Below are positions 1-25,525 of a stretch of 25,525 bases of DNA, piece by piece. This DNA comes from Caballeronia novacaledonica. Its GTDB lineage: Bacteria > Pseudomonadota > Gammaproteobacteria > Burkholderiales > Burkholderiaceae_F. The stretch covers positions 1 to 25,525 of the forward strand of contig JBHJND010000458.1 in NCBI GenBank assembly GCA_048497655.1. The letters run 5' to 3'. Every line of letters begins with the position of its first letter. Position 1 is the first letter of the stretch. The notes beneath the pieces are model-generated. The model searched no databases and was not told the origin of the DNA. It saw only the letters and a program-made list of their open reading frames with translations. Position numbers and translations under genes: made by a program.

Positions 1-564
1 CGTCACGCCGCGCGCGCCCATCTCGGGCTCGGTCTTGGCGTAGACCACCAGGGTGTCGGCGTCGGGGCCGTTGGTGATCCACATCTTGCTGCCGTTCAGG
101 ACGTAGTAGCCGCCCCTGTCGTCCGCGCGCAGCTTCATCGAGATCACGTCGGAGCCGGCGCCCGCCTCGCTCATCGCCAGCGCGCCGACGTGCTCGCCGG
201 AGACCAGCTTCGGCAGGTACTTCTCCTTCTGCGCCGCGCTGCCGTTGCGGTGGATCTGGTTGACGCACAGGTTGGAGTGGGCGCCGTAGGACAGGCCGAC
301 CGAGGCCGAGGCGCGGCTTATCTCCTCCATCGCGATCATGTGCGCCAGGTAGCCCATGTTGGCGCCGCCGTACTCCTCGGCGACGGTGACACCGAGCACG
401 CCGAGCGAGCCCATCCTGCGCCACAGGTCCATCGGGAACTGGTCGGAACGGTCGATCTCGGCGGCGCGCGGCGCGATCTCGGCCTGCGCGAACTCGCGCA
501 CCGCGTCGCGCAGCGCCTCGATGTCGTCGCCGAGGCCGAAGTCGAGTCCGGGAAGCTGCTGCAT
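1..564 (-). CDS. ivd: Isovaleryl-CoA dehydrogenase (acyl-CoA dehydrogenase family), N-terminal part; runs off the left edge of the window
   Basis: Manual translation (not in the ORF track) from ATG 564 with upstream AGGAG: [55 protein letters not shown]...[15 protein letters not shown]...[21 protein letters not shown]...[15 protein letters not shown]. These are typical IVD motifs. Confidence 0.93.
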
Positions 565-611
565 CAGGTTCTCCTGGCGGGTTCGTGCGGGGTACGGTGC
601 CGGCGCGCCGG

Positions 612-1067
612 TCAGACGCGCGGCTCGGCTTCCATGCCGTGCATCACCATCAACGTCTGCTGGATCGCGGCGATCAGCGTTTCGCGGCCGGCCTCCAGCG
701 CCCAGACATCGGCGCGGACGATCGACAGCGTGCGGCCGGGCTTGAGCACCTCGCCACGGGCGATCAGCCGTTCGCCCTTGGCCGGCGCCAGCATGTTGAT
801 CTTGAACTCCACCGTCAGTACGCCGGCACCGGGCGGCATCAGCGTGAAGGCGGCATAGCCGCCGGCCGAGTCGGCGATCATGCCGACCACGCCGCCGTGG
901 ACGAACTTGTGCTGCTGGGTGAGGTCGTCGCGCACCGGCAGTTCGATCGTGCAGCGGCCGGGCTCGACCCGCGTCATGGTCGCGCCGATCAGCGCCATCG
1001 CCGCCTGGCGGGCGAACGACTCGCGCACTCGCTGCTCGAACTGCGGATCGAGGATCTTGTACTGCAT
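612..1067 (-). CDS. PaaI family (hotdog-fold) acyl-CoA thioesterase
   Basis: [21 protein letters not shown]; hotdog motif [23 protein letters not shown] and [16 protein letters not shown]. Start placed at ATG 1067 with a TACGAT -10-like hexamer upstream. Directly upstream of ivd on the same strand. Confidence 0.9.
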
Positions 1068-1146
1068 GGCGGCGGACCTGCCAGGCGGGGCGGCAAGCCC
1101 CAATCGTAGCCGCGCGCCGGCCGGCCCGCGGCGGCCGCCGCCCGCC

Positions 1147-1614
1147 CTACGGGGCGGGACTGCGATCGGCCAGCAGGAAGCCGCCGCGCATGATCCGGTA
1201 CAGGTTCCAGATCCAGACGACGACGATGCCCAGCCCGCCGAGCATCGCCGCGCCGACGGTGGCGAAGATCGAGTCCCAGGCGATGCCGAAGCTGAACTCC
1301 TGCGCCTGGCCGCCGGTGCGGATCGCCTCGCGGAAGATCTCGCTGATGATTGGCCAGGCGCCGAAGAAGATCACCGCCAGGCAGGCGAGGTAGCCGAGCG
1401 CCGTCCACCACACCGTGCGGATCAGCCAGCGGTGGTGCGAGGCGAGGTAGCCTGCGCCGGCGACGTCGCGGCGGACGTAGCTGATGACCAGGCCGACCAG
1501 CGGGCCGAGCAGGAAACCGAATGCGCCGGTCGCCTGCAGCGCGTAGGCGACCCAGGCAACGCTGTACTCGGTGCTCGACGGCTCGGCGTCGGCGGCGTTG
1601 AATTCGGCGGGCAT
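1147..1614 (-). CDS. DUF4870-like inner membrane protein
   Basis: MPAEFNAAD...VAWVAYALQA...PLVGLVISYVRR...YLASHHRWLIRTVWW...VWIWNLYRIMRGG. About 3 hydrophobic segments and the SH-x-RWLIRT-x-W / YRI-x-RG pattern of this family. Confidence 0.75.
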   Translation of the reverse strand: MPAEFNAADAEPSSTEYSVAWVAYALQATGAFGFLLGPLVGLVISYVRRDVAGAGYLASHHRWLIRTVWWTALGYLACLAVIFFGAWPIISEIFREAIRTGGQAQEFSFGIAWDSIFATVGAAMLGGLGIVVVWIWNLYRIMRGGFLLADRSPAP

Positions 1615-1794
1615 CGGTCGGGCTCCTCGGATCGGCGCAGATCGTAGCTCCCGCCGTCGCCGGCGGCGCGCAGCCCACGGCACGAATTGCGCAGTCCGTC
1701 GCACCGCCGCCGCCCGGAGCCCTTCCTGCGGAACCTCGGCGAAGCGCGCAACCGCGCCGTGCCGACCGCGCGGCGCTTGCTACCCTCGCTGCCC

Positions 1795-3603
<1,809 letters not shown>

Positions 3604-3610
3604 CCGGCGT

Positions 3611-4066
3611 TCAGCCGGCGGCGTCGCGGGCGCGCATCTTCGCCGCGATGTAGTCGCCATGCGGCACGTGCAGCAGCTCGGCGATCCGGCGCAGCACGTG
3701 CTGCTCGTGCGCGCCGAGCGCGGCGTCGGCGTAGGCGACCTGCCACATCAGCTCGATCACCCGCAGCTTCTGCGCCGGCGAGAAGTCGCGGTTGATCAGC
3801 GAGGTGAACTGGTAGGTGTCGTTGGCCAGCCGGCTCTCCTGCTCGGCCAGCTCGACCAGCGCTGCCGCCTCCTGCGGCGCCAGCGAGAACTTGCCGCCGA
3901 GGGCCGCCAGCATCGCCTCGCGCTCGGCCGGCGCGATGGTGCCGTCGGAGCGCACCACCTCGACCAGCAGCGCGGCGGTGGCCAGCTGCAGGCGGTGCGC
4001 CTCGGGCGCCGCCGCAGCGGCCTGGCCGAGGTTCTGTTCGAAGAAGTCGCGGATCGCCTTGAGCAT
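3611..4066 (-). CDS. TerB family (tellurite-resistance-like) protein
   Basis: MLKAIRDFFEQ...LQLATAALLVEVVRSDG...DTYQFTSLIN...KLRVIELMWQVAYAD...HEQHVLRRIAELLHV. Typical stand-alone TerB-like pattern. Confidence 0.85.
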   Translation of the reverse strand: MLKAIRDFFEQNLGQAAAAAPEAHRLQLATAALLVEVVRSDGTIAPAEREAMLAALGGKFSLAPQEAAALVELAEQESRLANDTYQFTSLINRDFSPAQKLRVIELMWQVAYADAALGAHEQHVLRRIAELLHVPHGDYIAAKMRARDAAG

Positions 4067-4193
4067 CGGTCTTCGGTCGGGGCCGGCCGCTGCGCGGCGG
4101 CGGATGCGGCAACGAACGGACGATAATGCAGGCGGGGAATCGTCACCAACCGGCGCCGTCCGCGGCGGGCGAGGGCCGGACGACAACGACACG

Positions 4194-4688
4194 ATGCATG
4201 CGCGTTTTCACATCGTCGGCTGTGCGGTCGCCGCGCAGCCCGACCAGGAGGCGATCGACGAGTTCGTCGAATGGGCGCGCCGCTTCGGCGCCCTGGTGCT
4301 GTCGCAGGACGACGTCAAGGCGGCGTTCGTGCAGTACGACGCCGCTGGCGCGCAGCTGATCCTGCACGGCTGCCGCACCGCCGCCAGCCGCCGCCAGCCG
4401 CCGCTTCGCTTCGGCTTTGCCTCGGGGGTCAAGGAAGCCAACGGCCCGGGCGGCGCGCCGCGGGTCGGCAGCCGCGGCCTGCAGCAGGCATGCGACCTGG
4501 CCGCGGCAGCGCGTCCGGGCCAGGTGCTGGTTTCATCGCAGCTCGGTTCGCTGCTGCAACTGGCCGGGCTCGAGCCCTGCGAGCGCCTTCTGTCCAGACG
4601 CCTCGTGCTGCCCGACGGACGCCCGGCGTCGGCCTTCCTGGTCGAGCCGCCGCGTGCGCGATCGTCCGCCGATCGGCCGCCGGCATGA
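4194..4688 (+). CDS. Hypothetical protein resembling a degenerate class III nucleotidyl cyclase domain
   Basis: 164 aa. LRFGFASG...VGSRGLQQACDLAAAARPGQVLVSSQL resembles cyclase LRIGIHTG...GDAVNLAARL...AKPGQILVS. Its stop overlaps the next ATG (ATGA at 4685-4688), which supports a real coupled gene. Confidence 0.65.
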   Translation: MHARFHIVGCAVAAQPDQEAIDEFVEWARRFGALVLSQDDVKAAFVQYDAAGAQLILHGCRTAASRRQPPLRFGFASGVKEANGPGGAPRVGSRGLQQACDLAAAARPGQVLVSSQLGSLLQLAGLEPCERLLSRRLVLPDGRPASAFLVEPPRARSSADRPPA

Positions 4689-5773
4689 ATCCGCTCGAGC
4701 ACGAGCTCGCCTACCCGTGGCCCGACGTGCCGGCGCTCGGCACGGCTGCCGTGCTGCGGCCCGGACTGCACTGGGTGCGCATGCGGCTGCCGTTCGCGCT
4801 CGACCACATCAACCTGTGGCTGCTCGACGACGAGATCGACGGGGTGCGCGGCTGGACCATCGTCGACTGCGGCATCACCTCCGACGAGACCAAGGCGGCG
4901 TGGGAGACGATCTTCGATGCGGTGTTCGCCGGCCGGCCGCTGCTGCGCCTGATCGCCACCCACTTTCATCCGGACCACCTGGGTCTGGCGCACTGGCTCG
5001 CCGCCGGCGGCGAGAGCCGTCGCTGGAGCGCGCCGCTGTGGATGAGCGCCACCGAGTGGACCATCGGCCGCCTGCTGTCGCAGACGAAGGGCGAACTGGG
5101 CGACGAGGCGGGTGAGCGGACCGCCGCGCACTTCGCCCGCCACGGCCTGGCCGACGCGGAGTCGCTGGCCAAGGTCCGCGCGCGCGGCGCCGGCTACTAC
5201 GCGAAGCTGGTGCCGGCGGTGCCGCCGTCGTACCGGCGGATCCAGCACGGCCAGTCGATCGCCATCGGCCCGCACGGCGCCAAGCGGGTGTTCGAGGTGA
5301 TCGTCGGCCACGGCCACGCGCCCGAGCACGTGTCGCTGTTCTGTGCCGAGGACGGCCTGCTGGTCTCCGGCGACATGGTGCTGCCGCGCATCTCGACCAA
5401 CGTCAGCGTGTTCGAGGTCGAGCCGGAGGGCAACCCGCTGCCGCAGTACCTGCATTCGCTCGACCGTTACCTGCAACTGCCGCAGGACACGCTGGTGCTG
5501 CCTTCGCACGGCAAGCCGTTCCTCGGCCTGCACAAGCGCGTCGCGCAGCAGCACGCGCACCACCGGGCCCGCCTGGACGACGTGCTGGCAGCCTGCGCGC
5601 GGCCGGCGAGCGCCGCCGACATCGTGCCGGTGCTGTTCCCGCGCGAACTCGACCTGCACCAGACGTCCTTCGCCCTCGGCGAGTCGCTGGCACACCTGCA
5701 CGCGCTATGGTTCGACGGCCGCCTCGAGCGCCGGCTCGGCAGCGATGGCGTCTACCGTTTCGCCGCGCGCTAG
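4685..5773 (+). CDS. MBL-fold metallo-hydrolase
   Basis: MNPLEHELAYPW...RMRLPFALDHINLWLL...THFHPDHLGLA (HxHxDH), GHGHAPEH, SGDMVLPRIS, LPSHG. Confidence 0.93.
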   Translation: MNPLEHELAYPWPDVPALGTAAVLRPGLHWVRMRLPFALDHINLWLLDDEIDGVRGWTIVDCGITSDETKAAWETIFDAVFAGRPLLRLIATHFHPDHLGLAHWLAAGGESRRWSAPLWMSATEWTIGRLLSQTKGELGDEAGERTAAHFARHGLADAESLAKVRARGAGYYAKLVPAVPPSYRRIQHGQSIAIGPHGAKRVFEVIVGHGHAPEHVSLFCAEDGLLVSGDMVLPRISTNVSVFEVEPEGNPLPQYLHSLDRYLQLPQDTLVLPSHGKPFLGLHKRVAQQHAHHRARLDDVLAACARPASAADIVPVLFPRELDLHQTSFALGESLAHLHALWFDGRLERRLGSDGVYRFAAR

Positions 5774-5809
5774 CGTCCGCAGCGCCGCCCCGAACCGAAC
5801 CTAGGGACC

Positions 5810-7027
5810 ATGAGCGACGACAGCAACCGCCGACCCGCGACGCAACTGGTCACGCTCGGCCGCGACGCCGGCGACGGCTTCGACTACGTCAATCCGCTGC
5901 TGGTGCGCGGCTCGACCGTGCTGCACGCCGACGTGGCGGACATGCGCAGCCGGGTGGGCCGCCGCAACGCCGGCGAGGACGGCGAAGGCGGCACGCCGGC
6001 CGCCTACGGCATCTACGGCACGCCGTCGCACCTCGCCTTCTACAAGGCGCTGACCGCGCTCGAAGGCGGCCACCGCAGCTGGGCCTTCCCGTCGGGGCTC
6101 ACCGCCTGCACGATGGCCATCCTCGCCTTCGTGCAGCAGGGCGACCACGTGCTGGTGCCCGACTCGGTGTACGGGCCGACGCGCCGCTTCGCCCGCGACA
6201 CGCTGCCGCGCTACGGCGTGCAGGCGAGCTTCTACGACCCGCGCATCGGCGAGCAGGGCCGCGCCGCGGTGGAGGCGCTGTTCCGGTCGAACACGCGGCT
6301 GCTGTTCCTCGAGTCGCCGGGCTCGCTGACCTTCGAGATGCAGGACGTGCCGCTGCTGGCGCAGGTCGCCCGCGCGCACGACACGGTGAGCGTCATCGAC
6401 AACACCTGGGCCACGCCGCTGTACTTCCGGCCGCTGGCGCACGGGGTCGACGTGTCGGTGCACGCGGCGACCAAGTACATCGGCGGCCACTCGGATCTGA
6501 TCATCGGCACGGTCACCTGCAACGAGCGCGCCTGGCCGCGCATGCGCGAGACGATCCACCACTACGGGCTGACCACCAGCCCGGACGACTGCTGGCTGGC
6601 GCTGCGCGGCCTGCGCTCGATGGGCGCGCGGCTGGTGCAGCACCGCGCCACCGCGGAAGCGTTGATCGCCTGGCTGAAGCGGCAGCCGGAGGTCGAGCGC
6701 ATCCTGTACCCGGCCGACCCCGGCGATCCGGGCCACGCGCTGTGGCAGCGCGACATGAGCGGTGCCTCGGGGCTGTTCGGCGTGGTGCTGAAGCCGGGCG
6801 TTGCCGAGGCGCGCTTTGCGGCCTTCATCGACGGCATGCGGCTGTTCGGCCGCGGTTACTCGTGGGGCGGTTTCGAGAGCCTGCTGATCCCGGCGCTGCC
6901 GGAGCGGACGGTGACGCCGTACGAGTACGCCGGCAGGCTGTTCCGCATCGGTGCCGGGCTGGAGGATCCGGCCGATCTGATCGCCGACCTCGACGCCGGC
7001 TTCGCGCGGCTGCGCGCGGCAGGCTGA
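5810..7027 (+). CDS. metC: Cystathionine beta-lyase (PLP-dependent, Cys/Met metabolism)
   Basis: VNPLLVRGSTVL, YGIYGTP, FLESPGSLTFEMQD, IDNTWATP, PLP-lysine motif HAATKYIGGHSD, LRGLRS, GYSWGGFESL, GLEDPADLIADL. Confidence 0.93.
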   Translation: MSDDSNRRPATQLVTLGRDAGDGFDYVNPLLVRGSTVLHADVADMRSRVGRRNAGEDGEGGTPAAYGIYGTPSHLAFYKALTALEGGHRSWAFPSGLTACTMAILAFVQQGDHVLVPDSVYGPTRRFARDTLPRYGVQASFYDPRIGEQGRAAVEALFRSNTRLLFLESPGSLTFEMQDVPLLAQVARAHDTVSVIDNTWATPLYFRPLAHGVDVSVHAATKYIGGHSDLIIGTVTCNERAWPRMRETIHHYGLTTSPDDCWLALRGLRSMGARLVQHRATAEALIAWLKRQPEVERILYPADPGDPGHALWQRDMSGASGLFGVVLKPGVAEARFAAFIDGMRLFGRGYSWGGFESLLIPALPERTVTPYEYAGRLFRIGAGLEDPADLIADLDAGFARLRAAG

Positions 7028-7039
7028 GCCTGGCGTCCG

Positions 7040-7810
7040 TCAACCGGCCGCGGTCGGCGGGCGGCGCGGCTTGTGCGGCCGGTTGCCGAAGGCGCGGTCG
7101 AACAGGCGGTTCGGAGCCAGCCGCAGCAGCCCGGCGACGACGCCCATCTGCCAGGGAATGACGCGGTAGGAGACGCCGGCGAGCATCGCCTCGACCGCCT
7201 GCCGGGCGAAGTCGGCCGGCTCCATCAGGAACGGCATCCGGTAGGGATTCTTCGCCGTCAGCGGCGTGCGCACGAATCCGGGGGCGATCGTCACCACCTT
7301 CACGCCGCTGCGCTTCAGTTCGACGCGCAGGCTCTCGCAGTAGCTCGCCACCGCCGCCTTCGAGGCGCAGTACGCCTCCGAGCCGGGCAGGCCGCGCACG
7401 CCGGCCACGCTGGAGATGCCCACCAGCGTGCCGCGGCCGCGCGCGCGCATGCGGGCGATGAACGGGTGGAAGGTGTAGGCCATCGCCAGCACGTTGGTCT
7501 CGAAGACGTCGCCGAAGGCCTCGAGGTCCTCGTAGTGCTCGGTCAGCACGCCGACCGAGATGCCGGCGTTGGCCACCACGATGTCGGCACCGCCGGTGGC
7601 ATCGTCGAAGGCGCGGCCGGCGGCGATCAGCGCGTCCTTGTCGGTGACGTCGACGGCGTAGACGTGATGCCGCCCCGGCACCCGGGCGACCATCTCGTCG
7701 AGGGGTGCCCGCCGCCGCGCCACCAGACCGAGCACGGCGCCGCGGCGCGCGAACTCGGCGGCGAGCGCGGCGCCGATGCCGCTGGAGGCGCCGGTTAGGA
7801 AGACGTTCAT
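7040..7810 (-). CDS. Short-chain dehydrogenase/reductase (SDR)
   Basis: TGASSGIG Rossmann motif, ANAG, catalytic YCASK, PGFVRTP. Lies downstream of dsbA, as is common in betaproteobacteria. Confidence 0.93.
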   Translation of the reverse strand: MNVFLTGASSGIGAALAAEFARRGAVLGLVARRRAPLDEMVARVPGRHHVYAVDVTDKDALIAAGRAFDDATGGADIVVANAGISVGVLTEHYEDLEAFGDVFETNVLAMAYTFHPFIARMRARGRGTLVGISSVAGVRGLPGSEAYCASKAAVASYCESLRVELKRSGVKVVTIAPGFVRTPLTAKNPYRMPFLMEPADFARQAVEAMLAGVSYRVIPWQMGVVAGLLRLAPNRLFDRAFGNRPHKPRRPPTAAG

Positions 7811-7858
7811 CGATCGGTCAGCGGGGCCGGCGCGAAATTCGACTCCGCCCCCGATTTC

Positions 7859-8509
7859 CTACTTCTTGGCGGCGCGTTCCTTGCGGGCCAGCACGACCAG
7901 GTAGTCCATCACCGGCAGCGTGGCGGCGCGGCTGCCGGCCATCGACGGCGCCGTCATCCACTTGCCGTCGATGGCGACCGCCGGCGTGCCGTCGAGCTTG
8001 TAGGCCTCCCAGATCTGCGTCGCCCGGCTGGTCTGCGTGGCCACGCCGAACGAGTTGAAGGTGTCGAGCCAGAGCTTGCGGTCGATGCCGTTGGCGGCCA
8101 TGAAGTCGGCGATCTCGTTCGGGTCGAGCAGCCTCTTCTTCTGCCCGTGGTAGGCGGCGAACACCTTCTTGTGCATCTCGTCGACCTTGCCCAGCTGCAG
8201 CAGCGTGTAGTAGATCTTGGTGTGGTTGGCGGTCGCCGGGCTGAAGGCCACCGGCAGGCGGCGGTACTCGACGTCGGCCGGCATCTTCTTGCGCCACGCC
8301 TCCAGGTCGGGATCGAAGCTGGCGCAGTGCGGGCAGCTGTACTGGAAGAACTCCAGCACCTCGATCTTGTTGCCGGTGTCCACCGGCTGCCGCGGGTTCA
8401 CGTCGCGGTAGTCGCGCAGCGCCACCGGCTCCTTCGGCTGGGCGAATGTGATCGAAGCGGCCGGCGCCAGCGCGGCAGCAACAACGAAACGGCGGCGGGT
8501 CGATTGCAT
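7859..8509 (-). CDS. dsbA: Thiol:disulfide interchange protein DsbA
   Basis: IEVLEFFQYSCPHCASF (CPHC), cis-Pro loop GTPAVAIDGK, N-terminal signal peptide. Confidence 0.95.
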   Translation of the reverse strand: MQSTRRRFVVAAALAPAASITFAQPKEPVALRDYRDVNPRQPVDTGNKIEVLEFFQYSCPHCASFDPDLEAWRKKMPADVEYRRLPVAFSPATANHTKIYYTLLQLGKVDEMHKKVFAAYHGQKKRLLDPNEIADFMAANGIDRKLWLDTFNSFGVATQTSRATQIWEAYKLDGTPAVAIDGKWMTAPSMAGSRAATLPVMDYLVVLARKERAAKK

Positions 8510-8589
8510 GGCGGGTTCCTTCTCGTCGATGGTCAGGTCACGGGCATGCCCGGCGGGCTCGCCCCGGGGAAGAAGAGCTAACGCAGTGA

Positions 8590-8626
8590 CCGCCGCCGCG
8601 GCTGACGGTTCCCGTTGCGGCGGCGG
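8590..8626. terminator. GC-rich hairpin just downstream of the SPOR gene
   Basis: CCGCCGCCGC (8590-8599) pairs with GCGGCGGCGG (8617-8626), with an inner ACGG/CCGT stem. No U-tract, so termination function is uncertain. Confidence 0.3.
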
Positions 8627-8632
8627 GCGGCA

Positions 8633-9229
8633 TCAGCGCAGCCGGACGATCTGCGCTTCGATGCTGTTGTCGGCCAGCAGCTTGCGCACCCGGTTGACGT
8701 CGTCGAGCTGGCCGTAGGGGCCGAGGCGCACCCGGTACAGCGTCTGGCCGCCCTACTCGATCGGGAAGATGCGCGCGTCCAGGCCAAGCATCGCCAGTTG
8801 CGCGCGCATGCCGTCGGCGTCCTCGGCCGACTTGAACGCCCCGGCCTGCAGCAGGAAGCGCGATCCGTCGGCGGTCTCCTGCTTGGCGGCGGCGGCCTCG
8901 GGGGTGGCCGGTGACGGCTCCGCCTTGGCGGCCGGTGCCGCCGGTGCGGCCGGCGGCGCGCCGGCGGCAGGCGGTGCAGCAGGCGGCGCCATGTGCAGGC
9001 CCTTGTTGGGATCCGGCAGCTTGCCGTCGGCCGGCAGCGCCGAGCCCGTCGACGGCGGCCGCACCTTGGTGACGAACGGCAGCGGCGCGTTGCTGATGTA
9101 CAGCGCCACCGCCACCGCGATGGCCAGGCCGACCACCAGGCCGATCACGAAGCCGAGCAGCATGCCGCCGCGCTGGCGGGAAACGCCCTGTTGCATCCGT
9201 CGCTTCAATTCCGTTCCAGCAGTGGACAT
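8633..9229 (-). pseudogene. SPOR-domain cell division protein (FtsN-like) interrupted by an in-frame TAG at 8753-8755
   Basis: N-terminal RQRGG plus TM helix, Pro/Ala linker, and SPOR start FLLQAGAFKSAEDADGMRAQLAMLGLDARIFPIE-TAG. The same frame continues GGQTLYRVRLGPYGQLDDVNRVRKLLADNSIEAQIVRLR-TGA(8633-8635). It sits between argS and dsbA. Could be a truncated allele, a read-through or a base-call error. Confidence 0.85.
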
Positions 9230-9247
9230 CGGCCGCCGCGGCGCCGT

Positions 9248-10963
9248 CTACATGCGCTCGGGCGCCGACACGCCGAGCAACCGCAGCCCATTGCGCAGCA
9301 CCTGACGGGTGGCCAGCAGCAACGCCAGCCTGGCATCGCGCAGCGCGCCGTCGTCGACCAGCACGCGCTCGGCATTGTAGAAGGCGTGGAAATCCGCCGC
9401 GAGATCCTTCAGGTAGAAGGCGATCTGGTGCGGCGCCAGCTCGCCGGCCGCATCTCGCAGCGCCTGCGGGTACAGCGCCAGCCGGGCTAGCAGGGCAAGT
9501 TCGCGCGCGCCGGCCAGCGGCGACAGGTCGCGCTGCAGCGCCGCGGCCTCGTCGAAGGCGACGCCAGCGGCGGCCGCCTGCGCCAGCACCGAGCAGATGC
9601 GCGCGTGCGCGTACTGCACGTAGTACACCGGGTTGTCCTCGCTCTGCGACAGCGCCAGGTCGACGTCGAAGGCGAACTCGGTGTCGGCCTTGCGCGAGGC
9701 GAGGAAGAAGCGCGTCGCGTCGCGGCCGACCCAGTCGACCAGGTCACGCAGCGTCACGTAGCTGCCGGCGCGCTTGGACATCTTGACCTCTTCGCCGCCG
9801 CGCACCACGCGCACCATCTTGTGCAGCAGGTAGTCCGGGTAGCCGCGCGGGATCGCCATGCCGAGGCTGCCCGCCGCCGCCTGCACGCCGGCGCGCACGC
9901 GCTCCACCGTGCCGTGGTGGTCGGAGCCCTGCACGTTGATCACCTTGCCGAAGCCGCGCTCGAACTTGGCGAGGTGGTAGGCGACGTCCGGCACGAAGTA
10001 GGTGTAGGTGCCGTCGGACTTGCGCATCACGCGGTCCTTGTCGTCGAGGCTCCCCTCGACCTCGGTGGTGCGCAGCCACAGCGCGCCCTCGGCTTCGTAG
10101 GTCATGCCGGAGTCGATCATCGCCCTGACCGCCGCCTCGACGCGGCCGTCGGCGTACAGCGACGACTCGAGGTAGAAGTGGTCGAAGGCGACGCCGAAGG
10201 CGGCGAGATCCGTGTCCTGCTCGTGCCGCAGGTAGGCGACCGCGAAGCGGCGGATGTTCTCCAGGTCGTCGAGGTCGCCGCCGGCGACCACCGGCGCGCC
10301 GTCGCGTGCGGTCTGCGTGGCGCCGGCGAGGAACTCGCGGGCAATGTCGACGATGTACTCGCCCCGGTAGCCGGCCTCCGGGAACTCGACGGCCCGGCCG
10401 GCCAGTTCCTTCGCACGCGCCTGCACCAACAGCGCTAGGTTGTGGATCTGCACGCCGGCGTCGTTGTAGTAGAACTCGCGCCTCACGTCCCAGCCCTGCG
10501 CGGCGAGCAGCGCCGCCAGCGCGTCGCCGATCGCCGCCTGCCGGGCGTGGCCGACGTGCAGCGGCCCGGTCGGGTTGGCGGAGACGAACTCGACCATCAC
10601 CTTGCGCCCGCCGCCGGCGGTCGAGGTGCCGAAGCAGTCGCCTTCGCGCAGCACCGCGTGCACCACCGACTGCTTGGCGGCGGCGGCGATGCGCAGGTTG
10701 ATGAAGCCCGGTCCGGCGATCTCGACCGAGTCGATCAGGCCGTCGGCGGCCGGGTTGACCTTCAGCGCGTCGGCGATCGCCTGGGCGACCTCGCGCGGGT
10801 TTCGCTTCAGCGTTCGCGCCACCTGCATGGCGACGTTGCAGGCGAGGTCGCCATGCGCCGGGACCTTCGGCCGCTCCAGCTGCGCGGTCACGCCGGCCGC
10901 CCCGATGCCGGCGAGGGCCTGCTCGATCAGCGCGGCGATCCGCTTTGTCTGTTCGGGAAGCAT
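9248..10963 (-). CDS. argS: Arginine--tRNA ligase
   Basis: [36 protein letters not shown] (HIGH-like), [22 protein letters not shown]. Start at ATG 10963 (MLPEQ). Confidence 0.98.
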
Positions 10964-10991
10964 CGTTGCCGGGGCTCGCGCAAAGCGCCGC

Positions 10992-10997
10992 ATTCTA
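10992..10997 (-). promoter_or_regulatory. Candidate sigma70 -10 element of argS (TAGAAT)
   Basis: TAGAAT on the minus strand, 28 nt upstream of the argS ATG, in otherwise very GC-rich DNA. Confidence 0.45.
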
Positions 10998-11237
10998 CTG
11001 GCGGGCGCGCCTGCGGCCGCCGCCGCGCCACCGGCGCAGTCCCGCGCCGGCGCCGGACGCTGCGTCGGCGGGCCGCCGGCACGCTGGCGCAATTCGGCCG
11101 CCGGGACTACCGTCTCGCGGGGGTCTTGCGAGGTCGATGTACGCGCCGGCAACATGCTCCCGCTGGCCTGGCGAAGTGCCGGCGGCAGGCCGGTGCAGAG
11201 CCTGGATCTGCGGTAGCGCAACTTTCGAGGGGATCCG

Positions 11238-12299
11238 ATGCGGTGTCATCCGAGGCTGGCGGCGCTGCTGATTGCGGGCAGCGCCTGGACCGGCGCCATG
11301 GCGCAGCCGGGCCCGGGCTGGGTCGTCGACTTCACTTGGAAGTACCAGGCGCAGTCGAGCCGGACGGTGCGCGAGGGCAGGACCGGCCCGGGCGGCGCCG
11401 ACACCCGCATCGCCGCGACGGGCGAGGTGGCGATCGCGGTGGAGACGCGCGGCACGATGGAGTTCAACGACCGCCTGCGCGGGGCGGCCGCGGTCAACAT
11501 GCCGGACGGCCGCAACGAGCAGCGCTACGACTCGTGGCGCTTCAAGGGCCGCAAGCCGGTGTTTGCCTCGGTCGACGTATCGGCGCAACTAGAACAGTCG
11601 GCACGCCTGAACCAGGCCGACGGCGAGGGCTCGAATCTGGTCAACGCAGAACGCAAGGGCCTGATAGGCCGCGTGCAGTACGAGCGGGCGCGCTTCGAAG
11701 TGAAGGCCTCGGGCGACGACGTCGGCTGGCTCGGCGACCACGCCGACCTGCAGATCGACCGTGTGACCAACAAGCTGATGATCATCAACCGCATCGACCT
11801 GCAGGTGAACCGCAAGGCGGTCAAGCCGACGCGGTCGTACGCGAAGCGGATCGACAAGCCGGCCGCCGCCGGCGAATGGGACCGCTCCGGGCCCGACGAG
11901 GACGCCTGGCGGGTGCTGCCGCACATCATGCCGCGCGATGTGATCGAGTTCGACATCCCGCCGGGTGCCGACCGGTTCACGCTGACCCGCGAGTACGACG
12001 CGAGCCAGCTCGCCGATCCCCTGGAATCTCTCGGCTTCCCGTTCCCCGACGACCTTCGCAACGCGGCGAAACTTCGCGATCGGCAGTACCGCGCCCGCGC
12101 CACCCTGACGCTCGACGTGCGTCGACGGGAGAGCGCCGAGGCAGCCGCGCCGGCTGGTGCGACGCCGGCCGCGCCGGCGGCGGCGCCGACGCAGCCCGCG
12201 TCGGCACAGAAGGCGGAACCGGCCAGGCCGGCGCCGCCAAGCGCCACCGACGAGGCGCTCGATGCGGTCAAGAAGCTGCGCGGCCTGCTCGGGCGCTGA
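11238..12299 (+). CDS. Secreted hypothetical protein (beta-rich) with Ala/Pro linker and C-terminal [21 protein letters not shown]
   Basis: GAGGGGA RBS, Sec-type signal peptide [24 protein letters not shown]3-biased codons, no family I recognise. Confidence 0.8.
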
Positions 12300-12369
12300 G
12301 CGCCGGTCGAAGCGCGCCGCAGGGTCGTCCCACAATCGGCAGGCACACCCAACAAAGAGGGAGCGAACA

Positions 12370-13665
12370 ATGAACAACCGAGGCGTCGTCGTGGCGACGG
12401 GGCTGGCGCTGGCAACTGCCGCGGCGGCACAGACCAAGGGGCCGCAGCAGGTGGTCAAGCCGCCGGTGGCGCAGGCGTGGATCGACGTGGCGACCTTCGC
12501 CGGCATGGGCATGCCGATGGGCGGCGGCGCAGCCGGACCGATGGGCATGCTCGGCGGCATGCTCGGTGGCGGCGCCGGCGCGAAGAACACCTTCGGCATG
12601 ACGCAGGCGGCATCCGCCGGCCGCTGGGTTGACGTGACCCTTTACACCAGCCGCAATCCGAGCCTCGCCGAGGCCCTTCAGTCGGTACCGCAGGGCACTC
12701 AGCTGGCGCCGACGCTGAAGCTGATGTCGCCGACGGAAGAGAAGGGCAAGCCGGTGCGACCCGACGACGACACGCCGATCGAGCGCGACTACGAGCGCCC
12801 CAAGGGCAAGATGCTGCTGTACTGGGGTTGCGGCGAAACCGTGCGGCCCGGCCAGCCGCGGGTGGTCGACTTCGCCACCGCGGCGCCGGCCGACTTCCAG
12901 AAGTTCTTCATCGCCCGCAGCGCCACGCAGCGCGGCACGCATTCCGCCGTCGGCCGGCCGCACTGGCCGAGCCGCGACGACACGCGCATGGTGCCGGCCA
13001 ATGCGTCGCTGGTCGGCGAGCACGGCTTCACCGGGCAGGGCGTGCCGGAGGGATTCCGCTTCGCCATCCCGGCGGCGCAGGACATCATGCCGGCGATCGA
13101 GCTGGCGCAGCGCGACGCCGGCGGCGCCACCGTGCTCGAATGGAAGGCGCTGCCCACGGCGCGCGCCTACTTCGTCGCCGCGATGGGGGCGAAGGAAGGC
13201 AGCCGCGGCGGCGACTCCGTCGAAATGGTGTTCTGGACTTCCAGCGAGGAGCCCGACACCGGCAGCGGCCTGGTCGACTACCAGACCAACGCGGCGGTCG
13301 ACCGCTGGCTGAGGGAAAAGGTGCTGCTGGCGCCGAGCGCGACCACCTGCACCGTGCCGAAGGGCATCTTCGGCCAGGGCGCGATGCTGCGCATGATCGC
13401 CTACGGCACCGAGCTGAACCTCGCCCACCCGCCGCGGCCTGCCGACCCCAAGATCGCCTGGGAGCCGCAGTGGGCGGCCAAGGTGCGCGTCAAGTCGGTC
13501 GCCAGCGCCATGCTCGGCATGGACATGGGCTCGATGATGCGCGGCGGCGGGAAGGAAGAGGCGCCGCCGGCGGCCGAGGCAGCCAAGAAGGACGACAAGC
13601 CGCCGAGCGCCGTCGACGAGGCGCTCGACGCCGCCAAGCGCCTGCGCGGCCTGTTCGGCCGCTGA
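12370..13665 (+). CDS. Secreted hypothetical protein with C-terminal PPSAVDEALDAAKRLRGLFGR
   Basis: AGAGGGAG RBS before ATG 12370, signal peptide ending AAAA-Q, Gly/Met-rich segments, LLYWGCGE motif and two Cys. Confidence 0.85.
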   Translation: MNNRGVVVATGLALATAAAAQTKGPQQVVKPPVAQAWIDVATFAGMGMPMGGGAAGPMGMLGGMLGGGAGAKNTFGMTQAASAGRWVDVTLYTSRNPSLAEALQSVPQGTQLAPTLKLMSPTEEKGKPVRPDDDTPIERDYERPKGKMLLYWGCGETVRPGQPRVVDFATAAPADFQKFFIARSATQRGTHSAVGRPHWPSRDDTRMVPANASLVGEHGFTGQGVPEGFRFAIPAAQDIMPAIELAQRDAGGATVLEWKALPTARAYFVAAMGAKEGSRGGDSVEMVFWTSSEEPDTGSGLVDYQTNAAVDRWLREKVLLAPSATTCTVPKGIFGQGAMLRMIAYGTELNLAHPPRPADPKIAWEPQWAAKVRVKSVASAMLGMDMGSMMRGGGKEEAPPAAEAAKKDDKPPSAVDEALDAAKRLRGLFGR

Positions 13666-13696
13666 GAGGGGCGCCGCGCCGCCACCCTGCAATGAG

Positions 13697-14698
13697 CTAG
13701 GCCAGCCGCGGCAGCGAGAAGGTCGGCTCGACCGTGCCGACGGCGACGCCGCGGTAGCTGCGGATCACGCCCTCGTCGAGCGGTGCCAGCGGCGTGCCGG
13801 CCGGGTCGCCGACCAGCCCCAGTTGCTGCAGCACCGCCAGCGTGGCGACGTGCAGCGCGCGGCGGTTGCCGTCGGCGATGCGGATGGCGATGCCGATGCC
13901 GCGCGAGCGCACGCCGATCGCCTGCACGCCATCGGCGCCGACCTTGCTGACCCAGTCGCCGGCGCCGGCCGTCATCAGCATCAGGTCGCTGCGGTGGGTG
14001 CCGGAGACGAGGTCCGGGTGGCGCCGCATCGCGTAGCCGAGCGCGGCGATTTCCGGCGTCTCGCCCACCGCCAGCCGGCAGAAGGCGTGCGCCAGCGACG
14101 ACAGCGGCATGGCGTAGTTCGGCGCGCTGCAGCCGTCGATGCCCATCGGCAGCTCGCGGCTGCCGGCAAAGCGCTCGACGGTGGCCCGCACCCGTTGCTG
14201 CAGCGGCGAGTCGAGTTCGAGGTAACGCTCCATCGGCTGGCGGTGCATCCGGCAGTACGCCAGGAAGCCGGCGTGCTTGCCCGAGCAGTTGTGATGGAGC
14301 TGGCTGAAGCGCGCGCCGGGCGGCGGGCAGGTCGAGGTGTGCGTGTAGTAGCTCGGCGCGTGGCAGCCGCAGCGCAGGTCGGACTCGCGCGCGCCGATGC
14401 GCTCGAGCATGCGCTGCACGACCCCCACGTGCACCGCCTCGCCGCCGTGGCTGGCGCACATCAGCGCCAGCATCTGCGAGTCGAAGCCGAAGTGCGCCAT
14501 GCCGCCGTCGGCGACGAAGGCGATCGCCTGCAGCGGCTTCAGTGCGGAACGGGTGAAGTTCAGCCCGTGCGCGTCGCCGACGCCGGCCACCAGCTGGCCC
14601 TGCGTGTCGACCACGGCGATCGAGCCGACGTGGACGCACTCGGCGAAGCCGCCGCGCGTGGTGCGGATCAAGGGAACGTGTTCGGGGGCGCTTTTCAT
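13697..14698 (-). CDS. Class 3 (Rhizobium etli-type) L-asparaginase II family protein
   Basis: TRGGFAECVHVGSIAV, RSALKPLQA, CASHGGE, HNCSGKHAGFL, DGCSAP, SKVGADGV. Start at ATG 14698, with TATGAT upstream at 14765-14770 (minus strand). Confidence 0.9.
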   Translation of the reverse strand: MKSAPEHVPLIRTTRGGFAECVHVGSIAVVDTQGQLVAGVGDAHGLNFTRSALKPLQAIAFVADGGMAHFGFDSQMLALMCASHGGEAVHVGVVQRMLERIGARESDLRCGCHAPSYYTHTSTCPPPGARFSQLHHNCSGKHAGFLAYCRMHRQPMERYLELDSPLQQRVRATVERFAGSRELPMGIDGCSAPNYAMPLSSLAHAFCRLAVGETPEIAALGYAMRRHPDLVSGTHRSDLMLMTAGAGDWVSKVGADGVQAIGVRSRGIGIAIRIADGNRRALHVATLAVLQQLGLVGDPAGTPLAPLDEGVIRSYRGVAVGTVEPTFSLPRLA

Positions 14699-14913
14699 CG
14701 GCGAAGTGGCGCTGCGACGGGGCTCGGCGGCCGCTCGCTGCACGCTGGCGAAGGGGTGCGGGCGATCATAGCCGCGCGGCGGCGGGCGGCCGGGGTGCAC
14801 AATCGGCCCTGCCGGCAGCATCGGGCCCGGCGGCGAGTGCGCCAACGGCTGCTGCCCGGACGGTCCGATTGCAGGCGCAGCCGAGCGGCGAACGGTCGGC
14901 GACGGAGGTGGCG

Positions 14914-15327
14914 ATGAACGACCTTCAGGACATCGCGGCGCTGCTCGGCCGCACCTTGCTCGGTCTGATGTTCTTCGTGTCGGGCGTCGAGAAGCTGGGC
15001 GCCTTCGCCGACACGAGCGCCTTCATGTCGGCCGTCGGCCTGCCGGCGGTCAATGTCCTGCTGGTGCTGGCGATCGTCGTCGAGATCGCCGGCGGAGGGG
15101 CGATCTGCCTGGGCTGGAGAACGCGGCTGGCGGCGCTGGCGCTGCTGCTCTTCACCGCGGTCGTCACCATGGTGTTCCACCGCTTCTGGAGCGTGGCGCC
15201 GGATCAGGCCATCGTGCAGCGGCTGATGTTCATGAAGAACCTGTCGATCATGGGCGGCCTGGTGCTGCTCTTCGCGTTCGGTCCCGGCACCCTTTCTTTC
15301 CACTACGAGGGCGAACGGGCGCGGTGA
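14914..15327 (+). CDS. DoxX family membrane protein
   Basis: GGAGG RBS; LLGRTLLGLMFFVSGVEK...VEIAGG...LGWRTRLAA...HRFW...FMKNLSIMGGL. Confidence 0.92.
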   Translation: MNDLQDIAALLGRTLLGLMFFVSGVEKLGAFADTSAFMSAVGLPAVNVLLVLAIVVEIAGGGAICLGWRTRLAALALLLFTAVVTMVFHRFWSVAPDQAIVQRLMFMKNLSIMGGLVLLFAFGPGTLSFHYEGERAR

Positions 15328-15334
15328 CACTCTG

Positions 15335-15352
15335 CCGCCGGTTCGCCGGCGG
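15335..15352. terminator. Hairpin between convergent doxX and diiron-protein genes
   Basis: CCGCCGG-TTCG-CCGGCGG, a perfect 7-bp stem in the 30-bp gap between two convergent stop codons. No U-tract. Confidence 0.45.
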
Positions 15353-15357
15353 ATCGC

Positions 15358-16203
15358 CTACGCCGCGGCCAGCCGCGCCGCCACTTCCTTGCGGTAGCGG
15401 TTCAGTTCCTGCACCGAGCCGAAGGTGCGTTCGAACAGCAGCCCCATGTTGTGCAGGATGCGCTCGACCACCTTGCCTTCCCAGGCGTCGTCGAAGCGGA
15501 TCTGTGCGTCGAGCCAGCGCTCCAGCCAGGCCGGGTCGGGCAGGCGCGACTGCACCGTGTCGTTGGGAAACAGCGCCTTGTTCACGTGCAGGTTGGTCGG
15601 GTGCAGCGCCTGCGCGGTCCGGCGGGCGGAGGCCATCAGCACGCCGACCTTGGCGAATGCCGCGCGCGCGCTGTCGCCGACCTCGGCCAGGTACTTCTTC
15701 ATGTAGCGCAGGTAGGCACCGCCGTGGCGCGCCTCGTCCTGCGACAGCAGCCGGTAGATGTGCCTGATCACCGGCTCGGTGTGCCACTCGGCGGCGCGCC
15801 GGTACCAGTGGTTCAGGCGGATCTCGCCGCAGAAGTGCAGGGTCAGCGTCTCCAGCGCCGGCGCCGGGTCGAACTCGAAGCGCACGGCGTGCAGTTCGTC
15901 CTCGGTCGGCGCCATGTCGGGACGGAAGCGCCGCAGGTATTCCATCAGCACCAGGGCGTGCTTCTGCTCCTCGAAGAACCAGACGCTCATGAACGCCGAG
16001 AAGTCCGAGTCGTGGCGGTTGTCGCGCAGGAACATCTCGGTGGCCGGCAGCGCCGACCACTCGGTGATCGCGTTCATCTTGATCGTCCGCGCCTGCTCGT
16101 CGGACAGCCGGGCGGCGTCGAAGCGGTCCCACGGCACGTCGGTGTCCATGTTCCAGCGCACCGCTTCGAGTGACTTGAACAGTTCCGGGTAGAGCATGCT
16201 CAT
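15358..16203 (-). CDS. Ferritin-like diiron protein, acyl-ACP desaturase-like
   Basis: Diiron ligand pattern TEWSALP / WFFEEQKH / GE / QDEARHG, matching the E..ExxH..E..ExxH layout of soluble acyl-ACP desaturases. Start at 16203 or 16197. Confidence 0.8.
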   Translation of the reverse strand: MSMLYPELFKSLEAVRWNMDTDVPWDRFDAARLSDEQARTIKMNAITEWSALPATEMFLRDNRHDSDFSAFMSVWFFEEQKHALVLMEYLRRFRPDMAPTEDELHAVRFEFDPAPALETLTLHFCGEIRLNHWYRRAAEWHTEPVIRHIYRLLSQDEARHGGAYLRYMKKYLAEVGDSARAAFAKVGVLMASARRTAQALHPTNLHVNKALFPNDTVQSRLPDPAWLERWLDAQIRFDDAWEGKVVERILHNMGLLFERTFGSVQELNRYRKEVAARLAAA

Positions 16204-16217
16204 CGACAGGTTCGCCT

Positions 16218-16646
16218 TCAGCGGGCGGCCCGTCGCTTCAGCGCCCGCATCAATCCACCGAGAAACGGGATCTTCTCATAGAGCTCCTCGGCGGCGTCCC
16301 AGTAGTCGCGGTGGTAGTTCACCCGGCCGTCGGCATCGAAGCGCAGGTGGCTGGCGCCGTGGATCACCTGCTGGCCGTCGCCGAGCCGCCGGTTGCGGAA
16401 GACGAAGTCCCAGGTCAGGAACGCGCCGTCGCCCTCGGCGAGCACCTCGCGCACGACGAAGCGCGGCGAGTCGACCTGCTCGAACATGTGCTCGAAGATG
16501 CGGCGGATCGACTCGACGCCACGCACCTCGTTGAACGGGTCCTTGAACCAGGCGTCGACGGCGTAGATCTCGTCGATGCGCTGCACGGTCTGCGGCGAGA
16601 TCGACTCGAAGAAGGCGCGCACGCGCCCGAGGTCGTCGCCGCTCAT
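16218..16646 (-). CDS. SnoaL-like / NTF2-fold protein
   Basis: MSGDDLGRVRAFFESIS...YAVDAWFKDPFNEVRG...GASHLRFDADGRVNYHRDYWDAAEELYEKIP. ATGA overlap with the upstream SDR. Confidence 0.9.
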   Translation of the reverse strand: MSGDDLGRVRAFFESISPQTVQRIDEIYAVDAWFKDPFNEVRGVESIRRIFEHMFEQVDSPRFVVREVLAEGDGAFLTWDFVFRNRRLGDGQQVIHGASHLRFDADGRVNYHRDYWDAAEELYEKIPFLGGLMRALKRRAAR

Positions 16647-17524
16647 CCGCCGGTCACCCTGCGCACGGCGGCAAACTGCAGCCGGTACGGCAGCAGGCGC
16701 AGCAGCTTCAGCCCGACCGTGAAGCGCTTCGGGTAGTGCACCTCGAAGGCCCCGGCAGCGATTTCGTCGAGCGTGGCGCGCGCCGCGTCCTCGGCCTTCA
16801 TCAGGGCCGGCATCGCGAAGCGGTTCTTCCGCGTCAGCGGCGTGTCGACGAAACCCGGGTTGACCAGGTACACGCCGATGCCCAGCGGCCGCAGGTCGCC
16901 GTACAGCGACTCGGCGAAGTTGATCAGTGCCGCCTTGCTGGCGCCGTAGATCAGCGCCTTCGGCAGGCCGACGTAGCCGGCCACCGAGGCGACGATGCCG
17001 ATGCCGCCGCTGCCCTGCCGCTCGAGCACCGGCAGGATCGCGTCGAAGCAGTTCAGCACGCCGTGCAGGTTGACCTCGAGCAGCCGGCGCGCCCCCTCGA
17101 GGTTCCAGCGCGCCTCGTCGGCGCCGGCCGCGCCGCCGCGGCCGACACGGCCGCGCATTTCCTCGTGCGTGCCGGCCACCACCAGCGCCAGGTCGAAGCC
17201 GCCCCAGGCGGCGACGATCCGGTCGGCGGCGGCGTGCACGCTGGCCGGATCGGTGACGTCGAGCGGCGCGATCAGCGCCTCGCCGTTTCCGCCGGCCACC
17301 GCCTGCAGCAGGTCCCGCCGGCGCGCCGACAGGGCCACCTTCGCCCCGCGGCCGAGCAGGTCGCGGGCGACCGCCTCGCCGATGCCGTAGGAAGCGCCGA
17401 TCACCCACACGCGGCGGCCGCGGTAGCCGGCGAACGGCGGGTTCAGCGGCCCGAGCAGGCCCGGCATCGGCGCCCGGCCGGCGCCTGCCGGTTCGGTTGC
17501 CGGTCGGCGCGCGGCGGCGCTCAT
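16643..17524 (-). CDS. Short-chain dehydrogenase/reductase (ufa-cluster type)
   Basis: IGASYGIG, SVAGYVGLPKALIYGASK, NPGFVDTPLT. ATG 17524 overlaps the DUF3833 stop (ATGA); alternative start at 17467. Confidence 0.9.
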   Translation of the reverse strand: MSAAARRPATEPAGAGRAPMPGLLGPLNPPFAGYRGRRVWVIGASYGIGEAVARDLLGRGAKVALSARRRDLLQAVAGGNGEALIAPLDVTDPASVHAAADRIVAAWGGFDLALVVAGTHEEMRGRVGRGGAAGADEARWNLEGARRLLEVNLHGVLNCFDAILPVLERQGSGGIGIVASVAGYVGLPKALIYGASKAALINFAESLYGDLRPLGIGVYLVNPGFVDTPLTRKNRFAMPALMKAEDAARATLDEIAAGAFEVHYPKRFTVGLKLLRLLPYRLQFAAVRRVTGG

Positions 17525-18069
17525 GAACGCTGGAACGAGATCAGCACTTCGCCGACCCGCAAGCCCCAGAAGGTCATCACGGCGCGGTTGAGCATCACCT
17601 TCTCGTCGATCAGGAACATCCAGTCGTCGAACCCGATGTCGTAGCGCTTGCCTTCCTTCGTCTTCAGCATGAAGGTGTAGGTCCAGTTCAGCGCATTGCC
17701 GGCAACGACGCCGGCGGCCTCGCCCTTGACGTCGGCGGCGGTGCCGCGCCAGCGGCCCGGCTGGCCGGCGACCGGCTGCAGCGTCCACACCCGCTTCTCC
17801 TGTTCGCCGTCGGACCAGGTGAAGTCCTCGTCCAGCGTGCCGGTGTCGCCGTCCCAGCTTGCCCTGATCGTCACCACGAAGCGGCGCTGCACCTGGCCCG
17901 AGCGGTCCATGAACAGGCCGTGGCCGACCAAAGTGCCGTTGAAGTACTGCTTCAGGTCGAGCGCGGGCTTCTCTCGTGCGTAGACCTGCGGGTCGATCGA
18001 TCCGCAGCCGGCGGCGAGAAGCGCCGCGCCGGCGACGGCAACGAGTCGAGTCAGCATTCGCTTGAGCAT
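17521..18069 (-). CDS. DUF3833 family lipoprotein
   Basis: Lipobox LAAG-C; LDLKQYFNG...RRFVV...LDEDFTWSDG...FDDWMFLID. GAGGA RBS. Confidence 0.88.
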   Translation of the reverse strand: MLKRMLTRLVAVAGAALLAAGCGSIDPQVYAREKPALDLKQYFNGTLVGHGLFMDRSGQVQRRFVVTIRASWDGDTGTLDEDFTWSDGEQEKRVWTLQPVAGQPGRWRGTAADVKGEAAGVVAGNALNWTYTFMLKTKEGKRYDIGFDDWMFLIDEKVMLNRAVMTFWGLRVGEVLISFQRS

Positions 18070-18079
18070 TTCCGGTTCC

Positions 18080-19405
18080 TCAGAATCGCCGGCCGCGCCA
18101 GGCGACGGCGAGCAGGGCGGCGGCGGCGAGCTTCAGCCCGCAGGGCACCACCGCGTAGGTGAAGGCCAGCGCATCGAGCGCCACGGCCTCGCGCGCGCCA
18201 CGCGCGTAGCCCAGTGCGTCGAGGATCGCCAGCGCCAGAGCGCCGGCCACCGCCAGCACCAGCTTGTTGGCGAAGTTCCATAGCCCGAAGTAGGCGCCTT
18301 CACGCTGGCCGTTGTGGCCGTTGGCGTCGATCACCCGTGCCAGAAGGGCGGGCGGCAGCGCCAGGTCGGCACCGAAGGCCAGCCCGGACAGCAGGCAGAT
18401 CGCCGCGAAGCCGGCGGCCGCGCCCGCCGGCAGCCACCAGGCCCAGACGAACGCCACCACCGCCGCCACCATGGCGGCGAGCCACAGCGCGTGCAGGCTG
18501 AAGCGGCGCGCCAGACGCATCCAAAGCGGCATGCTGGCGGCGCCGGCCAGGAAGTACGCGGCGAGGAATATCGGCGCATAGGCAGCCAGGCCGAGCCGGT
18601 CGGAGACGAAGAACAGGAACACGGTGGCGGTGATCGAAGGTGCCAGGGCATTGAGCGCGAACACGCCGAGCAGCCAGCGCGTGTTGCGCGCTGCCAGCGG
18701 CACCACGAAGGCCAGGTAGGGGTTGCCGGGCGGCAGCGGCCGCGCCTGCGGCGGCCGCGGCGCGCGCCACGCCAGCGCTGCCAGCCCGAGCACCAGCAGT
18801 ACGACCAGCGCCGCCGTGGCCGCGCCCTAGCCCGCCAGCTGCGGCAGGCTGCCGCCGGCCAGCACGCCGATCAGCCCCGCGCCCTCGCGGGCGCCGGTGA
18901 TGCGCGCGCGGCCGGCATCGTCGTGCGCCAGTTCCGCGCCCCAGGCCTGGTAGGCGACGATCGCCAGCGAGTAGCCGAGGTAGGCCGCCGCCAGCGTGAA
19001 GAACAGCCACGCCGCCTGAGCGCCGAGATCGAGCGACTGCGGCGGCCTGAAGACCAGGTGGAACGCGGCGGCGAGCAGCGGTGCGGCGAGCAGGATCGGC
19101 CGCAGGTAAGAGCCGCGCGCCTTCTGCGCATCGACCCAGCTGCCGAGCAGCGGATCGGCCACCGCGTCGATGAGCCGCGTCGCCAGCAGGAGCAGGCCGA
19201 TGGTCTGCAGCGACAGGGCCGTGTGCTGCGCGTAGAAGTCGGGCAGGAGGATGTTCAGCGGCAGCGCCGTCATCATCAGCGGCAGCGCGAGCAGGCTGTA
19301 TGCGCCGAGCGCCGCTGCCGAGCCGGCGCGGCCGCTTGATGGGCGCACCGCCACCGCGCCGGATGCGCAAGGCACGGGTTGCGCGGAGGCGAGCGGCGGC
19401 GTCAT
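18080..19405 (-). pseudogene. MFS transporter (MFS_2/GPH type) interrupted by an in-frame TAG at 18827-18829
   Basis: The N-half (RLIDAVADPLLGSWVD, YQAWGAEL, RARITGARE) and C-half (GADLALPPALLARVID, EGAYFGLWNFANKL) are in one frame, 442 codons including the terminal stop. They are separated only by ...LAG-TAG-GAATAALVVLLVLGLAALAW... Confidence 0.85.
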
Positions 19406-19415
19406 GAGCCGCGGC

Positions 19416-20060
19416 TCAGGTCCCCGCCGTGCGGGCCGGCGCGGTCTTCAGCAGGTCCTCGCGCAGGCGGGGCGCCTTGGTGCGCTCGTCGAGCCAGATG
19501 GCGAAGAAGGCGCGCGCGAATGCCGGCTCGTCGATGCTGCCCAGGAACCGGCCATCGAAGTAGAAGCGCGCGCCGCTGCCCGGCACGTTCACGCCGGCAA
19601 GCCGGCGGCCTCTCTCGACATCGGGGAAGAGCTTCAGCATCTGCTCGTGCCAGCGCGCCCGCTGTGCCTGGGTGCCGAAGCCGAGCCGCTCGATCTCGTC
19701 GCGGCTGGCATCGGCGATGCCCCTGCCGTCGAGCCGGCGCGCGTAGGTCAGCTCGAGGACGAAGCGCTGCGTCGTCGGGTCGGCGAGGTCGAACCGGGCC
19801 GGCGCGTAGAGCGCGGCGTCGTAGACGTGCAGGCCGAACCAGGTCAGGCGGCCGCTGCCGGCCGGCGGCAGGTCGCCGACATACTCGCGCACGTGCGCCG
19901 GCGCCGGCGTGCCGGCGGTCACGGCGGGACTCGCGGCGGCCTGCCCGGCGACGGCCGTGGCGGCCACCAGCAGGGCCGCTGCCGCGAGCCTGCCCGGCGA
20001 CGTCGCCCCGGCGCGCCGCGCTGCCGCCTCAGGCCTTCTCGAGCGTGTACTGCGTGACAT
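19416..20060 (-). CDS. Chalcone isomerase-like family protein (exported)
   Basis: Signal-like N-terminus; GSGRLTWFGLHVYDAALY, LELTYARRLDG, FARAFFAIWLDERT. The 5' end overlaps the methyltransferase 3' end by 32 nt, so the start is uncertain. Confidence 0.85.
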   Translation of the reverse strand: MSRSTRSRRPEAAARRAGATSPGRLAAAALLVAATAVAGQAAASPAVTAGTPAPAHVREYVGDLPPAGSGRLTWFGLHVYDAALYAPARFDLADPTTQRFVLELTYARRLDGRGIADASRDEIERLGFGTQAQRARWHEQMLKLFPDVERGRRLAGVNVPGSGARFYFDGRFLGSIDEPAFARAFFAIWLDERTKAPRLREDLLKTAPARTAGT

Positions 20061-21351
20061 CGGTGTTCCCCTCGGCGAAGGCGGCCTCGCAGTAGGCGAG
20101 ATAGAAGTTCCAGAGCCGGATGAAGCGCTCGTCGAAGCCCTGCGCGCGGACGCCGTCCAGCCGGCCGAGAAATCGCGCCCGCCAGCTGGCGAGCGTCTTC
20201 GCGTAGTGGCTGCCGAACGAGTGGGCGCCGGCCACGCGCAGCCCGGCGCGCGCCGCCAGCCGGCGGAAGCCGGCCGGGCAGGGCAGCATGCCGCCGGGGA
20301 AGATGTACTGCTGGACGAAGTCGCTGCCGCTGCGGTAGCGGTCGAACAGCCGGTCGGCGATCTCGATCGTCTGCACGCAGGCGCGGCCGCCCGGCTTCAG
20401 CGCGCGTGCCAGGGTGTCGAAGTACGACGGCCAGTACGCCTCGCCGACCGCCTCGAACATCTCGATCGAGGCGATGCCGTCGTACTGCTCGCGCTCGTCG
20501 CGGTAGTCCTGCAGTACCAGCTCGGCCGGCAGGTCGTGGCGCTCCAGCCGTGCCTGCGCGTACCGCAGCTGCGCCGGCGACAGCGTCAAGCCCTTGACCA
20601 GGTGGCCGGCGCGCGCCGCGGTCTCGGCGAAGCCGCCCCAGCCGCAGCCGATCTCCAGCACGCGGCTGCCGGGCGCGAGCCGCAGTTCGTCGAGCACGCG
20701 CCGGTACTTCGCCTGCTGCGCGGCGACCAGTTCCTGCTCGCCCGCCGCGGCGTGCAGGTCGACCGGCGCCGGCGCGAACAGCGCGCTCGAGTAGGTCATC
20801 GTCGGGTCGAGCCACAGCGCGTAGAAGTCGTTGCCGAGGTCGTAGTGGGCGTGGATGTTCTTCTTCGCCTGCTCCTTCGTGTTGCGGTTCAGCCAGTGCT
20901 TCAGGCGGTACGCCAGGCCGCCCCAGAACGAGCCGTAGATCATCGACTCGGCCGCGTCGCGGTTGCGGATGAAGAACCTGAGCACGCGCACCGGGTCGTC
21001 GGTGGTCCAGTCGCCGTCGACGTAGGCCTCGGCGAAACCGATGTCGCCGCTCCTGAGCGCCGAGTGCACCGGGCTCCAGTTGTGCAGGCGGACCTGCGCC
21101 TGCGGGCTGCCGGTGCCGAAGCGCGCCCGCTGGCCGTCGGGAAAGGCGATTTCCAGCGTGCCGGCGGAGAAGCGCTCGAGCAGGCGCAGCGCCCAGCGCG
21201 CCGACGCCGGGAATGCGGCGGTGTCGAGCGCCTGCGGCGACGGCGCCTGCGGCGCGGACGGTCCGCGCCGGGCGGCGTCGCCCGCCGCCTCGTGCGACTG
21301 GCGCAGGGCGCCCGACGGCGCGTACAGGGTGGAGGCGAGTTCGTGGTTCAT
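20029..21351 (-). CDS. Cyclopropane-fatty-acyl-phospholipid synthase family SAM methyltransferase (UfaM-like)
   Basis: NIHAHYDLGNDFYALWLDPTMTYSSA, VLEIGCGWGG, SIEMFEAVG, YIFPGGMLP, WNFYLAYCEAAF. ATGA overlap with DUF1365. Confidence 0.93.
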   Translation of the reverse strand: MNHELASTLYAPSGALRQSHEAAGDAARRGPSAPQAPSPQALDTAAFPASARWALRLLERFSAGTLEIAFPDGQRARFGTGSPQAQVRLHNWSPVHSALRSGDIGFAEAYVDGDWTTDDPVRVLRFFIRNRDAAESMIYGSFWGGLAYRLKHWLNRNTKEQAKKNIHAHYDLGNDFYALWLDPTMTYSSALFAPAPVDLHAAAGEQELVAAQQAKYRRVLDELRLAPGSRVLEIGCGWGGFAETAARAGHLVKGLTLSPAQLRYAQARLERHDLPAELVLQDYRDEREQYDGIASIEMFEAVGEAYWPSYFDTLARALKPGGRACVQTIEIADRLFDRYRSGSDFVQQYIFPGGMLPCPAGFRRLAARAGLRVAGAHSFGSHYAKTLASWRARFLGRLDGVRAQGFDERFIRLWNFYLAYCEAAFAEGNTDVTQYTLEKA

Positions 21352-22130
21352 CGGGTCACGTCGAGTGGGGGCGGTTCGGGCTTGGCGAAGAACGGCACGC
21401 GCTTGGCCCACAGCTTCAGCGCCTGCCAGTGGATGCGGGCCATCACGCCGAAGGTGAACGCCGGGTAGGCGAAGCGGGCGCGCAGCAGCTCGCGCTCGGT
21501 GAGCGGCAGCAGGCGGCCCTCGATCGAGGTCTGCAGCAGCGGGCCGTCGGCGCCGTCGTAGTCGATGCGGCTGACGAAGCGCTCGCCGTCGGCGCGGCTC
21601 GCCAGCATGAAGCGGAAGCGGTAGCGCCCTTCCACGGGGCAGAACGGCGAGACGTGGAAGACCTTGCGCGCCGTCATCTGCTCGCCCCAGGCCAGCGGCC
21701 GGCCGTCGTCGTGCGCCAGCAGGTAGCAGTGCCGCTCGCCGAAGGTGTTGCTGACCTCGCAAAGCACCGCCCGCAGCGCGCCGTCGCGGCGGTGGCAGAA
21801 CCAGAAGCTGACCGGGTTGAAGACGTAGCCGAGCACGCGCGGCAGCGTGTGCAGCCAGATCTCGCCGCCGGCATCGACGATGCCTTCGCGGCCGAGCAGC
21901 GAATCGATCCAGGCCAGGGGGTCGCCGCCGTCGCCGTGGTCGGCGTCGTGATACGACAGCCAGCCGAAGCGGTTGCGCGGCAGCCGCCGGAACGGCCACG
22001 GCTGCGCCGACAGCGTGCGCAGCGGCAGGCGCAGGAAGAAGCTGCGGTAGTCGAACGCATGCCGTGCCGGCCGCAGCCGCGTATGGCGGACATGGCCCAC
22101 GCCGATGCTGGGGACCGAAGGCGGGGACAT
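21348..22130 (-). CDS. DUF1365 protein (UfaO-like)
   Basis: GHVRHTRLRPARHAFDY, PRVLGYVFNPVSFWFC, EVSNTFGERHCY, KVFHVSPF, ARIHWQALKLWAK. Start at ATG 22130. Confidence 0.92.
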   Translation of the reverse strand: MSPPSVPSIGVGHVRHTRLRPARHAFDYRSFFLRLPLRTLSAQPWPFRRLPRNRFGWLSYHDADHGDGGDPLAWIDSLLGREGIVDAGGEIWLHTLPRVLGYVFNPVSFWFCHRRDGALRAVLCEVSNTFGERHCYLLAHDDGRPLAWGEQMTARKVFHVSPFCPVEGRYRFRFMLASRADGERFVSRIDYDGADGPLLQTSIEGRLLPLTERELLRARFAYPAFTFGVMARIHWQALKLWAKRVPFFAKPEPPPLDVTR

Positions 22131-22171
22131 GGGCTCGAAAGGTCGCGGTCGAACGTGACGTGGATGATGAC

Positions 22172-23464
22172 CTACGCGGCCATCAGTTGCGGGCGGCGCG
22201 CCAGCGCGGACAGCGCCCCGGCCACCGCCAGGCCCGACTTCAGGCCGTCCTCGTGGAAGCCGTAGCCGGTCCAGGCGCCGGCCAGCCACACGCGCCGCCG
22301 TCCCTGCACGTCGGCCAGCCGCTTCTGCGCCTCGATCATGCGCGCATCGAAGATCGGGTGCGAATAGTCGAATTCCCCGATCACCGACTCCGGCGCCGGC
22401 TCGACGATCGGGTTGAGGCCGACGAACACCGGCGTACGGAACGGCAGCGGCTGCAGCCTGTTCAGCAGGTAGGTCACCGACACGGCGGGATCGTCGCCGC
22501 CGTCGCTCATGTAGTTCCACGCCGACCACACCTTGCGCAGCCGCGGCATCAGTTGCGCATCGGTGTGCAGCACCGCCCGGTTCGGCTGGTAGGTCCCGGC
22601 GAGCAGGCCGCGCTCCGCCTCGTCGGCGTCGGCCAGCAGCGCCGCCGACTGGTCGCTGTGGCAGGCGAGCACCACGTGGTCGAAGGCCTCGACGCCGCGC
22701 GCGGTGCGGACGCCGACCTTGCCGGCTGCCTCGTTGCGGCGGATCTCCAGCACCGGCGTGGCCAGCCGCAGGTCGGGCAGCCGGGCGGCGATCTTCCGCA
22801 CGTACTGCCGCGCGCCGCCGGCTACCGTGAACCACTGCGGTCGGTCGTCGATCTGCAGCAGGCCGTGGTTGTGGCAGAAGCGGACGAAGGTGGCGAGCGG
22901 ATAGCCCAGCATGGTCCGCATCGGGCACGACCAGATCGCCGCCGCCATCGGCAGCAGGTACCAGCGGCGGAAGTTCTCGCCGTAGCGGCGCCGGTCGAGG
23001 AACTCGCCGAGCGTCTGCTCGCCGGCGGCCTCGGCCCCCTGCGCGATGCGCGTGGCCTGCCGGTTGAAGCGCAGGATGTCGGCCAGCATGGCGAGGAAGC
23101 GCGGCGAGGCCAGGTTGCGGCGCTGCGCGAACACGCCCGCCAGGTCGGTGCCGGCCCACTCGATGCGGCGGCCGCCGGCGGCCGGCACGCTGACGGCGAA
23201 CGACATGTCGCTTTTCGCGGTCGGCACGTCGAGCTCAGCGAGCAGCCGGATCAGGTTCGGGTAGGTGCGCTCGTTGAAGACGAGGAAGCCGGTGTCGACC
23301 GGGTGCTCGATGCCGTCGAGCCGCACGTCGACGGTGTTGGTGTGGCCGCCGAGCCGCGGCTCGGCCTCGAACACGGTGACCTGCAGGCCGTGCTGCCGCT
23401 CGGCGAGCAGCGCGTGTGCGCAGCCGAGCCCGGAGATGCCGCTGCCGACGATGGCGACTTTCAT
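22172..23464 (-). CDS. FAD-dependent oxidoreductase / amine oxidase family (UfaD-like fatty acid desaturase)
   Basis: VAIVGSGISG, RLGGHTNT, VDTGFLVFNERTYPN, FCHNHGLL, WSAWNY, GAWTGYGFHEDG. Confidence 0.92.
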   Translation of the reverse strand: MKVAIVGSGISGLGCAHALLAERQHGLQVTVFEAEPRLGGHTNTVDVRLDGIEHPVDTGFLVFNERTYPNLIRLLAELDVPTAKSDMSFAVSVPAAGGRRIEWAGTDLAGVFAQRRNLASPRFLAMLADILRFNRQATRIAQGAEAAGEQTLGEFLDRRRYGENFRRWYLLPMAAAIWSCPMRTMLGYPLATFVRFCHNHGLLQIDDRPQWFTVAGGARQYVRKIAARLPDLRLATPVLEIRRNEAAGKVGVRTARGVEAFDHVVLACHSDQSAALLADADEAERGLLAGTYQPNRAVLHTDAQLMPRLRKVWSAWNYMSDGGDDPAVSVTYLLNRLQPLPFRTPVFVGLNPIVEPAPESVIGEFDYSHPIFDARMIEAQKRLADVQGRRRVWLAGAWTGYGFHEDGLKSGLAVAGALSALARRPQLMAA

Positions 23465-23582
23465 TTGCGAACCTCGATCGCGCGCGTGGCGCGCAGGGAT
23501 GCGACGCCGGCCGCGGTGTCAGAACCGCCTGCGCGTCCGATAGAAAGGCAGTGGGGCGCCGCTGACGGACGCCCGGCGGCGA

Positions 23583-24386
23583 CTAGGTCGCCTTGCGCTT
23601 GTCGAACTCGACCATCGCATAGGCCGAGTGATTGTGGATCGCCTCGAAGTTCTCCGACTCCACGGTGTAGGCGAGCACGCGCTCGTCGGCATTCAGCGCC
23701 AGCGCCACGTCGCGCACCACGTCCTCGACGAACTTCGGGTTGTCGTAGGCCCGCTCGGTCACGTACTTCTCGTCGGGGCGCTTGAGCAGCGCCCACATCT
23801 CGCTGGAGGCGGCCGTCTCCGCGATCCGCACCTGCTCCTCGACCGTCATCGGCGCGCCAAGCTCGACGCCGATCACGATGTGCGCCCGCTGGTTGTGCGC
23901 TCCGTAGTCGGAGATCTTCTTGCTGCACGGGCACAGGCTGGTCACCGGCACGGTCACCGTCTGCAGCACCCGCACGCCGGATTCGCCGGCCTCGGCGCGC
24001 AGCGTCAGCTGGTAGTCCATCAGGCTGCGCACGCCGGAAACCGGCGCCGACTTCATGATGAAGTACGGCAGCCGCAGCTCGATCTCGCCGCGCGTGGCCT
24101 CCAGCCGCGCCAGCATCGACGCCATCAGGGTGCGCATCGAGGCGGCCGACAGCGGCTCGCCGTGGGCACTGAGCACCTCGATGAAGCGCGACATGTGGGT
24201 GCCCTTCATCTGCGCCGGCAGCCCGACGAACATGTCGACCGAGGCCACCGACGGCTGGCTGCCGGTGGCGGTGGCCACCTGCACCGGATGGCTCAGCGAG
24301 CGGACGCCGACGCGGGCGATCGCGACGTTGCGCAGGTCGTGGCTCGCTTGCACGTCGGGGAGGAACATCGGGTCGGGCGCGTTCAT
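23583..24386 (-). CDS. folE2: GTP cyclohydrolase IB
   Basis: PDVQ, KGTHMSRF, VTSLCPCSKKISDYGAHNQR, AYDNPKFVEDVVR, ENFEAIHNHSAYA. Confidence 0.96.
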   Translation of the reverse strand: MNAPDPMFLPDVQASHDLRNVAIARVGVRSLSHPVQVATATGSQPSVASVDMFVGLPAQMKGTHMSRFIEVLSAHGEPLSAASMRTLMASMLARLEATRGEIELRLPYFIMKSAPVSGVRSLMDYQLTLRAEAGESGVRVLQTVTVPVTSLCPCSKKISDYGAHNQRAHIVIGVELGAPMTVEEQVRIAETAASSEMWALLKRPDEKYVTERAYDNPKFVEDVVRDVALALNADERVLAYTVESENFEAIHNHSAYAMVEFDKRKAT

Positions 24387-24405
24387 CGGTGAATCCTGAA
24401 TTGTC

Positions 24406-24448
24406 CCCGATCTCGCCGCCCGCCGCGCCGGCGGCGGGCCGCATCGGG
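24406..24448. other. Intergenic stem-loop between gpx and folE2
   Basis: GCCCGCCGC (24418-24426) / GCGGCGGGC (24431-24439) stem plus outer CCCGAT (24406-24411) / ATCGGG (24443-24448) stem. Confidence 0.35.
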
Positions 24449-24487
24449 CACGCGCAGACTCCCACGTGGCGCTCGCCGCCGCTCACA

Positions 24488-25139
24488 TCAACCCCGCGGC
24501 TCAACGGGTTGCCAACAACTGCTCGATGCGGCCGGTGAGCCGCCGATCGAGCGGATCGACTGCGCTCGGGAACGATGCCACCGCGCGCCCCTGCCGGTCG
24601 ACCAGGTACTTGTGGAAGTTCCACTTCGGCGCCTCGCCGGTTTCCCGGGCCAGCGCCGCGAAGAACGGGTTGGCAGTCTGCCCGACGACCCCCGATTTCG
24701 CAAACATCGGGAAGCGCACGCCGTAGACGTCGAAGCACTGCTCGGCGATGCCCTTGTTGTCCTTCGGTTCCTGGCGGAAGTCCGCCGACGGAAAGCCGAC
24801 GATCACCAGCCCGCGCGACGCAAAGCGCTCGTGCAGTTTCTGCAGGCCCTCGTACTGCGGCGTGTAGCCGCAGGCGCTGGCGGTGTTGACCGCCAGCACC
24901 ACCTTGCCGGCGAACTGGCAAAGGCTCTGCGGCTGGTCGTCCTGCAGGCGGGGCAGGGTGTAGTTCAGCAGCGCCGGGCAGCTCTGCGCAGGAGCTGCGG
25001 CGACCCGGTTTGTCCAGTCGGCGGCGAACGCGATCGCCAGCATCGATCCGGCCCCGATGACGACAGTGCGCCGCTGAGCAAGACAGTCGCTAGGTGAAGG
25101 AGCCGGCACGGTGTTAGCGTTCACTTTCTCAATTTTCAT
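24488..25139 (-). CDS. Cys-type glutathione peroxidase family protein with N-terminal export signal
   Basis: VNTASACGYTPQYEGL (TGC Cys), GFPSADF, EQCFDVYGVRFPM, PKWNFHKYLVDR. Start at 25139 or 25043. Confidence 0.9.
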
Positions 25140-25242
25140 TTTGTGGACTTGACTTTCGTCGCCGTACAGCAGGGTCCGGCGGGCGGAAGAACTTGCTGAA
25201 CAATCAAGAAAATGTCCTAGTCAAAACATTGACGTTGTCGCT

Positions 25243-25270
25243 ATCATAAGAAAGTTTGTGAAAAAGTCAA
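25243..25270 (-). promoter_or_regulatory. Candidate sigma70 promoter for the gpx-folE2-ufa cluster
   Basis: Minus strand TTGACT (25270-25265), 16 nt, TATGAT (25248-25243), within a markedly AT-rich intergenic island. Confidence 0.65.
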
Positions 25271-25273
25271 AGG

Positions 25274-25288
25274 TTTGTCTATGACAAA
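25274..25288. promoter_or_regulatory. Inverted repeat, candidate operator
   Basis: TTTGTC-TAT-GACAAA perfect inverted repeat, 3 nt upstream of the -35 of the cluster promoter. Confidence 0.5.
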
Positions 25289-25366
25289 TTCAAGAGTGCC
25301 AGTCGGGCTGGACGAACGCGAAGACTTGGCTCGGCAACCGGGAACGCCGACCGTGCCGTGCCGGCG

Positions 25367-25525
25367 ATGAGCGTGGAAGCCGAACAGAAGCAGGTCAGCC
25401 TGGCCATTGCCTCGGTCGAGCGCGACACCGGGCTGTCGAAGGACACCCTGCGCGTATGGGAGCGGCGCTACGGCTTTCCTGTCCCGGCGCGCGACGCGCT
25501 GGGCGAACGCCTCTACCCGCTCGAG
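25367..25525 (+). CDS. litR: MerR-family regulator, LitR/CarH type (N-terminal HTH only; runs off the right edge)
   Basis: Manual translation: [53 protein letters not shown]. The TLRxWERRYG-x-x-P-x-R motif is characteristic of CarH/CarA/LitR. Divergent from folE2 and the ufa-like genes. The effector domain is outside the window. Confidence 0.8.

Follow-up and report, generated by a model that had tools for sequence, protein, structure and literature searches.

A conserved cationic C-terminal tail on unrelated periplasm-facing proteins, a candidate membrane-surface anchor

Introduction

Amphipathic anchors at the C-terminus have been described for individual enzyme families, for example PBP5. 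In secretins, the C-terminal S-domain is disordered, becomes helical on binding a pilotin and decides the localisation in the envelope. The secretin system requires a dedicated pilotin lipoprotein, which is usually encoded nearby. The sorting signals PEP-CTERM, GlyGly-CTERM and the T9SS C-terminal domain (CTD) stand at the end of proteins built in the order signal peptide, body, linker and terminal motif. They have a TM helix with a basic cluster or a folded beta-sandwich, tens of substrates, and a sortase or translocon.

Escherichia coli PBP5 (DacA) carries an amphipathic, non-spanning helix at its extreme C-terminus, which anchors it on the periplasmic face of the membrane (PMC2909392). The membrane-targeting sequence of MinD (...KKGFLKRLFGG in E. 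coli) attaches to the inner membrane, at its inner leaflet, when the protein dimerises (PMC8155659). The AsmA-like protein YhdP cannot function without its C-terminal amphipathic helices, which are proposed to contact the outer membrane at its inner leaflet (PMC10592960).

Here, we describe a C-terminal tail found on two adjacent genes of Caballeronia novacaledonica. The window (the whole stretch of DNA analysed) comprises 25,525 nucleotides of contig JBHJND010000458.1. A sequence-only reading had proposed that the two genes encode unrelated secreted proteins with the same 21-residue end, and had offered three options for it: a membrane-binding helix, a docking tag for a shared partner, or an export/processing signal of a wider set of periplasmic proteins.

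Results

Two adjacent genes with a common end

The features of the two genes are as follows.

11227-11233, forward strand: Shine-Dalgarno-like GAGGGGA, 4 nt 5' of the gene A ATG
11238-12299, forward strand: gene A, 353 aa, ATG start
11238-11303, forward strand: gene A Sec-type signal peptide, residues 1-22, cleavage motif A-M-A/Q (...GAMA/Q), read by eye
11304-12125, forward strand: gene A body, residues 23-296, beta-rich barrel-like domain in AlphaFold2
12126-12233, forward strand: gene A disordered linker, Ala/Pro-rich, residues 297-332, pLDDT 35-37
12234-12296, forward strand: gene A tail, 21 aa, ending KKLRGLLGR (stop codon 12297-12299)
12357-12363, forward strand: Shine-Dalgarno-like GAGGGAG, 6 nt 5' of the gene B ATG
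12370-13665, forward strand: gene B, 431 aa, ATG start
12370-12429, forward strand: gene B Sec-type signal peptide, residues 1-20, A-A-A/Q (...AAAA/Q), read by eye
12430-13530, forward strand: gene B body, unnamed family, Gly/Met-rich tracts near both ends
13531-13599, forward strand: gene B linker, Lys/Glu/Ala/Pro-rich, residues 388-410, pLDDT ~31-34
13600-13662, forward strand: gene B tail, 21 aa, ending KRLRGLFGR (stop codon 13663-13665)

A longer version of gene B, starting with GTG at 12157, was rejected as a high-GC artefact.

The proposal of a common end on unrelated bodies was confirmed. BLASTP of A against B matched the last 21 residues (17/21 identical, E 2e-7) and nothing else. Both proteins begin with the expected signal peptide and have, after the body, a linker that is disordered in AlphaFold2, and in both models a helix follows the linker (residues 336-350 in A and 414-429 in B). 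Recounting the DNA gave the same numbers as before: 55 of 66 nucleotides are identical including TGA (52 of the 63 coding bases), and 4 of the 11 differences are synonymous. Where the residue is the same, 13 of 17 codons are identical, compared with 9.3 +/- 1.9 expected from local codon usage. This excess is small and no sign of a recent copy. A and B are the only ORFs ending in the tail in the window's assembly (2.98 Mb, 86% complete).

The body of A is modelled confidently (residues 28-296, pLDDT ~90). Comparison of its fold with PDB and AFDB (Foldseek), ESM Atlas and a wide VIA-align search gave noise-level matches only (best Z 6.7, TM < 0.5), which were a mix of outer-membrane barrels and soluble lipid-binding barrels, so that no fold is assigned to it. 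One homologue (P0035) is named DUF3108 in UniRef; this name was not borne out, as neither it nor P0001 had a Pfam match at E <= 1. The AlphaFold2 model of B is poor (pLDDT 47). Family B comprises more than 2,328 homologues and is strongly conserved (mean column identity 68%), with Cys154 and Cys327 invariant. Neither A nor B had any match in Pfam, AsmA included, or in NCBIfam, and ESM Atlas feature searches with A, B and the further tail-bearing family D (see below) returned no informative match.

Conservation within the two families

Homologues of A and of B have kept the tail. In family A, whose signal peptides can be aligned throughout, it is kept in the near clade and in several deeper members, while the linker differs in sequence and length. 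In a distant clade, a Cys-bracketed glycine zipper replaces the tail after the same kind of linker; its match to Pfam Gly-zipper_Omp is weak and sub-threshold (E 0.01). Glycine-zipper tails are known from YiaD-type glycine zipper/OmpA lipoproteins; a Gly-rich hairpin between two Cys is entirely unlike the present tail in sequence and probably in structure. In family B, the motif is terminal in nearly all of the 120 homologues listed, again after a variable linker. Many B homologues have a short form of ~10 residues (DPVNILRGILGR), and one ends in GLGGMLGG instead.

We give next to no probability to the explanation that the likeness of A and B is a local accident, left without function by recent duplication or gene conversion. 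The slightly over-represented identical codons point in this direction, as does an N-terminal extension of the tail (P-S-A-x-D-E-A-L-D-A) that A and B share in this clade alone. Against this, the tail is old in both families and is found on unlinked, unrelated genes of other genera and classes, and conservation across families and taxa already contradicts an accident. Within contigs, the B tail varies and the A tail does not, which means that the tails are not being homogenised. Gene conversion between tails of the same genome was not supported.

Spread of the tail over unrelated proteins

The consensus at the extreme C-terminus is x-A-x-[DE]-A-[VA]-x-K-L-[RK]-G-[LI]-[FL]-G-R. In most cases, x-A-x-[DE]-A-[VA]-x stands before the core, K-L-[RK]-G-[LI]-[FL]-G-R-COOH. 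The two Leu of the core are invariant across unrelated families and classes, and K, R, G, G and R are nearly so. Substitutions stay in the chemical class (R/K, L/I and F/L), and the endings are GR, GK, KF or GF.

An HMM of the tail matched 31 of 1.84 billion cluster representatives, and 30 of these matches ended at the last or next-to-last residue. Their bodies belonged to A, to B and to two more families unrelated to these, C and D. At the DNA level, the codon pattern KLRGL[LF]GR-stop was searched in 185,579 species genomes and in metagenomes. In the species genomes, ~30 of 38 loci were ends of exported ORFs with the extended motif; in the metagenomes, this applied to ~55 of 70 matches (69 loci). 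The bodies were C, A, B, D, DUF3617, the AsmA family and an OmpA-domain protein. The 38 raw matches are not above chance (~9 expected at equal base frequencies, and more in GC-rich DNA); hence, what counts is that the matches are in frame, at the terminus and on ORFs with export signals, and that they have the upstream part of the motif, which was not in the pattern. About eight matches look accidental, among them a cytoplasmic HAD-like protein of Hymenobacter, an ORF of Actinomycetales and short ORFs.

Beyond A and B, the tail was thus found on at least six unrelated kinds of periplasm-facing protein: the unnamed families C and D, the AsmA family, DUF3617, one OmpA-domain protein and single others. 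The hosts were Burkholderiales, Moraxellaceae, Steroidobacteraceae and Myxococcota. The layout was a signal peptide or N-terminal TM segment (wherever the N-terminus was present), a body, a disordered linker and the tail. This spread, together with the conservation in homologues of A and B, bears out the claim that selection acts on the peptide and that no recent DNA duplication is involved.

AsmA-family proteins of Burkholderiales and Myxococcota carry the tail at their end. Their Pfam AsmA (PF05170) matches were strong in L058 (3e-58) and L068 (8e-71) and weaker in L053 and L082; L068 and L053 have an N-terminal TM segment. One group has an additional internal copy, KLKGALGIKK, which means that a free carboxylate is not required. 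The OmpA-domain protein, from Paucibacter, has no canonical lipobox and no Pfam barrel domain; NCBIfam finds the OmpA domain only. For DUF3617, a region-restricted word search with the tail returned its own cluster only.

The motif matches no described model: no Pfam or NCBIfam model covers it, and it was not found in the searchable literature. The tail is conserved, modular, always terminal, amphipathic, cationic and confined to proteins exposed to the periplasm. It is a real, selected, portable and undescribed C-terminal module.

Copies per genome and gene neighbourhoods

The number of tail-bearing proteins was one to three per genome. In the order, the tail was found in 10 of 401 sampled genomes (~2.5%), with one bearer in each. 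Gene A lies directly upstream of B in the window, in one further genome (G008) and in several metagenome contigs, and elsewhere D lies directly downstream of B. One genome (G004) has B only. B as an obligate partner of the tail was rejected, since three complete genomes (G069, G071 and G158) have C without B.

In the neighbourhoods read, no processing enzyme, transporter or other gene recurred next to tail-bearing genes, and no exosortase was seen. MoxR/VWA pairs and an MBL plus cyclase were seen near D and C genes, once each and without recurring. Unlike in secretin systems, no nearby pilotin was found.

These observations bear on whether a dedicated enzyme or transporter recognises the tail as a genuine signal for sorting or processing, as happens in the PEP-CTERM/exosortase, GlyGly-CTERM/rhombosortase and T9SS systems. 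We consider this highly improbable. The order of body, low-complexity linker and conserved terminal motif is that of the known sorting systems. However, a genome has one to three substrates and not tens, no conserved neighbouring enzyme was seen, a TM helix is absent and no NCBIfam or Pfam sorting-signal model matches. For PEP-CTERM, no NCBIfam match was found at E <= 1 for A, B, C and D, no TM run is present and the tail-bearing ORFs are too few for a many-substrate signal. For GlyGly-CTERM/rhombosortase, there was likewise no NCBIfam match and no TM segment. For the T9SS CTD, a helix of 14-20 residues, too short for a folded domain, compares with a beta-sandwich of ~70-100 residues (Por_Secre_tail), and Pfam and NCBIfam were negative. 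Moreover, the tail hosts are Proteobacteria, whereas a T9SS CTD is expected in the T9SS-bearing phylum. The tail does not resemble the outer-membrane beta-signal either, which is a terminal strand with an aromatic end, usually Phe; the tail is predicted to be helical and is mostly Arg-ended, with a minority ending in KF or GF.

The tail is not a proteome-wide sorting signal. The analogy drawn with PEP-CTERM, GlyGly-CTERM and T9SS was not supported, nor was the idea of a signal for a wider periplasmic set, as the window's genome has just A and B.

Adjacent bearers could also mean that the tails bind each other, with helices of neighbouring products (A/B, B/D) or of identical chains forming a bundle and thereby joining the bodies in one complex. 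Two independent combinations of neighbouring tail-bearing genes were seen (A-B and B-D), and the hydrophobic residues have an a/d-like spacing. This reading is nevertheless very unlikely in our view: about two heptads are too short for a stable coiled coil alone, and B-D pairs have unlike tails, one short and one long. Hetero-pairing cannot be what the tail does in general, since most genomes that carry it encode only one bearer.

Physical character of the tail

The predicted amphipathic helix was upheld by the AlphaFold2 models and by a hydrophobic moment of 0.52-0.57, the 98th percentile of 16-residue windows in the A and B bodies. The hydrophobic stripe is heptad-like (positions -13, -10, -6 and -3, plus -9 and -2). 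No hydrophobic run is longer than two residues, and there is no TM segment. The net charge of the last 11 residues of A and B is +3 or +4, compared with +4 in E. coli MinD.

With PBP5, the tail-bearing proteins share a Sec-exported soluble body and a non-spanning amphipathic helix of ~15 residues at the extreme C-terminus, which makes them candidates for the same functional class, one that is not a homologous family. The PBP5 tail (..IKLMFHHWFG) is aromatic and more hydrophobic (mean Eisenberg hydrophobicity +0.35, compared with -0.2 to -0.3, or about -0.25, here), occurs in a single enzyme family and lacks a long disordered linker. The present tail is cationic, has a fixed motif and is common to at least eight unrelated body types.

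MinD likewise ends in a conserved amphipathic peptide that is short, cationic, rich in K/R, L, F and G and strictly confined to the C-terminus, and it demonstrates that the sequence of a lipid-binding tail may be well conserved. MinD is cytoplasmic, whereas the tail-bearing proteins are exported, and no homology is claimed. AsmA-like proteins such as YhdP span the envelope and carry terminal amphipathic helices where they reach the outer membrane. The two YhdP helices (Chelix_1/2) are longer (25-37 residues), more hydrophobic and within the fold, and E. coli AsmA ends in ...GKDVKKLLEKM without the RG..GR core. The present tail, in contrast, is detachable and also occurs on small soluble proteins.

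Discussion

The reading that we favour, at about even probability, is that the tail forms a cationic amphipathic helix which, at the end of its flexible linker, fixes envelope proteins to the surface of a membrane. Of the three options offered earlier, a membrane-binding helix has the most support. Once exported by Sec, the folded body would be held on a disordered leash of 25-70 residues, and the terminal peptide would become a short helix, cationic and amphipathic, that lies in the interface of a phospholipid leaflet. The helix would keep the protein at the membrane surface, comparable to the C-terminal helix of PBP5 and the targeting sequence of MinD. Candidate leaflets are the periplasmic face of the inner membrane and the inner leaflet of the outer membrane. 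We infer both the lipid binding and the choice of membrane; the outer membrane is favoured because the tail is at the outer-membrane-proximal end of AsmA-family bridge proteins. For adjacent A/B and B/D genes, the common tail would take both products to the same surface.

Several observations were counted for such an anchor. Among them are the conservation in families A and B, the occurrence on unrelated bodies, the predicted helix with its charge and hydrophobic moment, and the tailed AsmA-family proteins seen beside the YhdP precedent. The glycine-zipper clade of A and the B homologue ending in GLGGMLGG look like anchor swapping, which suggests that tail and glycine zipper are interchangeable membrane-associating end pieces. 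The OmpA-domain protein carries the tail and has neither a canonical lipobox nor a detected barrel domain. Substitutions in the tail keep the chemical class rather than the identity of a residue. Copy numbers of one to three per genome, scattered taxa and the absence of a recurring neighbour fit an anchor that needs no dedicated machinery.

Other observations stand against it. The core is more uniform in sequence than binding to lipid by itself would require; the hydrophobic face is small, and the short tail of many B homologues has only ~10 residues. The body of A resembles small beta-barrels, outer-membrane ones among them, at noise-level scores; if it were itself membrane-embedded, a tail would be unneeded as an anchor. 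A complementarity of 'tail or lipobox' in DUF3617 was looked for and not seen, as tailless paralogues have no alternative anchor.

The main rival is that one conserved envelope protein, such as an outer-membrane lipoprotein or barrel, receives the tail as a docking peptide, which becomes helical on binding like the S-domain of secretins on its pilotin. The partner and not the lipid would then set the location of the tail-bearing proteins. We regard this as rather unlikely. The very strong conservation of the core across unrelated bodies in Beta- and Gammaproteobacteria and Myxococcota argues for it, and the heptad-like hydrophobic stripe would suit packing on a protein surface. AsmA-like proteins are also expected to meet outer-membrane partners, as discussed for YhdP (PMC10592960). 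On the other side, no recurring gene was found beside the tail-bearing genes in the neighbourhoods read, and a partner would need to exist almost everywhere, although the tail is used by only ~2.5% of the genomes sampled in the order. Variation of the terminal residues (GR, GK, KF and GF) and the internal AsmA copy argue against recognition of a fixed C-terminus.

A more specific form of docking is unlikely, with a probability below that of docking in general: the tail could be an address tag for one conserved outer-membrane component. It would recruit AsmA-family bridges and their accessories (in this case families A-D, DUF3617 and the OmpA-domain protein) to the same site at the inner face of the outer membrane.

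A sequence-defined, transferable periplasmic tail on many unrelated Gram-negative envelope proteins is found neither in Pfam and NCBIfam nor in the searchable literature. If it is a generic lipid-binding helix only, this is a useful annotation and no surprise. The tail gives a localisation hypothesis for several large families annotated without function; family B on its own comprises more than 2,300 clusters. With ~16 residues, it is also a compact candidate tag that could perhaps be used for tethering periplasmic proteins. Moreover, it connects these families with AsmA-type lipid-transport proteins and the question of their outer-membrane contact. If the tail is indeed an address for one outer-membrane component, it would be a handle for the outer-membrane docking partner of AsmA-type phospholipid transporters.

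The shared tail of genes A and B

The two genes lie on the same strand, 70 nt apart, in a region of 72% G+C:

11238–12299, +, gene A, 353 aa, GAGG-type ribosome-binding site upstream
12370–13665, +, gene B, 431 aa, GAGG-type ribosome-binding site upstream

The argS gene is divergent from them, followed by an SPOR-domain gene, dsbA and an SDR gene, and a convergent asparaginase-II gene lies downstream. In the SPOR-domain ORF (8753–9229, −), the Pfam SPOR match covers only positions 1–34 of 76, at the extreme C-terminal end. About 6 kb from A and B, a B_lactamase-like_C metallo-beta-lactamase gene adjoins a cyclase-type gene (4194–5773).

Judged by eye, each of the two proteins has a Sec-type signal peptide at its N-terminus. 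No Pfam or NCBIfam model matched either of them at E ≤1. The structure model of A comprised a confident beta-rich body (residues 28–296, pLDDT about 90), predicted to be barrel-like and matched to no specific fold, a disordered Ala/Pro linker (297–332) and a terminal helix (336–350). The model of B was poor (pLDDT 47) and ended likewise in a disordered linker and a helix (414–429).

The sequence-only reading had proposed that A and B are dissimilar apart from a common 21-residue end. BLASTP bore this out: the alignment was confined to the last 21 residues (17 identical, E 2e-7). At the DNA level, 52 of 63 coding bases were the same, or 55 of 66 including the stop codon, and four of the 11 differences were synonymous; the earlier counts (55 of 66 and four of 11) were exact on recount. 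Where the residues agreed, 13 of 17 codons were identical; local codon usage would predict 9.3 ± 1.9. The excess is slight, so the DNA does not point strongly to recent copying. A fuzzy regular expression, an HMM and a loose terminal pattern found no third ORF with such an end in the assembly from which the window comes (2.98 Mb, 660 contigs, 86% complete).

Conservation within the two families

In a collection of 5.8 billion proteins, A had 78 homologues and B more than 2,328. The ending is DEA[LV]D[AT]V[KR]KLRGL[LF]GR in the near clade of A, and ..KAVDKLRGLFGR, ..AVNKLRSLLGR or a third 11-residue form in deeper branches. In a distant clade, a glycine-zipper-like stretch between two cysteines replaces the tail after a similar linker and matches Pfam Gly-zipper_Omp weakly (E 0.01). 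In these distant homologues (P0036–P0078; for example P0051, residues 328–366, GGGYGRQVGSAIGGFLGALGG) the two flanking cysteines are conserved, and their genes adjoin BTAD/AAA_16 regulators and giant Ig-repeat proteins, not B.

Family B has a long form (..DEALDA.KKLRGLFGR) and a short form (..DPVN[IV]L[RK]GI[LF]GR). Homologues in other families of the order end in ..KLKGLF[GK]F, and one metagenomic homologue has a GLGGMLGG-type end in place of the tail. Substitutions in the tail stay within chemical class (R/K, L/I, F/L), with the endings GR, GK, KF and GF.

Family B forms more than 2,300 clusters, mostly from Burkholderiales, and is without a family name. Its body (window 12430–13530) has a mean column identity of 68%, with Cys154, Cys327 and many Trp, His and Pro residues invariant. 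Gly/Met-rich tracts lie behind the signal peptide and ahead of the linker; the Met-rich tracts are somewhat reminiscent of periplasmic Cu(I)-binding proteins.

Other carriers of the tail

The tail HMM found one or two proteins in each near-complete sister genome:

G008: A next to B
G004 (single contig): B alone
G001: B and, not linked to it, an unrelated exported protein of 356 aa (family C)

The body of C showed no BLAST similarity to A or B. Family C also occurs in complete genomes in which B was not found, and B is therefore not an obligate partner of the tail. Immediately 5' of the family C gene in G001 lies a gene for an exported protein (L013:2447–3223, +) whose repeats, ~35 residues long, each contain four cysteines (..CP.TGQC...CK..). 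Near a family C gene on a metagenome contig (L038:4268–7720), the metallo-beta-lactamase/cyclase-type pairing of the window recurs, possibly by coincidence.

A 30-column tail profile gave 31 matches among 1.84 billion cluster representatives (E <1e-3). Thirty of these stop at the last or next-to-last residue of the protein, and the bodies are those of A, B, C and a further unrelated exported family, D, which has two repeats with a PYPGA.LD..CS motif.

Across 185,579 species genomes, 38 loci matched the codon pattern K-L-R-G-L-[LF]-G-R-stop. About 30 of them lie in frame at the ends of exported ORFs and also have the upstream portion of the motif, which was not part of the pattern. By Pfam, the carriers were AsmA-family proteins (Burkholderiales, Anaeromyxobacteraceae and another 'delta' MAG), DUF3617 proteins (Moraxellaceae, Fluviicoccus, Steroidobacteraceae), a protein with an OmpA peptidoglycan-binding domain in Paucibacter and, by a weak match, a DUF4412 protein in a Kiritimatiellia MAG. 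The Paucibacter protein has no canonical lipobox and no barrel domain by Pfam, and NCBIfam gives the OmpA domain alone. AsmA-family carriers of one Burkholderiales group (L068:2171–4888, −; L092–L094) have an internal second motif copy, ..VEDKLKGALGIKK... This copy (KLKGALGIKK) precedes a second Pro/Ala/Gln linker and then the terminal KLRGLFGR.

About eight of the genome matches, including short ORFs, look like chance, in agreement with roughly nine expected under equal base frequencies. Among them is a cytoplasmic-looking HAD-like protein of 609 aa from two Hymenobacter species (L049:3605–5434; L062), which ends in KLRGLLGR and was taken as a chance match because signal peptide, linker and upstream motif are all absent.

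The same pattern gave 70 matches in metagenome contigs, from the same families. Single-linkage grouping of the bodies returned C (the commonest carrier), A and B, DUF3617, AsmA, D and singletons; the joint cluster of A and B is an artefact of the overlap between stop-to-stop ORFs in GC-rich DNA.

The searches found the tail both in homologues and in other exported families. Its conservation across families and across classes excludes a local duplication or conversion artefact and upholds the suggestion of selection on the peptide.

Frequency per genome and gene neighbourhoods

Genomes carried 1–3 tail-bearing proteins. In an evenly drawn sample of 401 genomes of the order (each ≥90% complete), 10 had a match at E ≤1e-3, one protein each (C, D, B or AsmA). 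The tail is not a proteome-wide sorting signal, and the proposal that it serves a wider set of proteins was not supported. A sortase-type signal is highly improbable: the tail has no TM segment, substrates are not numerous per genome and no processing enzyme recurred in the neighbourhoods read. As first stated, the tail matches no known sorting signal; no NCBIfam model covers it on any pattern-found carrier, and it lacks the features by which PEP-CTERM, GlyGly-CTERM, T9SS C-terminal domains and the outer-membrane beta-signal are defined. The string LRGLFG was not found as a bacterial motif in the literature searched.

By synteny, the ancestral arrangement is argS divergent from B, with asparaginase II convergent. 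Insertion of gene A between argS and B is confined to the lineage that includes the window and G008. Wherever the neighbourhood of a D gene was read from its contig, D lies directly downstream of B, so that B is paired with another tail-bearing gene in two independent combinations. The B–D order was seen in three independent metagenome contexts (L037:915–3089, L042:6670–8912, L044:2–2138); in the first, a YceI gene precedes the pair, and genes for a MoxR-type AAA+ ATPase and a VWA protein follow. Tail-to-tail bundling would account for the A–B and B–D pairs but leaves the many single-carrier genomes unexplained, and we consider it unlikely. Docking to one conserved envelope protein is somewhat more plausible, although still doubtful: beyond the B pairings no neighbour recurred in the neighbourhoods read, C genes adjoin varied genes and no candidate partner emerged.

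A possible membrane tether

The amphipathic helix first read from the sequence is supported: a terminal helix is predicted in both models, and the hydrophobic residues (−13, −10, −9, −6, −3 and −2 from the end) lie on one face. The hydrophobic moment is 0.52–0.57, the 98th percentile of windows from the A and B bodies. The last 11 residues have a net charge of +3 or +4, the same as in E. coli MinD (KKGFLKRLFGG, MG1655 record). A long disordered linker always precedes the tail, and all carriers are periplasm-exposed proteins.

A cationic amphipathic helix on such a linker could tether its protein peripherally to a membrane, in the manner of PBP5 or MinD, a reading to which we give an even chance. 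In working, the tail may be likened to the C-terminal amphipathic anchors of low-molecular-weight PBPs (PMC2909392), and it resembles the MinD targeting sequence in composition (PMC8155659); it is a member of neither family.

Three contexts point to a role at a membrane surface. A glycine zipper can stand in for the tail in family A, the tail is the sole candidate anchor on the OmpA-domain protein, and it closes AsmA-family proteins, which have to reach the outer membrane with their C-terminus. The AsmA-like protein YhdP needs C-terminal amphipathic helices for function, proposed to lie in the inner leaflet of the outer membrane (PMC10592960). The C-terminus of E. coli AsmA is a short, basic and amphipathic segment (..GKDVKKLLEKM), similar in kind but without the core motif. 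The internal AsmA copy fits surface avidity better than recognition of a free C-terminus. The tether is favoured for these reasons together with the linker, the periplasmic carriers and the helix character; which membrane would be bound we can only infer.

Conservation of the core exceeds what lipid binding alone needs, and the greasy face is small (negative mean hydrophobicity vs +0.35 for PBP5). The short form of B has barely ten residues, and DUF3617 paralogues that lack the tail show no other anchor in its place. These points count against the tether and leave some probability to its rivals.

The novelty lies in a periplasmic tail that is defined by its sequence, is transferable and is common to at least eight unrelated types of body, AsmA-type lipid-transport proteins among them.
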